In this document: piece after piece, positions 1-64,000 of the stretch
How positions within the stretch are numbered: the first letter of the stretch is position 1
Layout: each line of letters opens with the position of its first letter
IMG/VR virus record: IMGVR_UViG_3300030019_000003
Coordinates: 124,001 to 188,000 of that record
Strand: one strand, 5' to 3'
Length of the DNA: 64,000 nucleotides
Program-made: the position numbers and the translations under genes
Notes under the pieces: model-generated
The model's database searches: none
What the model was told of the DNA's origin: nothing
The model's input: only the letters and a program-made list of their open reading frames with translations

Positions 1-36
1 GTTCCGACTGTTATCTTTAGAAAGGATAGTGTTGGA

Positions 37-261
37 ATGACATTTATGCTAAAAGATTTATTCGATAAAAAAGTTATAGAGGATAATACTAACTTTAGTA
101 TCGTTATACCATCAGGCATAAGTGTCATTGGTTCTTTTAGAATTGGTAGTTCAGGTACTGCATTTGATTTTTCAGACGTACCTGATAAAAAGATTGTGAT
201 GTCGGGTGGCGGACGTATATGCAATATAAAAACAAGAAAGTTATTTAACTTAACATTATAA
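37..261 (+). CDS. hypothetical protein (74 aa)
   Basis: ORF with AAAGGA upstream; no recognisable motif. Confidence 0.5.
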   Translation: MTFMLKDLFDKKVIEDNTNFSIVIPSGISVIGSFRIGSSGTAFDFSDVPDKKIVMSGGGRICNIKTRKLFNLTL

Positions 262-276
262 AAGAAGGAAAATAGT

Positions 277-753
277 ATGGAGTTTTTTATTCAAATGTTA
301 CCAGTAATACTAATATCGTCTGGTATGGCTTATTTTGTGCAATGGTATTTTAACCATAAGCAGTTAGTGTCTGACTTAGAAGATCTAGATAAAGAACTTC
401 CACTACCGACAGCTATTATGAAAAGTTTGGAACGTAATCTAATACGCACACTTGTAAATGTTAACGAACTTATTAATACAGGAAAAATAGCTGAAGCCAC
501 AAAATTACTTTGTGAAACATGTTCTAGTGGTTGTGGCTCTAAAGCTACTTTTGAGTATGCGTTTTCAGCAGTGACGCTTGCTAGGAATGTGTCATCTTTT
601 AAAGACCGGTGGGATTACGTTATCATGGTTTTCAAGATCTATAAGAATCTAAATGGTGATGGTGATCAAAATACCAATCTAGACATACCTGATGTTAGCC
701 CTAAAGATTTAATAAAACAATGTGGGATTAACTTAAAGCTAGTAACGAGATAA
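277..753 (+). CDS. hypothetical protein with N-terminal membrane anchor
   Basis: AAGGA RBS; hydrophobic N-terminus (MLPVILISSGMAYFVQWYF). Confidence 0.7.
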   Translation: MEFFIQMLPVILISSGMAYFVQWYFNHKQLVSDLEDLDKELPLPTAIMKSLERNLIRTLVNVNELINTGKIAEATKLLCETCSSGCGSKATFEYAFSAVTLARNVSSFKDRWDYVIMVFKIYKNLNGDGDQNTNLDIPDVSPKDLIKQCGINLKLVTR

Positions 754-759
754 AGGAAA

Positions 760-1308
760 ATGATGAGAAATGACGGAAAGACCTATATCAATATAGGTAA
801 AGACGCTAAAACAGATTTAGGTAAAACACTTTGGCTGTATGCCGGTTTAAAGAAACAAATCACGTATGTTGATGAACAGGGCAAGAAGTTTAAGTTCATG
901 TCTTTAGGAGGCCTTTATGAGTATCTACGAGTACTTAATGTTATTAAGACATATAACTTTGAAGGTGTGCCGTTAGCTATTCTAGAAATGCTTGATGGTT
1001 TGAAAGAATCAAAAGGATTTAATAGTTTAGCCGTTGGTACTTCTATTATTCGTAAACTGGTTGAAACCAGACGATATACCCTAATAGATTTTCAAAAAGA
1101 TTCTGCTGCTAGGGCAAGTGTACTTACTGCTATGGTAGACACTTTGAACAACCAACCTAAATTGGTAAAAGCACTTGTTGAAAACACTTTACCATTAGGT
1201 TCTTTTAGGGTTATTGGGTATACATCTATATATCCAAATGTATCTGAAGCATGGGTTAGCGAAAATTGGAATAAAGCACTTGAGATTGTTAATTCCAATA
1301 AAAATTAA
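760..1308 (+). CDS. phage protein of the (H/Y)INI..T.LG family, possibly NADAR-like
   Basis: AAAGGA RBS; YINIGKDAKTDLGKTL and NTLP motifs shared with 54439..55038; NADAR link is inference. Confidence 0.5.
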   Translation: MMRNDGKTYINIGKDAKTDLGKTLWLYAGLKKQITYVDEQGKKFKFMSLGGLYEYLRVLNVIKTYNFEGVPLAILEMLDGLKESKGFNSLAVGTSIIRKLVETRRYTLIDFQKDSAARASVLTAMVDTLNNQPKLVKALVENTLPLGSFRVIGYTSIYPNVSEAWVSENWNKALEIVNSNKN

Positions 1309-1311
1309 CAC

Positions 1312-1320
1312 CATATTATT
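1312..1320 (+). promoter_or_regulatory. putative early phage promoter (YATATTAT motif)
   Basis: CATATTATT, one of ~11 intergenic copies on + strand. Confidence 0.55.
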
Positions 1321-1324
1321 AAAA

Positions 1325-1437
1325 ATGTAGGGGCAATAGGGTGCAGTCTTAACCGACTGATACCTAGAGTAGCATAAACTACATAACCGGCAGGGATCAC
1401 ACCGTAGCTACCGTAAGGTAGTCTAGAAGTTATTTTT
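1325..1437 (+). ncRNA. candidate small structured RNA
   Basis: No ORF; follows promoter motif; hairpins CAGTC/GACTG (1344-1359), GTAG/CTAC, CTACC-GTAA-GGTAG (1408-1421, GNRA loop); ends at a T tract. Confidence 0.4.
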
Positions 1438-1459
1438 TAACAGGTCACTATTATATTGA

Positions 1460-2005
1460 GAATAAAAAATAACCGCTTAACAAAATTAGCGATTACTCTT
1501 CTCAGTTGGTTTATAACGGTCGCCCCCGGCCGTATAACTGACACCAGGTGATACATAATGCCCAGCAGGTTATGTATCGATAACAGTAATAGCTGTTATA
1601 CCTACCACTGCTGCAAACCTACTGCATGACAAAAAATCCGACAAATCGTTAGCAGTATTGGGAACACGCATGCAGAGAGTCGGTAATCGTTATGCGTGTT
1701 AAACTTGGTGCCATAATGGGTTTTCACATGCAACATGTGAAAAAGCTTAGCTTTTCGCCTGACTTTAAGTCATATCGCGATGTGATGCAAGCAGCTTAGA
1801 CTAACGTCTCGGCAAGCCGGTAAACCGGAGGGTGGGATTGGCAAAAAGACTAATATTAAAAGTACGATGTTACTAATAATTACTAATGGAATGCTGTATA
1901 TGTTGCAAACAGTTTGACTTAGTCTAGCGGCCAATGGTCGTTATGTCCACATCGGAGTTACTAGTTAAGCAGCCGCCAAGCGCAACCATAGGTTGGTATG
2001 CTAAA
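1460..2005 (+). ncRNA. candidate large structured ncRNA of unknown family
   Basis: No ORF of 60 aa or more; GC-richer than flanks; many helices (1550-1558/1570-1578, 1580-1586/1593-1599, 1663-1671/1692-1700, 1721-1730/1734-1743) and long-range pairings (1542-1549/1703-1710, 1797-1804/1919-1926); promoter-like CACTATTATATT at 1446-1457. Confidence 0.6.
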
Positions 2006-2010
2006 ACACG

Positions 2011-2019
2011 TATATTATT
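2011..2019 (+). promoter_or_regulatory. putative early phage promoter
   Basis: TATATTATT motif. Confidence 0.5.
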
Positions 2020-2024
2020 AATAA

Positions 2025-2210
2025 ACTAAAAAAAGGATATTAGTAATACATTAGCTATACTAAGCGTCGAAGACTGATAATATTTGCGTAGGCCACGTAG
2101 GTATTGTCAGTTTATTTTATATGGGTCGAGATGACCCACCTCTTTCGCAGTAATCGTTCACACACTCTGTAACTACTTCACGCACTAGTGCGTGAAGTAG
2201 TTATATTTAT
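2025..2210 (+). ncRNA. candidate small structured RNA
   Basis: No ORF; helices 2073-2083/2101-2111 and 2122-2127/2133-2138; closed by 34-bp palindrome. Confidence 0.4.
2170..2203. terminator. perfect 34-bp palindrome, likely terminator
   Basis: TAACTACTTCACGCACTAGTGCGTGAAGTAGTTA followed by T-rich sequence. Confidence 0.7.
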
Positions 2211-2287
2211 ATTTTCATTTTTTTATAAAGATACATTATAAAAGTAATACTATAGCAAAGCTATATAAAGAAAATGAGGAGAATAAA

Positions 2288-2833
2288 ATGGATTACGCAC
2301 TCTATGAAAGAATGTTTAATGTTGTAAATGCTAGACTATTTACAAACCCTGCAGATAAGAGTTTACGCGGAAATGATCTAGCAAATGAGATTAGTTTTCA
2401 TATTTCAAATATGATTAATACTATTACAGGTAACTCGTTATTAACACAAAATAACAGAATGGACTGTATCAAAATAGTAATGGATAGACTTACAACACAA
2501 TACGAGCTTTCTAAAAGAATACTTTCATTGTTCGATGGTGAGACTATTACTATTGCTGATGTTAACAATGAAGTCTATGGCGATATAGTTGTTAACATCA
2601 TTATGGACAGGTTGGAGACAACTAAACAACATGAAAAGATCAGTAGTGCTTATCTACCGTTAAAAGTCTTTTTAAGTACAAATAAGTTAACTGTCGATGC
2701 TGAAGTTTCTCCTAGAGAAACATCATATCAAATATTTCTAGCTAATCCTGAATATGAAGCGTTGATTTGTAAACTTATAGCAGAGATCATCATGTCAAAA
2801 TCAGTTGCTGAGAGCATAAAGTTTACGTGGTAA
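2288..2833 (+). CDS. hypothetical protein (181 aa)
   Basis: GAGGAG RBS; intact ORF. Confidence 0.8.
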   Translation: MDYALYERMFNVVNARLFTNPADKSLRGNDLANEISFHISNMINTITGNSLLTQNNRMDCIKIVMDRLTTQYELSKRILSLFDGETITIADVNNEVYGDIVVNIIMDRLETTKQHEKISSAYLPLKVFLSTNKLTVDAEVSPRETSYQIFLANPEYEALICKLIAEIIMSKSVAESIKFTW

Positions 2834-2861
2834 TAAAATTATAAAAATTAAGGAGTATCCT

Positions 2862-3278
2862 ATGAATGAGTCTAAAAGGTCAAATGAGTTTCAAGTTGGC
2901 TTGATGCTAACAATTAACATAGTTTTTATGTTAGGTTTTTCAACATTAACTCTATTAGCTAAACTAGCTGATAGTTTTGACGTTATGAATTTATTATCAC
3001 TTTTAACGCTAATCGTGTTTCTTTTAAACAGCGGTAGTTTTTACAGTTGTTTCAACTCAGCGCCTTATGGGTTTAAATATATCGTATTTTTGAATTATGG
3101 TATGTTTATCACTATCATAATGTCCGTTTTAGCTATAGCATACACTGTAGTTAATCCTGTTATACTGTTAATGATATTTATAGTGTCATTAGCCTTTACG
3201 CTCTTTATAGTAATTGGTGCTGTATTTCATTATGCTAAAGAGCATTTAAAAAATAAACGCAGTGGGAGAATATTATGA
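2862..3278 (+). CDS. multi-pass membrane protein (about 4 TM)
   Basis: AAGGAG RBS; four hydrophobic segments. Confidence 0.75.
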   Translation: MNESKRSNEFQVGLMLTINIVFMLGFSTLTLLAKLADSFDVMNLLSLLTLIVFLLNSGSFYSCFNSAPYGFKYIVFLNYGMFITIIMSVLAIAYTVVNPVILLMIFIVSLAFTLFIVIGAVFHYAKEHLKNKRSGRIL

Positions 3279-3733
3279 AAGAGATGATTGATATAACACC
3301 TGATATAGGAGTGTTTGTGATTACAACAAATGTTGCTAGGGAGGCTGGGTATGTTAAAATCAAAGGTAAAATCTTCATGCTTTTTAGACTTGTTAAAAAG
3401 CATGAATGTTCTAAAGTTGAAAGTTTCAGTCTTACGCTGTATGATAGTAAAACAAACACAACAAGTCCGTTACATCATGACGTAGTGGAAGGGTTTGATG
3501 GAGATCTAATCATCGTGCGCTGGTGTGTAAATGGTCCAATTGCTGGATACGATAAATTGATTATTAATGTTAATGAGTGTATCCATGTTATGAATTTATT
3601 CTTCCCACCTATAACAGTTATAACTGCATACGAGATGGACGAGTACAACACATTGTCACGAGGATACGTATCTATATATACAGGGGATATGTACAAATCA
3701 CATTCATCTAGTGGCACACCATTACTAGACTAA
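3275..3733 (+). CDS. hypothetical protein (152 aa)
   Basis: ATGA overlap with upstream stop; GGGAG RBS. Confidence 0.75.
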   Translation: MKEMIDITPDIGVFVITTNVAREAGYVKIKGKIFMLFRLVKKHECSKVESFSLTLYDSKTNTTSPLHHDVVEGFDGDLIIVRWCVNGPIAGYDKLIINVNECIHVMNLFFPPITVITAYEMDEYNTLSRGYVSIYTGDMYKSHSSSGTPLLD

Positions 3734-3736
3734 AAG

Positions 3737-3892
3737 ATGCGTACCCTAGTAATACTAGTTATAATCACTATGGTTGCTATAGCTGTGTTTTTAGAAATAC
3801 TTTGTAGTACGGGTAATAGTGGTGATAATGTAACTGATAAGCATGATACAATGTCTGAGGTAGTTGTTATCAAACATGTTATTAAAAATTAA
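3737..3892 (+). CDS. small single-pass membrane protein (51 aa)
   Basis: Read manually: MRTLVILVIITMVAIAVFLEILCSTG...; fills the gap between two genes. Confidence 0.55.
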   Translation: MRTLVILVIITMVAIAVFLEILCSTGNSGDNVTDKHDTMSEVVVIKHVIKN

Positions 3893-3903
3893 AAGGAATT
3901 CCT

Positions 3904-6900
3904 ATGAAAAGCATTATTGAAAAAATGAGAGAGCAATTAGCCAGTGGCGCCAGTATTGGCTCTAAAAAAATAGCCATATCCATAAAACCTATACCTATGG
4001 AATCTTTAGAAGATTTAGGTAAAATGTGGGCTGTTGGTATTAAAGTAGGAAGATCTAAAAGAGTACCCTACAGTATGAAACCGCGAGAGATTAGTGATCT
4101 CATAAATATCGATGTCATAAAAGTGAGCAGTCAGTATACGGGTATAAGTACTTATATTAATTCTGTGCTATACAACGCAACTGAATCTAGCGCACATGAA
4201 CCGGTAGACACGGAATCGCTTAAAGAACGAGATATGCTGGATGATGTTCTCGGGTATTTTATCATACTATCTGCTTTAAAAGAAGATATTGAAGACGCCG
4301 CTGTACGCTCATCAATTGCAGGTGATGACATTAATATGCTATTCTGCAGGATAAACGCTGTGAAAGATTTCTATAGCCTTAAAGAACCTATAAAATTAGA
4401 GGCCTCACATTTAGAATATAGTGCGATTCACAGATTATCTTGGAAGACACCGTGCGGCAAACATTTATTTTTAGGAGATGTAAGTGACGATAGTATTAGC
4501 GGCTTTGAGGAAATGGGCGGTATAGATCTCATTATCTTGCAAAATGAAAATGAGATAGCTAAGAAAGTTGAAGAATCAACCACTACCGATAGTAAATCTA
4601 AGATACAAACTATCATAGATAAGATCGGTACAAATGCTGATAGAGGTAACCCTAACACTATCAGTATACGTTTTTACCTTAAAGGTGAGAATGTAGGCAC
4701 ACTTACAAGTGAGGAACTTGAGATTGCTGTTATTCTAAATGAAAAAATAGTGATAACAAATACCGACACCACGATGCATGATTTTACTTTGCTTATAGAC
4801 TATGTTTCAAAAATTATTAATGCGGAAATTGTTATAAATAATGTCGCATTTGATAAAAGATCATTTGGTATTGAATGCGGTGCTTTACCAGATAGTATTA
4901 AAGCAAATGTAAAAGGTCTTTATTTAATTTACAGATACTACTTCGGCGGCAAATATGGCTTTCAACTTTGTCCTACGAATTCGACGATGAAAATTCTTAA
5001 GGACTATTTTGGAGGGAGATCATATCATCCGGCGGCTGCATCGAAATTGGCTAGCGATGGGTATATGTGCCTGTTGGCAAGTTGTGTGTTTAAGGATACT
5101 GTCTCATTAGCAGTTGATATTGATAAACAAAGATCATACAAGGTACCCTACACAGATTTATACTTAGATATTGCCAATGGATCCTACAGGCTACATTTAG
5201 CAACAATAAGTTTAGAAGATTCAGAAAGTATTCGTGACCTTTATAACGATCTTCTTGTAAAAGGTATAGCGACTCTTAGTGACTTAATCCATATTACTAA
5301 AGAGCCTGTAGCGACGACATTTAAAGAACTTACCGGTATAGCTGAAATTAGCGACTGGAAGAAAACAGGTGATGAAGAAAATGTTGTTACAACACTAAAA
5401 GCTATAACAGAAGCGATATCAGTGCTTCTTGATGATAGTGTTAGTGACGATGGAAGCTTTACAACACACTCTTTAGATACACTTTATACAGCATTTAGTG
5501 GAATAATTGGTGACAGTGTTGTTGCCGAATATAATCGTCTGCCAGTGATGGTTCTAATTGTAGACAAAGTCAATGCGAATAGTTCTATAGTAGATCTTAA
5601 GTCTATTAAGTACATGATTGGTGATCCTAACGTCATACATCAGTGTGAACTTATATACGAGCACCCTTTTACAAAACAGATTAGGATTAATGAGTATTGT
5701 ATCCACTCAAATGTTTTGCCTAAGCACAATATTTATTTGTGTCAGGCTAACCGTATGTGTAATTCGTCAAAAGAAATTGCTAAAACGTTGGCTGAATCTT
5801 TAGCTGAAAGAAAACAACCTAAAAAAGAAGGAGAGAAAAGTATGGAAAATACCGCTAACCCTACTTCAGGAAATGTGCTGAATCATGAGACTGAAAAAGT
5901 TTCTATAATTAGGGATGACGTTAAAAGGCGCGTTGAAAACAATGTTATTCCACTGCTAAAAAACTTGGACGGTGATGCCGAAAGTGTTGCTGATACACTA
6001 AGTGATGTTTTAACACTGATGCGTGAAATTGCTGAAAGCGGAAAAGAAAGCTGTGCATCTTATAAGGTAGCAGTAGCTCAGATTAGGATTCTAAATTTAT
6101 TAAAGGAAGCCAGTCATACTGATATGTTTAGGATTATAGATATGGCTATTGCTATTAATGTTGTTGATGGCGAAAATAAACAGCTATTTCGATATGCCAC
6201 CACCGTACAATGTGTAAACCTACCGCGAATAAGTCGTGCCAGTTCAAAACGTTTACAGCATCTTGTGTTATTTCCTAAAAACTACATCATTGATATGCCA
6301 AATATCGGTGTTGCGAAGTTTGCGTTAAATTTGTTTACTGAAACACAGCAAACTACCTCAGATGGATCTACTGGATTTATGCCGACAGCGGATAAAAACG
6401 GGTTTGTTTCTACTGGCTATCCCGATATGCCACCAGTATATGGTAATCCTGGTTTTAATTTTGGAGGTTTTTATAATATTGGTAAGCAGTATCCTGATTA
6501 TAAAGCTGAAGATAAACAGGTATTCGATCGATTTAAATGTGCTAATACGTCTGGCGGTAAGATGTATGATATTCTAGAAGCAAAGCGTATGGAATTATTC
6601 GTACAGATGGAAAAATCATTAAGGGGCACTTCTGATAACTTTCGAAATTTAGCTGCTAATTACGATACTCTAGTTTCTAAGGTCGATACGCTACAAAAAC
6701 GTATAGATGTTTTAGAAAATGGTACTGCTGTTAAGAAGAGTTCTAAAAAAGAGACTGCTGAATTGTTAAAGTATTATGATAGTATTGCTATGCACGTCGG
6801 AAATATCCTGACGAGATATGGTTTAGACTATATTAGTAAACAAAATTCAGTAAGGCAACAAGGTGATAAAGATTTTGGTACGACCATACCCGATATTTTC

Positions 6901-7248
6901 TGTAATCTTAACCTAGAGAATATTGGTAGAGATGGCACTATGATGAAATTAGAGTTTGGCGATGATTATAGTACTAACACTCGTGAGTTCATGAGTCTAG
7001 TATTTTATAAAGCTGGACATCGTGTTGTAGAGTACTCTTATACAAATGGTAATATCTGCGTAGATGCTGTTTTAAATTTGGTACGATATCTAAAACACTA
7101 TTATGGTGGTCTTATTGCAGAAGCGTACAGCGTTTTTAATACTGTTACCGTGAACAGGCCATTCATAACTACTGAAAAAGTGTTGGATGATGTGAATTTA
7201 AAATTTTATATTCCTGTGACTTTTATAGGAACAGGGGTTAGATTTTAA
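3904..7248 (+). CDS. large hypothetical protein (1114 aa), probable internal start at 5842
   Basis: AAAGGA RBS; long ORF; internal AAGGAG before in-frame ATG 5842. Confidence 0.8.
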   Translation: MKSIIEKMREQLASGASIGSKKIAISIKPIPMESLEDLGKMWAVGIKVGRSKRVPYSMKPREISDLINIDVIKVSSQYTGISTYINSVLYNATESSAHEPVDTESLKERDMLDDVLGYFIILSALKEDIEDAAVRSSIAGDDINMLFCRINAVKDFYSLKEPIKLEASHLEYSAIHRLSWKTPCGKHLFLGDVSDDSISGFEEMGGIDLIILQNENEIAKKVEESTTTDSKSKIQTIIDKIGTNADRGNPNTISIRFYLKGENVGTLTSEELEIAVILNEKIVITNTDTTMHDFTLLIDYVSKIINAEIVINNVAFDKRSFGIECGALPDSIKANVKGLYLIYRYYFGGKYGFQLCPTNSTMKILKDYFGGRSYHPAAASKLASDGYMCLLASCVFKDTVSLAVDIDKQRSYKVPYTDLYLDIANGSYRLHLATISLEDSESIRDLYNDLLVKGIATLSDLIHITKEPVATTFKELTGIAEISDWKKTGDEENVVTTLKAITEAISVLLDDSVSDDGSFTTHSLDTLYTAFSGIIGDSVVAEYNRLPVMVLIVDKVNANSSIVDLKSIKYMIGDPNVIHQCELIYEHPFTKQIRINEYCIHSNVLPKHNIYLCQANRMCNSSKEIAKTLAESLAERKQPKKEGEKSMENTANPTSGNVLNHETEKVSIIRDDVKRRVENNVIPLLKNLDGDAESVADTLSDVLTLMREIAESGKESCASYKVAVAQIRILNLLKEASHTDMFRIIDMAIAINVVDGENKQLFRYATTVQCVNLPRISRASSKRLQHLVLFPKNYIIDMPNIGVAKFALNLFTETQQTTSDGSTGFMPTADKNGFVSTGYPDMPPVYGNPGFNFGGFYNIGKQYPDYKAEDKQVFDRFKCANTSGGKMYDILEAKRMELFVQMEKSLRGTSDNFRNLAANYDTLVSKVDTLQKRIDVLENGTAVKKSSKKETAELLKYYDSIAMHVGNILTRYGLDYISKQNSVRQQGDKDFGTTIPDIFCNLNLENIGRDGTMMKLEFGDDYSTNTREFMSLVFYKAGHRVVEYSYTNGNICVDAVLNLVRYLKHYYGGLIAEAYSVFNTVTVNRPFITTEKVLDDVNLKFYIPVTFIGTGVRF

Positions 7249-7253
7249 AATAG

Positions 7254-7286
7254 TACTAACACAGACCTATTAGGTCTGTGTTAGTA
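7254..7286. terminator. inverted repeat terminator
   Basis: 16-bp arms, 1-nt spacer, just after gene stop. Confidence 0.7.
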
Positions 7287-7302
7287 TCTAGTTTCGTTTA
7301 AG

Positions 7303-7382
7303 AACATATTATTTAATTAATAACGAACAAGTACGTTAGTAATTGTGAGTTAAACTAATAACCTATAACTAGTTTACTAGTT
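7303..7382 (+). repeat. 80-bp promoter/leader repeat, copy 1
   Basis: 78/80 identical to 35350-35429; contains CATATTATT. Confidence 0.9.
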
Positions 7383-7432
7383 AAGTTACATTTATAAAAT
7401 TCAAGGAGATGTCTCATGTATAAGAAGCTAAC

Positions 7433-7897
7433 ATGCAAAAGAAACATATAAGAGGTACCACTATAAATAACATACTAATTGATAACACAATTAATATAAG
7501 CTATAGGCCTTACGATGTTTTGATGGCTAAGAAAGTAGAAAAACTACCAACAGAATATGTCGATAAAATACTAAACACCTATAACCAACTTTATGGTATA
7601 GGCGATCTTGAAAAAGTATTTTATTATAAACTAAGAAAAATGAAAGTTATCCATAAGGTAAGCTCTTCAGCTTTTCTTCCTGCTATGCTATTAGACCTTA
7701 ATTCTCCTAACGACATAATGGTCTATATCATGGTTTTATTAAATTACTACGATACTGAAAAACGACCAGCGTCAGTGTATGGTATTCTTAAGAATCTATT
7801 TCCTAACGGGTACTACTCACAAGTAACTAACCAGACTATCGTTGACACTATACGCCACACAGGCTATGCTAGATATGGTAAGATTTTTTTAATTTAA
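7433..7897 (+). CDS. hypothetical protein (154 aa)
   Basis: Intact ORF; start uncertain because the strong RBS precedes out-of-frame ATG 7416. Confidence 0.65.
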   Translation: MQKKHIRGTTINNILIDNTINISYRPYDVLMAKKVEKLPTEYVDKILNTYNQLYGIGDLEKVFYYKLRKMKVIHKVSSSAFLPAMLLDLNSPNDIMVYIMVLLNYYDTEKRPASVYGILKNLFPNGYYSQVTNQTIVDTIRHTGYARYGKIFLI

Positions 7898-7908
7898 AGG
7901 ATAATCCT

Positions 7909-8715
7909 ATGTTTACAAAATACGGTACTAATGTTACAGATTTCTTAAAGACGGCTAAAACCTTAAATGTCAATACTGACTTCATACACAAAATAGCTAA
8001 TTGTGATATAGAGGGTATTCCTCATTATGATGATGAGTTCTCTGCAGAAATTGTTTCAGAATGTTCTGAGAATCCATGGTACTATTTTAGAGAAGTAAAT
8101 AACTTTAATGTACCAACCTGTGAAGATGTTTTACATCTCGCACTTTTGATTAAGGGCTACGATACTCTTAGGTTAGGCAGAAGAGGTGTATTGAATACAA
8201 GTATACCAGCTTATATTCATTATGTGCTAAAATACACAGACATCATTAACAATATTGCTTTCGTAACTAACAATATGGATTTTGTTAAGAAACCGTTAGA
8301 GGTATTTCAAAATTTACAAGAAGCAGATATTCAAAATCATGTAACGATGTTAGAATGCCCTGGTTATGTTAGTAATGAATATACTGGTAGATGCTGCAGA
8401 ATAGGACAACTTGACTGGTTATTGGTAGGGGCTAAATACAGTATCGGTGTTGCCGATCTAACATTAGCTAATCCATTCACAGTTGCTACTATGCTTGAGA
8501 ATCTTATATCAGCTGTTAAAACTTCTGATGATAAAACACAATTTTCTAAAAGAGTTGTGCTCTATAAGGATATTGATCCGACAGAACACGATCTCTGCCT
8601 TAGTCAAGCATTAGATTCACTAGGTGGGTATTATGACAACATGGTTTTTGAACGTCATGATCTTTATAAGTTGTTAGAAAAAGAACCTACTGAAAAAATG
8701 CTATGCATTATTTAA
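7909..8715 (+). CDS. divergent paralog of the terminase large subunit N-terminal ATPase domain
   Basis: ECSENPWYYFREV versus ECSENPWYFFREV in the terminase; Walker A equivalent degenerate (LGRRGVLNTS versus QPRQTGKS). Confidence 0.7.
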   Translation: MFTKYGTNVTDFLKTAKTLNVNTDFIHKIANCDIEGIPHYDDEFSAEIVSECSENPWYYFREVNNFNVPTCEDVLHLALLIKGYDTLRLGRRGVLNTSIPAYIHYVLKYTDIINNIAFVTNNMDFVKKPLEVFQNLQEADIQNHVTMLECPGYVSNEYTGRCCRIGQLDWLLVGAKYSIGVADLTLANPFTVATMLENLISAVKTSDDKTQFSKRVVLYKDIDPTEHDLCLSQALDSLGGYYDNMVFERHDLYKLLEKEPTEKMLCII

Positions 8716-8750
8716 GTACTTATGAATTAAAATAAACAAAAGGTTAAAAA

Positions 8751-9140
8751 ATGAAGTTAGAATTAAAAGTTATGGGGGAGATTATAACATATGACTTGAA
8801 AACTCCCGAGGAAGCATGGGCGTGTCTTACCGGTATCGGTAAGACTGTAAAAGAACATCTTGGTAGATTCGCTATTGGTGAGTATACTTTAGGTAAAGTG
8901 TTTTTAAGGTTAGATATGAAGACACAGCACTATAACGGTGCTACGGAAAATGACAAGATTGCCGTTTGTAGCATCGAAGCTTTTAATATTACTTATAAAA
9001 CCAGTGAAGAATCAAAACCTTCTACGAAACGTTTTAGGGTAGGCGAAGTACAAACACTTGAATCTGTCATGGGTGCTTTCAAAGTTGCAGATCAATTTGC
9101 GAAAGATATTGATCGTAGTTTTAAACTACTTGTAGAGTAA
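8751..9140 (+). CDS. hypothetical protein (129 aa)
   Basis: AAAGGT RBS; intact ORF. Confidence 0.75.
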   Translation: MKLELKVMGEIITYDLKTPEEAWACLTGIGKTVKEHLGRFAIGEYTLGKVFLRLDMKTQHYNGATENDKIAVCSIEAFNITYKTSEESKPSTKRFRVGEVQTLESVMGAFKVADQFAKDIDRSFKLLVE

Positions 9141-9154
9141 AAAAGGATAATACG

Positions 9155-9562
9155 ATGGCCACTAAAAAAGTTACTGATGGCCTGATGCAGCTAATTAATG
9201 AATTAGAATCCAAAACACATCAGAAAAGTAAAACAGTAGGCGCGCTCATACTACCATCCGATACTAAGGTTTTAACAACAAGTGAGATAAAATCTATCGC
9301 TGAGCTAAAACCTGACAATGGCAATAAACCTAAGGTTCATTCTGAAATGGGGGCTATTGAAAAAATGGCCTTCGAGCAGTTTAGAAAAAACATGGAGGAT
9401 ATAGACGAGAAACAAAAGAGAGATACTTTTGTTCTTGAATATGTCTCAAAACAATATGTCTACCTTGATAGTGCGATTGATCTAGAGATTTACATAAAGA
9501 AACAAGTTGCAAATGGCATTGAAGTCTATAACGCAATTAGAAAAGAATTAGATGCTAATTAG
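9155..9562 (+). CDS. hypothetical protein (135 aa)
   Basis: AAAGGA RBS; intact ORF. Confidence 0.75.
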   Translation: MATKKVTDGLMQLINELESKTHQKSKTVGALILPSDTKVLTTSEIKSIAELKPDNGNKPKVHSEMGAIEKMAFEQFRKNMEDIDEKQKRDTFVLEYVSKQYVYLDSAIDLEIYIKKQVANGIEVYNAIRKELDAN

Positions 9563-9569
9563 AAAGTAA

Positions 9570-9603
9570 TAACAGAAGAGTAGCAACCGCTACTCTTCTG
9601 TTA
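9570..9603. terminator. bidirectional inverted repeat terminator
   Basis: 15-bp arms, 4-nt loop, T tract, between convergent genes. Confidence 0.75.
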
Positions 9604-9619
9604 CCTTATTTTTTTTTAT

Positions 9620-9633
9620 TCTGTTCACCGAAC
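9620..9633 (-). repeat. 14-nt post-stop motif GTTCGGTGAACAGA, copy 1
   Basis: Directly follows terminase TAA; exact copies at 43277-43290 (+) and 43620-43633 (-). Confidence 0.85.
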
Positions 9634-11019
9634 TTAAGCAGCTCTACGTTTATCTAATTCTATTTTTTCTAATAGAGTATCAATATTAAGAGTATCTAAA
9701 GAAGATGGGTCTAATATGTTATAAAGATACTGTATCTTATTTTTAGATTTAGCTACTAAACCAAGATGCTTAATAAGTTTCATTTCACTAGCAAGTCTTT
9801 CTATCTCTGTACGAATACGTATTTGATCTTCACGTTTACGTACTGCATCCATACCGCCAGCTTCTTCTACTTGGGTAGCTTTAACTGTTGTTAAGGTATT
9901 ATTAGGATTTAAACCATAGAATGATTTGTTAGAAGCCTCTGTCAAGAACCAGTATGGTAATAACCAAGCAACAACCATATCATCATGGCTATCAGAAGCA
10001 TGGTCTATTCTACCATTTTTAGATCGTAACCCTATAATCTGATTAATCAATCCGTTATCTCTTACAGTGTTACCTGTGTACTTAGTAGACGCCATAAAGG
10101 CTGCACCATAAAGTTTATCCCTTGCTTGTCTACCTGCCCCAGATGTTGCAAATCCAAACATGCTTCGATATTTGACATAGACGTTACTTTCTCTACGTAG
10201 CATACTAACATTAACAACTTCATTAAGATACTGTTTATTTACCATGCAGTCATTAACAACCCAGTTAAAGATACGTTTAAACGGATCAATAGTGTGCATT
10301 GGTAATATACGTAGTAAGTTATCAATGATCATAACACCACTAGATCTTCTTTCAGGAACTAGTATAGTATTATTGTATTTTATTAACAAGTCACCTATAA
10401 ACTCTGAGAATACGATAAGGTTAGTTTCATTATAGATACCTGTTGCGATAGTCTCACCTGATGATGCGTCTCTTATGATCATAGCAATATCATCTTTATT
10501 AACAGCATCAGAAGTATCTAGACCTACTATAAGTTTACGTGTTGGTAATCCAGCTTTAACTTCTTGTTCAGAAACATACCAGTTAGTGATATAACCACTT
10601 TTAGATAGTTCGGTATACTCAACTTTAGATTGTGATTTTTGAATATCCTCAATAACCTCTTTTGATAAAGGTGAAACATCTGAACCTTTAGCCCATAGGT
10701 TAAGGAAGTCTGCTCCGGCATTCTCACCTTTTGACATAGCCTCACTAATTTTCTCTTTTAACCACGCATCGGTATAACCTAATTGTCTATGGTTATATTC
10801 TAATAGTACTCTTAGTTCACCTGTAGGGCTATTTTTACATATAACAGATTTAAGAGCTTCAAGATCTTCAACATCAAAAAGTAACTCAGACCATCGCATA
10901 CTTTTAAGGTATAATTCTTCATAAGCAAACTTACCAGAATCAGTACTAATATACCCGGGGGTTGTTGTAAAAATATTGCCATAAGGAGCGTTAGCTGCTT
11001 TAGCAGAGTCTCTAGCCGC
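9634..11019 (-). CDS. terL: terminase large subunit, exon 2 (end of ATPase plus nuclease domain)
   Basis: Frame is open upstream of the called ORF: AARDSAKAANAPYGNIFTTTPG; GLDTSDAV and HDDMVVAW nuclease motifs. Confidence 0.9.
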   Translation of the reverse strand, partial: AARDSAKAANAPYGNIFTTTPGYISTDSGKFAYEELYLKSMRWSELLFDVEDLEALKSVICKNSPTGELRVLLEYNHRQLGYTDAWLKEKISEAMSKGENAGADFLNLWAKGSDVSPLSKEVIEDIQKSQSKVEYTELSKSGYITNWYVSEQEVKAGLPTRKLIVGLDTSDAVNKDDIAMIIRDASSGETIATGIYNETNLIVFSEFIGDLLIKYNNTILVPERRSSGVMIIDNLLRILPMHTIDPFKRIFNWVVNDCMVNKQYLNEVVNVSMLRRESNVYVKYRSMFGFATSGAGRQARDKLYGAAFMASTKYTGNTVRDNGLINQIIGLRSKNGRIDHASDSHDDMVVAWLLPYWFLTEASNKSFYGLNPNNTLTTVKATQVEEAGGMDAVRKREDQIRIRTEIERLASEMKLIKHLGLVAKSKNKIQYLYNILDPSSLDTLNIDTLLEKIELDKRRAA

Positions 11020-11458
11020 CTTGAATATTCAATGGGTTCGTTAGACCACATCCGCACCTCTATGTGCAGCTCACACTTTCATGTGACGATCAGGCTATCT
11101 CATCCTGAAAGGGCTTTCGCCGAATAGATCATATCTTTATCTTATATTTACTTAAGATAAACTTCGTTTCGATTTAAGGGATTTCATACCCGCCCACTTG
11201 GGCCCTACACCAATAACTGGTTGATCGTTGAGCACATCCCGTATATCACTTATGATACTTAGGGGCTTCGCTGCGTTGGTCGCCCAATCCTATTAAGTTT
11301 TTACTGTCCCGTTATGAATCATTACTCTAACGGTGTTATAGTATCTTTCGATCTATAAGTAGTATTAATAGGCTCTAAGGGGTTCTCCGCAATTAGAAGT
11401 TTTTGCTATATAGTGTCACCACTATATGGGGCACAGGCGGTTTTTAGGCCGCCATTTT
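11020..11458 (-). mobile_element. group I self-splicing intron (IA-like, 439 nt, no ORF) in terL
   Basis: 5' exon ends in U (GGU), intron ends in G; P element AAUUGCGGAGAACCC (11380-11394), Q-like CAACGCAGC, R GUGCUCAACGAUCA (11221-11235), S AAGAUAUGAUCU (11126-11137); removal restores frame MLPAQG|AARDSAK. Confidence 0.88.
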
Positions 11459-12199
11459 ACCCTGGGCTGGAAGCATAGCTGGGATGGTTATGTCGGCATA
11501 ATTAATATAAGCAATCTCATCTACTTGGTTCGTTGGGAATGTCATACCACGTCCAACATTATAAGCTGATTTAGGATTGTTCTGCGCCACTGATGTTATG
11601 TATTGTGTATTATTAGAATTAACCGTTATCTTCTCAGTGTTATTCGTATCTGTTTTAGATCTCAACTGTAGCATAGCTGGGAGCTCACTCATGATGTCTT
11701 TGATACGTTTAACGTTGTTGACTCGCAGAGTATCATCTTTGGTCAGCAAGTTGATGCTAGAGCGTACAGACCCTACTGAAAGTAACCACACCATAAGAAT
11801 ATCTGTTGATACTGATTTACCAGTTTGTCGAGGTTGTATTAGTAATGTAGTCACATGATTAAAATATAACCAGTATAATGAAATGTTACCACGATTAGCT
11901 CTTAACACAACACCTTTTTCAACACCTTGTGCTGGAACTCTAACTACTTCTCTAAAGAAGTACCAAGGATTCTCAGAACACTCATCTACTATAAGAATAA
12001 TCTCTTCAACTGAAAGATCATCTGAATGGGGGTCAACCCCTTGAAGAGCTGGATTATGTAATGCTAAACAAAAGGCACAGTTCTTTATACCCATCTTGTG
12101 CATTTTGACAGCATACATTTTAAAAGAGTCATTAGTTGTCTTTAAGTCGGCTATGGCTCCAGGATGTTTATTAACCCAGTCGTTTAAATATAATATCAT
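11459..12199 (-). CDS. terL: terminase large subunit, exon 1 (ATPase N-terminus)
   Basis: GGAGGA RBS before ATG 12199; ENPWYFFRE, Walker A PRQTGKS, Walker B QVDEIAY; spliced product 708 aa. Confidence 0.9.
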
Positions 12200-12285
12200 T
12201 ATTAATCCTCCCGACACTATATTTTTTTATATAAGTCATATAATTTTTTAATAGACGTATTTTGCCTGAGTGTAAGGAGAAAGAC

Positions 12286-13416
12286 ATGGCTAAAGAACTG
12301 TTTAATTATATAGCGATTGGCGACATACATTTTGGTCACACTAATACAACAACAGAACATATTATAGAAAGTTTTAACCAATGGTTTAAAACCTATATGA
12401 GCACAATACTAAAAACAAATGCTATCTTTTTAGAAGGAGATGTGTTTGATAAGCTATTAGGCAATAGTAGTACTGATTATATACTTGCTATGGAATGGCT
12501 ATATAACTTAGCCATATTTTGTTCTAAACATAAAATAAAGTTAAGAATATTAAGAGGTACTTTATCTCATGATTGGAATCAACTTAGACTAGTAGAAAAG
12601 ACATTTTTAAAACTTAAAACTGAACTTGATTTTAAATATATTCAAACTTTACATATAGAGCATATGTCTGATTTTAATATTGATGTACTGTATGTTCCTG
12701 ATGAGTATAAACATGACGCATCTGATACTTTTAAAGATGTTCAAGCCTTGCTGGTTGAAAAAGGTTTAACCAGTGTTGATATTGCTATTATGCATGGTAA
12801 CTTTAGTTATCAGTTACCTATTAAGACTGTCACTGCTCATGATGAAAATAGCTATCTTAACATTGTTAAGTATTATATTACTATTAATCATATTCATACT
12901 TCTAGTATTTTCGATAGAATCATAGCACCAGGTAGTTTTGATAGATTAGCTCATGGTGAAGAAGAAGATAAAGGTTGTGTTCACATTACATTATTTAAAG
13001 ACGGTAGTAAACGTTTTAGTTTTTTAAAAAATACCTTAAGTAAAATCTATAAAACAATTAACTGTTTTGATCTTTCACTCGATGATATCTTTAGTAAGAT
13101 AGATAAGGGAGTTAGAAAGTTACCTTTGAATTCTTTTATAAGGCTTAAGATAAATTCAGATACAAGACTTAGTAAGAACGTAGAAGACTTTACTAAAAAG
13201 TATGAGTTTTATACTTTTAAAATTGAATCTGAAAAAGATAAGGGCTTAACGAATGGTAGTAATATTACTGATATAGAAATACCGTTAGAAAGTTTTCATA
13301 TTACCCCTGAGAATATAGAAGAATTACTACTAGAGGAGTTACGTAAACAAACATTATCAGAAATTGAACTTGATACGGCAATAGAGGAGTTAAGGCGAGC
13401 TATTGAAAAACTTTAA
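12286..13416 (+). CDS. sbcD: SbcD/Mre11-like metallophosphoesterase nuclease
   Basis: GDIHFG, GDVFD, GTLSHD, MHG, NHIH, PGS motifs; AAGGAG RBS favours ATG 12286. Confidence 0.88.
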   Translation: MAKELFNYIAIGDIHFGHTNTTTEHIIESFNQWFKTYMSTILKTNAIFLEGDVFDKLLGNSSTDYILAMEWLYNLAIFCSKHKIKLRILRGTLSHDWNQLRLVEKTFLKLKTELDFKYIQTLHIEHMSDFNIDVLYVPDEYKHDASDTFKDVQALLVEKGLTSVDIAIMHGNFSYQLPIKTVTAHDENSYLNIVKYYITINHIHTSSIFDRIIAPGSFDRLAHGEEEDKGCVHITLFKDGSKRFSFLKNTLSKIYKTINCFDLSLDDIFSKIDKGVRKLPLNSFIRLKINSDTRLSKNVEDFTKKYEFYTFKIESEKDKGLTNGSNITDIEIPLESFHITPENIEELLLEELRKQTLSEIELDTAIEELRRAIEKL

Positions 13417-13419
13417 CAA

Positions 13420-13428
13420 TATATTATT
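13420..13428 (+). promoter_or_regulatory. putative early phage promoter
   Basis: TTTAACAATATATTATT. Confidence 0.55.
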
Positions 13429-13453
13429 AATGTAGTAACTAAAGGAGAATCCT

Positions 13454-13678
13454 ATGATAAACAAATACGAGAAATTGGCGGAGGCCATAGTTAAATTTAA
13501 ACCTGAGAAGATTACGACCTTTAAACCTGTTTATTGGTGTATAGTTCTATTTTGGTTTATAGCTATAATTGTTTTTGTTTTTATACCTTATATATGTATT
13601 ATAAGTTATGAAAATATTGAGATGACAACACGTAGTAAAAAAGAAGATTCTGACGAGTATGAGAATCATGTTTGCTAG
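13454..13678 (+). CDS. small membrane protein
   Basis: AAGGAG RBS; one hydrophobic segment. Confidence 0.7.
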   Translation: MINKYEKLAEAIVKFKPEKITTFKPVYWCIVLFWFIAIIVFVFIPYICIISYENIEMTTRSKKEDSDEYENHVC

Positions 13679-13687
13679 TAATAAAAT

Positions 13688-13903
13688 ATGTTTACAAGGG
13701 AACAACCTATTATGAACGATATAGACACTAGTAGCGCAGCTATTGATGCTGTTGGTTTAGATATGCTAACGACAGTGTTGGGATTAACTCTTCTTCTTAT
13801 TTTTGTTGTGTCTGGATATGCTGTGCACCATATACCTATTGGTAAAAAAGATATTGAAAAGCTCAGAGCTATTAAAAAGATATTCGGAAAGCATGATGTA
13901 TAG
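13688..13903 (+). CDS. small membrane protein
   Basis: One TM segment (VLGLTLLLIFVVSGYAV). Confidence 0.6.
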   Translation: MFTREQPIMNDIDTSSAAIDAVGLDMLTTVLGLTLLLIFVVSGYAVHHIPIGKKDIEKLRAIKKIFGKHDV

Positions 13904-14054
13904 TAGCAGTATGTTCATGACCTATATTATTTTAACGTTATGCACTGTAGGTGGCATAGCAGGTTTGATTTTATATATAAAAGCCTATGCCGAGTATCGC
14001 AAGAATTTGGAAGATATAATGAAAGAAGATGATTATTTAGACTTTAGGTGGTAA
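13893..14054 (+). CDS. small membrane protein
   Basis: Likely start 13893 overlapping upstream stop; one TM segment. Confidence 0.55.
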   Translation: MMYSSSMFMTYIILTLCTVGGIAGLILYIKAYAEYRKNLEDIMKEDDYLDFRW

Positions 14055-14057
14055 ACT

Positions 14058-14903
14058 ATGTCCATTAGAATAGTACTTACTGATAGAACAATGAGTTCGT
14101 TTCCAGTATCTATTGGTACTGGATTAATGTTAGAGTCACTCTTTAATCCTACACAAGCGAGGTACGATGATAAGAGAGAGATTCCTAAAAAGATTAAGCT
14201 TGATGACTACGGGTATCATGTTTATAACATATATACATTGGCTAGAAACATACTATCCGCAACTCCGAGTAAAGAAAAAAATGATCTCTTAAAAGATCAC
14301 TATTTTTTAGATATTCTATTTGACGAGATGTTTGTATTAGAATCACTTTACGCAACTACAAAATGTGATATTGTGTTTTTCTTACCCGATTACACCAAAG
14401 TGTGTCAAGCCCTTAACAATGGTAAAGAGTACACGCAAACAAAAGATTATCAGTTATATGGTACCATGTTAGCATTGTTTAAGAAAGTTACATTTTCTAA
14501 AGATCTAACATTGATAAGAGATACCTTTACACTTCCTAAGTTTGATAAGAAAACGTTGATAACAACAAACTATCCAACAGATCTATTAAACAAAGTTGGT
14601 AATTTGGCATTAATGGAGTCACATACCGGTAAGTTAAAAGAACGATCAGAATGGTATACTAAGTATCACAAGTTAGGTTCTAAGCCTATGTATTTACTAC
14701 CATTTATGGAAGAGTTACTGTATATACTAGGAGAAGGTAATCTTATCTATCCAGTGACATTATCTTTAAGATATCTTTTATTAGCTATAGCTGAGAAAGA
14801 GCATTGGACAACCCGAACAACTCATGATAAAATTATTCATGATTTTAAGAAAAATTCATTAGAACTGTATAATTTGATCATAGGGTATAAAAAAGTTTAT
14901 TAG
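14058..14903 (+). CDS. conserved phiKZ-like protein (281 aa), possibly nuclease-like
   Basis: SFPVSIGTGLMLESL and ESHTGKLK motifs recalled from phiKZ-like phages; lies between sbcD and the gp68 block. Confidence 0.6.
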   Translation: MSIRIVLTDRTMSSFPVSIGTGLMLESLFNPTQARYDDKREIPKKIKLDDYGYHVYNIYTLARNILSATPSKEKNDLLKDHYFLDILFDEMFVLESLYATTKCDIVFFLPDYTKVCQALNNGKEYTQTKDYQLYGTMLALFKKVTFSKDLTLIRDTFTLPKFDKKTLITTNYPTDLLNKVGNLALMESHTGKLKERSEWYTKYHKLGSKPMYLLPFMEELLYILGEGNLIYPVTLSLRYLLLAIAEKEHWTTRTTHDKIIHDFKKNSLELYNLIIGYKKVY

Positions 14904-14948
14904 TCTATGAGCTATAATGTTATATAATAAAAAACGAAAGGATTTATA

Positions 14949-15668
14949 ATGGCTGATAATATCACCGTACCCGATAAGAAAACAGTATCGCTCATTAAGT
15001 TTATGAAGTTTGGTTTGACAACCTCTGTAGGAGAAGATGACTTTGGTAGATTGGAGTGGTCTATTAGAGAAGGATTCCCAAGAATCACTGTTTATACAAC
15101 TAACAAAAAAGGAGAAGACGGTAGAATCGGTTATGAAGCGATCATAACAGCTCCTTTTGATTTTGTAACTTTCTTTAGTTTCTTCAAAAAGATCCGTAAA
15201 GTCATTATCAGTGATGGTAAAGCAGAATGTAAGATAGATTGTTTAAACTATCGCTATGATGCTAATAATGAGCGCACCAATGAAAAATATGTTCAAGCAA
15301 CTGTCGGTGTTTTTAAAGATGACCATGGTAAGATCTTTATTTATGTCCACGCTACCGATAAGTCACAATTAACATTTGAGATACGCCCAAGACCTTTTTT
15401 CAATCATTATGACGAAGAGGGTAATCTTGTTAAAGATATACGTGTTATTAACAAAGAGTATGCCCTAAGTTATATCTCAGTTATTGAAAAGCTTATGGCC
15501 GAGCATGTTAAAAATGAGCATGTTAGAGAAATCAAATTAGACCCACCACAAGGTCGACAAAAACAAACACCGGTTATTAAACCAGTTGAACAACCCGCTC
15601 CAAAACCAGCCCCTGTTAAACCTACTATAGAGATTACAGAGGGAATTGATTTAGACAATCTCATATAG
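14949..15668 (+). CDS. conserved phiKZ-like protein (position of phiKZ gp67)
   Basis: AAAGGA RBS; synteny upstream of gp68-like gene; Pro-rich linker and acidic end. Confidence 0.55.
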   Translation: MADNITVPDKKTVSLIKFMKFGLTTSVGEDDFGRLEWSIREGFPRITVYTTNKKGEDGRIGYEAIITAPFDFVTFFSFFKKIRKVIISDGKAECKIDCLNYRYDANNERTNEKYVQATVGVFKDDHGKIFIYVHATDKSQLTFEIRPRPFFNHYDEEGNLVKDIRVINKEYALSYISVIEKLMAEHVKNEHVREIKLDPPQGRQKQTPVIKPVEQPAPKPAPVKPTIEITEGIDLDNLI

Positions 15669-15714
15669 GTGTTAGATAACTCTAACACCTCCTACTTTCA
15701 TTTTTTTTCAACAA

Positions 15715-15723
15715 CATATTATT
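15715..15723 (+). promoter_or_regulatory. putative early phage promoter
   Basis: CATATTATT after hairpin and T tract. Confidence 0.55.
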
Positions 15724-15789
15724 CATTTATACGGGCTATTACGATTGCAAGGTAATAACTGTATCACACCAGAAAAAAGGGGAGCACAC

Positions 15790-17352
15790 GTGTTCGCATT
15801 AGACACTCTCAACGCAAAAGGTGATATAATCGTTAATGTGAGTTATGGTACTAATGAAGTTCTATCATTTGTTATAAGTGGTGTTATTTCTAAGAAGACT
15901 AAAAACTCGATTGATGAGCATACTGTTTATGCGCTAGTAAACGCATATGTCGATTATAAAGGTGATGGTTTTAAGAGCGATCTTTACACCACACTTTCAG
16001 AGTCTTATCATACGGCTAAGAAAAGTATGTTCGTTAACGGATTACATCCGTTACCATTACATATGGCTCATAACGTTCTTGATCTATTTGATCTATTAGA
16101 TGTCTTTAATTTTGTTAAGAGTATTTTTAAACTCTCTCCTCCTAGCAATTTAAAAGATACGTTTGATGTTCAATTGGAACAGGACAAACAGGCTACACGT
16201 ATTCAAACATACTTAAAAGATGACTATCTCGAATTAGCATCACTAGCACTTATTGTTAAAGTGGTATTTTTACCAATAGCCGAATATGGATTGGTAAAGA
16301 ATTCTGATATTCGTAATAACCATCTTGAATATGTCCTATTTGAATTTATAAAAACTCATAGGATTTTTAACACACCCCCTATGGAGAAATTACTTGGTCT
16401 TGTTACAAAGTCTGTTGAGAATCCTTCTAATAAGGAAGAGACAATAGATATTAGTATCATAGAGAATCAGATATCCCGTAAAGAGATACCTGTCTATCTA
16501 CTTTCTATTGTTGTTTTACAACGTTTAACAATAGCATCTATTATTAATGATGATCATACTGATAACTTAATCACCAAGGTGTTTAATTATGTCAATGGAG
16601 AGTTAAACGGTAGAGATGATATGAGTAAGACAATTCGTGATAGAAAGTTTGGTAATGATGGCGCTGATGATGTTGAATCGTTTCTAGAGTTAATACGTGT
16701 TCCAGTTGCCTTGTCTTCAGGAGCTGAAGAAGAACTGTGCTGGGCATTAGAATCTATAGACATCATTATGAAACAACTTCCTACTAAGATTCACGATGTT
16801 CTTGATGATGATGCACTACGAGATGGTGAGCAATTCGTTAAGGCTTTTAATAATGGAAATATTGCAGATATTCAGGTAGAGTTACTGGGTATATTATTTA
16901 AATCTGTTATTGATCCTAGAGGTTTACAATACGTTACACGTAATTGTATTATGAATCTTATGGCTATAGGTTTTGCTTATCTATGGGGTATGGGTTTTAA
17001 ACACCTAGCTTTATTATTAATCTCTATGAGAGATCTTACTATAGGTGGGGATATTCATAGTATTAATAATGTTGTAGGTCGTGAAAGATTAACAAAAGAG
17101 ATCAAAGATGGGTTGGATATAATATCTCCTAACAAGAGACCTATCAATGACACAACAGCACAAAATATACAAGAAGAGTGGATAAACTCTGCGTCGCTTA
17201 AGCTAACACAACATTTATGGTTGCAAGTAGCAAGTGACGAGTATGTGATTAGTGCGTTAGGTAGTAAGAACTATCGTAATCTGTTAACCTCTGGTATCAG
17301 GGTACAATTAGCAGAGATGATAATTAAAAATGAGGAGCTTTCCTATGTTTAA
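15790..17352 (+). CDS. nvRNAP promoter-specificity (sigma-like) subunit, phiKZ gp68-like
   Basis: Size about 520 aa; YLKDDYLELASL motif; synteny two genes upstream of nvRNAP beta; GTG 15790 has AGGGGAG RBS (ORF track start 15745). Confidence 0.7.
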   Translation: MFALDTLNAKGDIIVNVSYGTNEVLSFVISGVISKKTKNSIDEHTVYALVNAYVDYKGDGFKSDLYTTLSESYHTAKKSMFVNGLHPLPLHMAHNVLDLFDLLDVFNFVKSIFKLSPPSNLKDTFDVQLEQDKQATRIQTYLKDDYLELASLALIVKVVFLPIAEYGLVKNSDIRNNHLEYVLFEFIKTHRIFNTPPMEKLLGLVTKSVENPSNKEETIDISIIENQISRKEIPVYLLSIVVLQRLTIASIINDDHTDNLITKVFNYVNGELNGRDDMSKTIRDRKFGNDGADDVESFLELIRVPVALSSGAEEELCWALESIDIIMKQLPTKIHDVLDDDALRDGEQFVKAFNNGNIADIQVELLGILFKSVIDPRGLQYVTRNCIMNLMAIGFAYLWGMGFKHLALLLISMRDLTIGGDIHSINNVVGRERLTKEIKDGLDIISPNKRPINDTTAQNIQEEWINSASLKLTQHLWLQVASDEYVISALGSKNYRNLLTSGIRVQLAEMIIKNEELSYV

Positions 17353-18829
17353 TGGTGGAAATAATGGAGGATATACATATCCGGGACAAAGCATGTCTAG
17401 AGTATCAATACCTAACCTTATCGTTGTTGATACCGAGATGCCGTATAAACCATGTTATCAACGTACCTATGACATTAATGTCAATCACGGTACATTGAAT
17501 CAACTTGAAAATGCTTTATCTGGAGCAGGTGTAAAAACAGGTAGACCTATATCTGAATCATTGCTACTAGCAAATGCTCCAGATATCATGAATATCGCTG
17601 CAGCCCCTGGTAAACAAATATTGATACCAAATGGTTGGGATACTAAACGTTTTCGATGGGTTATGTTGGCTATTGAGACTTTAGACAGTGACACGCTTTA
17701 TCATTATATTCAAGGGTATACTGATCATTCAGAAGTATCTTTTAATCGTAATCTTGATCCGCGTACAACTTTCTATATTAATACTATAACAACCATTAAG
17801 AAAACAGAAGACTTTACAAGACCAGGTGTCTATGATTATCAGTTGATGTCCACGTATAATGTTATCACCGATGTTATGGGATCTTCAGGATTTCAACCTG
17901 CCAACATTACTGATAGGGATAGTCTTATTAGACCACAAGATGTTTATGATACCTTGTCACAACAGGCTATAGCACATGAACATGGTATTCCTGATAGTAT
18001 CGATGGCTCAAGCATCATAGCGCCAGGTATGGCAACTACCAGTCGAAAGAGTAATAACAACCCGATATCCCATTTGACAGCTACGCTTAATGCTGGTGTA
18101 AGAGGTAAGTTATTATCACGATCATCCAGTGACCCTGCTTCATTATATTGTGAGGCATCAGGCTCACTTACAGAATGGTCAATTGCAAGAAATGGTTTTA
18201 TCAGTGCTTTGTACAAAGCTACAGGTATAGTTTCGTCTACATCATTTACACTTGCAGATATTGAACAACTCTCTCCAGGTATTAAGTTAGATGTATTTAC
18301 AAATCAACAAGTAAAAGCAGTTAATGCTCCTGGATTTGGAACGAGTTATGAAACTGAGTCTGATTTACACGGTATGGATATTACAACATCCGTAGCCTTA
18401 ACAGCTATGAATGTTATTAATGGATATGCCGCTGAATCATTCTTAAGAGTAGCTGGTATTTCTTTATCTGTTGTTAATGGTGTTGCGAATGTGCTACCTA
18501 CAGCAGCTCCACAGTTTTTATTACCTATTCCAGATGTTAGATTGCAAGAGATGCTAATCGAGCAGTTTAGAATCAAGGTAGAGACACATGCCAGTGCGAT
18601 GTTGACACAGAATTATAGCTATGATTTAGAGCTCCATTATTTTATGGATATGTATACGGATACATTGATTCGTTTAAGTATTAATCATGGTTATGAACAA
18701 GTATTTAGACTAGCAACTTTTGCAGATAGTTTATTTACCCCGGTGATCACATCAGGTTTTCAAAGAGGTAACCTATTAGATTCTTATAATACATTAGTAG
18801 ATAGAACTTTAGGTGTAATGGTTTATTAA
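17330..18829 (+). CDS. picA: PicA/Imp1-like phage-nucleus protein import factor (phiKZ gp69-like)
   Basis: About 500 aa, directly after gp68-like gene; IPNGWDTKRFRWVML, YIQGYTDH, IRPQDV motifs; assignment by recall and synteny. Confidence 0.6.
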   Translation: MRSFPMFNGGNNGGYTYPGQSMSRVSIPNLIVVDTEMPYKPCYQRTYDINVNHGTLNQLENALSGAGVKTGRPISESLLLANAPDIMNIAAAPGKQILIPNGWDTKRFRWVMLAIETLDSDTLYHYIQGYTDHSEVSFNRNLDPRTTFYINTITTIKKTEDFTRPGVYDYQLMSTYNVITDVMGSSGFQPANITDRDSLIRPQDVYDTLSQQAIAHEHGIPDSIDGSSIIAPGMATTSRKSNNNPISHLTATLNAGVRGKLLSRSSSDPASLYCEASGSLTEWSIARNGFISALYKATGIVSSTSFTLADIEQLSPGIKLDVFTNQQVKAVNAPGFGTSYETESDLHGMDITTSVALTAMNVINGYAAESFLRVAGISLSVVNGVANVLPTAAPQFLLPIPDVRLQEMLIEQFRIKVETHASAMLTQNYSYDLELHYFMDMYTDTLIRLSINHGYEQVFRLATFADSLFTPVITSGFQRGNLLDSYNTLVDRTLGVMVY

Positions 18830-18845
18830 TAAAGAGGAGGAAGAA

Positions 18846-20165
18846 ATGACAGATAAAATAGTTAATTTTTATAAAAGAATTATAACAGGTATCGGCTTTA
18901 GTTATGATGAAGAGAATTACATCAGGATGGGTACAGATCCAAAAGTATCTTCTATCTTTATCATGGATGGTAAATCGCTGGTACTTCCGACACAAGATCA
19001 TATCAGAACATCGACACAAGTAAAAGAGAATGGTGAAATAGATGTCGTTAAGATTCTCTATAACCCTATGTATGAAAACGCTGTTAGGATTGACAGCCCA
19101 AGTCTTATTATTACGAAACGCGCTGCTGAAAGTAAGTTAGGAGTAGCTCTTGCAACAGCAGGATCGTTACTTCTTACGATCGCTGAGAATGATAAACTTC
19201 ATGACAAGCTAAGTCTGGATGTAAGTAAGTTTTTATCCAGTCTTACTGAAGATGATGATGGCGGTAAAAGAAAATTAGTAGACAAGAAGTCTGTTGATAC
19301 ATGGATCAAAATGTGTAATCTCGCTATCTCTGGTGAAACACGTATCATTTCTATGTATGTTGCTAAGGCAGGTAAATATAAAGATATCAAGTACAATCGA
19401 TTATCAAAACTTGATTCACCTTTGTACGCACTATTGAAAACAGCTACGCCAGATACGAGTATCTATACTCTTAAGTTAAGACCAAAAGATATTAAGAGTT
19501 TTAATCTTATCTTTAAGTATCTCTTACCAGATCTTGAAGAAGACGGTACGATCAGTAGTGGTAGTAATGATAAAGAGTGCCCTGCTTTTATATCATTGAT
19601 GCAATTGTATCTTAGCGTATCGGGATGGCTTAATAAGATCATTACGGATATGGCTAATATTAATGAAGAGAAAGTGGACGAGGGTAAAATAACTATTGAT
19701 GTTACAGCGAAAGAACTAGAAAATCTTAGTATCTATCATGGTGAATTAAAACTTATCCCTAATGAAGCAACAGCTTCTAGACCAGTATTAATAACAACAC
19801 CCCCGGCTGCAGAAACATTAACACGTGGTATTCAACCTATGGTTGCAGCAAGAGTTCCTTTGGAACCTAGACCATTGGTAGAACCTACTATTCCGGTAAC
19901 AGGAAATCCTGATAAAGATTTCTTAAATCGTATGTATGGTAATCGTGGTCCAGATGTTAGAGTTGCTGTTCCTCAGGCTAATGCTTATCAAGGTATGCCT
20001 GGTTTTGGTTATGCTAATACGCAGCAACTGCAACAACCACAACAAGGTGGTTTTGGTTACAGTAGTACACAAAAAACAGGAGGATTTGGCAATAGTAACC
20101 CTAATAGCGCTTATGCTAATCCGTTTGGTAACAATGCCCCACAGCAGGGAAGATCAAGATTTTAA
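18846..20165 (+). CDS. conserved phiKZ gp70-like protein with Q/G/F-rich disordered C-terminus
   Basis: GAGGAGG RBS; GKSLVLPT, YNPMYEN, CPAFISLM; synteny. Confidence 0.65.
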   Translation: MTDKIVNFYKRIITGIGFSYDEENYIRMGTDPKVSSIFIMDGKSLVLPTQDHIRTSTQVKENGEIDVVKILYNPMYENAVRIDSPSLIITKRAAESKLGVALATAGSLLLTIAENDKLHDKLSLDVSKFLSSLTEDDDGGKRKLVDKKSVDTWIKMCNLAISGETRIISMYVAKAGKYKDIKYNRLSKLDSPLYALLKTATPDTSIYTLKLRPKDIKSFNLIFKYLLPDLEEDGTISSGSNDKECPAFISLMQLYLSVSGWLNKIITDMANINEEKVDEGKITIDVTAKELENLSIYHGELKLIPNEATASRPVLITTPPAAETLTRGIQPMVAARVPLEPRPLVEPTIPVTGNPDKDFLNRMYGNRGPDVRVAVPQANAYQGMPGFGYANTQQLQQPQQGGFGYSSTQKTGGFGNSNPNSAYANPFGNNAPQQGRSRF

Positions 20166-20170
20166 AACAG

Positions 20171-20204
20171 TAACAACTAGAACCTATATAGGTTCTAGTT
20201 GTTA
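20171..20204. terminator. perfect 34-bp palindrome between convergent genes
   Basis: TAACAACTAGAACCTATATAGGTTCTAGTTGTTA. Confidence 0.75.
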
Positions 20205-20217
20205 TAATGTTTATTTT

Positions 20218-20544
20218 TTAATAAGTCTTTTTGAATAATCGAACATAGTCATTGATAACATCATTGTCAAGAATGATAAAAGTGACTTTATCGCCATTAT
20301 AATCTTGTGAACACTTATAGCCATTAGCAACCATATTAGGATAAATAGAATCCAAAGGTACATTTAGAATTACTTTAAATAACCCGTATAAGTCTCCAAT
20401 ATACATATTGGCAATTGATGGTGTTACCGTTAATGTTGTAGCGGTATGGTTATTTTTAAGAGTTTGTATAATACTGTTATACTTGCTAATGAGTTCAGAG
20501 TCAACAGCGGTGTTGGGTATCATAGTAGAAATGTTATAACTCAC
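20218..20544 (-). CDS. small conserved phiKZ-like protein, probably structural
   Basis: GGAGGT RBS; GDLYGL...NG...DY motif. Confidence 0.6.
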   Translation of the reverse strand: MSYNISTMIPNTAVDSELISKYNSIIQTLKNNHTATTLTVTPSIANMYIGDLYGLFKVILNVPLDSIYPNMVANGYKCSQDYNGDKVTFIILDNDVINDYVRLFKKTY

Positions 20545-20613
20545 CTATTGTACCTCCCATGTGTTATTTTTTAAAAACAGATGCTTAAATAGAATTTCAA
20601 AAAAGGATATCGT

Positions 20614-21078
20614 ATGCTATCACAAGAGTACATAGAATTTATTAATAGCCTTCTAAATAACTCATTTAATCAAATTAAAATAGAAGATGATCCTATTAAT
20701 ATATACGTTAGAAGACTCTATCAATACATGCACGCCTACAGAGTTGCGACTGCTGAGGACGAAGAAGATTTTGAAAATGAATCATTACTATTCAGAGATC
20801 GCAATTTAAAAACCTGTAGAAAGGTATATGTAGCTCCCGTTTGGAGTCTCTTTAATATGAACAGTATTATCAAGTTTAAAGAGTTCATAGTAGAGGAAGT
20901 TAATACTAAAAAACTTATTCTCGATAACTATGCTATCCTATTACCAAATTTAGAAACTAAAGTCTTTTCTCCTAAGGATTCTATTATTTTGGATAATAAT
21001 AAACTTAAAAATATTGATAAGAAAACAGATAAGGTTATAATGGAAATGCTTAAAACTATTAAACCTTTTCTGGTATAG
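20614..21078 (+). CDS. hypothetical protein (154 aa)
   Basis: AAAGGA RBS; intact ORF. Confidence 0.75.
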   Translation: MLSQEYIEFINSLLNNSFNQIKIEDDPINIYVRRLYQYMHAYRVATAEDEEDFENESLLFRDRNLKTCRKVYVAPVWSLFNMNSIIKFKEFIVEEVNTKKLILDNYAILLPNLETKVFSPKDSIILDNNKLKNIDKKTDKVIMEMLKTIKPFLV

Positions 21079-21096
21079 TTCAGTGTTTTCTAACGA

Positions 21097-21105
21097 TATA
21101 TTATT
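21097..21105 (+). promoter_or_regulatory. putative early phage promoter
   Basis: CTAACGATATATTATT. Confidence 0.55.
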
Positions 21106-21314
21106 TATGTATGCAAACAAATAATAAAAGGGGTAACCGTGAATGATACTTTAAAAATAGATGGTAAAAATAATGATCCTGGTAACCTAAGATGGGTTCC
21201 CAGAGATGAGGCTGTTCTTAATGAGATGTTGGTAACTGAAAGACGTAAAGGTAATAAGATTTTCCATAAGATTTGGGATAAGATTACTAACGCACTAAAA
21301 AAGAAAGGAAACAA

Positions 21315-23579
21315 ATGACCGATGGAGTAACATCATCAGGTATACCTTATAATACACTCTTTGAAGATTTTCCAAGAGTTTTAGAAGTGGATCCTGATTT
21401 AGAGGTTAGGGAGGAGTTACTAAGCTTCCATGCTATGAATGGTAGTGTTGCTGAAAACTCATCAAGTCGTATGTTTATGTACTCTGCGCATGTTGCCCAG
21501 ATGCTAGCTATTATACATGGCGAAACGTCTATATGGCAATCCGGATTAGAGTCGCAATTCTCTAAAAATACTTTCTCGTGTAAAGCTAAAAATGATTGTA
21601 CCGTTCTAAGAGTTGTTTCGCGTTATAATGGTAATAGCAGCGATTATGCCAAGGGTCTTACAGAAGTAGTAGTCTTTGTTGTTGATAATGAAACAGGTGA
21701 GATAGATTTCATTAAGGTACCCTATTACCATACGTTACATCAGTATTTTGGTTTTAAATACATGTGGAATAAGGGTATCGTTAATGATCTTACAAAAGGG
21801 CTAAGACTTAAAAAAGGTACGGTGCTAGCTGACTCACCAACAGTCGGACCTAACGATACGTATAACTATGGTGTTAATGCTAACATAGCCCTTATGAGGC
21901 TACCAGAGACCGCAGAGGATGGTGTTATCATATCAGAGTCACTTTCTAATAAGTTAGTTTATAAGATCTTTGAAAGAAGAGTTATCAATTGTGGCGCAGA
22001 AAAGATTCCTCTTAATATCTATGGTGATGAAAATGAGTATAAAGCATTTCCAGAGATAGGTCAAAAGGTTAATACAGATAGTGTACTTATGGCGGTTCGC
22101 ACCTATGATGAAGCATTAGCTCCAGCATTATTTACCAAGAAAGCATTGATGGAATATGATCCACAATTCGATGAACCTTTCTATGTAAAAGGTCCTGGAA
22201 AAGATGAAGTTATTAACGGATTTGAGGTAACCTCAGGAACTGTGGTCGATGTAATTTCCTATTTTAACCCTAAATTCAAGAAGAGTATGTTCACAGGTGT
22301 AGCAGATGATGCTACAAAATATATTAATGGTTATAAGAAATACCATGAAGATATTATTGGTGCCTATGAGGATATTAAGAAAGAATACAGATCAGTCTAC
22401 GGTGATAATAATCTTAAACTTTCTGAAAGATTACACCGACAGATTATTAACAGTTATGCTATTGCAAATCCGGATGGTAACAAGATAGGATACTGTTTTA
22501 GAAAAGACAATCTTGATATTATACGTATTGAAATTGTAGTCGAATATACCGTCAGAGCAAAGGTGGGTTCAAAAATTTCTGATATGGCTGGATCCAAAGG
22601 TGTTATAGTACAAGTTAAACCAGACCATGAGATGCCAGTGGACATCTATGGTGAAAAAGCCCAAATTTTAATGGACCCGAGTGCTGTGGTTTCACGTATG
22701 AATATGGGAAGACTATATGGTGTCTATTTTAATGCCTCATCAAGGCACACCAAGTCATTAATTACTAACTGGTTGTATGCAGAAAAAACAAATTTCCCTA
22801 CTAGTAATTTAGACGCAATTCCTATTACTAAAGATATCGTTCTTAAACCTTTAAATCAGTATTCGGATGCTGTAATAAATACTGCATTTGATATTGCTGT
22901 AGGATTTACTGCTGTGTTTGGTACAGAACAATTTGAAGGTTATAGGGCGATAACAGATAGAGCCTCTAAAGAAAATATTCTTAAAGATATTGTTACTAAA
23001 GAGTTATTTTTCTATTACAGAGCTGGTAGCAAACGTAAACGTTATCAGGTTGCGTATGGTATTGAAAGTGCTATTTATAAACCTATACGCGATAGAGTTA
23101 AGTTTATTATGTATGGTAAAGAGTATATTAGTAAAAAACCTATAAGAATAGCACCACAGTATACTATCTTGTTAGGTAAAACTGCTGATAACTTCTTATC
23201 TACAGCATCTGCTAAGACTAATCACTTTGGTCTAGGTGTTGGTATCCCTAGTCATCAGAGACATCGTAATCCGTTTAAAGATACGGCAGTTAAAAATGAA
23301 TCTGAAACTGAAGGACGCTTGTTCGTATCTTTTGCGCCACCACAGTTTGTTGCTGAAATAAACGATAGAGCTAATAAAGATATCAACCGTTATATCTACG
23401 GTAAACTATTAAGAACTCCTAAGCCTACTAATGTAGGGCAGCTTATTGATAGGTCTGTTATACCTTATGGTAATAATTCAGCATTACAAGTAATAGAGTC
23501 GGTATTTAACTGTGCCGGAGTTGGTATTTCTTATGTAAGAGACAGCGCTGTTATACATGAGAATAAAGAAGGTGTATAA
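21315..23579 (+). CDS. non-virion RNA polymerase beta subunit, C-terminal part (phiKZ gp71-73-like), uninterrupted
   Basis: GVNANIA, EDGVIISES, GSKISDMAGSKGVI, DPSAVVSRMNMGRLY beta motifs. Confidence 0.9.
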   Translation: MTDGVTSSGIPYNTLFEDFPRVLEVDPDLEVREELLSFHAMNGSVAENSSSRMFMYSAHVAQMLAIIHGETSIWQSGLESQFSKNTFSCKAKNDCTVLRVVSRYNGNSSDYAKGLTEVVVFVVDNETGEIDFIKVPYYHTLHQYFGFKYMWNKGIVNDLTKGLRLKKGTVLADSPTVGPNDTYNYGVNANIALMRLPETAEDGVIISESLSNKLVYKIFERRVINCGAEKIPLNIYGDENEYKAFPEIGQKVNTDSVLMAVRTYDEALAPALFTKKALMEYDPQFDEPFYVKGPGKDEVINGFEVTSGTVVDVISYFNPKFKKSMFTGVADDATKYINGYKKYHEDIIGAYEDIKKEYRSVYGDNNLKLSERLHRQIINSYAIANPDGNKIGYCFRKDNLDIIRIEIVVEYTVRAKVGSKISDMAGSKGVIVQVKPDHEMPVDIYGEKAQILMDPSAVVSRMNMGRLYGVYFNASSRHTKSLITNWLYAEKTNFPTSNLDAIPITKDIVLKPLNQYSDAVINTAFDIAVGFTAVFGTEQFEGYRAITDRASKENILKDIVTKELFFYYRAGSKRKRYQVAYGIESAIYKPIRDRVKFIMYGKEYISKKPIRIAPQYTILLGKTADNFLSTASAKTNHFGLGVGIPSHQRHRNPFKDTAVKNESETEGRLFVSFAPPQFVAEINDRANKDINRYIYGKLLRTPKPTNVGQLIDRSVIPYGNNSALQVIESVFNCAGVGISYVRDSAVIHENKEGV

Positions 23580-23597
23580 GGGAATTTCCCTTATACA
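23573..23597. terminator. inverted repeat overlapping the beta stop codon
   Basis: 12-bp arms, 1-nt spacer. Confidence 0.55.
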
Positions 23598-23616
23598 TTA
23601 TTCATGAGGATGGGTA

Positions 23617-24204
23617 ATGAATTTAACACGACGAATATCCTATGGCGAGATACTCGAATGTATCCAGTCTTCAAAATATAAAGAGTCTTGTGATATTACC
23701 ATAGACAAAATCCCAGAGAGTTTTTTAGACTTAACAGGACGTACACATAATAATCATTTGTATCTACGTTATCTTGGTGTTAACAGTAACTATTATCCTC
23801 TATGGCTTATAGAGTGTCAGCGTTGCTTTAAACTCTCTATTATAGTGTATGTTGACGATCGTGTAACAGAGACAGGTAAGTGTAGTAAGTGTCGTTCTAG
23901 TAAGTTCTATAATTCTACAGATAAGTTTTATAAAATCTGGAATCAGCTCTATCGTAAAGTTACTGATCCTAAACATAGGTTTTATGCTAATTCGGGTGGA
24001 AATGGTTATACCATAGATCCTAGTTGGAGTGACTATCTTGTTTTTAAAAAAGATATGTTTAAAAGTTATAGCAAAGGACTAGTACTAACTGTTATAGGTA
24101 GGTCTAAGCATTTTTCTAAGAAGACAGCAAAATGGACAGAACCTGTTTATAACATTAATGCTAAGAATGCTAAAGAAATTAGAGGGAGGGGTACTAAAGT
24201 ATGA
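23617..24204 (+). CDS. degenerate HNH-like homing endonuclease
   Basis: Two CxxC pairs; YANSGGNGYTIDPSWSDYLVFKKDM resembles YGGRGI.VC..W..F..F..DM; the LDRID..Y...NCRW core is replaced by LTVIGRSKHFSKKTAKW. Confidence 0.6.
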   Translation: MNLTRRISYGEILECIQSSKYKESCDITIDKIPESFLDLTGRTHNNHLYLRYLGVNSNYYPLWLIECQRCFKLSIIVYVDDRVTETGKCSKCRSSKFYNSTDKFYKIWNQLYRKVTDPKHRFYANSGGNGYTIDPSWSDYLVFKKDMFKSYSKGLVLTVIGRSKHFSKKTAKWTEPVYNINAKNAKEIRGRGTKV

Positions 24205-25097
24205 ATTATGATCTTAAATATCTGGTAAGTCGCCCTGTTAAACTTCCAGTAGATATTGCGATTACTATTGGTGAATCATGCGGTACAACTGCTTGTAAGA
24301 TAACATACGGTGAACCTATTGTTTCTATAGACACAACAGATACATTTGTTGTTTCTGACATCGTTGATATCATAGCAAGTTTTAACAAGGTCTCGTTAAC
24401 AAATGATGTAACCGAATGTCTTGATAAGGCAATGATGTCATTTTTAAGAACGCACACTACTGGTAATACAATACTTGTAACAGGTAATCCTAAAAAGATC
24501 TCACTGGCTGACAAAACGTACACAACAGAATTGATAGCAAGTTCTACTACTGTGAAAGAACATCTCTATCTTAAAAGTAAAATGCTCTTTGATCTTAAAT
24601 CAAAAGGTATTAAACTATTAAATTCTATTCGTGATCTTGATGATTCTTCTACATTCGGATATTATAAATATCTTGTAAGTGTATATGCGGGCAAAATCAT
24701 AGATCATCCTACAAAATTAGATACCGAACCCGGGAAGATTAGGATAGATGTTTTTAACGAAAAGAATAAAAAAGATATAATAAAAATATCTTTTCAAAAG
24801 GTTAATAAGAAATATATATTCATGACCATCGTTATTAATAATATCAAAAAGGTTACTGAACGATATTTATTTCCTATTCCAGAGGAATATGGTTATGTCA
24901 CAGGATATCACGAAGCTACACAGGTAATTATTAGACATATAAAAGAAAATGTAGCAATACTGATGTCACAAGGGATCATAGATCCTTTAAAATATAATCA
25001 TATCCCAGGTGAAGTGTATCTACGGGATAACGTAGCCTTTATCGAAAATGAGTTAAGACGAAGTAATGTAGATAAATTTATTTTATGTTGTAAATAA
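24201..25097 (+). CDS. hypothetical protein (298 aa)
   Basis: ATGA overlap; GAGG RBS. Confidence 0.75.
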   Translation: MNYDLKYLVSRPVKLPVDIAITIGESCGTTACKITYGEPIVSIDTTDTFVVSDIVDIIASFNKVSLTNDVTECLDKAMMSFLRTHTTGNTILVTGNPKKISLADKTYTTELIASSTTVKEHLYLKSKMLFDLKSKGIKLLNSIRDLDDSSTFGYYKYLVSVYAGKIIDHPTKLDTEPGKIRIDVFNEKNKKDIIKISFQKVNKKYIFMTIVINNIKKVTERYLFPIPEEYGYVTGYHEATQVIIRHIKENVAILMSQGIIDPLKYNHIPGEVYLRDNVAFIENELRRSNVDKFILCCK

Positions 25098-25105
25098 GGA
25101 GCTAT

Positions 25106-25582
25106 ATGCGTGAATTTGTAAATCTGTCACCTTACCTTATCACTATTAATGATAAAGTATATGACCCGGCGCAAACACTAACAGTTGCAGAGGTATTGAC
25201 TATTCTTGATGATAACAATATCAACTATGCTAAAAAGAATGCTGATGAAAAAGTCTTCATAGTTGATAATGAAGTCTATTGCCGTATACAAGCCTTTTCA
25301 TTAGCAACTAGGCATGTTAAGGTTCTACCAGCGTCTATTTTTATTAATGTACCTAATGCTGATAAATACAAAATAACACCCGTAGCAGTTATTAACATTA
25401 CCGATAATGATGTGAAAACTGAAACAGGTGCTCTTTGTAAAGCAAAGATAACTAAAACAGAGGCGCATAATCTTATTCTTAATCATACGGATAAGACCTA
25501 TTGGGGTCATATTAGCGAGGCTGAATATGAGGCTATGCCAGTTAAGCGTAAACGATTCTACATTACTATATCAAACCTTTAG
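25106..25582 (+). CDS. hypothetical protein (158 aa)
   Basis: AAGGAG RBS. Confidence 0.75.
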   Translation: MREFVNLSPYLITINDKVYDPAQTLTVAEVLTILDDNNINYAKKNADEKVFIVDNEVYCRIQAFSLATRHVKVLPASIFINVPNADKYKITPVAVINITDNDVKTETGALCKAKITKTEAHNLILNHTDKTYWGHISEAEYEAMPVKRKRFYITISNL

Positions 25583-25591
25583 GAAAAAACA

Positions 25592-26023
25592 ATGAACCAA
25601 GAAATAATGACACCAGAACATGCGGAAGCTATGAAAGAAACCTATACAAAAATCTTAGATGCTGCAGGTGATACCAGTGTCTTTACAGCAGCACCAGATG
25701 AAGTAGAGGCATTCTTACCGGCTATCGCAGATACGATAGAAGTTGAGCGCAAGCATGAGCAAATGGCGGTATCAAGTGTTGATGCAGGTTCTAACAGACT
25801 TGTTATACAAACACGTAAGAAACGTAAACAACTTGAACATCAAAAGTTCGTAGTTGAAAGGGCTAAAGCTAGAGGTATTAAACCTAAAGAAATCGTTGAG
25901 AGCATCATGCGAAAAGAAGATCCTGTTATTAACAAGATTCGATCTGAACAAGCTGAAAGAGAAAAAGCTGCTCGAAGGGCTAAAGCTAAAGCTGCTAAGA
26001 AGTCTAAGCAACGTAACCGGTAA
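25592..26023 (+). CDS. hypothetical protein, acidic N-half and very basic helical C-terminus
   Basis: AGGA RBS; ends AARRAKAKAAKKSKQRNR. Confidence 0.75.
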   Translation: MNQEIMTPEHAEAMKETYTKILDAAGDTSVFTAAPDEVEAFLPAIADTIEVERKHEQMAVSSVDAGSNRLVIQTRKKRKQLEHQKFVVERAKARGIKPKEIVESIMRKEDPVINKIRSEQAEREKAARRAKAKAAKKSKQRNR

Positions 26024-26029
26024 ACGGCT

Positions 26030-26578
26030 ATGTTTGTTTGTTTAAGAAAACTATTATTAGGATTTGCTATGGTGGTGTTAAATAAAATAAGAGATCGTAG
26101 CTTTAAAAAACTTATTGAGAATATTAATAGTTCAAAATTTGAGTTTAGAGTACTAACTCTGAGTGATATTTTATCCCTAAGGCTAATGCTAGTTGTGTAT
26201 AATGATCTTGATTCAACACGGCTATCAATACTTTTAATGCTAGCTAAGAAAGATGACCACCCTTATAAATTGGTAATCGATCTTCAACGTATGCTAACGT
26301 TATGCATTAATAACGATCATTTTGATGCTGCTAAAAAATGGGTTGCACTTACTGAATGTCTTACGCAAGAAAAACTTCTTACTATCGGTTCGATACACGC
26401 ATTTAATTACGTGCCAGCTACTGATGATGATACCTGTACCGCTGCCGCGCATGACTTTCATTCTGAGGCGTATAAGCAAGAAGCTATTAATAACATTATA
26501 GCAACTTATACCTATAGTGGTATGCTTATGGATGAAGCTATTAGTACTATAAAAAAGGAATACTTGTGGGAAAAATAA
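26030..26578 (+). CDS. hypothetical protein
   Basis: Intact ORF in operon; start may be the downstream ATG after AGGA. Confidence 0.65.
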   Translation: MFVCLRKLLLGFAMVVLNKIRDRSFKKLIENINSSKFEFRVLTLSDILSLRLMLVVYNDLDSTRLSILLMLAKKDDHPYKLVIDLQRMLTLCINNDHFDAAKKWVALTECLTQEKLLTIGSIHAFNYVPATDDDTCTAAAHDFHSEAYKQEAINNIIATYTYSGMLMDEAISTIKKEYLWEK

Positions 26579-27045
26579 AATACAGAACAAAAGAATCATT
26601 GTATATCAATACCAGTAAACCAACGATTGATTTAGGGGCTAAAAGCATTGCTGCGTTGCCTGTTAAATTCTCACTGTTTGAAATGATAGTATCCAGGCTA
26701 AAAGGTGACCGTGATTATTTTATAACAAACAAAACCGGTTTAAGAGCATGGCTTAATAAGTGGTTTAAAAATCTTGTTTTTATAGAGGATATTGTCTCTG
26801 TAGAAAATAACCCGATCATCAATTGTTCTGGTAAAGATATCCATTTTAGAGTAATCGCTAAAAGAGACAAGAACGGGCATATTTATACTTGTGTTAAGAC
26901 GAGTAAGAAAAGCAGGTTTAAATCGATTCTAGAGCTTGCTAGCGCACACTCTGAGGGTAAATTGGTAGTTATGAATGATAGGTATTCCAGAGGATGGGAT
27001 AAACATATTGGGGACAAATACGTCCATATTAAAGATTTCTTTTAA
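26566..27045 (+). CDS. hypothetical protein (159 aa)
   Basis: AAAGGA RBS before GTG; overlaps upstream gene. Confidence 0.7.
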   Translation: MGKIKYRTKESLYINTSKPTIDLGAKSIAALPVKFSLFEMIVSRLKGDRDYFITNKTGLRAWLNKWFKNLVFIEDIVSVENNPIINCSGKDIHFRVIAKRDKNGHIYTCVKTSKKSRFKSILELASAHSEGKLVVMNDRYSRGWDKHIGDKYVHIKDFF

Positions 27046-27048
27046 AAG

Positions 27049-27076
27049 CTATAGAAGGGGTACGTCCCTTCTATAG
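27049..27076. terminator. inverted repeat terminator
   Basis: 11-bp arms CTATAGAAGGG/CCCTTCTATAG with downstream T tract. Confidence 0.65.
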
Positions 27077-27134
27077 TAATACTATAGTGTTATTTTTTTG
27101 ATTTAAAGGAATATAAAAAATAAAAAGGAATACT

Positions 27135-27629
27135 ATGAAGGTATTATGTTACGAAGATTTATCACAAGAACTATTAACCTTTTACGGTCAATACCCTGAT
27201 AGTATAGCAGCGTTAGCAGAATGGGTTACTAAACCCGATATGGAATTATTCCCTATGATCTATACCGCATGCAATTTATTTAAAAGTAAGAGTACTGCAA
27301 ATGAGTTTTATGTCTATAGAGGAATGTTAAAAGTTAAAACTAATCAAGACCATATGACTATCACTCCTTACAGTAAAGTAGGCGACGTACTTTCTTATGA
27401 AAATAAAGCTAACCCACTTAGTTTTACAACAGATATAAGTGTTGCAACTCAGTATGGCGATATGATTGTAGCTAGTCTACTAGATACGGGCACTTATGAT
27501 ATACTAGAGTTAACAGATGAACTTATGTATCTTATAAGTTTAAAAAATAAAGTACTCGAACCTTTTACAGAAAAAGAAATCATTCTTGTGCCTGCTTATA
27601 ATATCATTTATAGAATACTTAAAATATAA
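27135..27629 (+). CDS. ADP-ribosyltransferase-like protein (R-S-E type)
   Basis: VYRG, LSFTTDISVATQYG and EKEII motifs in canonical R-S-E order. Confidence 0.6.
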   Translation: MKVLCYEDLSQELLTFYGQYPDSIAALAEWVTKPDMELFPMIYTACNLFKSKSTANEFYVYRGMLKVKTNQDHMTITPYSKVGDVLSYENKANPLSFTTDISVATQYGDMIVASLLDTGTYDILELTDELMYLISLKNKVLEPFTEKEIILVPAYNIIYRILKI

Positions 27630-27661
27630 CACTACAAGGACATTGTCCTTGTAGTGTTATA
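27625..27661. terminator. bidirectional inverted repeat
   Basis: 18-bp arms, 1-nt spacer, between convergent genes. Confidence 0.75.
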
Positions 27662-27682
27662 CCAACATTATTTTTTTAATAG

Positions 27683-29209
27683 TTAAATATCAAAACCATC
27701 TAGGTCGTCACCATTTTCACCTGATTCAGTATCTGGGTTATTAATTGTTTCCATAATCGGCATATCCCTATCTTTAGGAAAGTTAAGAATAGCATATTTA
27801 TATTTATCATCTACGGAACCTGGTCTACGATGTTTATCCCAGCCTATAGTTAAAACAGGTTTACGATTAATATAAGCTTTGTGAATATAAAAACCAGCAT
27901 CCCAAATCTGATCTAAACGTTTACTAAGTTCAGAATATCCTTTACCAGCTATCTCTTTAACAAAGTTAAGATCGCTCACAACATTTTGTCGTGTAAGCTG
28001 CTTAGCCTCTGTGGAAAGTTGATGTGGGCTTATGAAAAGGATCCCTCGAGCAGAAAAAAAGTTTCTGACACGATTAAATAAATCATGTAAGTCGCTACCG
28101 GTTGATCCAGAATTAACACATCCTATTGTAGGAAGTTTTGCTAAGTAGTCTGTAATACATGTTAAGATCTCATAGCCCATAGATTCTAATTTAAGAACAA
28201 GATTGAACATATGCTTATATGTCCATTCTGATGGATTGATTCTATAGTACTTTACATGCCATCCCTTAGCCCCTAGACGCTCTTTAACATATGTAGCCAT
28301 CTCTTCTTTACTAATAGTACTAATATCAGGTTTAAAGCCGTTCTCGTTGTTAAATAGATAGAGGTAAACAAAGTTAATAATAATCTCCGCATCATCTTCT
28401 AAACTTAAGAATAATAATAGAGGTTTTTTAGTTTTATCTTTTAAGAATGTAAAAGGGTCATTCTTAGTAGGAATTTGTGCTGACAAGGTTTGTGCCAAAC
28501 CAGATTTATAATTATGCTGTAGTGCCTGGTAGATTATAAATTCACCTAGTCTCCATCCACCTCTAAACATACGATTTAATTCTTTAAATCCTGTTACGAT
28601 AAGACCGCCCGCTTCATTAATCTTTTTAACTTTAACCATCATCTTACTAACTTCTTCGACGTCGCCAACGTCCATCTCATCTACGATACCAGGATCTTTA
28701 GATTTTGTAGGTGTTGAGAGAGCTTCTATATTAGTAGCAAGTTGTGTTAGAAAGTCATAGAGTGAAACATCTTCTAACCCTTGTCTTAAAGAGATAGTAG
28801 ATTTTGTTAATAACATAAGAGCTTGTTGCTCTTTAAAAAATAAGTCTAGTTGATTTCTTAAGCTAATGATGTTACGTTTCATACCTGGAACAGAAAGTTC
28901 GGTGTTCAGCGTTTTTTCAATTGCCGCAAAGGTAGTATCTTTTTCTCTTAATGCTAAACGTAATGCGTCTATAAGAGCTGTTTTATCAATTGTCTCAGGG
29001 TTCGTTAATATGCCTAATAATATTTTCTTAACGTCTTCTAATATTTGGTTATCGCCACCAATGATGTTTTTGCTATAACCATCTTTTTGAAGATTTATAA
29101 TTGTTTTAACAAGAGCTTTACTATTGTCAATGTCGCTTTCACCTGACTCTCTTTCACGGTATAAAAGTACAATACATTTCAATAGTGTTTCTAGTTTTGA
29201 GTTACCCAT
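27683..29209 (-). CDS. dnaB: DnaB-like replicative helicase (phiKZ gp118-like)
   Basis: FKELNRMFRGGWRLGE, Walker A-like ALQHNYKSG, LSLEDD, ITDYL, SPHQLS; likely start ATG 29209 (508 aa). Confidence 0.88.
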   Translation of the reverse strand: MGNSKLETLLKCIVLLYRERESGESDIDNSKALVKTIINLQKDGYSKNIIGGDNQILEDVKKILLGILTNPETIDKTALIDALRLALREKDTTFAAIEKTLNTELSVPGMKRNIISLRNQLDLFFKEQQALMLLTKSTISLRQGLEDVSLYDFLTQLATNIEALSTPTKSKDPGIVDEMDVGDVEEVSKMMVKVKKINEAGGLIVTGFKELNRMFRGGWRLGEFIIYQALQHNYKSGLAQTLSAQIPTKNDPFTFLKDKTKKPLLLFLSLEDDAEIIINFVYLYLFNNENGFKPDISTISKEEMATYVKERLGAKGWHVKYYRINPSEWTYKHMFNLVLKLESMGYEILTCITDYLAKLPTIGCVNSGSTGSDLHDLFNRVRNFFSARGILFISPHQLSTEAKQLTRQNVVSDLNFVKEIAGKGYSELSKRLDQIWDAGFYIHKAYINRKPVLTIGWDKHRRPGSVDDKYKYAILNFPKDRDMPIMETINNPDTESGENGDDLDGFDI

Positions 29210-29309
29210 CCATGAACCTTTTAGAAATATTCTATTAAATACCCTCAGTGTAAAGTTTTTTATGAAACAACTCTTAAATAGAATTAAAATTAAAATAAGG
29301 AGAAACGAT

Positions 29310-29969
29310 GTGAAAACCGTATCAGAAAACGGTGTACTATTGGTTAGCATACCAGAGTACATCCATAAAACTTTAGATAGTAAAGGTGTGTCGCTGGCCA
29401 TGCTAGGGGATAAGTTAGGCACACTTACCAGACTTAATGACGATAATAAATCTGCTTTAAGACAGGCTGCTATCACAGAGTTCTATAACTTTTTGAAAGA
29501 TCAACTTTCTCTTTCAGACATTAACGACCTATTAATATGCAATAGTTTAGTTGATGACATTTTCTATGGTACATCTTCCAGTATTGGTAGTAAGCCAACT
29601 ACTTATGCCCCTGTTAAGATTCCTGACGTAACCTCTTATGCCTTTAGTAACCTTATGCGCATATTTGAAAATAATAGTATAAGAGATGGCCAAGCAGATT
29701 TTATTAACTACATGAGTAACAAAGATGTCGATCTTAACGGTATTATAATGAATAATGACCACACTAAGGTGGTTGAGCTTGTTAAGACTCAATACGTCTT
29801 ATTTGTTATTATTAAGTCAGGGTTTACGAATATTATAAGATTTAAGAATACAAACTTCGTTTCTTACTTTAGAAAACTTACTTTGAATTCGATGTTTAAT
29901 GCTTACGGTGACGCACTGACCACAAATCATGCTTTATTTCTAAGCTACCTAAGATTAACGGGTAACTAG
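29310..29969 (+). CDS. virion/head-associated protein (phiKZ gp119 position)
   Basis: AAGGAG RBS before GTG 29310; between helicase and capsid gene as in phiKZ. Confidence 0.6.
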   Translation: MKTVSENGVLLVSIPEYIHKTLDSKGVSLAMLGDKLGTLTRLNDDNKSALRQAAITEFYNFLKDQLSLSDINDLLICNSLVDDIFYGTSSSIGSKPTTYAPVKIPDVTSYAFSNLMRIFENNSIRDGQADFINYMSNKDVDLNGIIMNNDHTKVVELVKTQYVLFVIIKSGFTNIIRFKNTNFVSYFRKLTLNSMFNAYGDALTTNHALFLSYLRLTGN

Positions 29970-30076
29970 TTATAGTTACAAAAAAGATTAATGTTTTATA
30001 TATGATACCGTTCATATATAAAAACTAGATACTGTCTAGTACTTAATAATAACAAAAAAAAAACAAGGAGTTAATT

Positions 30077-32266
30077 ATGGCAATCTTTGCAGATGGCGAT
30101 AAATGCGCAAGACTATATACAAGTTTTTCAAAATCTTTTACACAAAAAGGCTTAGCAGGAAAACAAGCACTAACCTCTACAGGTCAAACACTCTCAAGTG
30201 AGAGTCTTACAGATGCTGAGAAAACAAATGCTATTTCAATTGGCGATGGCATTAGCGAAACTATTAAACAAGTTCTTTCTGCTGAAGGTCTTTATACACC
30301 AGGCGATGTTTCACATGAAAAAGGCTTACAAGCTGCAACAATGATTGCTAAACTTGGTAGCTTTGATGTTTATAAAAATGTTGCTGGTACAAAAGCAGCT
30401 TCAGCTAACGCTGGTGTTGTTACATCTGAACAACTTGGTTACAATTCAGGTACTGTTTTTGGTTCACTAGGTAATGAGGCTTATTCTGAGCAAGAGTATG
30501 ACAACAGTCTTTACTACTCTATCATGTTTAACTATGCTGTCGTACGCCAAGAAGACCTTATTGAAGCATTCTTCCCTACTATCGTCATTGATCCTGCACA
30601 AACTGCTATCGAAGTCGAGATCAGCCTTCTTAGCTATATGAAAGACTTTGTACATCCTCTTGATGGTTCACCTATCGAAGATACGATGGAAAAAGACTAT
30701 GTTATCAAAACGCTTTACTCTGAAAAATGGCTTGCAAGTAACAACCTTAAAATCGTTCCTGTTCTTAAAGCTGAAACAGCTGCAAGATTCATGACAGACC
30801 TTACTGTTGTTGATAGTTCAGGTTATGAGACAGTTGATACAGCTCCGTTACTTGTTAACCAAGATCACAACCTTATCTCATTGAGTGCAACTGATCTTAT
30901 GCTAGATCGTGGTATCATGGATAGATCTGATTACCTTGACAAAACACTTAAAGTTAAAAACATTTATGTTAAAGTTACAAGTGTTGATGGTACAGGTGCA
31001 GATGTTTCTGAAACATTCCGTATCCCGTTAAGTATTTACCTTGCTTCTAACTTCATGCCTGTTCAACAAGGTGAAGTAAGACGTTACCAATTGAATTTTG
31101 AGACAAATGATATCATCCTTGATAGCACTTTGAAAACAGCTAAAAACTCTATCTCAAATATCTTTAAAACGTTACTTGCTGCAAATGCCGTTAAACTACA
31201 TGTATCACTTTCTGGTAAAGTTGATTTACGTACAGGTACTATGAGTGTTGCTCCGATCAAAACTGAATTGTACAAAGTGTACGATACTGTTGGTAATGAA
31301 ATTTCTAAAAAAGATCCTTCATATGCTACGATCCTTGCTGGTTTCAAATCAATCGAAGTTACAGCTTATGATCCTGAAGCATATAGAACCAATGAGAACA
31401 CAAGAACTCCAGGTGTTTATTTAACATCTGATGTTGTTAAACATGCTTACCAAGTTCCATTCTTATCAGACACAAGTATTCTTGGACCTGAAGTAAAAAT
31501 CGGTGGTAACCTTTCTGATCTTAGCACTATTTCTTCTGTTATCGTTTCTACAGGCGCTAGACAATCACTTGCTGGTTTCAAACGTTTGAAAGACACTGCA
31601 ACTGAATTGAGTTATATTGCTAAATATGGTATCAGTGCAAATGCAAGTATTACAGGTATCGGTAGATATTTTGTAAACCCTTACTTTATTGCTGCGCAAA
31701 TCAATGTTAACGAATCTGTTGACAGTATGTCTTCAAGTGATCGTTTTGAAGATGTATCTGCTATGCTTAGAAATAAACTTCGTGATGCAGCTATGGAAAT
31801 GGCTCTTAACTCTAACTATTATGTTGCGTACAGAACACTTCGTCCAGGTAAACCACTTCGTGTTGTTATCGGTACAGGTGCAAGAACAAAAATGTATATC
31901 ATGGGTAAAAACAACGAAGACGTTATCAAACTTTCAGATGAGATTGAAGCATATGTATATGCTACTCCATACTCTGAGCTTGAAGGCGTTGTCTATATGT
32001 CATTTGCTACAGATGAAGGTTCTAAAGATTCTAAAATGGATCCATTTAACTTTGGTAACACAATCTGGTCACCATCATTTGTTGTTGATGTTAAGAAACA
32101 AACAAACGGTGCAAATAACCGTCTTATCTCTAACGTTCCTCGTTATGCGCATATCGTTAACCTTCCAGTTCTTTACTATGCAGAGATTTCTGACTTTGGT
32201 AGTGTTCTTGGTAAAGTTAGCAAAAATGTTAACATTCTTGGTACTGTTGAAATCGAACAAAAATAA
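30077..32266 (+). CDS. major capsid protein (phiKZ gp120-like)
   Basis: 729 aa; strong codon bias; QEDLIEAFFPTIVIDP and VPRYAHIVNLPV motifs; S/A/G-x-E sites in N-terminal propeptide. Confidence 0.9.
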   Translation: MAIFADGDKCARLYTSFSKSFTQKGLAGKQALTSTGQTLSSESLTDAEKTNAISIGDGISETIKQVLSAEGLYTPGDVSHEKGLQAATMIAKLGSFDVYKNVAGTKAASANAGVVTSEQLGYNSGTVFGSLGNEAYSEQEYDNSLYYSIMFNYAVVRQEDLIEAFFPTIVIDPAQTAIEVEISLLSYMKDFVHPLDGSPIEDTMEKDYVIKTLYSEKWLASNNLKIVPVLKAETAARFMTDLTVVDSSGYETVDTAPLLVNQDHNLISLSATDLMLDRGIMDRSDYLDKTLKVKNIYVKVTSVDGTGADVSETFRIPLSIYLASNFMPVQQGEVRRYQLNFETNDIILDSTLKTAKNSISNIFKTLLAANAVKLHVSLSGKVDLRTGTMSVAPIKTELYKVYDTVGNEISKKDPSYATILAGFKSIEVTAYDPEAYRTNENTRTPGVYLTSDVVKHAYQVPFLSDTSILGPEVKIGGNLSDLSTISSVIVSTGARQSLAGFKRLKDTATELSYIAKYGISANASITGIGRYFVNPYFIAAQINVNESVDSMSSSDRFEDVSAMLRNKLRDAAMEMALNSNYYVAYRTLRPGKPLRVVIGTGARTKMYIMGKNNEDVIKLSDEIEAYVYATPYSELEGVVYMSFATDEGSKDSKMDPFNFGNTIWSPSFVVDVKKQTNGANNRLISNVPRYAHIVNLPVLYYAEISDFGSVLGKVSKNVNILGTVEIEQK

Positions 32267-32274
32267 TACGTCCT

Positions 32275-32312
32275 TACTACACCTACCTGGAGCAATCCAG
32301 GTAGGTGTAGTA
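32275..32312. terminator. inverted repeat terminator after capsid gene
   Basis: 17-bp arms, GCAA loop, downstream T tract. Confidence 0.8.
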
Positions 32313-32335
32313 GTACTTTCGTTTTTTCTTAACGA

Positions 32336-32344
32336 TATATTATT
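32336..32344 (+). promoter_or_regulatory. putative early phage promoter
   Basis: CTTAACGATATATTATT. Confidence 0.55.
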
Positions 32345-32377
32345 CATTTAGAAATCTGTGTAATAAAAAGGTTGGTT

Positions 32378-33607
32378 ATGGCTATAAAACTACATGATGT
32401 AGGAGTTACAGATGTCATTGACGATGAAAAACCGTACAGTGACCTTATCTTCTGCGGTGGACCAAATTTATTAAATAACCCTACTGGGTTAAATAGCATA
32501 ATAGACGATCCTGAGTATAGACACCCAGATCGTACTAGATATGTATTTACAAATATGGGAAATGATATCTATATGTTAGATGCTAACAATATAGTATCTC
32601 CTGTACGATACAAACACTCTCTTACAAATATGGGAGTTATTAGTATATTAGAAAAGACCTTTAATATAAAGAGTCTTGAAAAGGGTATTTTCGTAGTTGA
32701 CTACATTCATATGTACAATACGCCTAATACCAAATATGCACCTATTTTAGATTACTATATGTCCTCGGACAATGTTGAGATTAGTAGTAAAGAAAAAGAA
32801 AAACTATTAAAATTACTAACTCAAAAAGTAGGTAGGCAATATGCTTCCAAAATGACCATTAGACTTATAAACTTTATTCCTGCCTCAGCACTAGATGAAT
32901 ATAATTATGTTTATTCTAAAGCAGTAGGTTTATGTTTTACAAATGGGGAATTGACAGAAGCCTTTACACACCCTTCTAGCAAACATTACACAGAATGCTA
33001 TAAGGAAGTAACGGATAAACACAGAAATGTGATCGTTATAGACATTGTTAACAATGAAAAAGATACATCATACTTTATGAAAATAGGTAATCAAATTACA
33101 CGGGTATTATCTAGACAAGATCCAACTGCTAAATCGGGATGTACAGTTGTAATCAAAAAGAATGGTAGTAAAGGTATAACTAAAAAAGTTCCATTATCAG
33201 ATACTCGATCACTAGGTGTTTATAAAACACATGATGAAGCCTATGCTGCTGGTGATATTAGTCTTATGAATGAAAAAGAGAAAATAGAGATAGAAAAACA
33301 AAAGATCAAAAATGAAATGGAGAAATTAAAAACCGATATTGAATTATATCGCTTGAAAGCTAAAGTTGAATTTAACACAAATGAACAAAAATTACAAATG
33401 AGTATATTAGATATGAGAAGTAAGCTTTTATCTATCAAAGCGGAGGAGATAAAAGTAGTTCTTGGTATCAAGCAGGCTAACAGTAAATACTATGCTGAGT
33501 TATCGTATATGTATAAGAAACAAGAGATAGAAATAACAAAAGCAGGTATGGATTTAGCAGTTAAAGTAATAACAGTGTTTCAAAGTATCTATAAGTTATT
33601 TAAGTAA
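32378..33607 (+). CDS. conserved phiKZ-like protein with C-terminal coiled coil
   Basis: Between capsid and gp123-like gene; K/E-rich heptads at C-terminus. Confidence 0.65.
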   Translation: MAIKLHDVGVTDVIDDEKPYSDLIFCGGPNLLNNPTGLNSIIDDPEYRHPDRTRYVFTNMGNDIYMLDANNIVSPVRYKHSLTNMGVISILEKTFNIKSLEKGIFVVDYIHMYNTPNTKYAPILDYYMSSDNVEISSKEKEKLLKLLTQKVGRQYASKMTIRLINFIPASALDEYNYVYSKAVGLCFTNGELTEAFTHPSSKHYTECYKEVTDKHRNVIVIDIVNNEKDTSYFMKIGNQITRVLSRQDPTAKSGCTVVIKKNGSKGITKKVPLSDTRSLGVYKTHDEAYAAGDISLMNEKEKIEIEKQKIKNEMEKLKTDIELYRLKAKVEFNTNEQKLQMSILDMRSKLLSIKAEEIKVVLGIKQANSKYYAELSYMYKKQEIEITKAGMDLAVKVITVFQSIYKLFK

Positions 33608-33623
33608 CCATGGGGAGGAAAAT

Positions 33624-35348
33624 GTGAACGATATACTGGCTAGAATTATATCTACTACGGCGCCTAAGTTTAATACCAACATAACAGATGGTACTGCAGG
33701 TGAGATACTTAAGGGTATACCTGATTTTCTAGATGATCTTTTTAGAAGAACCATCGCAGATATTGGTGTGACGATACCACTTTCGTATAAAGGGTATAGA
33801 AGATTAACTCCTAAAGAAGAGTTTACACGATCTTTATTAAATAACAGTAATAAGACTATCTTGGATCTTGCAGAGTCTGATTTCTATATGATTGAATTTC
33901 TGTTTGAATACGATGGAAGAGTTATCGTTAAACCGCTATATTTACCTTTTGCTGGCGATGGTAATATTATGCGTATTAGCAATACTCCATACATTGTTGT
34001 TCCCGTATTATCCGATACCGTTATTTCTCCTTCCTATAATGAGATATTTGTCAGGTTGCTGATTGACAAGTTTAATATCATAGGACAACTTAGAACCTTT
34101 ATTATTAATGGTGAGAAAGTACCAGGTCAAGTAGTTTACAGTAAGATTATGAAAGGAACACCTGTTGGTGATAAGATAGGAAAACCCGTTACACCTGTTT
34201 CACTTTATCTATTAGGTAAATATGGTTTTGCTAAGGTACTTAGAAAATACTGTAATATTACTGATTTCATAGTTACTAATGAAAATGTCGATCATCTTCG
34301 TGAAACACATAATGTGTATGAGTCAACAGGATTAAAACCTATTAACCTTATCACACCAGGTTATGCACCTCATGATATTAAGATTTGTATACCTATGAAG
34401 TATGAGCCTACAACATTCTTAAATAACTTCATCTTTGGAATCTTGTATGTCTTTGATATACTTCCTAAAACAGCAGATGAATTCCTCTATCTTCTTAACG
34501 GTCGTGAGATTGATGGTAGGGTATACCCCCCTAATGTTAAGGATGAAATATATATCCATTGGAGAACTATCCTGGGTAGATTATCCTATCGCGACATGTT
34601 CTCTATTATGAGAATCACAACAGATGTTAAAGACCACTTCAACTCTTTAGATACCTATCTTGATAACTTTAATAAAATAAAGTTACAGAACAATGGTATC
34701 ATGGTAAATGATTTTTACGATATGCTACATTATATCATGTTGAACTTTGATACATTGTTACTAACAAGTAAAGAATACAGCAGTGATATTCAAAATAGGT
34801 ATATTGATATCACTTACTATATGACGAACGATATCATCATCGCATTTAACAAGTTGATACAAATGATCAAGCGCAGATCATCTCGTAAATCTATCGTATC
34901 TGAAAAAGAGATTCTTAAGATCTTTAAAGATGAATTAAAGAGTAAAATTATTTATGGTCTTATTAGCAGCAAGCAAGGACTTAATATTAGTATATCACCT
35001 GCTGATTATGTGGGCGATATTAAGTACATGAAGTGTACTTCCTTATTGCAAGATCAAAACAGAGGTAATGGAGTAAGAGTTAACAGCAACAACTCCTTCC
35101 CAGAAAATACAAGAACTCTAAGAGGTCCAGATCTCTATCTTGGATCAGTTTATTTCTTACGAAAGTCTTGTCCATCTCCTCGATTTGAATTTAATCTTTA
35201 TTTAGATTATGACATCCATACTGGTAAGATTAACATGCCAGAAGATATTAAAAGAGCTGTGGATAAGCTTGATAAATTATTATCAGGTAAAGTTGTCAAT
35301 GATAACATACCACTTCTTGAATCGGATGAAGTTATCGGAGAAGATTAA
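33624..35348 (+). CDS. non-virion RNA polymerase beta subunit, N-terminal part (phiKZ gp123-like)
   Basis: 574 aa; KPLYLPF, VPVLSDTVIS, TSLLQDQNRGNG, PSPRFEFN motifs; synteny. Confidence 0.8.
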   Translation: MNDILARIISTTAPKFNTNITDGTAGEILKGIPDFLDDLFRRTIADIGVTIPLSYKGYRRLTPKEEFTRSLLNNSNKTILDLAESDFYMIEFLFEYDGRVIVKPLYLPFAGDGNIMRISNTPYIVVPVLSDTVISPSYNEIFVRLLIDKFNIIGQLRTFIINGEKVPGQVVYSKIMKGTPVGDKIGKPVTPVSLYLLGKYGFAKVLRKYCNITDFIVTNENVDHLRETHNVYESTGLKPINLITPGYAPHDIKICIPMKYEPTTFLNNFIFGILYVFDILPKTADEFLYLLNGREIDGRVYPPNVKDEIYIHWRTILGRLSYRDMFSIMRITTDVKDHFNSLDTYLDNFNKIKLQNNGIMVNDFYDMLHYIMLNFDTLLLTSKEYSSDIQNRYIDITYYMTNDIIIAFNKLIQMIKRRSSRKSIVSEKEILKIFKDELKSKIIYGLISSKQGLNISISPADYVGDIKYMKCTSLLQDQNRGNGVRVNSNNSFPENTRTLRGPDLYLGSVYFLRKSCPSPRFEFNLYLDYDIHTGKINMPEDIKRAVDKLDKLLSGKVVNDNIPLLESDEVIGED

Positions 35349-35349
35349 A

Positions 35350-35429
35350 AACATATTATTTAATTAATAACGAACAAGTACGTTAGTAATTGTGAGTTAA
35401 ACTAGCAACCTATAACTAGTTTACTAGTT
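35350..35429 (+). repeat. 80-bp promoter/leader repeat, copy 2
   Basis: 78/80 identical to 7303-7382. Confidence 0.9.
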
Positions 35430-35473
35430 GCTGGTTAACTATAAAAATAAATAAAAACCCAAAGGAAGTAAAC

Positions 35474-36946
35474 ATGTCGAACATAGGTACGGCTCCATTA
35501 GAAAATCGTATAATGGAAATTGAAAGAGCTCTACGTGGCATCTACGTAGATTGTAATCAGGCACGAGCTGATATTAGGAATTATGGTAGAAACATAGTTC
35601 CTTTATTAAACGAGGCCAGAGCAATTGATTCACAGTTAGGGGCATACGGTTATCCTCCTATCGTAAGTCTTCCTGATTTTGAATATATCAAATATCTTTC
35701 GAGTATTTTCCCAGAGAACCAGAATATGTATCCGCAACAACAACAGTACCCAATGCAGTCTGTTGGCGGTGGATACATGCAGCCACAAGTAAGAGCACCA
35801 CAACCACAGGTAACACTTCCTACCCTAGGTGGTGGGTATGCTATGGGTGGTACAAGTTCTCCTGTAGATTCTACAGATAGATTTGATAAATATGCCCAAG
35901 CTCGTCAGAATGTTATTAACCCAACTGCGGCAGCCATACCAGATCCATTTGATGGATTTGGGAACACAACAACTACTCCAGTAGCTGCTCCTAAGGCTGA
36001 GACTAAACCAGTTTATAAACCTTTTGATGGTAGTGAGTATCCATTGATGTTAGCATCAGGTTTAACAGCTGTTCTTGATAAAGATATTGGTAACTATATC
36101 AAATACGATGTGGTTGGTAAGTCTAAAATTGAAGGTAGAATGAGTGATGATATTTATACTATCAAAAACTTTACCATCTCCAGTACTGACAGAACATCCA
36201 GTTTACAATGTATGTGTGCTACAGAGTGTCCTAAGACATTGGTAACGACGGTGCCAAATATTAAGCGTTTTTATGTTGATAAAGGGTATGTTGATATTTC
36301 AGACATTCTTAAGCTCATTGACTACGCTAATGATCAAACAGTGTATGATATCGATACGTTATCTACCATGATGCACATGCTGTACGAAATACGTGCTACC
36401 GCATTTGCTACATTGGGCAGCTGGGTTGAAGACAAATTGGTTATTAAGTTCATTAACCATATGTTATTCTCTGCAGTACTTAAAAACAATATGACTATTA
36501 ATTCTGACTTTGTTAGTGTTACAGATAACCTTGAAGTTTTAAAGACTAGACTTATTGATAACACTAAGATTAAACCAGCGATTACTGCTCACAATGCTGA
36601 AACATTTGGCATCTTAGCTAAATATGTTTTTAACCTGATAGGTAATATGACCGTAGAAGAGGAAGAGGACTATCTCTATTTAGAACTTTCTGAGCCATTA
36701 ACTTTTATTGGTATTACGGATGACTATTTAGCATCTGATATTACATCTATCGAAAAAGGTCAGGCATGGTTAGTACGCGCTGATAGTTATCCAGAGTTAT
36801 TTAAATTGTTGGATATTGTTTATAACCTATCAGATATTTTCAAAGCAACGCGTACGGCAACTATTTACACGCTAGATGAAAAACAAAATGATGTACGTTA
36901 CACCGTTTACAAAGATATTAATGGTAATTTTGTTATTGTAAAATAA
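35474..36946 (+). CDS. hypothetical protein with P/Q-rich linker (490 aa)
   Basis: AAAGGA RBS; intact ORF. Confidence 0.8.
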   Translation: MSNIGTAPLENRIMEIERALRGIYVDCNQARADIRNYGRNIVPLLNEARAIDSQLGAYGYPPIVSLPDFEYIKYLSSIFPENQNMYPQQQQYPMQSVGGGYMQPQVRAPQPQVTLPTLGGGYAMGGTSSPVDSTDRFDKYAQARQNVINPTAAAIPDPFDGFGNTTTTPVAAPKAETKPVYKPFDGSEYPLMLASGLTAVLDKDIGNYIKYDVVGKSKIEGRMSDDIYTIKNFTISSTDRTSSLQCMCATECPKTLVTTVPNIKRFYVDKGYVDISDILKLIDYANDQTVYDIDTLSTMMHMLYEIRATAFATLGSWVEDKLVIKFINHMLFSAVLKNNMTINSDFVSVTDNLEVLKTRLIDNTKIKPAITAHNAETFGILAKYVFNLIGNMTVEEEEDYLYLELSEPLTFIGITDDYLASDITSIEKGQAWLVRADSYPELFKLLDIVYNLSDIFKATRTATIYTLDEKQNDVRYTVYKDINGNFVIVK

Positions 36947-36956
36947 GGAGAGTCCT

Positions 36957-37769
36957 GTGGAATCTTTACACGAAAAAGGCCGGATCGTTGTAGTTGACCC
37001 TATTAATAGGGTCCCGTTTCTTAAAGCTATGTTAGCTGAATTTCCTAAGATGGATGACCTCTGGGCAGATGTTATTCAATGTCATACGATGTATGGCAGG
37101 AAAGTATATTTTGAAGGCTTAACTGCTGCTGATGGAACTTATTTTATCAACAAACTTTTTAACGATGCAACGTCTATGTTAGACTTGCGTGAAAAACTTT
37201 ATCATAGTATCAAAGATCCTATCCTATTAAAAGAGATAGATGGATTTCTGACAGTAGCTTTTAACAATTTATCAACACGTATCAACCCTGATAAAACAGT
37301 AAAAGCTGCAAGTTTGTTAACGGATCTTGATTCTATCCTAGGTACTATAGAACATGTTCCAAGTAATGAATACAGTAATATTTGTTCGTTTGCTTTAGAT
37401 TCTCTTTTCGAGTATCTTAAAGTATCTTCAGATGAAGTCATGACTGAATTATTTGGAGATGATTCTTGCGATGGTTACAATATCATCTCAGATGATCTAG
37501 AAATCATTTGGTTACCTATCTTTACACTTGAGACACTTGTGGTGCTTAATAAGCAAGAAAGTATTGATTCTATCAATACTCATATTCGATACAAGAAACC
37601 AGATTTTAAATGGTTTGATGCTATCAATGATGTTTTCAATAATGAAAACTTTAATCACAACTTTAAGAAAACACGTACATGTCGCATCTTTATTAATGAT
37701 CCGTATGTAGGTGTTAAAGATTATAAGCTGCATATAAGCAAAGTTGGAAAGCCTGTACTTTTTACGTAA
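36957..37769 (+). CDS. hypothetical protein (270 aa)
   Basis: AAGGAG RBS before GTG. Confidence 0.75.
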   Translation: MESLHEKGRIVVVDPINRVPFLKAMLAEFPKMDDLWADVIQCHTMYGRKVYFEGLTAADGTYFINKLFNDATSMLDLREKLYHSIKDPILLKEIDGFLTVAFNNLSTRINPDKTVKAASLLTDLDSILGTIEHVPSNEYSNICSFALDSLFEYLKVSSDEVMTELFGDDSCDGYNIISDDLEIIWLPIFTLETLVVLNKQESIDSINTHIRYKKPDFKWFDAINDVFNNENFNHNFKKTRTCRIFINDPYVGVKDYKLHISKVGKPVLFT

Positions 37770-37778
37770 AAAAATACA

Positions 37779-37812
37779 ACTACACCTATAGCCACATGGC
37801 TATAGGTGTAGT
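37779..37812. terminator. bidirectional inverted repeat
   Basis: 16-bp arms, 2-nt spacer, between convergent genes. Confidence 0.75.
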
Positions 37813-37825
37813 ATGTTCTTATTCT

Positions 37826-40783
37826 TTATTTTTTAGCATCTTCTTTAGCTTTGTCTTCTTCTTCTTTTTTCTTCTTAGCCTCATCATCTGCTTTTTTCTT
37901 TTCTTCTTCTTCCTTAGCTTTTTTATCAGCTTCGGCTTTATCATCTACTTCTTTATCCGTAGTTGCATCTGAGTTTTCATCTGTAGTCTCTTCAGGAGCT
38001 TCTTCTGCCTTTTCAGGTTCAGGCTCATCTTCCGTACCGGTATCAGTTGTGTCTGGTTCTTCAGAAGTACCTTCTTCTACAGGTTCATCGGTAGATTCTT
38101 CACTTCCTTCATCTGGTGTAGCTTCCGGTTCTTCTGCGGTATCATTTTCATCACCACCGAAATTATCACTGAAGTCATCACTGCCACCTATATCTCCACC
38201 ATTAGTATCAGTGTCAGTATCGCTACCTTCTTCACCTCCACCAGATGTCTCACCATAAGTATCTTCAGTATCACTAGCACCATCTGCAGGAGCACTCACT
38301 TTTTCCATCTTGATATCAAGTTTTGTTGTCATCTTTTGTAATTCACCAAGGAACGGAACAATAGAGTCACCAAGATTTTTCATAAAGGATGTGAAGTTAC
38401 CAAATGCATTAAAGACATAACCATTAGTATCATCTTTAATAATAAATTCTGATAACTCTGGCATATAGTCATTATCGGCCATCCATTTACGAATCATAAC
38501 TGCTTTTAATACACCTTTAATAATATCAATCTTACCACCTACAGCACCAATAAGTTCTGAACCCATAACTTCAGCTGGGAACATAATATCAATGTTCTCT
38601 TCTAGTGCTGTTTTAAAGGACTGGAAGGCATCGTGGAGTGTTTGAGCTTCAGTTGTCTCTGGAGATGGTAGTTCAGTCTTTATTTCGCTTATGATAATAT
38701 CTATTAACGCATCTAATAAGTCGTCATCTTTTAAATTCTTAATACTACCAACACTATCTTCATTTAGTATATCACGATCGTCATTATTTTTACCAACAGA
38801 ACGAACATGTTTTTTAATCTCAGCAAGCTGTGCTTTTAAAAGTATTTTTAATTTATCTTTAAAAGCGTAATCATTCTTACAAAGTTTTCTGACATGTTTT
38901 GTTACCATAATCATTAGTCTGGTTTGTAACTGTTTTGTTTGTTTAGCAAACAATAAGTTCTTAGCAACAACAGAGGTTGCAAAATCTGAACTATACCCTG
39001 ATTCTACGATTTCAGGTGTTAAGCCGTATGCTAAGTAGATCATTGTTCTAACAGATTCATCTGTACTATCATCAGGTATAACTTTGCTACCACCTTCATT
39101 AGAGATATCTAATGACATGTTAGGTAACCCAGCAGCTTCACCTTTAGGATCAATAATGATACCTGCAGATTGTCCCCACGCTACAAGATCATTAATATTT
39201 GATAAACCAAAAGGTGCAGTACTCGCACGTGTCTTAATATACTCTGATCTAACCATATCAATAGTACCCTGAGGATCAGTATCATTCTCATCAAGATCAA
39301 TAGATATTTTGGTAGTCGTTGTACTGTTCTTAATAGATGCTAGTACTTTTGTAAATAATAAGATAGAACGTATAGAGTGTAACATAGCTGTTTTCTCTAT
39401 AAGAGATTTACCTGTTCCATTCTCTCTATAATCAAAAGCATAGAACGCCATATTTTCAGCTGGGATGTAAACTAATTTTGTACGTTTAGATCTCAAAGCT
39501 CTAAAGAACATTACTCTATAGATATCCGTATTATCTCTGATTGTAGCAAGTGAATCATACCCACCTTTTTCAATTGCTTTACGAATAGCATCATCAACAA
39601 CACGATTATAGATTTCTTCAATGTTCTTAATAGTTGGTTCTTTAGAAGTAATACCTACCAAAGCTGACTTAGCTCTGTTAATAACACTGTTCTCTGTAGC
39701 TTGTAACATATTCGTTCGCATCATATTAGACATCTGATCTTCATTATATTCAGTTGTTGTTCTAATAGGAGAACCTTTCTCATCAAGCATTGCAAAGAAT
39801 CCTATTTGTTTTGTAGGATCGTTAATAACGTATAATGGTATCAGTGACTCAACAGGTATTTTAAATACCATGGCTTTACCAATAGATTTTCTATCTGTTA
39901 GATCATCTGGGGTAATAGATACAAACTCTTTAAACTCATCACCATCATTAATCCTGAATAAACTATAAAGTTCATCATAAACAGGTTGTACGTTAAAATC
40001 AATAGACTCTTTACTTAACTCTTGTTCACGTTTTTCATACGCTCTAGCCGGTTTAAACATGATTGTTTTATCATCAGTGATGTCAAACATAAGATCATCA
40101 GTAGTAAATTTTACATTAGCACCTTTGTCCTCTAATGAGACACCGTCTTTTTTATAAGCAAGACGTGTTACTGAAGATGCCAGTTCACTTTCTGTATATT
40201 CAAAAGAAAGATTTTCCGTAGAAACATGTTTAATTTCTGGATCAGGATCTATTAACTTTCTATCCTCTCCTGATAATTTCTTGTAGTTATCCATATTGAC
40301 TTTACCATCAGTCTTAATGGCATCGGTACCATTAATAAGCATATCGACTGCGGCCTCTGATACAATTACTTGTGCCCATGAACCTTTTGTAAAATAAGCT
40401 TCTCTTAAGATATCGGTTAGCATTTCTTCAAAGTTAAATTCTTTATTTAAATATTTCTCAGTAAGAGAAGCGATCGAAGATTTTAAATCATCGGGTAAGT
40501 TAACTGTTGATAAAGAATATGATATAGTTGTTGATAACAAGTTATTAGGAGATAAGATACTAGCGGTGATGATTTGTATACATTTTTCAATATCTGGAAA
40601 TAATTCTGTAATGTTATCATTGTTTTTTATCTTGTCAATATTATGACGTATCACACCTTGATAATCCACTGTTCTCGCCGGAACGGTCATTTCTCTGGCG
40701 CTAACGTTCAATTTAGTGATTATGGCGGCAGTTCCTAGATCGCCCTTTTCTAACTTAGGTATCAAACCTTTATTTGTATTCAT
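37826..40783 (-). CDS. portal protein (phiKZ gp129-like) with long acidic C-terminal tail
   Basis: LFPDIEKCIQIITASILSPN, LREAYFTKGS, GFFAMLDEKG motifs; start 40783 or 40789; divergent from gp130-like gene. Confidence 0.78.
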   Translation of the reverse strand: MNTNKGLIPKLEKGDLGTAAIITKLNVSAREMTVPARTVDYQGVIRHNIDKIKNNDNITELFPDIEKCIQIITASILSPNNLLSTTISYSLSTVNLPDDLKSSIASLTEKYLNKEFNFEEMLTDILREAYFTKGSWAQVIVSEAAVDMLINGTDAIKTDGKVNMDNYKKLSGEDRKLIDPDPEIKHVSTENLSFEYTESELASSVTRLAYKKDGVSLEDKGANVKFTTDDLMFDITDDKTIMFKPARAYEKREQELSKESIDFNVQPVYDELYSLFRINDGDEFKEFVSITPDDLTDRKSIGKAMVFKIPVESLIPLYVINDPTKQIGFFAMLDEKGSPIRTTTEYNEDQMSNMMRTNMLQATENSVINRAKSALVGITSKEPTIKNIEEIYNRVVDDAIRKAIEKGGYDSLATIRDNTDIYRVMFFRALRSKRTKLVYIPAENMAFYAFDYRENGTGKSLIEKTAMLHSIRSILLFTKVLASIKNSTTTTKISIDLDENDTDPQGTIDMVRSEYIKTRASTAPFGLSNINDLVAWGQSAGIIIDPKGEAAGLPNMSLDISNEGGSKVIPDDSTDESVRTMIYLAYGLTPEIVESGYSSDFATSVVAKNLLFAKQTKQLQTRLMIMVTKHVRKLCKNDYAFKDKLKILLKAQLAEIKKHVRSVGKNNDDRDILNEDSVGSIKNLKDDDLLDALIDIIISEIKTELPSPETTEAQTLHDAFQSFKTALEENIDIMFPAEVMGSELIGAVGGKIDIIKGVLKAVMIRKWMADNDYMPELSEFIIKDDTNGYVFNAFGNFTSFMKNLGDSIVPFLGELQKMTTKLDIKMEKVSAPADGASDTEDTYGETSGGGEEGSDTDTDTNGGDIGGSDDFSDNFGGDENDTAEEPEATPDEGSEESTDEPVEEGTSEEPDTTDTGTEDEPEPEKAEEAPEETTDENSDATTDKEVDDKAEADKKAKEEEEKKKADDEAKKKKEEEDKAKEDAKK

Positions 40784-40805
40784 ATTCATTACCTTAAGGA
40801 TTAAG

Positions 40806-43277
40806 ATGTTCAGTACTCTTGACGAATACAATGAGAAACTCTTGTATCTCACTAATTCCCTAAATATAAAATTAATAGATGTAGCTGCAGCTATGAATAA
40901 TGGGGTTGTTGCTGCTGGATATTCCATCCCTGATAATAAAGAGGAATGGAAATACTTTTTAAATATTTCTGGTCAAAGACATATTACCAATAGCGATGTT
41001 AAAATAACCATTATAGAAACATCTGAAGTAGTTTCTCTTACTAAAGAAATATTAGTAAAATACCCTTATACAAAATCAGAATTGTTAAAACAAGATAAGT
41101 ATTATATCAATCTTACAGAAGCATATCCTAATGATACTTTATTTATTAAAGGGTGTATGTACCCTTGTGATATATCTGCAGCAGTAGCTGCTGATGAGGG
41201 AACTATACTTTCTTATGATACTAATCTGGTAGAAGTTTCTGAATATACCCTAATTTCTGATTTAGAGGGTTATGTTCAACGTTTTCTAAAACGTTGGAAT
41301 GTCAAAGCATATACTATTGTTGATGGGCTTTATCTATCAGGTTTAATAGCAGTACTCTATGCTAATATACCGCCACAAATTACAGCAATACGTGTAAGTA
41401 AGATAAACACTGCTGAAGTACATAGTTTCTTTTTAGAACATTTCTTTCGTTCTAATCTTAATCTGTGGGATGATGTACAGGTACTTAAGCCACAAACGAT
41501 CTATTGGTTATACCGAAATCTAAAATACTTAAGAAAAAACTTAGGTAAACAAAAGACATTAGACCTCATACTAACAAAAGTATTTGATACTAACAGTTAT
41601 GGTGTTGGAACGTATAATATAAAGATACCAGATCAGTTAGTTAATACTAACTTTATAAATGATCCAACAGTCCCGTATTTTAAACGACAAGATCCTATCG
41701 TTGTTAGTGAAGGTCTTAATAAATCATTTACAACAGATAACTCTGAAACATTAACACTACCTGAGTTTATAACATTAGAAGAAACTAGAAGTGTTAATAT
41801 GGATATAGTTCCAACAACAGATATTATAACCTTTGATACAAGTATCTTACAAAATAACTTAAAGTATCAAAGACACAACACTGTTAAAACAAAAGCTATT
41901 ACCGTTAGTACTATTAAACTTTTTGATAGTAAGAATGTTGACATCTTAGAGCTTATCCTTTATTACTGGGCACATGCTGTTAAGAATGATAGTTATAACA
42001 CAGTTGTTGACTATACAGAACCTAATACAGTTTCTATAAGTGCTGATACGTTAATAGATTATACGGATCCTAATAGTAATCAGTTCTTCACATTGACACC
42101 TAGACAAGGTTTATTGTTTTTAATTAAGCAACTATTGTTTATAACTGGTAATACAAGTTTACCATTATCAACTTTAAATTATGCTGTATTATCAACAGAT
42201 ACAGATCGTTTTGATACTGTTGTCAAGAACTCTTATCACGATGGGTATACTGAAACATTCGTACCTTTTATTAAGGATGCCCTACCAAAAGACATGGGTG
42301 ATATGAATAGTGTTTTAGAATTCAACACCTATCTTACTAAAGTGATGGACTACCATGGTTTAGTATGGACACTTGATAGTAATAGTGAAAATGCTCTTGT
42401 AAGTATGAATATTAAAAATATCATGGGTAAGATGTTATTATCCGATACTTTTGATTTAACAACAGCCGGTAAATCATTAACAATTGATGAGCTTATTCTT
42501 AAAGAGAATAAAACCTATACGATGACAAATAACTTTAATGTTTATAACTCTATGACTGTTTTAATAAAAGCATTTACGGGTATAGATATTGATCCTTATT
42601 TAAATATTAGAGATAGGCTAACATGTCTTACGAATATTCTTAATAAGTTAACATCGTATACAGTACAGTGTATTAAGCCTGATGCTGTTAAAGATGAAAT
42701 TCCTGTATACTACAATAACATACAGAACGTTCGTGCAATTAACGGCCTTGTAGCGTGTTTAGATGCCGATCTAACTCCTCTAGAATTAAACTATGTCCAT
42801 ATTAAGGCAATAGCCAATGATTTTAGAGACAGACTTACATTTTTTAGTTATATCACTAATCCGTTAGCAGGGATGTGTTCTAAACCTATTTCAGGATATG
42901 CCGTTATTGATGATACCGTTAATGAGTTTGAGATAGAGACGAGCACACCAGCTACAAGAATAAGTGTTATGGATAAAGTTATCTGTGATGCTAAGTATGT
43001 TAATTACAAAGACCAATTCTTAATAGGAATAACCAGTGAAGTCTATCCTAATGAGAAATTTATAGGTAATGTTGTTGCTAGCTCTGAGGTCCCTATAGAC
43101 GCAGTAGCAAGTTTTAGTACAACTAGCCCTGATACAAGAGTTATTGTCTCTAAGGACCAGCTAGAGGGTCTAGCTGTTGTTATAGAGGATGATGATTTTG
43201 AAATCTATCAACCGTCTCCTATTAGAGATATAGTTGTCTCTGATATTGAAACAATTTATACTGTAGAAAAGCCATAG
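40806..43277 (+). CDS. virion structural protein (phiKZ gp130-like, probable baseplate)
   Basis: WKYFLNISGQRH, LFIKGCMYP, WLYRNLKYL motifs; AAGGA RBS before ATG 40806. Confidence 0.7.
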   Translation: MFSTLDEYNEKLLYLTNSLNIKLIDVAAAMNNGVVAAGYSIPDNKEEWKYFLNISGQRHITNSDVKITIIETSEVVSLTKEILVKYPYTKSELLKQDKYYINLTEAYPNDTLFIKGCMYPCDISAAVAADEGTILSYDTNLVEVSEYTLISDLEGYVQRFLKRWNVKAYTIVDGLYLSGLIAVLYANIPPQITAIRVSKINTAEVHSFFLEHFFRSNLNLWDDVQVLKPQTIYWLYRNLKYLRKNLGKQKTLDLILTKVFDTNSYGVGTYNIKIPDQLVNTNFINDPTVPYFKRQDPIVVSEGLNKSFTTDNSETLTLPEFITLEETRSVNMDIVPTTDIITFDTSILQNNLKYQRHNTVKTKAITVSTIKLFDSKNVDILELILYYWAHAVKNDSYNTVVDYTEPNTVSISADTLIDYTDPNSNQFFTLTPRQGLLFLIKQLLFITGNTSLPLSTLNYAVLSTDTDRFDTVVKNSYHDGYTETFVPFIKDALPKDMGDMNSVLEFNTYLTKVMDYHGLVWTLDSNSENALVSMNIKNIMGKMLLSDTFDLTTAGKSLTIDELILKENKTYTMTNNFNVYNSMTVLIKAFTGIDIDPYLNIRDRLTCLTNILNKLTSYTVQCIKPDAVKDEIPVYYNNIQNVRAINGLVACLDADLTPLELNYVHIKAIANDFRDRLTFFSYITNPLAGMCSKPISGYAVIDDTVNEFEIETSTPATRISVMDKVICDAKYVNYKDQFLIGITSEVYPNEKFIGNVVASSEVPIDAVASFSTTSPDTRVIVSKDQLEGLAVVIEDDDFEIYQPSPIRDIVVSDIETIYTVEKP

Positions 43278-43290
43278 TTCGGTGAACAGA
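43277..43290 (+). repeat. 14-nt post-stop motif GTTCGGTGAACAGA, copy 2
   Basis: Starts at the last base of the TAG stop. Confidence 0.85.
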
Positions 43291-43322
43291 TAACACTAAC
43301 CAGAAAGGTTAGTGTTATCTGT
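43286..43322. terminator. inverted repeat terminator
   Basis: 16-bp arms, 5-nt loop. Confidence 0.7.
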
Positions 43323-43343
43323 ATTTCCAATGTTTTTTAAGAA

Positions 43344-43351
43344 TATATTAT
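43344..43351 (+). promoter_or_regulatory. putative early phage promoter
   Basis: TTTTTTAAGAATATATTAT. Confidence 0.55.
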
Positions 43352-43404
43352 AATATTGTAAATGAGTCGAAATTATTTACAAAAAACATCTTAAGGAGTA
43401 ATCC

Positions 43405-43560
43405 ATGTTGCCAAGTATCAAAGGTTCTAGTGTCTTAGAAAATGCTATTGCAAAATCGCTTAATGCCAAGATTGATCAGATTGAAAAATCTGAAAGAGTC
43501 TCACGTGTCGCAGGGTTAGTAGTTATTGCTACTATCCTTATATTCTTATTCGTATTATGA
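43405..43560 (+). CDS. small protein with C-terminal TM helix (51 aa)
   Basis: Read manually; AAGGAG RBS, own promoter motif and terminator. Confidence 0.65.
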   Translation: MLPSIKGSSVLENAIAKSLNAKIDQIEKSERVSRVAGLVVIATILIFLFVL

Positions 43561-43563
43561 TAT

Positions 43564-43598
43564 AAGATACAGGATGGGTATTACCCATCCTGTATCTT
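43564..43598. terminator. bidirectional inverted repeat
   Basis: 17-bp arms, 1-nt spacer, T tract. Confidence 0.75.
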
Positions 43599-43619
43599 TA
43601 TTATTATTTTTTTTTTATT

Positions 43620-43633
43620 TCTGTTCACCGAAC
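43620..43633 (-). repeat. 14-nt post-stop motif GTTCGGTGAACAGA, copy 3
   Basis: One base after TAA of the gp149-like gene. Confidence 0.85.
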
Positions 43634-43634
43634 A

Positions 43635-44315
43635 TTATCGTTCTAGTACATTTGCTTTAATATGCATCGCTTGAAAATAAGTTTCTAATGTTTTACCACT
43701 GGTAACACCTGAAGAATAATTTCTTAGATCAGCTTGTGAAGCCTCACCAGTATTGAATAACATACTAACTAAGGCATTACCTTCACCTTCATCACCACCA
43801 CGAGTTTTCATAAGCTCAACGATACTTTCATCGAACCCTTGACCTATTAGGATATATAGCTCTGGTCCTGTTAGTTTTGAAGATTTAGAATCTCCCGTTA
43901 CTTGTCCTGTTAAAGAATCTATTTTTTTATAATCTGTTGGTATTGATATCTTCTTCGTTAACAGCTGCGCTACTCTACGAATAGGTAGTAACAATACTAG
44001 TGACTCATGAGGTATAGTGTAACCTGGCAAGTCTTCAGTTTCACTTACTGATAATTTTTGAAAGAAACTATAGCCAAGTTCTTTAGCTATCTTAGTATTA
44101 TTCTCAACACTAATCTTACCTTCAGTATCAGTAGGGACTATAACTGATAAGGTAATCTTATCATTTTCTAGATCTTTCATAAAGACATCAAATTGCTCAT
44201 CTGACATTTTAGAAAATACCTGTTTCTCATAAAGCTCAGATGTAAACGTACTTCCAGTTATTTTTGTAATATACATTAACGCCATATCTTGTACTTTTTT
44301 ACGTGCTGCATTCAT
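43635..44315 (-). CDS. virion RNA polymerase beta C-terminal subunit (phiKZ gp149-like)
   Basis: PIRRVAQLLTKKISIP, IDSLTGQVTGDSKSSKLTGPE, TRGGD motifs; 226 aa. Confidence 0.82.
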   Translation of the reverse strand: MNAARKKVQDMALMYITKITGSTFTSELYEKQVFSKMSDEQFDVFMKDLENDKITLSVIVPTDTEGKISVENNTKIAKELGYSFFQKLSVSETEDLPGYTIPHESLVLLLPIRRVAQLLTKKISIPTDYKKIDSLTGQVTGDSKSSKLTGPELYILIGQGFDESIVELMKTRGGDEGEGNALVSMLFNTGEASQADLRNYSSGVTSGKTLETYFQAMHIKANVLER

Positions 44316-44331
44316 ATCATAACCTTTTAGT

Positions 44332-44359
44332 TATGTAGTAGGGAATTCCCTACTACATA
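44332..44359. terminator. perfect 28-bp palindrome
   Basis: TATGTAGTAGGGAATTCCCTACTACATA overlapping a stop codon. Confidence 0.65.
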
Positions 44360-45201
44360 CCATATTCAATATAAAGATTTCTATCACCTGGTTTGATTAA
44401 ACCGATGTTAAATGTTTTGTGTTGCACTGGAGAATATCCATAAACTTGATAAGGCGCTACATAAACATCTGATGTATCTGTAATAAAATCAGATACTTTT
44501 CCAAGTTTAATAAGTACACGTGGGCGAGTTTCACCACGCATTATGAATGTCTGATTGGAACCTGTTTGTTCAAAAAGATTGGTATCCCTATAGGCACTAT
44601 CAGGATCAGTACCTTGTAGTGTTACAAGTAACGTGGTTGTGATTGAATTCTCAATACCATCTGGTAATTCCATATGAGTCTGTGCTGTAACAAGGTTACC
44701 CTCATTAATGAACTTATCATTGTCATCGATATTGGTAATATTAAGAATAGTGCCAACCATATCAATAAGGTTATCTTTAACAATCATACTATCACTGTTT
44801 CTAAAGAATGAAATCTCAGATATAAATAGAAAATCTGAGAACTTTCTATCGTAAACAACCATACCGCCTGAACTCATAATAGGATTGATAACATCACCCA
44901 CACGAATAAATCTTTTCTTATTGGCATTGCGTTTCTCGTACACTTCGTCACAGATGAAAGTTTCGTAATCTACATTACCAAGTTTAACAGGCACAGGGGT
45001 GTTAACTGTTTTATAAACAAATCGTGATAGTTCAGCATCATCAATTGTCATAAATGGTCTACCTGCTTTTAAAGAAAATCTTAAAACTATTTTTGATACC
45101 TTACGCTCATACGTACCATCAGCATTTTTAACAGTGTTGTATACGGTAGCATACCTGTCTTCTAATTTGTCAGCATAATCATTTACTATTTTTACAGCCA
45201 T
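44353..45201 (-). CDS. hypothetical, probably virion protein (282 aa)
   Basis: AGGA RBS; synteny between gp149-like and UvsX genes. Confidence 0.7.
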   Translation of the reverse strand: MAVKIVNDYADKLEDRYATVYNTVKNADGTYERKVSKIVLRFSLKAGRPFMTIDDAELSRFVYKTVNTPVPVKLGNVDYETFICDEVYEKRNANKKRFIRVGDVINPIMSSGGMVVYDRKFSDFLFISEISFFRNSDSMIVKDNLIDMVGTILNITNIDDNDKFINEGNLVTAQTHMELPDGIENSITTTLLVTLQGTDPDSAYRDTNLFEQTGSNQTFIMRGETRPRVLIKLGKVSDFITDTSDVYVAPYQVYGYSPVQHKTFNIGLIKPGDRNLYIEYGM

Positions 45202-45210
45202 TGTTATATC

Positions 45211-45657
45211 CTAAGCTAAAGTTTCATAAACTCTGTTATGTTTAAAGAATCCGCATACTCGTGAGTAAATACGTTCAAGCCAAGACATAACATCGCCATC
45301 ATTAAAAAACTCTAAAAAGATGGGTAATACAGAATTTCCAGATCTGCTTACGTATCTTAGAGAGATTAATCTAAAGTGTCTATTAATAATACAGCGCTGC
45401 ACATCACTTGATTTATCCTTAATTGCTATAATAGAAGGATCGGATGTAAAGGCCTTGATAGCCTCTGGCATAGCAGCAACTTTAAAGCATCTTACAATTA
45501 AATCATATACGTCAACATCATTAACATCTTTTGGAGCAAAATAACGCTCCACGCCTTCAGCAATAGGTTTTCGTCCGGAACCATTTACTAATTTTAATCC
45601 GGCTTTCTTAGCTTCTTCCCTAACATCAACCGGGACTGAGGGTTTATTACTTCTCAT
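45211..45657 (-). CDS. hypothetical protein (148 aa)
   Basis: AAGGAAG RBS; operon context. Confidence 0.7.
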   Translation of the reverse strand: MRSNKPSVPVDVREEAKKAGLKLVNGSGRKPIAEGVERYFAPKDVNDVDVYDLIVRCFKVAAMPEAIKAFTSDPSIIAIKDKSSDVQRCIINRHFRLISLRYVSRSGNSVLPIFLEFFNDGDVMSWLERIYSRVCGFFKHNRVYETLA

Positions 45658-45851
45658 AACACTTCCTTTTCTTCTTTTATTTTTTCTTCAATACAGGATA
45701 TTATTGTTACATTATTTTTGGGATAGTCATTTTTAAATTCCATTACAGCATAATCTTTAGCTTCCTCTTCTGAAGAAGCTATCTTTACTATATGTTTATC
45801 CCCTAATGATTTTACATCACTTCTTAGCAACAGGTTGTACAAACTTAGCAT
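45654..45851 (-). CDS. small hypothetical protein (65 aa)
   Basis: AAGGAG RBS; ATGA overlap downstream. Confidence 0.6.
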   Translation of the reverse strand: MLSLYNLLLRSDVKSLGDKHIVKIASSEEEAKDYAVMEFKNDYPKNNVTIISCIEEKIKEEKEVL

Positions 45852-47280
45852 ATTGCTCCTTCACCGTCTTGTCTTCATTAAGAAAATAAGGAAAGTATAA
45901 ACCTTTACGCATTTTCAGTAAATCAACGCTACTTAGGTATGGTACCGGATTATCATATTGATTAATAGTCCAATATTCACGTGTTTGCAATAGCATATTC
46001 CAATCATAACCTTGCGCTTTAAGATCGTCATAAAGTTCTTTAGGCGTACAGAGTAAACCGATACGTTCTATTTCAGATTTATAAATACTGATCTGAAACA
46101 ATTCAGATGTAATATTAAGAGCTCTTCGTAATAGCGCATTGTTATCAATCTTTTCACGTACCGTTGTTCTGCTTAACGTTACATCTGGTAAAAGATCTAA
46201 GCTGTAATACTTATCATTACCGCCAATACCATACCTACCATTTTCTTTAATGTTGTGAAACTCGGACAATGCTGGCATCACACCATCTGTTTGCGATACG
46301 ACTAAAGTAATAGTACAACCACTTACACCTGTTTTACTTCTTAGAACACTAAGTCTAACCGTATTAAGATCAGTATCATTATGGTCGGTAGGGCCATTAG
46401 GATACTCAGGACCTTTAGTACCTTGATTCTTAAGTACAGAAGCGGTATGAGCAAACCAACCGTTTGTTAATAAAAATGTAAACTTACTACTAACACCTTT
46501 TAAAGCATCCCCTGTCTTAAGAAACTGAAGTTGTCTTGTCGGTTGATTATAAGCAGCAGGACCTGTAGCCATGTCTACTTTAGTACCAATATGTGCCGTC
46601 ATTAGCAGACATGTGTTTGACGAGTCTGTTAGTCGTGGTAATGTTGACATCCATTTTGTTTTAAACTTGCTTTGCTGTAAAGCATAAGTATTTGTATCCG
46701 ATTTATCAATATCCTTTTCTAACATAATAGCGGTACTGGATGCTTCAAATTCAGTAATACTGTCAACTGCTGTAAAGCTTGGTATATAGGTTACCAACTC
46801 TTTTTTAGTATAAGGATCTGTAAAAGCTTGATACACCATTTTGCTATTTTTATCTTTAAGCTTTTCTTTAATATACTCTCCAAAAATATTAGCAAACTCA
46901 TCTGCGAACATATGACCTTTATCGGTTACTGTCCATGCTGCTTCGGCTCCTGTGATAATCTCAGGAGGTAGATTAGGAAATCTAGCAGCTAATGTTTCTA
47001 AACGACTTAAGGATGTATTGTTTTCAGTGTCATAGGTTAGCATAACTGTTTTCATTGCTTCAAAAATTCTATTTGCTGCCTGTAACATCATGTATTGTAT
47101 AATAGTGCTTTTAAAGCTATTACCAGGACCAACAACAGCTGTTACTTGTCCTAAGCCGCCATTGATAATTGTCTCGCCTCTCTTACCTATAATAAACGAC
47201 GCTGTAGGTATATCTAGCAAAGCGCCAATGTTAATTAAAATCTTTGGGGTTGTCTTTTCTTGTACGTTAAAACCTACCAT
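45817..47280 (-). CDS. uvsX: UvsX/RecA-like recombinase (phiKZ gp152-like)
   Basis: Walker A GPGNSFKST, YDTEN, VDSITEF, MTAHIG, LRSKTGVSG. Confidence 0.88.
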   Translation of the reverse strand: MVGFNVQEKTTPKILINIGALLDIPTASFIIGKRGETIINGGLGQVTAVVGPGNSFKSTIIQYMMLQAANRIFEAMKTVMLTYDTENNTSLSRLETLAARFPNLPPEIITGAEAAWTVTDKGHMFADEFANIFGEYIKEKLKDKNSKMVYQAFTDPYTKKELVTYIPSFTAVDSITEFEASSTAIMLEKDIDKSDTNTYALQQSKFKTKWMSTLPRLTDSSNTCLLMTAHIGTKVDMATGPAAYNQPTRQLQFLKTGDALKGVSSKFTFLLTNGWFAHTASVLKNQGTKGPEYPNGPTDHNDTDLNTVRLSVLRSKTGVSGCTITLVVSQTDGVMPALSEFHNIKENGRYGIGGNDKYYSLDLLPDVTLSRTTVREKIDNNALLRRALNITSELFQISIYKSEIERIGLLCTPKELYDDLKAQGYDWNMLLQTREYWTINQYDNPVPYLSSVDLLKMRKGLYFPYFLNEDKTVKEQYAKFVQPVAKK

Positions 47281-47318
47281 TTTTCATCCTTACTATATAT
47301 TCTATCTAAAAACGTGTT

Positions 47319-47342
47319 TATAAAATATTGCCAGTTAATTGA
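47319..47342 (+). promoter_or_regulatory. 24-bp intergenic motif, copy 1
   Basis: TATAAAATATTGCCAGTTAATTGA, 23/24 identical to 50894-50917. Confidence 0.6.
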
Positions 47343-47370
47343 CTAAATACCCTAATTAAGGAAGATACCC

Positions 47371-48300
47371 ATGAATAAAGAACTAGCTGTTGAACATGCT
47401 GAAATCATCGAAAGTCTTAATGACATTAAAAAACACGGTGAATTCATGTCAACAATCGCACATGAAGATTTAGCTTCTGTTTTGGTTAGTATTAAACAGT
47501 ACTTTACTAAATTCATTCCAAATGTTGCTAAAGCATTTGCGGAAAATGCTGATAGATTAACAAAGTTTGATAAAGATCATTACAATAGTTTTATCAGACA
47601 GATCTATGAAATTGAAACAGATATTAAGAAAATTGCAGAGGTTCCTTATAGCTCTGTAATGGATGTTAAAGTACCTGTCATGCTAGGTATGAAACAAAAC
47701 CTACTCACCACAGCTAGCGAGCTTAAGAAAGCATCAACAGTTATCAATGATAATCTAAGAGTACTCCTAGAATATACTGACATCTTTATTTCACTTGTAT
47801 TGTCAAATGAAGATTTTAGAACAGCTTCTCGTGTTAACTATGCTATGTTGTATCAACGTTATCGCGAAGATCATAAGGGTAACCCTTTAACAGCTGATAA
47901 GATCTATGGTATTACCTATGAGCTAGAGGCTATTGTAGATAAACTTATTGACCCTAAGAATCATAGCGATCAAAGATTTATTAAGGAACTTGTTCCTAAT
48001 ATTAATAGTCTTTACTTCGTACAAGCAGATATACTAGAAGCTGCTAAAGGTACAACATTTGCAGATACTGAAAATATTCAAACTGAAGTAACAAAATTAT
48101 CAGAACGCGCTGATGTACTTTATGATGTTATCACAACGGATACAGAGTTTAAAATTAATAAAGCCTTGATCAATGAGTTAGCAGGTGTACTAGAAGATAG
48201 CGGTAGAGCTATTACTTCTGCAGTGACCCTATGGCACATTATGAATCAAACGGCAACCACATTAAAATTTACTGTTGACACTATCAAACGTTTTAAATAG
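47371..48300 (+). CDS. head/inner-body protein (phiKZ gp153 position)
   Basis: AAGGAAG RBS; helical 309 aa; synteny between UvsX and RNase H. Confidence 0.6.
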   Translation: MNKELAVEHAEIIESLNDIKKHGEFMSTIAHEDLASVLVSIKQYFTKFIPNVAKAFAENADRLTKFDKDHYNSFIRQIYEIETDIKKIAEVPYSSVMDVKVPVMLGMKQNLLTTASELKKASTVINDNLRVLLEYTDIFISLVLSNEDFRTASRVNYAMLYQRYREDHKGNPLTADKIYGITYELEAIVDKLIDPKNHSDQRFIKELVPNINSLYFVQADILEAAKGTTFADTENIQTEVTKLSERADVLYDVITTDTEFKINKALINELAGVLEDSGRAITSAVTLWHIMNQTATTLKFTVDTIKRFK

Positions 48301-48331
48301 TATAACACAGGGATATCCCTGTGTTATACTA
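48298..48331. terminator. perfect 34-bp palindrome between convergent genes
   Basis: TAGTATAACACAGGGATATCCCTGTGTTATACTA overlapping both stop codons. Confidence 0.75.
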
Positions 48332-49819
48332 AGATTTTTTACCTTTAGGTTTAGCACCTTGTAATAGAACGTTGTTATTATAGAAATTACACCATATAGA
48401 AATATCACCTGTTGTTCTACAGTCTATAAGGATATAATAGTTCAATAGGTTATCACCTACTTTTTTAATTACCAACATAACCTTTGGTTCAAGATCTTCT
48501 ATTTGTTTAAAATGGTCTCGAGTGATACAATCTTTACCTAAGAACACAGGGAACTTAATAATATTACCATCAAGATCAACATCCATAAGCATGAATGATT
48601 CTTTGTTAGTAATGTTTATAACGTTCTTACCTTTTTCATTTACGGTAAAGATTTTATCCGTTATATCAATATACTCTCTAAGAGGTTTTTCTTTATTTAG
48701 TTTAGAGTATTCGTCAACAATGTCATAGAGCAACACTGTTCTCTCTACAGCACTGTTAGCTAAACCTGGAGGGCGTATTGCTTTAACAACTGTTTCTTCA
48801 TCTCTGAACTTTAAAGCTGTAAAGTAATTATCAAAGTTATACATCTTCTCTTTAAAGAGTTCATGTAAGGTTCTGACATTTCTACTGTATAAAACATCAA
48901 GATCAATCGTTGAAATTAAAGCAGTTGGTCTTAACTTTTGAGTATACCATGAAATAACATCCTCTATTAAAGGTTGTTTGGTTTTTAAAGAAACCAATCC
49001 AAAGATAGCCTCATGTGATGCCCTACCTGGTTCAATATCCTTCTTATACTCCATAACACTATAGATAGCTCTTTCATCTTTTAAAGTAGTTATACCCATA
49101 AAGTATAAGTTACTAAATCTTAAGAAAGGATGCCTGTCTTCTGTACCTGGTGCGTAATACTTTTTAGCAGGACTAATTTTAAAATCAACCTCAGTTATAT
49201 TTTTATAACTGTACATTCTAGCCATAACGGCCATCCTGTCCGCATTGTTATTACCTAAAGATATAGAATGACCTTTAACCTTAACAAGATCTAGTTCTAT
49301 ATCTCTTACTTTGACTTCTCTCACAACTGTCCGCATCAATTCAACATAATCTAAATTCTTTTTAATACGATCTCTCCACGCAACTGCATCATAATTCTTA
49401 ACTGCATTATAAACAGCTATAGCGTACTCGCTGTCTAACTTTATGGTTATTTTTTTAATATCAAGATCTGTTATTTTTAATAACTCCATAAGTGTCAATG
49501 TTACAGCTTGGAGCTCTCCAGTATTATTAGTACCTGTCCCTTCAAAAGAATAACAGGCGTTAATATAGTGTGTTGGTGTAACATCTTGATATGGTTCTCG
49601 TTCTAGTTCATCTTTAAAAACATATCCTATATTTGTAACAGCATAATTAGTAGGTCTATTAGCTGTTTTCTTACCTAAAGATGACAATGGATAAACATAT
49701 CCATGAACACCAGAGCCCCAAAAACCAGGATTGGACGGACCACAACTTCCATCAGTGTAAGCCACGACGGCATATTCCTCAGCACTACTTATGGTTTCAG
49801 TATTTTTAATTTTACTCAT
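48329..49819 (-). CDS. rnhA: ribonuclease HI with C-terminal extension (phiKZ gp155-like)
   Basis: YTDGSC, TNNTGELQA, LDSEY, VKGHS, GNNNADRMA; GAGGA RBS before ATG 49819. Confidence 0.9.
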   Translation of the reverse strand: MSKIKNTETISSAEEYAVVAYTDGSCGPSNPGFWGSGVHGYVYPLSSLGKKTANRPTNYAVTNIGYVFKDELEREPYQDVTPTHYINACYSFEGTGTNNTGELQAVTLTLMELLKITDLDIKKITIKLDSEYAIAVYNAVKNYDAVAWRDRIKKNLDYVELMRTVVREVKVRDIELDLVKVKGHSISLGNNNADRMAVMARMYSYKNITEVDFKISPAKKYYAPGTEDRHPFLRFSNLYFMGITTLKDERAIYSVMEYKKDIEPGRASHEAIFGLVSLKTKQPLIEDVISWYTQKLRPTALISTIDLDVLYSRNVRTLHELFKEKMYNFDNYFTALKFRDEETVVKAIRPPGLANSAVERTVLLYDIVDEYSKLNKEKPLREYIDITDKIFTVNEKGKNVINITNKESFMLMDVDLDGNIIKFPVFLGKDCITRDHFKQIEDLEPKVMLVIKKVGDNLLNYYILIDCRTTGDISIWCNFYNNNVLLQGAKPKGKKS

Positions 49820-49899
49820 CAACATATCCTCTATTTGATTAAATTCTTTATACGAAATTCTTAACAGCTTGTAGCCATTATCTAAAGCTATTTTATTTT

Positions 49900-50691
49900 T
49901 TATAGCATCTCTTTTTTGTATGTTTTTTTAAGTTCTTCAATACCACCCCAACTGTTGTGCTTAAAATGTTGCCGTCCGTCATATTCAATAAGCAAGTTAT
50001 AATCTGGTAAATAAAAATCGTAACTATACCTGAATGGAACTATCTTGTATTGTCTAACAAATCTTATATTTTTAAAAGATAGCAATATATCTAGCTTATC
50101 CTCTCCTTTAGAATTTGTTTTACACCACGGGCAGCCAGCGCCCTGTAAATGCGAACTTGCATTTTGCTCAAAATCACCATGTTCTAAACATGTTATAATG
50201 ATCTTATTGCAATCTCCGGTATAGATTATGTTATCGTAATAATATCTTTCACCGTGTACATTTTTAGCGTCTGCTATAAATTGATCTTTAGTTTTTAATT
50301 TTAACTTACTTACATATTCCTCGCCACATTTTCTACACCCGTGACCGCTCATATGTAACTTCGGGCTTTGCATAAAATAACCGTGCTTGAAACATCTTAT
50401 TTTAACAGGGGTTACTCTATTTATAAAGTCTATTTCGGCATATCCGTATCTATCGCCGTGGGTTATTTTAGCTCTTTCTAGAAAAGATTCTTTCGTGACC
50501 TCTGTTTTCCCACCACACGTAAAACAACCTCTTCCTTGTATATGCGCGTACGCCTTTTGCTCAAAAGCGCCGTGCATGGGACATATGATTATAACTTTAT
50601 CATGTGCCCTAGTGTATATTGTTTTACTGTAGTCATATTTATTATTATGTATAAAATTAGCTCTTTTTATAAATAACTTTGTTCTATCCAA
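49900..50691 (-). CDS. free-standing endonuclease (three Zn-binding C..HG.F.Q...H..G.GC..C repeats plus PD-(D/E)xK Vsr-like domain), frameshifted near C-terminus
   Basis: YDFYLPDYNLLIEYDGRQHF; AAAGGA RBS before TTG 50691; expected tail KRDAIKN...LLRISY lies in another frame. Confidence 0.8.
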   Translation of the reverse strand: MDRTKLFIKRANFIHNNKYDYSKTIYTRAHDKVIIICPMHGAFEQKAYAHIQGRGCFTCGGKTEVTKESFLERAKITHGDRYGYAEIDFINRVTPVKIRCFKHGYFMQSPKLHMSGHGCRKCGEEYVSKLKLKTKDQFIADAKNVHGERYYYDNIIYTGDCNKIIITCLEHGDFEQNASSHLQGAGCPWCKTNSKGEDKLDILLSFKNIRFVRQYKIVPFRYSYDFYLPDYNLLIEYDGRQHFKHNSWGGIEELKKTYKKEML

Positions 50692-50725
50692 GTGAATTCC
50701 TTTCGCGTACACAGCTGTGTGTATG

Positions 50726-50854
50726 TTAAGTATTATCAGTGTGCGACATTAAGAAATAATAAGATTTAAATTTGGGATTTGCTGAACCATCACTGTAGCA
50801 GATTACAGCGTATTCTTCTGGAGCAGTTTCTTCCACTATTTTCTTAGAAGCCAT
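50726..50854 (-). pseudogene. stranded 5' fragment of RNase H
   Basis: Read manually: MASKKIVEETAPEEYAVICYSDGSANP plus 15 unrelated codons; matches EEYAVVAYTDGSCGP of the downstream RNase H; AAGGA RBS. Confidence 0.8.
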
Positions 50855-50893
50855 GATTTTATCCTTAAATCTATTTCTATTAAATACCCCTAA

Positions 50894-50917
50894 TATAAAA
50901 TATTGACAGTTAATTGA
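50894..50917 (+). promoter_or_regulatory. 24-bp intergenic motif, copy 2
   Basis: TATAAAATATTGACAGTTAATTGA. Confidence 0.6.
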
Positions 50918-50938
50918 ATATCACAGTAAAGGCTGGCT

Positions 50939-51448
50939 ATGAATGAAGAAATTGATACACTTGCAGTGCAGGAAGAAAACCCAGTTCCCGAGCCTACTGG
51001 CGAAACTGGAAATTTAAATAATAAAGATAGTGGATTTTTAACCACTAAAGACCAACAAATGTTGGATAAATCAATCGACTTAAGATTCAAAATAGTGGAT
51101 AACTTTTTTAAGGATGGTGACCCTACAGATAACCGAGATATCAGAGTTATAAATGAACTATTGACAGGTGTTGATGCGAGTATCCATAAGAGAGCTGAAT
51201 CACGATTAAAGTACACTTCTGTTAATAATACAGGTAAGCTTGTTGACATCGCTATAGCTACATTAAAAGCTAAGCGTAGTGGTAAAGTAGATGATCTTAT
51301 GCTACTTACAGGTACTGGAACTATTCCTAACATAACAGATGACATTATTGATGTTGAAATTGTTCACGGTGAACTAGAGCTTAATCCTGATCCATTAGAT
51401 ATTGAGGACTTTGTTAATAACGCACAATTACCTAAGGATCTACTATGA
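50939..51448 (+). CDS. conserved phiKZ-like protein (gp156 position)
   Basis: Acidic helical 169 aa; synteny. Confidence 0.6.
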   Translation: MNEEIDTLAVQEENPVPEPTGETGNLNNKDSGFLTTKDQQMLDKSIDLRFKIVDNFFKDGDPTDNRDIRVINELLTGVDASIHKRAESRLKYTSVNNTGKLVDIAIATLKAKRSGKVDDLMLLTGTGTIPNITDDIIDVEIVHGELELNPDPLDIEDFVNNAQLPKDLL

Positions 51449-52257
51449 CCATTAATGGACAGCGTACTATGTACGGTATACATGTTGAGTTAAGCAGGCT
51501 TTTAGGGAAAGAATACACGCCATTAGCAAATACAACTCTAAATGAAAAATTTGATATTATTCCTAATATTGAGTTAGCAGACTCGTTATATCCAACATTA
51601 GGTTATTATGCCATAGGTGTCGGCGGTGATCCTATTATTGTAGGCAACCCTGGGTATACTTATTCTAAACATTCTCCCGTAGATGCAGCTTTGTTTAAGC
51701 ATGTCCCATTTTTAATGCGAACACTTACCAATGATCTTAGTAATGATGAGCGCAGTGCCTACAGATTAAGAGTTATAGAAACTATTAACAATGTAGATTA
51801 TGCTTGTTATTATTTAAAAGCTATACCCTTAATAGAACTAAGGGATTATTTCTATAAAATAGTAACCGTTAATGATGAGACAGTACTTCGTGTTTTTACA
51901 ACAGATACAGATAAATTATTAAACCCTGTCCCTCAAACACGATCAGTAGATACAACAGACATTACAACTTCTAACTATGTTACTAACATAGCTAAACTAA
52001 AATTTGCTTTAACATTAACAGAGATGGAAGATTTAAAAACAGTTTTTAGTTTAAGAGGTATAAGTGAATTAAAAATCACTGAGATAGGATTAGTTATGGG
52101 TATAGATCAAACACAAGCAGACGGACTACCTGAGCTAGCAGTAGCGCAAATATCTCACCATGTAGAAGTATCATTAGATCTTGCAGTACAACTGGCTAAT
52201 GCTGAGAGTATTGTACGTGCTATTGAAATAGGTGGCAGTGAGCCGCTCTTACTATGA
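51445..52257 (+). CDS. virion structural protein (phiKZ gp157-like)
   Basis: NTTLNEKF, YYAIGVGG, DAALFKHVPF, YRLR, YYLK motifs. Confidence 0.75.
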   Translation: MTINGQRTMYGIHVELSRLLGKEYTPLANTTLNEKFDIIPNIELADSLYPTLGYYAIGVGGDPIIVGNPGYTYSKHSPVDAALFKHVPFLMRTLTNDLSNDERSAYRLRVIETINNVDYACYYLKAIPLIELRDYFYKIVTVNDETVLRVFTTDTDKLLNPVPQTRSVDTTDITTSNYVTNIAKLKFALTLTEMEDLKTVFSLRGISELKITEIGLVMGIDQTQADGLPELAVAQISHHVEVSLDLAVQLANAESIVRAIEIGGSEPLLL

Positions 52258-52853
52258 ACACATTTAAGTTACTTGCTATTGATCCTGGTAAGAATATTGG
52301 TGTTACCGTCCTAACGGTACGTGTTGACGAATTTATACCTTTTAATAAAATGAAAGCTCATGATGGCGTGCCTGTAAGTGTTTCTTTTACAATAGTAAAT
52401 ATTGAGACACATTACATAGGATTAGATAATCTCATACCTCGTGATGCAGTAGATAAGCAACTAGCGAGAATAGGTATACTCCAACAGGTTATGGGTAACA
52501 TAATGAGTTATTTTCAACCTGATGTTTTAGCTATTGAAGAAGCTTTCTTAAATGTAAATTATGCTACTGCTGTAATGCAGCTATCACAATACTTATCAGT
52601 TATCTTAAACGCAGCTATCAATGCCAACCCTTATATCAAACTCTTTAGATATTCTCCTAAGAGTATTAAAAGTGGTTTTGGTGCTGGTGGTGGAGCTAAT
52701 AAGGATGACATGTTAACCAGAATTTCAACGATTACAGAATACACTTCTATGGTTGATATTACTAAGTTAACAGAACATGAGATAGACTCTATGGCTATTG
52801 CTCATGTTGCGCTTTCTGAAATACGTAACTATCCATTTTTGTTATACACATGA
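52254..52853 (+). CDS. ruvC: RuvC-like Holliday junction resolvase
   Basis: LAIDPG, AIEEAF, GGANKDDM, HEIDSMAIA catalytic motifs. Confidence 0.85.
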   Translation: MNTFKLLAIDPGKNIGVTVLTVRVDEFIPFNKMKAHDGVPVSVSFTIVNIETHYIGLDNLIPRDAVDKQLARIGILQQVMGNIMSYFQPDVLAIEEAFLNVNYATAVMQLSQYLSVILNAAINANPYIKLFRYSPKSIKSGFGAGGGANKDDMLTRISTITEYTSMVDITKLTEHEIDSMAIAHVALSEIRNYPFLLYT

Positions 52854-52876
52854 CTCTTGTGAGTCATGTGTATAAC
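52841..52876. terminator. inverted repeat terminator
   Basis: 16-bp arms, 4-nt loop, followed by TTTT. Confidence 0.7.
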
Positions 52877-52913
52877 TTTTGGTATTTTGTCTTATTAATG
52901 AAAAGGAGTACAT

Positions 52914-53405
52914 ATGGGTATATATTCCAGTATTAAGAAAGTATTTAAAACCATTGGCTACGCCACTAATATTAAGAAACCTAATTCCTTAATAGAGAAA
53001 CTAGAACGTTTAAAAACTATTGATTTTTACCCCTATTCCGGCATCTACAGAGGGGTTATGATTAACAGTATCTTTGACAACATTATTACCTATACCTATA
53101 AACTAGATATTCTTTCTAGAGCTGATTATACAAAACATCATTATCGAGGGAATATTAATAATGAGATTATGAAAACAATAAATGTTACAGAATGGTTTTG
53201 TAATAGAAATAGCCTATTAAAAGATCCTGTTAGGGATCTACATAAATGGATAGATCTTGCTGCATCTTTTATAGAGCTGCACAGTAAGATGAGGTTGGAA
53301 TCTGATAACGATCTTGAAAGAAAGAATTTTATTATTTTTCAAACATATATCATTAACATAGAGCATATCACAGAGGTTCTATTAAGTATACATGATTCAC
53401 ACTAA
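52914..53405 (+). CDS. conserved phiKZ-like hypothetical protein (163 aa)
   Basis: AAAGGAG RBS; intact ORF. Confidence 0.7.
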   Translation: MGIYSSIKKVFKTIGYATNIKKPNSLIEKLERLKTIDFYPYSGIYRGVMINSIFDNIITYTYKLDILSRADYTKHHYRGNINNEIMKTINVTEWFCNRNSLLKDPVRDLHKWIDLAASFIELHSKMRLESDNDLERKNFIIFQTYIINIEHITEVLLSIHDSH

Positions 53406-53437
53406 GTGCTGAAAGTATTAACCGAGAAGGAGGACGT

Positions 53438-53908
53438 ATGGCGTCTGAATTTATTATAGATAAGGTTCCTGTTAGCAACACTGCTAACGGTGCTTTAAGT
53501 TTGTTGTTCCGTAAGTTCTTAAAGACGGGCAATTTAGTACGAGGTGTACCTTATCTCGTGGAGCGTTATCTTGCAAAGAAACGTAAAGAGAAGTCCTTAT
53601 CAACAGCTGAGAATGTTAAGACAGTGTCAAGTGCAACACTGTATAAAAACATTTTAGCTCCTGAGATGACTTGGAAGACTTTTTTAGATCTTATTATCAA
53701 TTTCTATGGTGCTGATAGAATTGAAGTATCTATAAAAGTATATAACCCATCCTATACGGTTAAACCTATCATAACAACAATACTGATAGATGGTAATGGT
53801 ATTGAGGATGACGAGTTACTAAATGATGGTGAGTTTGAATTGAAGAAGTCAGCTTTACTAGACGCACTAAAAGAAAATAGAGTTAAAGAGGAGAAGACGG
53901 ATGGATGA
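53438..53908 (+). CDS. conserved phiKZ-like hypothetical protein (156 aa)
   Basis: AGGAGG RBS; LSLLFRKFL and MTWKTF motifs. Confidence 0.7.
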   Translation: MASEFIIDKVPVSNTANGALSLLFRKFLKTGNLVRGVPYLVERYLAKKRKEKSLSTAENVKTVSSATLYKNILAPEMTWKTFLDLIINFYGADRIEVSIKVYNPSYTVKPIITTILIDGNGIEDDELLNDGEFELKKSALLDALKENRVKEEKTDG

Positions 53909-54458
53909 GATAACTGTATATGATCGATGTAAAGCAGCCTTTAGAGAACTAGTCTCATTGCATGTTAATGGTGCTGATTTTAGAATTAAGATAAAACTGG
54001 ATGGTGTTGATACCACACAGGGTCATCGTAAGCTATCTGAGTTATCAGAGATATTTGATATTATTAATGAAAAATATACATCAAGTATCCTATCAGTAAC
54101 AAGTCTAGGCAGTATCTCTGGAATAGCAGATATTGATATAAGAACTCTTCTCGATGATCTTATGTGCAGATATGCGTTATTGCTACGTATGCACCATGTT
54201 CGTTTTGAGGATTATCGTGTTCTTGTTAAAGATATAGGTTTTCTCTCTAAGAACACTGTTCTTGAGAAAGCCACATCCTCTAACTATGTTATAGCCAATG
54301 AGGCTAATGTTGTAAATGCTTTAGATGCCACGCAAGCAGCAAACTTACAGTACTATTGTTTAATTCTATTATTCAGCCTCTTTATAAATTACGGTAAAAA
54401 TGTCATTAATGAAATCACTAACACCGAAGGGATCACGAATGAAAAACAACAAAAATGA
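53901..54458 (+). CDS. hypothetical protein (185 aa)
   Basis: GAGGAG RBS; overlaps neighbours. Confidence 0.7.
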   Translation: MDEITVYDRCKAAFRELVSLHVNGADFRIKIKLDGVDTTQGHRKLSELSEIFDIINEKYTSSILSVTSLGSISGIADIDIRTLLDDLMCRYALLLRMHHVRFEDYRVLVKDIGFLSKNTVLEKATSSNYVIANEANVVNALDATQAANLQYYCLILLFSLFINYGKNVINEITNTEGITNEKQQK

Positions 54459-55038
54459 TATGCTACAACCTGTTATGGTTAAAACAGAAGCGCATATTAA
54501 TATCAATAGCCGATCAACTACTGACTTAGGTAAACGTTTATGTTACAGCTATCCTTTTGCTATAAAAACGATTTGTGGTCCTGCTGGCAGTATTCGTAAC
54601 TTTATAGACTTTCTTTGTAAAGAAGGTTATCCGGCTGAACTTTTACCTAAAACCAGAATGACTAAAGATGATATTCTTCGTGTTCCTAAACTTCCTAAAC
54701 GTGTTAATAATTATCTCGCTATCTTAGCTTATATACTTACACAACGTATACTACAGGATAAACGATTGCAAGTAAGTATGAAATCCAATACACTACCTTA
54801 TACGAGTTATCGTGAAACTCGTAAAGAGACTTTGTTCAACTCTGTTATTGAACTTAGTATTCCAGATGTGAAGATGTGGAAGTATGTGTTTGTTGTTAAT
54901 AAGATCGATGAACTTGTTAAAGCAGATAACTTTAACAAAGCTACTGCTAACGCTCTTGTAGAGAGCTGCATGAAAGACCCTACGTCTAAACTCTTTAAAG
55001 GTACCAATATAGAGAACCTCGTTAACGATGAGAAATAA
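54439..55038 (+). CDS. phage protein of the HINI..T.LG family, possibly NADAR-like
   Basis: HININSRSTTDLGKRL and NTLPY; likely start ATG 54439; paralog of 760..1308. Confidence 0.55.
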   Translation: MKNNKNDMLQPVMVKTEAHININSRSTTDLGKRLCYSYPFAIKTICGPAGSIRNFIDFLCKEGYPAELLPKTRMTKDDILRVPKLPKRVNNYLAILAYILTQRILQDKRLQVSMKSNTLPYTSYRETRKETLFNSVIELSIPDVKMWKYVFVVNKIDELVKADNFNKATANALVESCMKDPTSKLFKGTNIENLVNDEK

Positions 55039-55039
55039 G

Positions 55040-55071
55040 CTACAGAGACTGGGATATCCCAGTCTCTGTAG
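55040..55071. terminator. perfect 32-bp palindrome between convergent genes
   Basis: CTACAGAGACTGGGATATCCCAGTCTCTGTAG. Confidence 0.75.
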
Positions 55072-55072
55072 T

Positions 55073-58000
55073 CTACCACGTTGTTTTTCTTTTTAAATTC
55101 ACAGCAGGTGTTCCCATATCTGTAGACATCGGTTGCTTGCTAGTATTATTAACCGGAGTATTTCCAGTCTCAGAAGTATTACCATTGTCGCTATTCATAG
55201 ACAATGTTTTATTTAATAAAGAAGCATTACTTGCAACTAACTGTTCTAGTAAATTAACCATCTTAGTTTGTGTATCTAACGATCTTGTTAATGTTCCACT
55301 AATCGTTTTAAGATTACTGTTACTATCTCCTGCTATTTCTAATTTAGCCACATCTGATTTAGCATTAAATGTCGTATCAGGTGTTTGCGTTTTATTAACA
55401 GCATCTGCTATTCCTGCTGTAGGTGAACTTGGATTAACCGTAGGAACATCTGTTATAGGAGCACTTGTATTGCCAGCAGGTTTACCAGCACCTGCGTCAC
55501 TAGGAACAGGCGGTGTACTAGAAGTAGGAGCAGTATCAGTATTATTCGTACTACTTCCTGCGTCGCTTGGTGTAGGAGTGGTTGGTCCAACTGGAGTATT
55601 GCCATTAACATCACTCGTTGTACTATTAGTATCACTTGTATTGTTAGCAGGTTGTGCACCTGGACTAAATCCATATTCAGAAGCACGCGATACTAATCTA
55701 CTCTCTAGTTCAGTATAGATCTCACTAATCGATCTGGCTCGGCCTTTACCTTTATTAGTGTAAAATATGCTATCATTGGCTTTTGCTTCTTTAGGCATCA
55801 TATCTGCGCCAATAGCATCAGGAGGGGCTTTTAAGAATTTAGTTGCTCCACCCGCTCCTAAAAAGTGTGCCAAGTATAAATCGGTAACATTAGGATTAGG
55901 CTTAACCTTCTCTATGACCTTAGCATTTTCTTTAAGGAACTCTGCTCCCATTGTAGCATTTGCTTCTGCATTAAAAGGTGAGGTTGATTTATCAATTCCA
56001 TACTTGCTACCGTATTTCTGTAACATAGTAGCCCAGGTACTATTTAAAAATTGAAATAGTCCTGATGCCGAAGAGGTTCCAGCTTTATCATTAGGATTTA
56101 ATCCCGACTCTATAGCAGCAAAAGTTTTTAATATGTTGGCATTAACACCTGTTTTTAAAGCTACCCCGTCTAACATTTCTAGAATCTTAGACTTGTCACC
56201 TTTAACAGCATTATTATTGAAACTACCTGTACTAAAAAAGTTACCAACCCCAGATTTAACAGAATCATAAGCCGAGCTAGCTTTATCAGCTATATTACTA
56301 GCGGTTTCTTTAACACTTGTTTTGGCAGAATCGTAAGCAGCCCCGGCTTTACTTTTAAAGCTAGTCATATAGTCCTTAACTTTATCATAATAGGATTGCT
56401 TATCTTTTTCTTTCTTATCCTTCTCACTTTGAGGGCTGCTAACATTATCTTTACCATTACCACCGTTAGCACCTGATGGATCTTTATACTTAACGTCTAG
56501 ATCTTCATCTGGTTTTATAGGATTGCCATTTTCGTCTAAGATAGGATCACTAGGGTCATCTATATTAAAACCAAAATAATGTTCTGTAATAGCACCTGAT
56601 AATGTTAAGTTGTCTGAAGCCATTAGTTTTGTTATAGAAAAGATGTCATAGGCTATCATAGCTTGACCTAAGAATGGTACCATTCTAGCTGTAATCTTAG
56701 CAGTCATAACGGCTGCTAGTCTACCGCCAGCAATGGTTCCTAACTTCTTAATGATTTTACCTTTTATAGATTCCATCATTGTTAATAACTTTGTAGGTTT
56801 CAGTTTTGCTAATAACCCGCCAGCCTCAGCTCCTGCTTCTCCTACTTTCAATGCAGCACCACCGGCTTCGGCTACTTTAACACCGGTGCTACCCGCTTTA
56901 CTCATAACCTCACCTGCGCCAGTTACACCTTTATAAGCACCATAAGCCCCCATGACACCACCAGCAACAGCAGTACCTGCTTTACCAGCAAAACCTAATA
57001 CACTTCCAGCACCTTTAAGTAGCCCTGGTAAGAATTTACCAAATAGTGCAGGGAGTAACTTAATAACACCCCATATACTCGCACCTATCGTAAATATTTT
57101 ACCCATAGCTCCTGTTAATAAAGGAAGAGCCATTTTTAATAAGTCAAATATACCCGAGCTATCTTTAGTAAGACCTGCTGTCTTAATAGCCGTATCTGAA
57201 GCTTTAGGTTTCTTACCAAATATTCCTAGCCTATCTCTCCAGTCTCCATCGCGCTTACCACTACCGTCTCTATCAAAGGGATTTTTGGTATCTTTATTCT
57301 TATCTTTAGTCGGCTTTTTAACTTTAGGTTCCTCTTCAGTATCATCAGGGGCATTACCTCCAAAACCTAACATAAGACTAAGAATACTTCCAATACCACC
57401 AACAGTACCTTTGGCTGCCTTGTATCCAAATTTACCTAACTTGCCAATACCTCTTAAAACAGCAGGTACCTTTCCAACAGCTTTAGGGACATTTCCTATT
57501 ATCTTTTTATCAAGCCCTCTAAGTTGTTTCATTTTATCGGACATAAGAATATTGCCAATACCCTTAGCACCTTTCCAACCATACTTAGCAGCAAAGTAAG
57601 GAATCTTAAAGGCTGTCTTAATACCTGTTTTAGCTAACCCGGCAGCACCATGGAATAATTTACTATCCAGACCACGAGCACTACTAAACGCATTCTTAAT
57701 ATTGGTTTTAGCTTGTCTTTTTCTAAAGGCCATAAAGTCTTTCTTAATATCAAAGCCTGTGTTTTCTGCCCAGGTTTTAAAATCTTTAATATACCCCGCT
57801 TGATACTCAGGACTTTTAAAGAACTCTTCTTTAAGCTGATCAACTTCTTCAGGTTTAGTAACCTTAACCTTTTTAAATTTATCTTTAGCTGCTTTAAGTA
57901 TCGGTTCTTCTTTCTTAACTTCTTCAGACTGTTCTTTTATAACGGTCTTAGTAAATTCATTCATATCGATATCTTGACTAATACCTTGAGCTTCCATCCA

Positions 58001-60463
58001 TGTTTTAAAGTCAGTAATGGTTTTATTTTTAAACTCATTACTTCCAAAAAACTCAGCACGAAAGTTTCTTAATTTGCTAAAGTCAAATTTAGGTCTATCA
58101 ATATACCTTTCTTTAATCTGTGAGAATAATCCAGTTTTTGGAGTAGTCTCTGGTTTTTTAACTTCTGGTTCAACAAGTTTCTCAATCTCATCTTGTTTAT
58201 ACCCTAATCCAGATAACCACTCTCCTAATGTTTTAGCATTGCCAAATTTATAAGCATCACTTGAGAAGAACGCCTCACGTAGGGATGTTCTGTTATTAGT
58301 ATCTGTAGCGTGTTTAGTACGTCTAGATTTTATTCTATCCAATAACCTATCACCTACAGTTGCTTGTTCTGCAACTTCTGGGCCAGTATTTAAAAATCCA
58401 CGTGCTGATTTAAGACCTTTTGTTATCTTACCATTCACAGTATTCTTTTTGGCATCTTCTTTAGCTTTAAGCTCAGCACGGTATTTTAATTCATTCTCGG
58501 TATCATAATTACTGATGTCGCCTATAGAATTTTTAAGTAACTCTTTTGTACTGTCCTGATTATACTTATAACCATCTGTACGAACATCAAACCCCATCGC
58601 ACCTAATCGTGTACCTACATCATTATATCCTAAATCATGTAGTTTACTTAAGGTAGCGTTAATATTAGGTATACCACTTTTGATACCTTTTAAATCATAA
58701 TGTATATAATCTAAATAGGAAGGATCTTCTTTGCCTTGATCAAGCATCTTAGTAATAGCAGAGGTTAGTTTATTTTTTAGTCTTCCTGTAAAGTTAACTA
58801 AAAATCTCTCTGAGACTAATGAGGATGGGGCTATAGACCCACCTGCTGTAAAATAAGACATCAAGCCTTTTTTAATACTTGTTTTCTCATTAGCACTAAG
58901 TTTAAGACCACCATCTGTTTCTAGTTTATTAATAAAACTTTCCATAGCCGGCGTAACATTTCTATTAACCGTTAATGCGATGTCTCTTTTTATATTATCA
59001 ACCATACCATCTGAGGTTGTAAACTTATTACGAGTATGATCATAATACAATTCGTGTTTATCAGGAGTTGAATCTTTTAGACGTAATGATTTAATCTCAC
59101 CGTAGATCTTACTTAATAATCCAGGTATAACCTTAACAACTGAATTCTTGGTTTTAACATCAAATTGTGCCGCATCATTAAGATTTTCAGTATTAAAATT
59201 AAGAGTATGCGTCCTATTTGGATTACTAAGATCGGCGAGTGTTCCAAAGATTCCTCTTTTAGCACCGGCAAGTAGACCATCACCTTTTGCAGAATAGGCT
59301 TGATTCTTGAAAAATTCATTAACATCCATACCCGCATTCTTAGCACCATAAACGGCTCTCTTGCCTAGATTAGTTTTACCTAGTTTATTGCCTGCTATAT
59401 TAGCCAGTTTATCTCTAGCAAACTGCCCGGCCATTTGACCAGCCATAAAACCTTTACCACCCATCATAGAGGAAGCATCATTAAGACCTTCACCCATCTC
59501 AGCCATATCACCGACACCACTTATGCCGTCTTTAAAGTTTTCAGCTGTTTCAGTAATAGTAGACATTAGGTTACGTTTTAAAGCCATCAACGGATTAATA
59601 TCAGAATAGAATAGATCTGTCACACCTTGACGTGATCTGTTCATCACAGATTCTTTTAATAACTCTGAGTTACGAGCTTTAATAACATCTGGTAATCCAG
59701 TGTTATGAATCATACTTTCAAATTGTGATTTAAAACCTATAAGACTAGATTTTAAAAGACTGAATTGTTCTTTGGCTATAAAAAGTGATTTGTACTTTAA
59801 TTCTAAATCTCTACGTTGGTATGCTGCCGTTATCTCAATATCGTATTTAAAACTTCTACCAGTATAAGATGAGATACTTGCAAGTATCTCATTAGTAGAC
59901 TTATAACGTTTTTCGTCGATACCTTCTTTAATAAGATCATCAATACGTTCTTTTTTATACTGCTCTCCGAATACTTCATTCATAGCAGTTGTAATCATTA
60001 CCGTTTCAGGATCAGGTTCATTTCTACCTCTACCTGTATCTTCAGTACCTAATTTACTTTTTATCTTTTCTATAATATTGCGTGTTAATCCAGATTTAGG
60101 GGCAATCCTATCCATTGCAGCTAAAGTGACTCTTGAAGTTTTCTTAACATCTGCAATAGAAGATTTAACTTTATCAGAAAGTTCATTATGAACAGATAGA
60201 ATATCGCTTATCTCAGAAGATAAAGATTTCGGCATCGCTTTGTTTGCTAAGTCAATTGCACCCTTAATACTAAGAGCTTCCTTACCAGCTTCTTTAAAAC
60301 CTTTTCCAACACTTTTGACAGATTTAGTAACAGCTTCTCTAGAGCCTGGTTCTGGCTCTTCAGCATCCATATCAAAAATATCGTCAAAGCCTTCTAAATC
60401 TTTCGACAGGCCTGCGTCATCGTCAATATCGAAATCTTCGATAGAGTCTTTTTTCTTCGCCAT
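55073..60463 (-). CDS. tail-associated lytic transglycosylase / tape-measure-like protein (phiKZ gp181-like)
   Basis: 1796 aa; SLT motifs AIESG, ASGLFQF, NAEANATMGAEFL, YLAHFLGAGG near C-terminus; divergent from beta-prime gene. Confidence 0.88.
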   Translation of the reverse strand: MAKKKDSIEDFDIDDDAGLSKDLEGFDDIFDMDAEEPEPGSREAVTKSVKSVGKGFKEAGKEALSIKGAIDLANKAMPKSLSSEISDILSVHNELSDKVKSSIADVKKTSRVTLAAMDRIAPKSGLTRNIIEKIKSKLGTEDTGRGRNEPDPETVMITTAMNEVFGEQYKKERIDDLIKEGIDEKRYKSTNEILASISSYTGRSFKYDIEITAAYQRRDLELKYKSLFIAKEQFSLLKSSLIGFKSQFESMIHNTGLPDVIKARNSELLKESVMNRSRQGVTDLFYSDINPLMALKRNLMSTITETAENFKDGISGVGDMAEMGEGLNDASSMMGGKGFMAGQMAGQFARDKLANIAGNKLGKTNLGKRAVYGAKNAGMDVNEFFKNQAYSAKGDGLLAGAKRGIFGTLADLSNPNRTHTLNFNTENLNDAAQFDVKTKNSVVKVIPGLLSKIYGEIKSLRLKDSTPDKHELYYDHTRNKFTTSDGMVDNIKRDIALTVNRNVTPAMESFINKLETDGGLKLSANEKTSIKKGLMSYFTAGGSIAPSSLVSERFLVNFTGRLKNKLTSAITKMLDQGKEDPSYLDYIHYDLKGIKSGIPNINATLSKLHDLGYNDVGTRLGAMGFDVRTDGYKYNQDSTKELLKNSIGDISNYDTENELKYRAELKAKEDAKKNTVNGKITKGLKSARGFLNTGPEVAEQATVGDRLLDRIKSRRTKHATDTNNRTSLREAFFSSDAYKFGNAKTLGEWLSGLGYKQDEIEKLVEPEVKKPETTPKTGLFSQIKERYIDRPKFDFSKLRNFRAEFFGSNEFKNKTITDFKTWMEAQGISQDIDMNEFTKTVIKEQSEEVKKEEPILKAAKDKFKKVKVTKPEEVDQLKEEFFKSPEYQAGYIKDFKTWAENTGFDIKKDFMAFRKRQAKTNIKNAFSSARGLDSKLFHGAAGLAKTGIKTAFKIPYFAAKYGWKGAKGIGNILMSDKMKQLRGLDKKIIGNVPKAVGKVPAVLRGIGKLGKFGYKAAKGTVGGIGSILSLMLGFGGNAPDDTEEEPKVKKPTKDKNKDTKNPFDRDGSGKRDGDWRDRLGIFGKKPKASDTAIKTAGLTKDSSGIFDLLKMALPLLTGAMGKIFTIGASIWGVIKLLPALFGKFLPGLLKGAGSVLGFAGKAGTAVAGGVMGAYGAYKGVTGAGEVMSKAGSTGVKVAEAGGAALKVGEAGAEAGGLLAKLKPTKLLTMMESIKGKIIKKLGTIAGGRLAAVMTAKITARMVPFLGQAMIAYDIFSITKLMASDNLTLSGAITEHYFGFNIDDPSDPILDENGNPIKPDEDLDVKYKDPSGANGGNGKDNVSSPQSEKDKKEKDKQSYYDKVKDYMTSFKSKAGAAYDSAKTSVKETASNIADKASSAYDSVKSGVGNFFSTGSFNNNAVKGDKSKILEMLDGVALKTGVNANILKTFAAIESGLNPNDKAGTSSASGLFQFLNSTWATMLQKYGSKYGIDKSTSPFNAEANATMGAEFLKENAKVIEKVKPNPNVTDLYLAHFLGAGGATKFLKAPPDAIGADMMPKEAKANDSIFYTNKGKGRARSISEIYTELESRLVSRASEYGFSPGAQPANNTSDTNSTTSDVNGNTPVGPTTPTPSDAGSSTNNTDTAPTSSTPPVPSDAGAGKPAGNTSAPITDVPTVNPSSPTAGIADAVNKTQTPDTTFNAKSDVAKLEIAGDSNSNLKTISGTLTRSLDTQTKMVNLLEQLVASNASLLNKTLSMNSDNGNTSETGNTPVNNTSKQPMSTDMGTPAVNLKRKTTW

Positions 60464-60523
60464 ATGACCTCCTTAATTTCTGTGTACATGATTCCATGAA
60501 TATTAACTTAATATCAAGGAAAC

Positions 60524-62656
60524 GTGATGATATTACAGAGATTTATAAAGAATCCCAGCACATTTAACATAGAACTACTATTAGTTTTGACTCCTGAAAA
60601 CTCTAGGATGTTGAAAGAAGTAAAGAAACCTACTATATTTGAACCTAATACGCAAGTGTTTGATAAAGAAGGATTATTTTCTACAGAAATATTTGGTCCA
60701 GTTGGATCTACTATGCGTAAAGTTTTACCGGGCTATATTGATTTAGGGGTATCTGTTATTCACCCTGAGATATATGATTCTATATCACAACTTGGATCAA
60801 TTTACGCTAGCATCATGTCAGGTGAACAAAGAGTAAGATACAATAAGATTACACGTAACTTTGATCCTGTCACAGATGAGGAAGAAGGACAAACAGGTTA
60901 TAAGTATTTTCTAGATCATTACTTCGCAGGTAAGATTTCTTTTATGGAGAATGATAGTAGTAAGCGACAGTATAACTTAAAAATAGTTGAAAACGGAATG
61001 GATGTTACCAAAACGATTACTAAAATGATCGTGTTGCCAGCAGGACTTAGAGATTATACCATTAACAAGTCTGGAAGGGGTGAAGAAGACGAAGTTAATA
61101 CTCTCTATAGAAAAGTACTCGCCATTACGAGTATGGTTAAAAACACCACTCTAGATGATGATAACTTAGCACTACTTGATCCGATGCGTTTTAGATTACA
61201 GATGGCGTTTAACGAGATCTATAATCACTTTGCCGATCTTATGGATGGTAAGAATAAATTCTTACAAAGTAAATTTTCAAAACGTGCTATCATGTTTGGT
61301 ACACGTAATGTTATTACATCAACACCTAACTATATTACAGATTTAAAATCTCCGACCAAAACAGGTGTGAACCATACGATTGTTGGTATTTATCAATTTA
61401 TAAAAAGTATAACACCTATTGCTGCTAATAAGGTTATTAACATTTTTATTAGTCGATTTATGAACCCAACAACTAACACGGCAATATTAGTTAACCCCAA
61501 AACAATGAAAACTGAAATTGTTGATATTCCTGTTAAAAAGAGAGATGACTGGATATCGTTAGACGGATTAAATAATCTGTTTAATAAATTTGCACAAGAT
61601 AGTTTTAAAAGTTTACCTGTTAAGATTAATGGTTATTATCTTATGCTAATTTACGATGACGGTAAAAATGTTAAGTACTATTTTAACACCGATGATATTG
61701 ATGAAAAAACAGATAGAAAGTATATCAGGCCTATTACCTATATTGAGCTTGTTTACATGGCGATATACGATGTTAAAGATAAATACCCAGCATTCTTAAC
61801 ACGTTATCCTGTCGCTGCTCTGGGCGGTATCTATCCAAGTTATCAATACGTTAAAACAACTATAAACGGTAGAACTGTTAACTTTAGTATGGACAACATT
61901 TCTAAAACAGTTTATGAGTATCCTAAACTAGGTGATGAGTACGTTAACTCTATGTCAATTTCACAATACCATCTAAAGCGAGCTGGCGCAGATTATGATG
62001 GCGATATGATGAGCAGTAATGGGCTATTAACAGCAGAGTCTATAGCTGAAGTAAAAAGGATTCTTAATACAAAAGAATACTATATTACTCCAGACGGTGA
62101 AGCTACCTATACTATAGCTACAGATACTTTAGAATATGTTATGGCTCATTTATCAGATACTAGTCTATTATCTAAGGTATATCAATTTCAAGAGCTAACA
62201 GATTTCATACCTGTTGATAAACTTTGCACCGCTTTAACAAAAATTTATAATACTTCTTTTGGTCATAATGAAACTGTAGAAACATTTAAAAAATGGTTAG
62301 AGACACGAATATACCGAGAAGGTGATGAAGTTGATGTTGTTGCTAATGGTAAAGGTGATATATACGGATATGGTAGATACCGAGAATTTAATAAAGGTAC
62401 AGAGATTTACTCACCTCTTTCTAAAACTAAGAGATATGGTTTTATTTCAGATCTAGCCAGTGTTGTTAAAGGAACTGGTACTAAGATACTAAACCATATA
62501 TTAACCGAAGTAGATACTAAGAAAATAGATGTGATGCTTTTAGCTAGAACTGAAAGTCTTATACCTTACTATGAGAAATTTGGATTTAAAGTTGTTGATG
62601 CTAAAGGTGTCAATGTAAAGATAACTAAACCTTTGATGGTGAGGTACGCACAGTAA
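60524..62656 (+). CDS. virion RNA polymerase beta-prime catalytic subunit (phiKZ gp180-like) fused to a C-terminal GNAT-like domain
   Basis: GLFSTEIFG, LPAGLRD, GTRNVIT, RYP and catalytic ADYDGD (61988-62005); extra ~165 aa with KGTGTKIL and YYEKFGF. Confidence 0.9.
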   Translation: MMILQRFIKNPSTFNIELLLVLTPENSRMLKEVKKPTIFEPNTQVFDKEGLFSTEIFGPVGSTMRKVLPGYIDLGVSVIHPEIYDSISQLGSIYASIMSGEQRVRYNKITRNFDPVTDEEEGQTGYKYFLDHYFAGKISFMENDSSKRQYNLKIVENGMDVTKTITKMIVLPAGLRDYTINKSGRGEEDEVNTLYRKVLAITSMVKNTTLDDDNLALLDPMRFRLQMAFNEIYNHFADLMDGKNKFLQSKFSKRAIMFGTRNVITSTPNYITDLKSPTKTGVNHTIVGIYQFIKSITPIAANKVINIFISRFMNPTTNTAILVNPKTMKTEIVDIPVKKRDDWISLDGLNNLFNKFAQDSFKSLPVKINGYYLMLIYDDGKNVKYYFNTDDIDEKTDRKYIRPITYIELVYMAIYDVKDKYPAFLTRYPVAALGGIYPSYQYVKTTINGRTVNFSMDNISKTVYEYPKLGDEYVNSMSISQYHLKRAGADYDGDMMSSNGLLTAESIAEVKRILNTKEYYITPDGEATYTIATDTLEYVMAHLSDTSLLSKVYQFQELTDFIPVDKLCTALTKIYNTSFGHNETVETFKKWLETRIYREGDEVDVVANGKGDIYGYGRYREFNKGTEIYSPLSKTKRYGFISDLASVVKGTGTKILNHILTEVDTKKIDVMLLARTESLIPYYEKFGFKVVDAKGVNVKITKPLMVRYAQ

Positions 62657-63078
62657 TGGCAACGTTAGTAGAAATTGACAAACTTGATGTTAAATTTCTA
62701 AACAACCTTGATAGTGAACGTTTTGATAGGAGATATGCCTGTAACGATAGCGGACAAGTCTATTTGATTAAACAAGATGGTGGGAAGACATGGGTTGCGC
62801 AACCCATGTCACCCTTTGTCACTCGCGATGGTTATGTAGAATATGTTTTAACGTCTATAACTAAAAGAAAGATACATATACAGGCGCAACGTATCGTTGC
62901 TGGGTTATATTGTAAAAAGAAACCTGGTTGTAATTATGTTAATCATAAGAATGGTATTCGTTACGATAACCACTATAAGAATTTAGAGTGGGTTACCCAA
63001 TCTGATAATATTAAACATTCTTATAGAGTTTTAAGAACACGCTGGAATAGTAAAGCCAGTAAGTTTGAATTGTATTAA
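62656..63078 (+). CDS. HNH homing endonuclease (HNH_3/NUMOD4-type)
   Basis: QAQRIVA, VNHKNGIRYDNHYKNLEWVTQSDNIKH; TAATG coupling to RNAP stop. Confidence 0.85.
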   Translation: MATLVEIDKLDVKFLNNLDSERFDRRYACNDSGQVYLIKQDGGKTWVAQPMSPFVTRDGYVEYVLTSITKRKIHIQAQRIVAGLYCKKKPGCNYVNHKNGIRYDNHYKNLEWVTQSDNIKHSYRVLRTRWNSKASKFELY

Positions 63079-63088
63079 TTTTTGAACA

Positions 63089-63097
63089 TATATTATT
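63089..63097 (+). promoter_or_regulatory. putative early phage promoter
   Basis: TTTTTGAACATATATTATT. Confidence 0.55.
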
Positions 63098-63124
63098 AAC
63101 ATAGAACAGCTCAAAGGAACAGTA

Positions 63125-63442
63125 ATGTCTGTGAAGTTTGTTTGTGTCGATTGTAGTGAGATTTTTGAAGCAGCCTCTATAGAGGATATTGCTTTAAGAG
63201 AAAAAAGGTGCGGCTATTGCTATAGCTGTTATATACAAAGTAAACGTTCTGGCTTAAGAGATTTACAACTACGGAAGGAAAAGGTTATACATGTTGATGA
63301 TAAGCACAAATTAAAGCATATTTTCATATGTTCAAATTGTGGTACATCGACTAAGCCACTTTCAGTTCCACCTCATAAGTGTCCAGAGTGTTTTAAAAAA
63401 GCATTTAAAAAACAAAAGGAGTGCGTCCATGTTATTATTTAG
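63125..63442 (+). CDS. zinc-ribbon protein (four CxxC)
   Basis: CVDC, CYSC, CSNC, CPEC; AAAGGA RBS. Confidence 0.75.
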   Translation: MSVKFVCVDCSEIFEAASIEDIALREKRCGYCYSCYIQSKRSGLRDLQLRKEKVIHVDDKHKLKHIFICSNCGTSTKPLSVPPHKCPECFKKAFKKQKECVHVII

Positions 63443-63737
63443 CCAATTACCGCAAGAAGAAAGAACTGAGATTACAGACACGCTGAGCGAAAGATTTACA
63501 GAGTTATTAGAACACAATGTAAAAGACTTTAAAGTTGTTTCAACAATACCAATGGGCGAAGAGACAGCCTATGATTATGAATCTGCTAGCGAATTCTTAG
63601 ATATTGAAAATCTAAGCGAATTATCAAAAGACTGCTCTATTGAAGCATTAGTAAATCTTTTGTACTATCTCAGCGAGTCTAAAAACCTTACAGTTGCTTT
63701 GAACTTTGTTCCAGGTAACTTCATCGTTCTGGAATAA
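63429..63737 (+). CDS. acidic hypothetical protein
   Basis: AAAGGAG RBS before the ATG of MLLFSQ; frame of ORF-track call 63339..63737. Confidence 0.6.
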   Translation: MLLFSQLPQEERTEITDTLSERFTELLEHNVKDFKVVSTIPMGEETAYDYESASEFLDIENLSELSKDCSIEALVNLLYYLSESKNLTVALNFVPGNFIVLE

Positions 63738-63742
63738 CTGCC

Positions 63743-64000
63743 ATGGTGTATGGTGATATACCTAGACCATTATCGGATACGTTTAAAAAACACATTACTG
63801 AAGCAGTTAATCGTATGGTAATGGATCAGCCAAATCTTATCATTGAGAGTGCTGAAGAAGAGGCGTTATTTAATCGTAAAGTCGCAGCTAGGTATTTAAA
63901 ACTAGCTCCGATAATGCCTTCTGGAAATGAACCTATTTATAATATTGTTTCTTCCCAACATCTTGCTGGGTTACAATATTATATCAGTACGTGTGGTGAC
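63743..64000 (+). CDS. hypothetical protein, truncated by window end
   Basis: Read manually: open frame of 86 codons MVYGDIPRPLSDTF... Confidence 0.55.
   Translation, partial: MVYGDIPRPLSDTFKKHITEAVNRMVMDQPNLIIESAEEEALFNRKVAARYLKLAPIMPSGNEPIYNIVSSQHLAGLQYYISTCGD

What the first reader, a model, noticed from the sequence alone, without database searches (positions are those of the whole stretch)
1460..2005. Candidate ~550-nt ornate ncRNA in a jumbo phage
Seen: the only ~1 kb ORF-free stretch in a gene-dense window; GC-richer than its flanks; almost continuously paired. Helix 1542-1549/1703-1710 encloses four hairpin elements (a multiway junction), helix 1797-1804/1919-1926 encloses a second domain, and there are perfect 9-10 bp stems. 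A promoter-like motif precedes it. Known: phages carry large ncRNAs of unclear function (GOLLD, ROOL). It lacks tRNA, tmRNA, RNase P and group II intron signatures that I can recognise. Inference: a new ornate RNA class, possibly a scaffold, ribozyme or anti-defence decoy expressed early.
Basis: partly seen in the sequence, partly recalled or inferred. Interest (0 to 1): 0.8.

Follow-up and report, generated by a model that had tools for sequence, protein, structure and literature searches.

The report
Non-coding RNA locus in jumbo phage
A 1-kb gene-free stretch in an uncultured phiKZ-like giant phage is a real non-coding locus that probably makes a structured RNA, but only its first ~240 bases show good evidence of RNA structure and the claim of a new "ornate" RNA class is unproven.

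Summary
The gap 1309-2287 is real. It is the longest ORF-free stretch in the window, it is richer in G+C than the other intergenic regions, and no stop-codon reassignment opens it. Rfam and ARAGORN find nothing in it.

A distant relative (48% identity in the upstream gene) has a similar ORF-free gap of about 880 nt at the same place. The two gaps share two short islands at the same offsets and a terminator with a T-run at the end. Their bodies show no sequence similarity.

A strain about 95% identical keeps 1455-2201. It changes there at about half the estimated third-codon-position rate, tolerates three 1-nt insertions, and lacks 1323-1454. One metatranscriptome contig lies at 1481-1642.

Structure is strand-specific only for 1473-1712 (z -4.0 on the + strand, -0.8 on the - strand). 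The second domain, 1713-2005, is not better than shuffles. No covariation test was possible.

Verdict: a likely rightward non-coding transcription unit with a structured 5' domain. Whether it is one long ornate RNA remains open.

The parts
760..1308 (+). Upstream 182-aa gene. It is the only gene syntenic with the gap in the distant relative.
   Evidence: 48% identical homologue P0002 is followed by a similar gap in L007-L010. A language-model lead points to NADAR/Phage_30_3 but is not confirmed.
1309..1327 (+). Conserved island 1, just after the stop codon. It holds a copy of the phage's promoter-like motif ATATTATT[AC]AT at 1313-1323.
   Evidence: 24 nt are 83% identical to L009 625-648. The motif recurs upstream of genes: 9 of 36 hits are intergenic against 8% intergenic DNA, Fisher p 0.0018.
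1323..1454 (+). Variable, dispensable leader segment, with a hairpin at 1408-1421 and a T-run at 1433-1438.
   Evidence: Absent from the ~95% identical strain in run X23 (joint 1322/1455). Not conserved in L009.
1445..1472 (+). Conserved island 2 (CACTA..ATATTGAnnATAAAAAA), the likely start region of the main RNA.
   Evidence: 14 of 16 nt match L009 778-793, at the same offset from the gene end (+145 and +146). The RNA contig starts 9 nt downstream.
1473..1712 (+). Domain 1: a multi-branched fold. The closing helix ~1477-1496/1683-1702 encloses hairpins at 1505-1541, 1550-1578, 1580-1599 and 1608-1676. This is the best-supported structured part.
   Evidence: z -3.98 on the + strand against -0.82 on the - strand. 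The metatranscriptome contig lies at 1481-1642. The listed variant changes are compatible with the fold but not informative.
1713..2005 (+). Domain 2: hairpin 1721-1743, long-range helix 1745-1752/1963-1970 and several short hairpins. Weakly supported.
   Evidence: z -1.14 on the + strand and -2.36 on the - strand. Helices with pair probability of 0.7 or more are listed. Most listed variant changes and all three 1-nt insertions fall here.
2009..2066 (+). Internal promoter-like motifs: an exact ATATTATTAAT at 2012-2022, and 2037-2062, a 73% copy of the element upstream of gene 2288.
   Evidence: (D1). There is a tentative 17/23 match of 2054-2076 to L009 1309-1331.
2071..2123 (+). Terminator-like hairpin T1 (19 pairs) followed by a T-rich tail.
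   Evidence: pair probability of 0.7 or more.
2168..2224 (+). Terminator T2: a perfect 17-bp inverted repeat followed by T-runs.
   Evidence: (I3). It sits in the most stable 300-nt window of the whole 64 kb after correcting for G+C.
2238..2287 (+). Promoter-like element and ribosome-binding site of the downstream gene 2288-2833. Not part of the RNA.

Best explanation
The gap 1309-2287 is a real non-coding locus of a deep-branching, uncultured phiKZ-like jumbo phage. It is most likely transcribed rightward. Transcription would start at phage promoter-like motifs, either island 1 at 1311-1327 or island 2 at 1445-1472; a natural strain fuses the two. It would end at one of two intrinsic terminators (2071-2123 or 2168-2224), giving a non-coding RNA of about 0.65-0.9 kb.

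The best-supported structured part is a ~240-nt multi-branched 5' domain (1473-1712).

The body sequence is not conserved between the two lineages that carry the locus, while its position, size, orientation and boundary signals are. I therefore think it acts as a folded RNA that binds protein, as a scaffold or decoy, rather than as a ribozyme with a conserved catalytic core.

Shown: absence of coding capacity, positional conservation, conserved boundary islands, terminators, a reduced substitution rate, and strand-specific excess folding of domain 1.

Inferred: transcription start and end, that it is a single transcript, and any function.
For: - No ORF is present and no recoding opens one.
- Three 1-nt insertions are tolerated in a ~95% strain, while the coding contigs listed for that strain show no gaps.
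- G+C is raised, as in the genuine group I intron of the same window.
- The distant relative has an ORF-free gap of 876 nt after the homologous gene. It folds at z -5.5 on the + strand against -2.6 on the - strand and ends in a 14-bp hairpin plus T13.
- Islands conserved at identical offsets resemble a motif enriched upstream of genes.
- Two + strand terminators close the locus.
- The gap has 30 substitutions in 747 nt (4.0%), against an estimated 8.7% at third codon positions; Poisson p 9e-7.
- The only contig of an RNA library on this 6 kb lies at 1481-1642, just after island 2.
- Domain 1 folds at z -3.98 on the + strand only.
Against: - The bodies of the two lineages show no sequence similarity, and no consensus structure comes from a sequence alignment of their 3' ends, the only part tested.
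- No covariation data exist.
- The whole 1460-2005 stretch folds equally well on both strands, and domain 2 is not better than shuffles.
- The variant strain keeps the folding energy no better than random mutations do (p about 0.1 for the whole, 0.2-0.5 for domain 1).
- Internal promoter-like motifs at 2012 and 2037 suggest more than one unit.
- The RNA run was found by searching with this stretch, its contig is low-depth (3.6), and contigs carry no strand.
Confidence: 0.5

Rival explanations
1. A composite regulatory spacer rather than one RNA gene. It would be a cluster of promoters, short leader or 3'-UTR-derived RNAs and tandem terminators that insulates two operons. PhiKZ has many short 5'-UTR-derived RNAs made by premature termination, and this would resemble them. 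The 550-nt core would have no function in trans.
For: - Three to four promoter-like motifs lie in the gap, at 1313, about 1453, 2012 and 2037.
- Two to three terminator-like hairpins are present.
- The first 132 nt are dispensable.
- Domain 2 is not significantly structured.
- PhiKZ makes 17 candidate 5'-UTR-derived short RNAs (PMC10914365).
Against: - It does not explain about 550 nt of G+C-rich, ORF-free sequence kept at similar length in two distant lineages.
- It does not explain the halved substitution rate over the whole 747 nt.
- It does not explain the strand-specific fold of domain 1.
Confidence: 0.2
2. Non-functional DNA: the decayed remnant of one or more genes, or tolerated filler.
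For: - Body sequence is not conserved between lineages.
- Indels, including a 132-nt deletion, are tolerated.
- The folding excess of the whole stretch is modest and not strand-specific.
Against: - Substitutions run at about half the third-codon-position rate.
- G+C is above, not at, the level of this phage's coding DNA.
- A second lineage has an ORF-free stretch of similar size at the same place, with conserved boundary islands.
- The genome is otherwise gene-dense, about 92% coding.
Confidence: 0.1
3. A cis-acting DNA element such as a replication origin or packaging site.
For: It is a long non-coding region, and many inverted repeats are present.
Against: - G+C is raised rather than lowered.
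- There are no iterons; only four short two-copy direct repeats.
- Cumulative GC skew keeps rising across it, with no turn.
- The boundary signals are promoter- and terminator-like and all on one strand.
Confidence: 0.07
4. Hidden coding sequence: small proteins, or a gene read with a reassigned stop codon.
For: Short ORFs of 31-54 aa exist.
Against: - All three stop codons are frequent in all three + frames, and no single reassignment opens more than 375 nt.
- None of the short ORFs has the strong AAAGGA-type ribosome site seen before this phage's genes.
- The variant strain has 1-nt insertions inside ORFs 1934-2029 (+) and 1770-1934 (-), and mostly first- and second-position changes in ORF 1692-1799.
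Confidence: 0.03

Closest known systems
GOLLD and ROOL (large ornate RNAs common in phages and prophages)
   Same: A large (0.5-0.9 kb), G+C-rich, ORF-free, phage-borne stretch with many hairpins, a promoter and a terminator, and unknown function.
   Different: No match to any Rfam model, even at E up to 10. No tRNA genes lie nearby, none in 64 kb. There is no conserved sequence core between the two lineages. Multimer or cage formation is untested.
phi29-type packaging RNA (pRNA)
   Same: A phage-encoded RNA whose sequence diverges almost completely between relatives while its position and, for pRNA, its secondary structure are kept (my own knowledge). This is the pattern that would best fit the data here.
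   Different: pRNA is about 120-174 nt, belongs to small podoviruses and sits near a genome end. There is no Rfam hit here. Conservation of structure between the two lineages has not been shown.
[quoted passage not shown]
   Same: Same broad phage group. They are promoter-proximal structured RNAs ended by premature terminators (PMC10914365). The 3' part 2063-2224 has that look.
   Different: Those RNAs are short and attached to a gene's UTR. The core here is about 550 nt, is separated from the next gene by two terminators, and has no sequence relative in GenBank phages.
Group I intron (one is present in this same window)
   Same: The same genomic signature: a long ORF-free gap with raised G+C in an AT-rich genome.
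   Different: The intron at 11070-11455 (-) scores 52.2 bits against Intron_gpI and splits a gene. The same kind of permissive scan finds nothing in 1250-2350. The gap lies between two complete genes, and the upstream one ends at the same residue in the relative.

Membership tests
GOLLD / ROOL (Rfam families) | Match to the family covariance model | tested here: not met
   No hit at gathering score in the window. No hit at E up to 10 with permissive filters in 1250-2350.
GOLLD / ROOL (Rfam families) | Frequent adjacency to tRNA genes in phage or prophage DNA (my own knowledge) | tested here: not met
   ARAGORN finds no tRNA in the 64-kb window.
GOLLD / ROOL (Rfam families) | Covariation-supported ornate multi-domain structure | not testable with these tools
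   Only identical copies, one partly listed 95% variant and one unalignable lineage are available.
Group I intron | Conserved catalytic core (match to Intron_gpI) and interruption of a gene | tested here: not met
   No hit in 1250-2350. The upstream gene is complete and the same length as its homologue. Positive control: the real intron at 11070-11455 is found by the same method.
tRNA / tmRNA / RNase P / 6S / SRP RNA | Match to ARAGORN or Rfam models | tested here: not met
phi29-type pRNA | Match to the Rfam pRNA model; size about 120-174 nt | tested here: not met
   No Rfam hit. The candidate unit is 0.24-0.9 kb.
phi29-type pRNA | Secondary structure conserved between relatives despite sequence divergence | tested here: inconclusive
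   A sequence-based alignment of the 3' parts gives no consensus fold, -10 kcal/mol. No structure-based pairwise aligner was available.
phiKZ-type UTR-derived short RNAs | Promoter followed within about 200 nt by a conditional terminator, upstream of a gene | tested here: inconclusive
   Motifs at 2012 and 2037 followed by hairpins at 2071-2113 and 2168-2205 fit this for the 3' part only. Transcript ends are unknown.

The most novel reading that the evidence does not exclude
The locus encodes a new class of large phage non-coding RNA, kept in deep-branching phiKZ-like phages by position, size and fold rather than by sequence, as pRNA is. It would act as a protein-binding scaffold or as a decoy against a host RNA-sensing or RNA-cutting defence.
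Probability: 0.2. Interest if true: 0.7.

Novelty: new variant of a known kind. Interest (0 to 1): 0.4.

Why it matters
No large structured RNA turned up in my literature searches on phiKZ-like, nucleus-forming jumbo phages; only short UTR-derived RNAs are reported for phiKZ. A dedicated RNA of 0.25-0.9 kb would add an RNA player to a phage group studied mainly for its protein-based nucleus and its defence evasion.

The case also shows that the 'long, G+C-rich intergenic region' signature picks out a genuine ribozyme (the group I intron) and this candidate in the same window.

The practical value is limited for now. The phage is uncultured, its capsid protein is only 27% identical to that of any cultured phage, and only two lineages carry the locus.

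Tried and rejected
- Rfam at gathering and at E up to 10, and ARAGORN: nothing in the gap. Rfam on the relative's locus: nothing.
- GenBank phages, by blastn with the gap, with 8 kb of the window and with the relative's gap, and by tblastn with the upstream protein: no match.
- More homologues of the flanking genes: IMG/VR, JGI metagenomes, GTDB genomes and two protein collections gave only identical copies plus one distant lineage. Homologues of the downstream gene have no gap in front of them.
- A two-island DNA pattern scan of IMG/VR: 75 hits. All were chance matches in AT-rich DNA except the phage's own contigs.
- Fetching the 95% variant contig through its partial gene product: not on record. 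All other contigs that could be fetched are 100% identical in the gap.
- Sequence alignment of the two lineages' gaps: not better than shuffles. Consensus folding of their 3' parts: meaningless.
- Antisense targets in the window: nothing beyond 14-nt chance matches.
- Stop-codon reassignment: rejected.
- Origin of replication: no iterons and no skew turn.
- Sigma-70 promoters: no more than chance.
- Upstream protein: the AlphaFold model is too poor to search with (pLDDT 48). The NADAR lead from the protein atlas is not backed by Pfam, PDB or PADLOC.
- A first genome-wide z-score scan with shuffles timed out. It was replaced by a regression on G+C.
- No covariance model was built. With a single sequence and no alignable relative, a negative search would have said nothing.

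Full report
WHAT THE WINDOW IS

The window encodes a PhiKZ-type major capsid protein (30077-32266, E 6e-107) and a split RNA polymerase beta subunit. It is identical to part of a 252-kb IMG/VR contig found in fen and peat metagenomes. It has no DNA relative among GenBank phages. Its capsid protein is at most 27% identical to that of any cultured phage. It is therefore a deep-branching, uncultured phiKZ-like jumbo phage with 34% G+C.

THE OBSERVATION

- No ORF of 60 aa or more lies on either strand between 1309 and 2287.
- This 979-nt gap is the longest in the window. The second longest (10900-11443) turned out to be a group I intron.
- G+C is 0.42 for 1455-2005, against 0.34 overall and 0.27-0.32 for most other intergenic regions.
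- Rfam gives nothing at gathering score and nothing in 1460-2005 even at E up to 10. The only weak hits are generic matches to the terminator hairpins further right. ARAGORN finds no tRNA or tmRNA.

The claim of 'almost continuous pairing' needs qualifying.
- The 546-nt stretch folds at -159 kcal/mol, z -3.2 against shuffles, but the opposite strand gives z -3.1.
- Against G+C-matched 300-nt windows of the same genome, the core is only 1-2.3 sd more stable. The real outlier is 2001-2300, which holds the terminators.
- Split in two, 1473-1712 is strongly and strand-specifically structured: z -3.98 with 0 of 200 shuffles on the + strand, against z -0.82 on the - strand.
- 1713-2005 is not: z -1.14 on the + strand and -2.36 on the - strand.

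IT IS NON-CODING

- All three stop codons are frequent in all + frames, and no single reassignment opens the gap.
- None of the short ORFs has the strong AAAGGA-type ribosome site that precedes this phage's genes.
- A ~95% identical strain in a wastewater run (X23) carries three 1-nt insertions, after 1842, 1912 and 1969. The coding contigs listed for that strain have no gaps.

A POSITIONAL HOMOLOGUE

The upstream gene (760-1308, 182 aa) has only one other relative in the protein collection searched with it (word-indexed, 5.8 billion clusters). That relative is P0002, at 48% identity.

On its contigs (L007-L010), P0002 is followed by an 876-nt stretch with no substantial + strand ORF. That stretch ends in a 14-bp hairpin plus T13. 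Its body folds at z -5.5 on the + strand against -2.6 on the - strand. The gene after it is unrelated to the window's downstream gene. Homologues of the window's downstream gene have no gap in front of them. The gap therefore travels with the upstream gene.

Overall the two gaps are no more similar than shuffles, but three things are shared.
- The 24 nt right after the stop codon are 83% identical.
- A second island, CACTA..ATATTGAnnATAAAAAA, sits at 1445-1472 and at the same offset in the relative (+145 and +146 from the gene end), with 14 of 16 nt matching.
- Both end in tandem strong hairpins followed by T-runs.

A third island (2054-2076 against L009 1309-1331, 17 of 23) is only tentative.

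SIGNALS

Island 1 holds ATATTATTAAA. This is one mismatch from a motif, ATATTATT[AC]AT, that lies 22-35 nt before the start codons of several genes (13454, 15745, 23617, 32372, 63125). The motif is over-represented (36 hits against 18.9 expected) and enriched in intergenic DNA (9 of 36 hits against 8% of the sequence; p 0.0018). I read it as a phage promoter; this is inference.

Island 2 (ATATTGAGAAT) looks like a variant of the same motif. Further copies lie at 2012 (exact) and 2037. Two + strand intrinsic terminators follow, at 2071-2123 and 2168-2224. Sigma-70-like sites are no more frequent than chance.

NATURAL VARIATION

The X23 strain lacks 1323-1454, which joins island 1 directly to island 2. 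It keeps 1455-2201 with 30 substitutions. That is 4.0%, the same as the coding flanks overall (4.1%). In the flanks, 15 of the 21 listed changes are at third codon positions, which gives an estimated third-position rate of 8.7%. At that rate 65 changes would be expected in the gap (Poisson p 9e-7). The gap therefore evolves about twice as slowly as near-neutral sites.

Only 19 of the 30 changes were listed, so structure tests are partial.
- The variant's folding energy is unchanged (-234.5 against -233.8 kcal/mol). Random mutations of the same kinds give -225.6 with sd 6.6, so p is about 0.1.
- For domain 1 alone, p is 0.2-0.5.
- 1883 C>T together with 1922 G>A keeps a pair in an alternative helix, 1882-1886/1919-1923.
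- The most probable long-range helix in the ensemble is 1745-1752/1963-1970. My reading of the listed changes at 1969/1970 is that they keep it through a G-U pair.

EXPRESSION

One peat metatranscriptome (X24) holds a single contig on window 1-6000. It is 162 nt long, 100% identical, lies at 1481-1642 and starts 9 nt after island 2. Nothing from the flanking genes is present.

Caveats: the run was found by searching with this stretch, the depth is 3.6, contigs have no strand, and DNA carry-over cannot be excluded.

WHAT IT MOST LIKELY IS

It is most likely a rightward non-coding transcription unit of about 0.65-0.9 kb, or two to three tandem units. Its 5' domain (1473-1712) is a real folded RNA.

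The body has no conserved core in the only distant relative, so a ribozyme is unlikely. A protein-binding scaffold or decoy, where shape and hairpin display matter more than sequence, fits better. This functional step is inference only.

Rivals:
- A regulatory spacer with several short RNAs (0.2).
- Non-functional remnant (0.1).
- A DNA element (0.07). It has no iterons, no skew turn and raised G+C.
- Hidden coding sequence (0.03).

COMPARISON WITH KNOWN RNAs

It is not a member of GOLLD, ROOL, group I or II introns, pRNA, tmRNA, RNase P or any other Rfam family. No tRNAs are nearby. It resembles GOLLD and ROOL only in being a large phage-borne RNA of unknown function. It resembles pRNA in diverging in sequence while keeping its position.

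The literature I searched reports only short (89-196 nt) UTR-derived RNAs in phiKZ (PMC10914365; PMC13282480). No large RNA is reported in this phage group.

VERDICT

The locus is real and probably an RNA gene. The 'ornate two-domain' model and the 'new class' label remain unproven, because no alignment for covariation can be made from the two known lineages. Interest 0.4.

Noticed in passing
window 11070-11455 (-), gap 10900-11443: A group I intron: Rfam Intron_gpI, 52.2 bits against a gathering score of 50, E 2.5e-12, full model. The whole-window gathering scan missed it. It lies between ORF 11444-12217 (terminase large subunit N-terminal part; phrog_2, E 1.7e-42) and ORF 9634-10899, so the terminase gene is probably split. 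Splice sites and the identity of exon 2 were not worked out.
   Followed up: partly
window 1313, 2012, 13421, 15716, 23595, 32337, 63090 (+): A recurrent motif, ATATTATT[AC]AT, lies 22-35 nt upstream of start codons. It is over-represented and enriched in intergenic DNA, and is probably a promoter of this phage's own RNA polymerase.
   Followed up: partly
window 7343-7382 and 35390-35429 (+): A 40-nt repeat, identical apart from two adjacent bases, lies upstream of genes 7433 and 35474. It contains a small palindrome (AACTAGTTTACTAGTT). None is expected by chance. Function unknown.
   Followed up: no
window 760-1308 (+): The upstream 182-aa protein is nearest, by language-model features (score 0.93), to viral clusters carrying the Phage_30_3 and NADAR families, which would suggest an ADP-ribose-removing counter-defence enzyme. 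Pfam, PDB and PADLOC give no support, and the AlphaFold model is poor.
   Followed up: partly
window 1323-1454: A 132-nt presence/absence polymorphism between strains. The wastewater strain (X23) joins 1322 to 1455, between two copies of a similar AT-rich motif. The missing piece contains 1380-1395, which is 88% complementary to 1561-1576 in hairpin 2 of domain 1 (I5).
   Followed up: partly
window 43406-43561 (+): A small gene of 51 codons with a good ribosome site sits in what looks like a 357-nt gap between convergent genes. Strong hairpins flank it on both sides.
   Followed up: no
window 2037-2062 and 2238-2263 (+): Two copies, 73% alike, of a second promoter-like element (AGTAATAC..TAGC..CTA). 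The second lies just upstream of gene 2288. The first lies inside the gap, ahead of hairpin T1 (D1).
   Followed up: no

What the first reader, a model, noticed from the sequence alone, without database searches (positions are those of the whole stretch)
7909..8715. Catalytically degenerate paralog of the terminase ATPase domain
Seen: the first ~110 aa align by eye with terminase exon 1 (ECSENPWYYFREV versus ECSENPWYFFREV, 8059-8097), but Walker A QPRQTGKS is replaced by LGRRGVLNTS and no nuclease domain follows. It sits 0.9 kb from terL on the opposite strand in an apparently early operon. Known: Avs (STAND NTPase) defence systems detect phage large terminase ATPase domains. Inference: a decoy or inhibitor of terminase-sensing immunity, or a regulator of the packaging motor.
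Basis: partly seen in the sequence, partly recalled or inferred. Interest (0 to 1): 0.75.

Follow-up and report, generated by a model that had tools for sequence, protein, structure and literature searches.

The report
Terminase-derived orphan gene in jumbo phage
A peat-metagenome jumbo phage carries a real 268-codon gene that began as a copy of the front end of its own DNA-packaging enzyme (large terminase); it keeps one short conserved module and no recognisable enzyme motif, so it is a non-catalytic spin-off whose role, possibly in controlling packaging, is still unproven.

Summary
ORF268 (window 7909-8715, +) is a genuine coding gene. It has a genome-typical ribosome-binding site and normal codon usage, and it sits inside a four-gene operon. 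Its resemblance to the phage's own TerL is real (BLASTP E 2e-10; hhalign probability 96.7%) but narrower than claimed. It is firm for aa 7-64, weak up to aa 94 (the P-loop position), and undetectable for aa 95-268. It has no Walker A lysine, no Walker B/catalytic glutamate, no coupling motif and no nuclease domain.

The protein is an orphan: only identical copies turned up in 5.8 and 1.84 billion-protein searches, and relatives with TerL 42-58% identical lack it near terL. The retained roughly 50-aa TerL N-terminal module recurs outside TerL:
- Alone, in Erwinia phage Kwan gp157 and its homologues.
- In ATPase-only TerL paralogues, including a much better one ("par360") 9.7 kb upstream in this same genome.

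The operon follows a promoter motif resembling the AR9 virion-RNA-polymerase early consensus.

Best reading: a non-catalytic TerL N-module protein that probably binds whatever that module binds. No evidence bears on the Avs-decoy idea. Both structure predictions failed (pLDDT 37 and 46), so a hidden degenerate ATPase fold is neither shown nor excluded.

The parts
7254..7286 (.). Perfect 15-bp-stem hairpin just after the upstream 1114-aa gene. It is a likely terminator or boundary of the preceding transcription unit.
   Evidence: scan_promoters_terminators; sequence read.
7296..7323 (+). Promoter-like motif TTTAAGAACATATTATTTAATTAATAAC. It belongs to the genome-wide class TAAnnA[T/C]ATATTATT, which resembles the AR9 vRNAP early consensus. 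A repeated leader element follows it, up to about 7400.
   Evidence: Motif enrichment and site lists. The ACATATTAT variant occurs 8 times in intergenic sequence and 4 times in coding sequence. AR9 consensus AAATATATATTAT from PMC5312081. Leader alignment.
7433..7897 (+). orf154, the first gene of the operon. It is an orphan.
   Evidence: absent near terL of relatives.
7896..7901 (+). Ribosome-binding site AAAGGA of ORF268. The context AAAGGATAATCCTATG matches the AAGGAnnATCCTATG context seen at other genes of this genome.
   Evidence: Sequence compared with the gene starts listed.
7909..8715 (+). ORF268, the finding: a TerL-derived, non-catalytic orphan protein.
7927..8100 (+). aa 7-64: the TerL N-terminal module. 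It is firmly homologous to TerL aa ~26-91 and includes the near-identical motif at 8059-8097.
   Evidence: BLASTP E 2e-10; HMMER 28.9 bits; hhalign; module alignment A6.
8101..8202 (+). aa 65-98: a weak extension of the alignment up to the P-loop position. LGRRGVLNTS (aa 89-98) stands where TerL has QPRQTGKS, with no P-loop lysine.
   Evidence: hhalign alignment to aa 94 with low per-column confidence.
8203..8712 (+). aa 99-268: the C-terminal two-thirds, with no detectable similarity to TerL or to anything else. Codon usage is as coding-like as in the N-terminal part.
   Evidence: sequence tests; codon score 0.225 per codon in both halves; weak Atlas leads only.
8751..9140 (+). orf129b, an operon member and an orphan.
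9155..9562 (+). orf135, the last operon gene and an orphan.
9568..9605 (.). Bidirectional intrinsic terminator shared by the operon and the convergent terL.
9634..11019 (-). terL exon 2: the end of the ATPase domain plus the nuclease domain. The coding frame extends upstream of the first ATG, to about 11019.
   Evidence: alignment to unsplit TerLs.
11020..11458 (-). Group I intron in terL, about 439 nt, without an ORF. The 5' exon ends in U and the intron ends in G. Boundaries are inferred from protein alignment, give or take a few nt.
   Evidence: RF00028 52.2 bits, E 1.6e-12; fold z-score -3.4. The intron is present in DNA contigs of other runs.
11459..12199 (-). terL exon 1: the source of the duplicated module, plus Walker A and Walker B. 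The real start is the ATG at 12199 (MILY...).

Best explanation
Shown:
- ORF268 is a real, lineage-restricted protein-coding gene.
- It arose by partial duplication of the 5' part of this phage's own terL.
- It firmly retains only the pre-Walker-A N-terminal module (aa 7-64, weakly to aa 94). That includes the residues invariant in the TerLs and TerL-derived proteins aligned here (I, E, N, Y), plus W and R.
- It has no recognisable P-loop, Walker B/catalytic glutamate, coupling motif or nuclease domain, so it should neither hydrolyse ATP as TerL does nor cut DNA.
- It lies in a four-gene orphan operon bounded by a hairpin and a bidirectional terminator, behind a promoter motif of the class that marks virion-RNA-polymerase early promoters in the related phage AR9.

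Inferred:
- The ~50-aa module is an autonomous binding unit. The same module is conserved, without any ATPase, in an unrelated protein family of Erwinia phages.
- ORF268 uses it to bind the partner that the TerL N-terminus binds. That partner is unknown. Candidates are a small-terminase-like factor, the portal or docking machinery, or TerL itself.
- It would then act as a non-catalytic competitor or adaptor that modulates packaging, made from a transcription unit separate from terL and probably earlier.
For: Real gene:
- The RBS context matches other genes.
- Codon score is 0.225 per codon against 0.29 +/- 0.09 for the genome's genes, equal in both halves, with all other frames negative.
- The gene is packed tightly in its operon.

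TerL origin:
- BLASTP E 2e-10; PHROG terL hits; HMMER 28.9 bits; hhalign probability 96.7%.
- It is closer to its own TerL (46%, sharing the lineage-specific C-S-E) than to par360 (33%) or to relatives' TerLs (30-40%).

Loss of catalysis:
- The alignment ends at a P-loop position without a lysine.
- Nothing beyond it is detected by any sequence test.

Orphan status.

The module is portable and under selection:
- Kwan gp157 aa 305-353 match TerL profile positions 42-90 only (probability 97.1%, E 6.5e-11).
- The module is the best-conserved block among the three Wellingtonvirus homologues.
- ORF268 and that family share nothing else.
- ATPase-only paralogues also keep the module.

Early-type promoter: read against PMC5312081.
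Against: - There is no direct evidence for any binding partner or any effect on packaging.
- No transcript data: no RNA run was listed.
- No population variation is available to measure selection. Copies are identical in IMG/VR and in four other peat runs.
- The promoter class is assigned by analogy with AR9 only.
- Within the 12-codon motif, 9 of 10 synonymous choices match terL (4.95 expected, P about 0.007, a post hoc test). A recent patch transfer could therefore explain the motif's conservation, rather than long-term selection.
- Both structure predictions were too poor to show whether the module folds on its own.
Confidence: 0.45

Rival explanations
1. Pseudo-ATPase. The whole of ORF268 is a very diverged but structurally intact copy of the TerL ATPase (RecA-like) domain with dead catalytic motifs. 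It would co-assemble with, or cap, the TerL ring as a regulatory subunit.
For: - hhalign continues collinearly to the P-loop position.
- With a profile of the three ATPase-only paralogues, the summed alignment posteriors over the full length (115.6) exceeded 119 of 120 versions with a shuffled C-terminus. Moderate confidence fell at a motif-III-like strand.
- MAFFT places GQLDW opposite the Walker B NQVDE.
- ESM Atlas neighbours with named families are all P-loop or Rossmann-like. They include Terminase_6N (TM 0.49 over 194 residues) and Podovirus_Gp16.
Against: - The hhalign score itself does not rise when the C-terminus is included.
- The same shuffle test with the larger TerL profile is negative: 81 of 120 shuffles did as well or better.
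- hmmsearch --max and global hhalign find nothing.
- Atlas feature scores are below 0.8, a level shuffled proteins reach a third of the time. The Atlas model has pLDDT 0.35 and the AF2 model pLDDT 36.8.
- Kwan gp157 shows that the module can exist without any ATPase.
Confidence: 0.2
2. A young orphan with no packaging-related role. A partial terL duplication was captured in an accessory operon. The N-terminal motif looks conserved only because it is recent, or was patched from terL. Either the protein does something unrelated or it is nearly neutral.
For: - It is strictly lineage-specific, along with all three operon neighbours.
- The motif shows excess synonymous identity to terL (9 of 10 codons, P about 0.007), while the flanks are at random-level nucleotide identity.
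- There is no population variation with which to demonstrate selection.
Against: - A 268-codon open frame in a 34% GC genome, with normal codon usage in both halves and a canonical RBS, is not decaying sequence.
- The residues kept are those invariant across the 21 aligned module sequences.
- The same module has been retained independently in other accessory proteins.
- A 36-nt conversion patch without flanking homology would be unusual (inference).
Confidence: 0.2
3. Immune decoy or inhibitor. ORF268 mimics TerL to occupy or block terminase-sensing Avs (STAND) receptors early in infection.
For: - It is TerL-derived and probably expressed from an early-type promoter.
- A jumbo-phage TerL can weakly activate Avs5 (bioRxiv 10.1101/2025.07.08.663546), so terminase sensing is relevant to such phages.
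Against: - Nothing here tests binding.
- ORF268 retains no detectable ATPase or nuclease fold. From published work as I recall it (not verified here), those are what Avs1-3 sensors recognise.
- The literature searches found no TerL-derived decoy.
- The host and its defence repertoire are unknown, because the phage comes from peat metagenomes.
Confidence: 0.05

Closest known systems
Large terminase of phiKZ-like/msRNAP jumbo phages (phiKZ gp25; PHROG 2 and 32359), with T4 gp17 as the solved reference (PDB 3EZK, 2O0H)
   Same: The N-terminal pre-Walker-A segment is homologous. ORF268 aa 7-64(-94) correspond to TerL aa ~26-91(-131), with the NPWYFFREV motif nearly identical to this phage's own TerL.
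   Different: ORF268 has no P-loop lysine, no Walker B or catalytic Glu, no coupling motif and no nuclease domain. It is 268 aa against roughly 700-750 aa. It is on the opposite strand, in another operon, behind a different promoter type. The T4 gp17 sequence match to the TerL profile begins only at Walker A, so the shared module lies in a part with no solved homologue.
ATPase-only TerL paralogues found here: par360 of this genome (G000 121161-122243), P0003 (Logan contigs L026/L027), and Vibrio phage Yong XC31 QAX96283. None carries a functional annotation in the sources seen here.
   Same: All are stand-alone TerL derivatives without a nuclease domain. They sit among small genes of unknown function, keep the N-terminal module, and have lost the catalytic glutamate.
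   Different: They align with the entire ATPase domain (par360: 36% identity over 247 aa, E 1e-43) and keep the RQxGK P-loop lysine. ORF268 does neither, and it is closer to TerL itself than to them.
Erwinia phage Kwan gp157, Wellington gp156 and pEa_SNUABM_11 QXO09584 (annotated 'putative terminase large subunit' or 'hypothetical protein')
   Same: These are accessory proteins that contain only the ~50-aa TerL N-terminal module and no ATPase motifs. The module is their best-conserved block.
   Different: The module sits near their C-terminus (aa 305-353 of 419), not at the N-terminus. The rest of the protein is unrelated to ORF268. They are independent inventions and not orthologues.
Packaging-interference proteins of phage satellites, such as SaPI Ppi, which binds a helper-phage terminase subunit (from my own knowledge, not tested here)
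   Same: The working principle proposed here: a small non-catalytic protein that acts on packaging by binding a component of the terminase system.
   Different: There is no sequence relationship. Those proteins are encoded by satellites against a helper phage, whereas ORF268 is encoded by the phage itself and is derived from its own TerL. The interaction is hypothetical for ORF268.

Membership tests
Large terminase (TerL), phiKZ-like type | Homologous N-terminal pre-Walker-A segment | tested here: met
   BLASTP E 2e-10; HMMER 28.9 bits for aa 7-64; hhalign probability 96.7% for aa 7-94.
Large terminase (TerL), phiKZ-like type | Walker A P-loop (RQxGK[ST]) with the catalytic lysine | tested here: not met
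   The aligned position reads LGRRGVLNTS. There is no GK[ST] anywhere in the 268 aa (sequence).
Large terminase (TerL), phiKZ-like type | Walker B hhhhDE with the catalytic glutamate, and the TTT coupling motif | tested here: not met
   No significant alignment exists beyond aa 94. The only collinear candidate, GQLDW, has Trp where Glu should be (MAFFT), and that placement has no statistical support.
Large terminase (TerL), phiKZ-like type | C-terminal RNase-H-like nuclease domain | tested here: not met
   The ORF ends at aa 268. The downstream ORFs have no similarity to TerL exon 2.
RecA-like/ASCE ATPase fold (as a pseudo-enzyme) | Three-layer alpha/beta core spanning aa ~85-260 | tested here: inconclusive
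   AF2 pLDDT 36.8. The Atlas model has pLDDT 0.35, and its P-loop-like neighbours are below significance. The shuffle test is positive with one profile and negative with the other.
ATPase-only TerL paralogues (par360 type) | Full-length alignment to the TerL ATPase domain with the P-loop lysine retained | tested here: not met
   ORF268 against par360 aligns only aa 22-63, E 4e-5.
Module-only TerL-N proteins (Kwan gp157 type) | TerL N-terminal ~50-aa module present without ATPase motifs | tested here: met
Module-only TerL-N proteins (Kwan gp157 type) | Homology outside the module (common descent of the whole protein) | tested here: not met
   hhalign of ORF268 against the Kwan-family alignment matches only aa 29-66.
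Anti-Avs decoy or inhibitor | Binds an Avs sensor domain, or blocks its activation by TerL | not testable with these tools
   No multimer prediction or assay is available. The host is unknown.
   52.2 bits against a gathering score of 50, E 1.6e-12; boundaries.

The most novel reading that the evidence does not exclude
The ~50-aa N-terminal segment of TerL in phiKZ-like jumbo phages is an autonomous docking module for a still-unidentified packaging partner. That partner could be a small-terminase-like factor, which as far as I know has not been identified in these phages, or the capsid-docking machinery at the phage nucleus. On this reading, these phages repeatedly spin off non-catalytic proteins carrying the module (ORF268, the Kwan gp157 family, par360-type dead ATPases) to time, regulate or sabotage packaging, for instance against co-infecting relatives.
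Probability: 0.15. Interest if true: 0.75.

Novelty: new variant of a known kind. Interest (0 to 1): 0.45.

Why it matters
A recent review lists how capsids dock on the phage nucleus for genome packaging as an open question (PMC12908238). As far as I know, which proteins besides TerL take part is also unsettled. ORF268 alone is an orphan of unknown role. Taken with Kwan gp157 and the ATPase-only paralogues, it marks a short, highly conserved TerL N-terminal segment as a separable module that evolution keeps re-using. That gives a concrete handle for finding what the TerL N-terminus binds: a 50-aa bait with four invariant residues in the alignment made here. It also flags a set of unannotated or mis-annotated 'terminase-like' genes that are not terminases.

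Tried and rejected
- Structure of ORF268. AF2 from the single sequence gave pLDDT 36.8 and was unusable. No fold search was run on it because the matches would be meaningless.
- Structure of a relative's TerL ATPase domain from a 9-sequence alignment. This gave pLDDT 46.2 and was also too poor.
- Homologue searches. Only identical copies were found, so no alignment could be built and no dN/dS measured.
- Population variation. Contigs from four other peat runs were identical over window 7300-12300.
- Expression. No RNA run was listed.
- Pfam. No hit for ORF268 or its operon neighbours.
- PDB profile search with the module alignment. Only chance-level hits.
- C-terminal homology. hmmsearch --max, global hhalign and BLOSUM45 BLASTP were all negative. 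The shuffle test gave conflicting results with the two profiles.
- First Rfam pass over 6 kb at E <= 0.1. It missed the intron. A search of the 481-nt piece then found it.
- Homing-endonuclease relic. Rejected for ORF268 because it has no HNH, GIY-YIG or LAGLIDADG match.
- Frameshifted terL pseudogene. Rejected because a six-frame search of the genome finds only the in-frame N-terminal match.
- Second nuclease half. The 425-aa ORF after par360 is not one. It is a BCS1-like AAA+ protein.

Full report
**Setting**

The window is bases 124001-188000 of a 252,159-bp virus record with direct terminal repeats and 34% GC. The phage was seen only in peat metagenomes. Its TerL is of the phiKZ-like/msRNAP jumbo-phage type. 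The best cultured match over the first 100 aa is Xanthomonas phage RTH11 at 59%. IMG/VR relatives are 42-58% identical. An RNA polymerase beta-subunit gene lies in the window.

**The observation**

ORF268 (7909-8715, +) exists as described.
- Its motif ECSENPWYYFREV differs at one residue from TerL's ECSENPWYFFREV.
- BLASTP against TerL exon 1 aligns aa 22-63 with aa 46-91 at 46% identity, E 2e-10.
- PHROG terminase profiles match aa 5-74.
- An HMM built here from 17 TerLs plus par360 matches aa 7-64 at 28.9 bits.
- hhalign against a TerL profile aligns aa 7-94 with probability 96.7%. It stops where TerL has its P-loop and puts LGRRGV opposite QPRQTG.

Its last 30 residues carry little confidence, and nothing supports an alignment to aa 110. 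The protein has no GK[ST] anywhere. No nuclease domain follows. The terL stop is 919 nt away on the other strand.

**terL is split by a group I intron**

The roughly 40 aa of TerL that fall between the two listed terL ORFs are encoded in frame directly upstream of the first ATG of the second ORF. The intervening sequence is about 439 nt (window 11020-11458, minus strand). It matches the group I intron model above its gathering score (52.2 bits, E 1.6e-12). The 5' exon ends in U and the intron ends in G. Contigs from other runs contain the intron as DNA.

**Is ORF268 a gene?**

Yes.
- Its start has the AAGGA-N-ATCCT-ATG context seen at other genes.
- Its codon-usage score is 0.225 per codon, against 0.29 +/- 0.09 for the genome's genes. 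The score is identical for aa 1-94 and aa 95-268, and every other frame is strongly negative.
- It sits 11 nt after orf154 and 35 nt before orf129b.

**How far does the TerL homology go?**

Residues 95-268 give nothing with hmmsearch at maximum sensitivity, global hhalign or BLOSUM45 BLASTP against all collected TerLs and paralogues.

I then forced a long collinear hhalign alignment and compared the real protein with 120 versions whose C-terminus was shuffled.
- The alignment score did not change with either profile.
- With a three-sequence paralogue profile, the summed posteriors were higher than in 119 of 120 shuffles.
- With the larger TerL profile they were not: 81 of 120 shuffles did as well or better.

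The ESM Atlas holds the sequence with a poor model (pLDDT 0.35). Its nearest named neighbours are all P-loop or Rossmann-like, including Terminase_6N at TM 0.49. The scores are in the range that shuffled proteins reach. AF2 without an alignment failed, with pLDDT 36.8.

A hidden, very degenerate ATPase core is therefore neither shown nor excluded. What is shown is a TerL N-terminal segment followed by about 170 residues of unrecognisable sequence.

**Origin**

ORF268 is closer to its own TerL (46%, sharing the lineage-specific C-S-E before NPWY) than to par360 (33%) or to relatives' TerLs (30-40%). It is therefore a duplication within this lineage.

It is an orphan.
- Only identical copies exist among 5.8 billion clustered proteins, 1.84 billion representatives and IMG/VR.
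- Ten relatives carry no ORF268, orf154, orf129b or orf135 near terL. The flanks searched reach up to 10 kb, and several of those contigs are shorter.

One oddity stands out. Inside the 12-codon motif, 9 of 10 synonymous choices equal those of terL (4.95 expected from genome codon usage, P about 0.007, a post hoc test). The flanking aligned codons are at random-level nucleotide identity. This could mean a recent patch transfer. I have left it unexplained.

**Other TerL derivatives found on the way**

1. The same genome encodes a much better ATPase-domain paralogue, par360, at genome 121161-122243. That is 2.8 kb upstream of the window start and 9.7 kb upstream of ORF268.
   - It is 360 aa and 36% identical to TerL exon 1 over 247 aa, E 1e-43.
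   - It aligns over its full length with the ATPase domain of cultured jumbo-phage TerLs.
   - It keeps the P-loop lysine (GPRQVGKL), has R-D in place of the Walker B D-E, and has no nuclease domain.
   - A BCS1-like AAA+ gene follows it.
2. Similar stand-alone paralogues keep the lysine and have lost the glutamate (D-N).
   - One is P0003, on two Logan contigs. Those contigs also carry a homologue of the window's 182-aa ORF.
   - Another is in Vibrio phage Yong XC31, QAX96283, annotated 'hypothetical protein'.
3. Erwinia phage Kwan gp157 (419 aa) contains only the ~50-aa segment, at aa 305-353. It matches TerL profile positions 42-90 with probability 97.1%, E 6.5e-11.
   - It has homologues in Wellington and pEa_SNUABM_11, and the module is their best-conserved block.
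   - It shares nothing else with ORF268.

In an alignment of 21 module sequences, I, E, N and Y of the IxxExxxNxxY core are invariant, ORF268 included. Of 317 phage records with a TerL N-terminal match, 9 have a second place. No solved structure covers the module: the T4 gp17 sequence match to the TerL profile begins at Walker A, and a PDB profile search with the module found only chance hits.

**Expression context**

An unsupervised k-mer search of intergenic regions found a motif, TAAnnATATATTAT. Of the 20 seed sites, 19 are on the + strand, and many lie 35-60 nt upstream of a gene start.

The variant ACATATTAT, which precedes orf154 at window 7304, occurs 8 times in intergenic sequence and 4 times in coding sequence, although only about 10% of the genome is intergenic. 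It also has the same extended flanks.

The motif closely resembles the experimentally defined early (virion RNA polymerase) consensus of phage AR9, AAATATATATTAT. The same paper states that vRNAP promoters of phiKZ-related phages are extended, AT-rich and highly conserved (PMC5312081).

The operon is bounded by a hairpin at 7254-7286 and a bidirectional terminator at 9568-9605. No RNA run was listed.

**Interpretation**

The solid part is anatomical. ORF268 is a TerL-derived, non-catalytic, lineage-specific protein that keeps the TerL N-terminal module.

The mechanistic part is inference. That module is conserved on its own in an unrelated protein family and in dead ATPase paralogues, so it most likely carries a function of its own. 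The simplest such function is binding a partner of the TerL N-terminus. ORF268 would then act as a competitor or adaptor in packaging, expressed separately from terL.

I give the whole statement 0.45. The rivals are:
- a full but dead ATPase fold (0.2);
- a young orphan with no packaging role (0.2);
- the Avs-decoy idea (0.05), for which there is no evidence here and no precedent in the literature searches.

**Novelty and score**

TerL is well known. Stand-alone, non-catalytic TerL N-terminal derivatives in jumbo phages were not described in any paper I retrieved, and the examples seen in records are annotated as hypothetical or, misleadingly, as terminase. I rate this a new variant of a known kind, with interest 0.45. 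It is a useful lead for finding the partner of the TerL N-terminus, and the specific finding remains an orphan with an untested role.

Noticed in passing
Outside the window: G000:C1:121161-122243 (+) = L003:1372-2454, followed by 122261-123538 (+): par360 is a 360-aa ATPase-domain-only paralogue of TerL (36% identity over 247 aa). It keeps the P-loop lysine, has R-D in place of the Walker B D-E, and has no nuclease domain. The next gene is a 425-aa BCS1-like AAA+ ATPase. Similar stand-alone paralogues exist on Logan contigs (P0003, L026/L027) and in Vibrio phage Yong XC31 (QAX96283).
   Followed up: partly
window 11020-11458 (-): terL is interrupted by an ORF-less group I intron of about 439 nt (RF00028, 52.2 bits; GC 42% against 34% for the genome). 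Relatives L018 and L024 appear to carry insertions at other terL positions, while most relatives are unsplit.
   Followed up: partly
L034:1158-2417 (Erwinia phage Kwan gp157), L035:301-1476 (Wellington gp156), L036:512-1807 (pEa_SNUABM_11): A conserved accessory protein family contains only the ~50-aa TerL N-terminal module, near its C-terminus, and no ATPase motifs. Two of the members are annotated 'putative terminase large subunit', which they are not.
   Followed up: partly
window 7296-7400 and 35337-35470; also genome 97610-97750, 107425-107520, 223030-223120: A repeated intergenic cassette: the promoter-like motif followed by shuffled modules (TAATAACGAACAAGTACGTTAGTAATTGTGAGTTAAAC and TAATAACCTATAACTAGTTTACTAGTT, both containing palindromes). 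Five copies precede different genes, which suggests a duplicated or mobile promoter-leader unit.
   Followed up: partly
whole genome; in the window e.g. 2011, 13420, 15714, 21097, 32336, 35351, 43344: About 28 intergenic sites share TAAnnA[T/C]ATATTATT, and nearly all are on the + strand. The motif resembles the AR9 early vRNAP promoter consensus. One site precedes the RNA polymerase beta-subunit gene at window 21315-23579.
   Followed up: partly
window 8062-8097 versus 11927-11962 (-): Within the shared 12-codon motif, 9 of 10 synonymous codon choices match between ORF268 and terL, including the minor codons GAG and TAC (P about 0.007, post hoc). The flanking aligned codons are at random-level nucleotide identity. 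This hints at a recent patch transfer or nucleotide-level constraint and remains unexplained.
   Followed up: partly
window 23617-24204 (+): A 195-aa HNH endonuclease-like ORF (PHROG 374, E 9e-14) lies immediately after the RNA polymerase beta-subunit gene. It may be a free-standing homing endonuclease.
   Followed up: no
window 8254-8352 (ORF268 aa 116-148): HMMER reports a second, non-significant match (-2.5 bits) of this stretch to the very N-terminal part of the TerL profile (positions 16-44). This could be a faint internal repeat or chance.
   Followed up: no

What the first reader, a model, noticed from the sequence alone, without database searches (positions are those of the whole stretch)
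11020..11458. ORF-less group I intron in terminase with a covaried P7 helix
Seen: complete P/Q/R/S core, U at the 5' splice site, terminal G, in-frame ligation giving 708 aa. P7 reads GAUCA/UGAUC instead of the usual GACUA/UAGUC, a double compensatory change beside the guanosine-binding site. Unspliced RNA stops four codons into the intron. No endonuclease is inside or adjacent. Inference: mobility would require a trans-acting endonuclease (collaborative homing), for which the window holds three candidates; splicing could gate packaging.
Basis: partly seen in the sequence, partly recalled or inferred. Interest (0 to 1): 0.6.

Follow-up and report, generated by a model that had tools for sequence, protein, structure and literature searches.

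The report
Self-splicing intron in jumbo-phage terminase gene
The large terminase gene of an uncultured peat jumbo phage is split by a 439-base group I intron with no gene inside it; the intron is real and precisely placed, but it is an ordinary member of a well-known kind, and its "covaried" P7 helix is a common variant among phage introns.

Summary
On the minus strand, window 11458->11020 is a 439-nt ORF-less group I intron (Rfam RF00028, 52.2 bits against a cut-off of 50). It splits terL into exon 1 (12199->11459) and exon 2 (11019->9634).

- **Junction.** It is exact to the nucleotide. In 71 of 73 metagenomic relatives and 3 IMG/VR relatives, the two exon translations meet on adjacent codons (G|AARD).
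- **Structure.** An intron at the same site in another phage (L008) keeps every helix through at least 13 double compensatory changes.
- **P7.** It reads GAUCA/UGAUC, while two sister introns in the same genome read GACUA/UAGUC. The variant is not unusual: at least 111 IMG/VR contigs carry it, against at least 102 canonical. The TerL intron of Shewanella phage KASIA, which RT-PCR showed to be spliced, carries it too.
- **Endonucleases.** The window holds three endonuclease-like genes, none next to terL. A relative (L290) has an intron at the same site with a 422-aa HNH endonuclease in P8, so ordinary homing followed by loss of the endonuclease explains the ORF-less state.

Trans ("collaborative") homing and a packaging gate remain untested. 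No RNA data exist. Verdict: new member of a known kind, low to moderate interest.

The parts
11459..12199 (-). terL exon 1 (247 aa from ATG 12199; an upstream in-frame GTG at 12217 is less likely). It holds the invariant RQTGKS motif (Walker A-like) and an invariant D-E pair (Walker B-like).
   Evidence: phrog_2 terminase large subunit, E 1.8e-42. tblastn gives 46-54% identity to TerL of Erwinia Ea35-70, Ralstonia RP12 and Burkholderia FLC9. Invariant columns are listed in alignment A2. The start is supported by stops upstream of the equivalent Met in L009 and L010.
11020..11458 (-). Group I intron, 439 nt, ORF-less
   Evidence: RF00028 52.2 bits against a cut-off of 50. Exact junction in relatives. 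No ORF of 40 aa or more inside. MFE z -3.42.
9634..11019 (-). terL exon 2 (461 aa plus stop), starting AARDSAKAAN and containing the TTTPG motif
   Evidence: Open frame P0001. tblastn gives 36-41% identity to jumbo-phage TerL over 89-99% of its length.
11459..11462 (-). P1, exon strand GGGU; U11459 is the 5' splice-site U
   Evidence: Pairs with GCCC at 11432-11429, with U.G at the cleavage site. The same GGGU/GCCC pairing is seen in L290.
11429..11432 (-). Internal guide sequence GCCC (P1, intron strand)
11436..11453 (-). P1 extension hairpin (GGCGG/CCGCC). Its loop holds the in-frame UAA stop at 11446-11444.
   Evidence: L008 has GUAGC/GCUAC at the same place, three double compensatory changes. 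The stop is shown.
11408..11427 (-). P2 hairpin, 8 bp with a GUGA loop
   Evidence: Three double compensatory changes against L008. Recovered by MFE folding.
11396..11402 (-). P3 5' strand (AAACUUC); pairs with 11165-11159
   Evidence: Two double compensatory changes against L008
11243..11391 (-). P4-P6 domain with the P (AAUUGCGG) and Q (CGCAGC) elements and a roughly 100-nt P5 extension
   Evidence: Rfam alignment. 78.8% identity to the KASIA TerL intron over intron nt 55-198. P5a and P6b pair in both the window intron and L008.
11222..11226 (-). P7 5' strand GAUCA (R element); G11226 belongs to the presumed guanosine-binding G-C pair
   Evidence: The same sequence is found in L008, L290 and KASIA.
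11178..11221 (-). P7.1 and P7.2 helices between P7 and P3' (subgroup IA-type feature)
   Evidence: One double compensatory change in each of P7.1 and P7.2b against L008. The conserved GGGCCCAAGUGGG motif is shared with sister introns.
11159..11165 (-). P3 3' strand (GAAGUUU)
11139..11158 (-). P8 hairpin (AUCUUA/UAAGAU) with a short loop. This is where relatives carry an endonuclease ORF or a long AT-rich remnant.
   Evidence: L008 has about 90 extra nt in this loop. L290, L016 and L018 carry 372-422 aa HNH ORFs here.
11127..11138 (-). J8/7 (AAAGAUA, 11138-11132) plus P7 3' strand UGAUC (11131-11127): the S element
   Evidence: This site is conserved in L008, L290 and KASIA. Rfam's own alignment placed the S element at a second, unconserved UGAUC; I rejected that placement.
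11035..11121 (-). P9, P9.1, P9.1a and P9.2 hairpins. The P9.2 loop holds a conserved UAACGA (11043-11038).
   Evidence: P9 GGC/GCC against GAC/GUC, and P9.1 with two double changes against L008. The UAACGA loop is also present in the two sister introns, KASIA, L008 and L290.
11020..11020 (-). Terminal G (omega G), 3' splice site
49900..50712 (-). P0003, a free-standing nuclease gene (270 aa; zinc-ribbon repeats plus a short Vsr/DUF559-like C-terminus). Candidate trans-acting endonuclease only; no link to the intron is shown.
   Evidence: phrog_559 E 1.9e-50, phrog_9084 homing endonuclease E 5.9e-13. Weak Pfam DUF723/DUF559 matches. Homologues lie directly upstream of terL in L009, L010, L286 and L309.
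62656..63078 (+). P0002, a short HNH_3 endonuclease gene (140 aa) directly after an RNAP beta gene. Candidate only.
   Evidence: PF13392 25.2 bits; phrog_59 E 6.5e-21. The phrog_59 match runs on past its stop through 2 TAA codons. It shares only the catalytic core with the L290 intron endonuclease.
23617..24204 (+). P0004, a 195-aa endonuclease-like gene directly after another RNAP beta gene. Candidate only.
   Evidence: phrog_374 E 8.9e-14, phrog_8790, phrog_3377. No Pfam match.

Best explanation
Window 11458->11020 (minus strand) is a self-splicing group I intron of the phage IA type, with P7.1/P7.2 helices, and it carries no endonuclease gene. It interrupts the large terminase gene of a 252-kb peat jumbo phage that also encodes a homologue of the phiKZ nuclear-shell protein.

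How it works (inferred from the anatomy):
1. The pre-mRNA folds so that the exon end GGGU pairs with the guide sequence GCCC (P1, with U11459.G at the cleavage site).
2. Free guanosine docks at the G-C pair of P7 (G11226-C11127) and attacks after U11459.
3. The terminal G11020 then takes that pocket, and the exons are joined between GGU (Gly) and GCG (Ala).
4. The spliced message encodes a 708-aa TerL. Unspliced RNA yields only a 251-aa stub (247 residues plus KMAA), so TerL production needs splicing.

The GAUCA/UGAUC P7 is a common lineage variant that keeps the helix and the G-binding pair.

Origin (inferred): the intron descends from an endonuclease-carrying intron that homed into this conserved site, and it later lost the ORF from P8. 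It now persists as an immobile or only passively mobile passenger whose presence destroys the endonuclease target site.
For: Shown by computation:
- RF00028 full-length match above the cut-off.
- The junction is exact to the nucleotide in 3 IMG/VR and 71 metagenomic intronless relatives, with G|AARD conserved.
- An intron at the same site in L008 keeps P1ext, P2, P3, P7.1, P7.2b, P9 and P9.1 through at least 13 double compensatory changes.
- MFE folding recovers most hairpins, z -3.42.
- P7 strands covary across IMG/VR: matched combinations in at least 111 and at least 102 contigs, mixed combinations in 10 and 36.
- The intron-bearing allele occurs unchanged in several independent samples: L004, L005 and L281, plus contigs of runs X5-X8 that cross both borders.
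- L290 has an intron at the same site with the same P7 and a 422-aa HNH_3/NUMOD endonuclease in P8.
- L008 has a roughly 90-nt AT-rich P8 extension, consistent with a decaying ORF.

From the literature: the KASIA TerL intron, which shares the P3-P6 domain (78.8% identity) and the same P7, is removed from mRNA in vivo (PMC8541194). Terminases are known intron targets (PMC3984707, PMC11878797).
Against: - No RNA evidence: none of the 24 runs that hold the locus is an RNA run.
- The Rfam score is only 2 bits above the cut-off, the gathering-mode scan of the whole window missed the intron, and Rfam's own alignment misplaces the S element.
- Self-splicing without protein help is not shown. Some phage introns splice in vivo but not in vitro (PMC11878797).
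- Loss of an endonuclease gene is inferred from relatives, not traced on a tree.
- The L290 intron's 3' border has a 1-nt ambiguity: the last intron base is A by the protein-based junction.
Confidence: 0.9

Rival explanations
1. Collaborative (trans) homing is active. One of the window's free-standing nucleases cuts intronless terL alleles of co-infecting relatives at or near G|AARD, and repair from this genome copies the ORF-less intron in. The intron also makes the phage's own terL immune.
For: - Three endonuclease-like genes lie in the window.
- P0003 belongs to phrog_559. Members of that family are encoded inside TerL introns in four Bastillevirinae phages (PMC11878797, Table 2).
- phrog_559 homologues also lie directly upstream of, and divergent from, terL in four intronless relatives: L009, L010, L286 and L309.
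- P0002 is in phrog_59, the same family as the endonuclease inside the same-site intron of L290.
- The concept has two documented precedents (PMC3984707).
Against: - No nuclease gene is adjacent to terL here; the neighbour is SbcD-like. P0003 lies 38 kb away and P0002 51 kb away.
- P0002 (140 aa) lacks the roughly 300-aa DNA-binding part of the related intron endonucleases and looks truncated.
- The nuclease domain of P0003 is short at its C-terminus.
- P0002 and P0004 each sit right after an RNAP beta gene, the usual position for nucleases that target that neighbouring gene.
- phrog_59 and phrog_559 are large families, so family membership does not predict the target.
- No cleavage data exist.
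Confidence: 0.12
2. The intron is kept by selection as a protective plug. By splitting the target site, it shields terL from homing endonucleases of competing phages. The two sister introns would do the same for the RNAP beta'-like and DNA polymerase genes.
For: - All three introns in the genome are ORF-less and sit in classic endonuclease target genes.
- Relatives carry endonuclease-bearing introns at the same terL site (L290) and the same RNAP site (L016).
- A homing endonuclease acts as a weapon between co-infecting chimalliviruses (PMC11620839).
- No intronless allele of this phage was seen in four peat runs.
Against: - Immunity of an occupied site follows automatically from any intron insertion and does not show selection.
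- The same pattern is expected from neutral persistence after endonuclease loss.
- Contigs drop rare variants, so failing to see an intronless allele is weak evidence.
Confidence: 0.2
3. Splicing is a regulated gate: the rate of intron removal, sensitive to GTP or to growth state, times terminase production and hence packaging.
For: Unspliced RNA cannot give TerL because of the stop four codons into the intron. A "molecular on-switch" idea has been proposed for phage introns in rNDP reductase, polymerase and terminase genes (PMC11878797).
Against: Nothing in the sequence points to regulation. About 70 relatives do without the intron at this site. In the SIOphi terminase gene only spliced transcripts were seen throughout infection (PMC11878797).
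Confidence: 0.08
4. The insert is not a working intron: terL is a broken gene, or the insert is an assembly artefact.
For: No RNA evidence exists, and the Rfam score is near threshold.
Against: - The same sequence is found in independent samples and runs.
- The genome is complete with terminal repeats.
- Both exons are intact long open frames with conserved motifs.
- Helices are kept by compensatory change in the same-site intron of L008.
- No other homologue of either terL exon longer than 46 aa appears in the 8.8 kb held around terL in L004/L005. The rest of the genome was not searched for a second terL.
Confidence: 0.02

Closest known systems
TerL group I intron of Shewanella phage vB_SspS_KASIA (MZ568826; PMC8541194)
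   Same: A group I intron in a terminase large-subunit gene. It is 78.8% identical over the P3-P6 domain (intron nt 55-198). It has the same GAUCA/UGAUC P7 and the same UAACGA terminal loop. RT-PCR and sequencing showed that it is absent from the mRNA.
   Different: The KASIA intron carries an HNH endonuclease ORF downstream of P7'. Its TerL is unrelated by tblastn, so the insertion site differs. The host phage is a 91-kb siphovirus, not a jumbo phage.
Same-site metagenomic introns L008 (IMG/VR 3300008469_000033) and L290 (ERZ772940 NODE-307)
   Same: Both are inserted at the identical G|AARD codon boundary of homologous TerL genes (53-55% identity in exon 1), with the same P7 variant and the same helix plan.
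   Different: L008 is 534 nt, with a roughly 90-nt AT-rich P8 loop. L290 is 1606 nt, with a 422-aa HNH_3/NUMOD endonuclease in P8 and no P2. The window intron is the most compact of the three.
Phage T4-type subgroup IA2 introns (td, nrdB, sunY) and Bastillevirinae/Twort-like introns (PMC3984707, PMC11878797)
   Same: [quoted passage not shown] They have extra P7.1/P7.2 helices, an in-frame stop soon after the 5' splice site, and optional endonuclease ORFs in peripheral loops.
   Different: No detectable sequence similarity beyond the core. The subgroup was assigned here by helix layout only, not by a classifier.
Collaborative homing pairs: the ORF-less nrdB intron plus MobE in Aeromonas phage Aeh1, and the psbA intron plus F-CphI in cyanophages (PMC3984707, refs 72 and 76)
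   Same: [quoted passage not shown]
   Different: In both known pairs the endonuclease gene lies next to the intron-bearing gene (from my own knowledge of refs 72 and 76, not checked here), and cleavage at the intron insertion site was shown. Here no nuclease gene is adjacent and no cleavage is known.
PhiPA3 gp210 intron in a chimallivirus RNA polymerase gene (PMC11620839)
   Same: A group I intron in an essential gene of a nucleus-forming jumbo phage. Here the genome has a phiKZ gp54 homologue.
   Different: The PhiPA3 intron is in an RpoB-like subunit and carries an active HNH endonuclease. The window intron is in terL and is ORF-less.

Membership tests
Group I intron (Rfam RF00028) | Covariance-model match at or above the curated gathering score | tested here: met
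   52.2 bits against 50, full model 1-253, E 3.7e-12. Found again in the genome scan.
Group I intron (Rfam RF00028) | P1 helix formed by the 5' exon end and an internal guide sequence, with a U.G wobble at the cleavage site | tested here: met
   GGGU (11462-11459) pairs with GCCC (11432-11429), with U11459.G11432 at the cleavage site. The same pairing is seen in L290.
Group I intron (Rfam RF00028) | Conserved core P3-P8 with the P/Q/R/S elements and a P3/P7 pseudoknot holding a G-C guanosine-binding pair | tested here: met
   All strands were located and pair. P3 shows 2 double compensatory changes against L008. P7 strands covary across IMG/VR. That the G-C pair is the guanosine-binding site rests on established knowledge of the Tetrahymena G264-C311 pair, recalled and not tested here.
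Group I intron (Rfam RF00028) | Terminal G, and exon ligation that restores the host gene | tested here: met
   G11020 ends the intron. The exons abut on adjacent codons in 74 intronless relatives.
Group I intron (Rfam RF00028) | Guanosine-dependent splicing of the RNA | not testable with these tools
   No RNA run holds the locus, and read laying had only DNA contigs.
Subgroup IA (phage type) | Extra helices P7.1 and P7.2 between P7 and the 3' strand of P3 | tested here: met
   Hairpins at 11221-11209 and 11202-11178. Each shows one double compensatory change against L008 and is recovered by MFE folding. No subgroup classifier was run.
Mobile group I intron (intron plus homing endonuclease) | An endonuclease ORF inside a peripheral loop | tested here: not met
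   No ORF of 40 aa or more lies inside the intron, and the P8 loop is only 8 nt. Relatives L290, L016, L018 and KASIA do carry one.
Collaborative (trans) homing pair | A free-standing endonuclease gene adjacent to the intron-bearing gene | tested here: not met
   The neighbours are an SbcD-like gene (phrog_100) and small ORFs with no endonuclease match. The three nuclease-like genes lie 12, 38 and 51 kb away.
Collaborative (trans) homing pair | [quoted passage not shown] | not testable with these tools
   This needs a cleavage assay. Only family-level leads exist: phrog_559 genes next to terL in relatives, and phrog_59 shared with the L290 intron endonuclease.
Terminase large subunit | Homology of both halves to TerL, with ATPase motifs | tested here: met
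   phrog_2 E 1.8e-42 for exon 1. tblastn of both exons hits annotated jumbo-phage TerL genes. RQTGKS and D-E are invariant in A2. Pfam and PDB sequence searches found nothing.

The most novel reading that the evidence does not exclude
The terL intron and a free-standing nuclease of the same genome form a split homing pair in a nucleus-forming jumbo phage. The likeliest partner is P0003, a phrog_559-type gene whose relatives sit directly beside terL in intronless phages. The nuclease would cut intronless terL of co-infecting relatives near G|AARD. The ORF-less intron would protect the phage's own gene and be copied into the rival. That would make three "empty" introns plus scattered nucleases a competition system rather than decayed parasites.
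Probability: 0.1. Interest if true: 0.55.

Novelty: new member of a known kind. Interest (0 to 1): 0.28.

Why it matters
For annotation, terL of this phage must be written as a join of two exons; otherwise it looks like two fragments of 257 and 421 aa.

For biology, the case adds little that is new. Group I introns in terminase genes, ORF-less introns and the GAUCA/UGAUC P7 are all documented or common.

The wider picture has modest value. This is a complete peat jumbo phage with a nuclear-shell homologue and three ORF-less introns, in the terL, RNAP beta'-like and DNA polymerase genes. Relatives show every stage at the same terL site: an empty site, an intron with an endonuclease, an intron with a remnant, and a compact intron. 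That series is a clean natural example of the homing cycle. It also gives a testable link between terL and a family of free-standing Vsr-like nucleases.

Tried and rejected
**Searches that found nothing**
- Rfam gathering-mode scan of the whole window: no hit. The hit appeared once the region was scanned alone.
- Megablast of the locus against GenBank phages: no match.
- Pfam on either exon: nothing. PHROGs on exon 2 alone: nothing at E<=0.001.
- PDB profile search with exon-1 alignment A2: nothing, so the insertion site could not be mapped onto a solved terminase.
- RNA evidence: no RNA run holds the locus. Contigs of four DNA runs show no form lacking the intron, which is weak evidence because contigs drop rare variants.

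**Readings I rejected**
- Rfam's alignment puts the S element and P7 3' strand at the second UGAUC (11092-11088). That site is absent from L008, L290 and KASIA, whereas AAGAUA-UGAUC at 11137-11127 is conserved.
- I first concluded that only one endonuclease gene was present. That rested on six-frame scans with Pfam HNH, HNH_3, GIY-YIG, LAGLIDADG_3, NUMOD4 and Endonuclease_7, plus phrog_59.
- I considered whether the RNAP intron sits at the PhiPA3 gp210 site. It does not: gp210 is in an RpoB-like subunit after two Asp residues, while the intron here follows the beta'-type NADFDGD motif.

**Left out**
- Host genes of other phrog_559-bearing introns (L028, L133, L158, L220) were looked at but not identified.
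- All searches and alignments were done exon by exon, by reference.
- No structure or complex prediction was run; none would bear on the claim.
Full report
**What is there.** The gene lies on the minus strand. Reading downward, an open frame from ATG 12199 runs to 11459 and continues four codons (KMAA) to a UAA at 11446-11444. A second open frame of 461 aa starts at 11019 and ends at 9634. PHROGs calls the first part a terminase large subunit (phrog_2, E 1.8e-42). By tblastn, both parts match the TerL of phiKZ-like jumbo phages such as Erwinia Ea35-70, Ralstonia RP12 and Burkholderia FLC9. Exon 1 is 46-54% identical and exon 2 is 36-41% identical, and in Ea35-70 the two matches lie collinear in the genome. 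The 439 nt between them (11458->11020) match Rfam's group I intron model end to end: 52.2 bits against a gathering score of 50, E 3.7e-12. The gathering-mode scan of the whole 64-kb window missed the intron, which is a filter effect; the whole-genome scan finds it again.

**Source.** The window is bases 124001-188000 of a 252,159-bp IMG/VR virus record with direct terminal repeats, rated 100% complete. DNA runs that hold the locus are almost all peat metagenomes. The genome encodes a homologue of the phiKZ nuclear-shell protein gp54 (E 8.2e-9, in a 639-aa open frame). That gene lies just upstream of an RNA polymerase subunit gene, as in phiKZ. The phage is therefore probably nucleus-forming.

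**The junction is exact.**
- In the intronless relatives L007, L010 and L015, residue 253 of the exon-1 query (counted from the upstream in-frame GTG at 12217; residue 247 from ATG 12199) ends at nucleotide N, and residue 1 of exon 2 starts at N+1 in the same frame.
- A metagenome scan seeded with an exon-1 alignment (A2) returned 80 loci, 73 of which hold both exons. Of these, 71 have a 0-nt gap at the junction, one is the same phage (439 nt), and one (L290) has a 1606-nt insert.
- The protein context is conserved as ...LPAxxxxG | AARD.... It lies 19 residues after an invariant D-E pair and shortly before a TTTPG motif.
A stop codon lies just upstream of the equivalent Met in L009 and L010.

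**Secondary structure.** L008, an IMG/VR phage whose TerL exon 1 is 53% identical, has a 534-nt intron at the very same site. I aligned the two introns and located each helix strand in both. All 17 helices pair in the window intron. In L008 all pair except P6b, whose 5' strand was not located as typed.

| Helix | Double compensatory changes against L008 |
|---|---|
| P1 extension | 3 |
| P2 | 3 |
| P3 | 2 |
| P7.1 | 1 |
| P7.2b | 1 |
| P9 | 1 |
| P9.1 | 2 |

P5a and P9.2 differ in sequence and length but still pair. Counting those, the total is at least 13 pairs changed on both sides without loss of pairing. Thermodynamic folding alone recovers P1ext, P2, P5a, P6b, P7.1, P7.2, P8, P9, P9.1 and P9.1a, with z = -3.42. 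P1 is GGGU/GCCC with U11459.G11432 at the cleavage site. The two helices between P7 and P3' are the layout of subgroup IA phage introns; that is an inference from layout, because no classifier was run.

**The P7 helix.** The 5' strand is GAUCA (11226-11222).
- *Where the 3' strand lies.* It is the UGAUC at 11131-11127, preceded by the canonical J8/7 sequence AAGAUA. Rfam's alignment instead used a second UGAUC at 11092-11088. That copy is absent from L008, L290 and KASIA, which all keep AAGAUA/AUGAUA-UGAUC followed by a GNRA-capped P9.
- *What changed.* Compared with the textbook GACUA/UAGUC, pairs 3 and 4 of the helix are exchanged (C-G, U-A becomes U-A, C-G). The G-C pair and the next A-U pair are unchanged. 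That this G-C pair corresponds to the guanosine-binding pair of the Tetrahymena ribozyme is established knowledge that I recalled and did not test.
- *Contrast within the genome.* The two other group I introns of the same genome carry the canonical form.
The two mixed combinations occurred in only 10 and 36 contigs. These counts are not corrected for relatedness.
- *Conclusion.* The pairing is real and under constraint, but the variant is as common as the canonical form. It also occurs in the TerL intron of Shewanella phage KASIA, which RT-PCR and sequencing showed to be absent from the mRNA (PMC8541194). The P7 observation is correct but unremarkable.

**Persistence of the allele.** Contigs from other IMG/VR and JGI samples (L004, L005, L281) carry the identical intron. 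In four further peat runs, contigs cross the 3' border (X5, X7, X8) and the 5' border (X5, X6, X8) with no differences, and no joint skips the intron. No RNA run holds the locus, so splicing itself is inferred.

**Endonucleases.** The intron has no ORF of 40 aa or more. The divergent neighbour (12262-13416) is SbcD-like (phrog_100), a general recombination nuclease; the other neighbours give no endonuclease match.

My first pass used six-frame Pfam scans and found only one HNH_3 gene and a remnant. Scanning about 30 further window ORFs of 74-309 aa against PHROGs corrected this.
- **P0002** (62656-63078, 140 aa; phrog_59, HNH_3). It lies directly after an RNAP beta gene. It looks truncated: the family match runs on through two stops, and it aligns only to the catalytic core of related intron endonucleases.
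- **P0004** (23617-24204, 195 aa; phrog_374/3377/8790). It lies directly after another RNAP beta gene.
- **P0003** (49900-50712, 270 aa; phrog_559, E 1.9e-50). It has zinc-ribbon repeats and a short Vsr/DUF559-like end.

**How the intron got there.** L290, whose TerL exon 1 is 55% identical, has at the same codon boundary a 1606-nt group I intron (Rfam 35 bits on its 5' part). It has the same GGGU/GCCC P1 and the same GAUCA/UGAUC P7. It also carries a 422-aa HNH_3/NUMOD1/NUMOD4 endonuclease (phrog_59, E 1.2e-40) inserted in P8. That endonuclease is homologous to those inside sister introns L016 and L018 (E 1e-30 to 1e-38). L008 has about 90 extra AT-rich bases in the P8 loop, and the window intron has an 8-nt loop.

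Together with about 70 empty sites, this is the series expected from the homing cycle: invasion, loss of the endonuclease, and compaction. That is my preferred account of the ORF-less state. The order of events is inferred, not shown on a tree.

**What keeps the trans-homing idea alive.**
- phrog_559, the family of P0003, is the family found inside TerL introns of four Bastillevirinae phages (PMC11878797, Table 2).
- In four intronless relatives of this phage, a phrog_559 gene lies directly upstream of, and divergent from, terL: L010, L286, and the long forms in L009 (904-aa frame) and L309 (704-aa frame).
- Free-standing homing endonucleases usually sit beside their target gene (general knowledge; PMC3984707 for the concept), so terL is a plausible target of that family.

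In the window's own genome, however, P0003 is 38 kb from terL and its nuclease domain is short. No cleavage data exist. I rate active trans homing at about 0.12.

**Packaging gate.** Splicing is needed for TerL, since unspliced RNA gives a 251-aa stub. Nothing indicates regulation, and most relatives lack the intron. A GTP-sensing "switch" has been proposed for phage introns (PMC11878797), but it is not supported by anything here.

**Comparison with what is known.** Group I introns in terminase genes are documented:
- KASIA (PMC8541194), which also cites Shewanella phages 1/4 and 1/40.
- Bastillevirinae, 5 of 52 terL genes (PMC11878797).
- The review PMC3984707 lists terminases among typical targets.
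- From memory and unchecked: Lactobacillus phage LL-H.

ORF-less introns and collaborative homing are reviewed in PMC3984707. Introns in nucleus-forming phages are known from PhiPA3 (PMC11620839). Other terL relatives fetched here carry group I introns at other positions (L027, L036, L074, L107, L146). The window intron meets every sequence-level criterion for a group I intron. It fails the criteria for a mobile intron and for the known collaborative arrangement.

**Verdict.** A correct observation of an ordinary element: a new member of a known kind. Interest 0.28.

Noticed in passing
Outside the window: genome C1 about 232917-233415 (+), locus L001; and about 25163-25584 (-), locus L003: There are two more ORF-less group I introns in the same genome (RF00028 56.6 and 51.4 bits). 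One sits immediately after the NADFDGD catalytic motif of an RNAP beta'-like subunit (phrog_2987). The other is in a DNA polymerase gene (phrog_3011; exons of 466 and 120 aa). Both have the canonical GACUA/UAGUC P7. [quoted passage not shown]
   Followed up: partly
Outside the window: genome C1 230418-231260 (+): A homologue of the phiKZ nuclear-shell protein gp54 (E 8.2e-9, 23% identity, 639-aa frame) lies just upstream of the intron-bearing RNAP gene. The phage is therefore probably nucleus-forming, and intron splicing would be uncoupled from translation.
   Followed up: partly
window 7909-8715 (+), especially 7972-8097: This 268-aa ORF starts with a stretch 46% identical to TerL exon-1 residues 46-91, and gives weak phrog_2 / phrog_32359 terminase matches (E 0.005 and 0.002). 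It may be a partial TerL N-terminal paralogue 1 kb downstream of terL on the other strand.
   Followed up: no
window 21094-21318 (+) and 23617-24204 (+), flanking the RNAP beta gene 21315-23579: A 74-codon stop-to-stop frame with a sub-threshold HNH_3 match (14.7 bits) lies just before this RNAP beta gene, and the endonuclease-like P0004 lies just after it. The gene looks flanked by endonuclease genes or their remnants.
   Followed up: partly
window 11088-11092 (-): A second UGAUC lies inside the P9 region and could also pair with the P7 5' strand. Rfam's alignment chose it. It is not conserved in related introns, so it is probably chance, or at most a misfolding trap.
   Followed up: yes
window 11038-11043 (-); also L008, L290, L023 (KASIA), L001, L003: The loop of the last hairpin before the 3' splice site reads UAACGA in all six introns compared, although their stems differ. 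It is probably a tertiary-contact loop; the partner was not identified.
   Followed up: no
L290:7058-8641 (+) and L290:6840-6855: The TerL of L290 also carries a roughly 127-aa Hint-type mini-intein in exon 2, at the conserved HDDM/AWLL motif (Pfam Hint_2 30.6 bits). In addition, the protein-based junction of its intron leaves A, not G, as the last intron base. A G is shared at both borders, and the 1-nt ambiguity is unexplained.
   Followed up: partly
L009:989-3700 (-), L309:11-2122 (-), L010:3208-3927 (-), L286:1-531 (-), L075:2574-3809 (-): phrog_559 nuclease genes, up to 904 codons long with many zinc-ribbon repeats, lie directly upstream of terL in four intronless relatives. In L075 one lies between two ORFs that look, by eye, like halves of an RNAP beta gene, next to a group I core with the GAUCA/UGAUC P7 (L075:2174-2273); it is therefore probably intron-encoded, though the host gene was not confirmed by a family search.
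   Followed up: partly
L027, L036, L074, L107, L146: More distant terL relatives (35-42% identity in exon 1) carry group I intron cores at other positions of the gene, for example just after the Walker A region. terL is evidently a repeated target in this phage group.
   Followed up: no
Read-laying run X8, record 23, on window 11164-11208: A 478-nt contig matches only the P7.2 motif, with 3 differences, and then diverges. Its loose ends match the sister RNAP intron of the same genome. This is a cross-match between paralogous introns, not a variant of the terL intron.
   Followed up: yes
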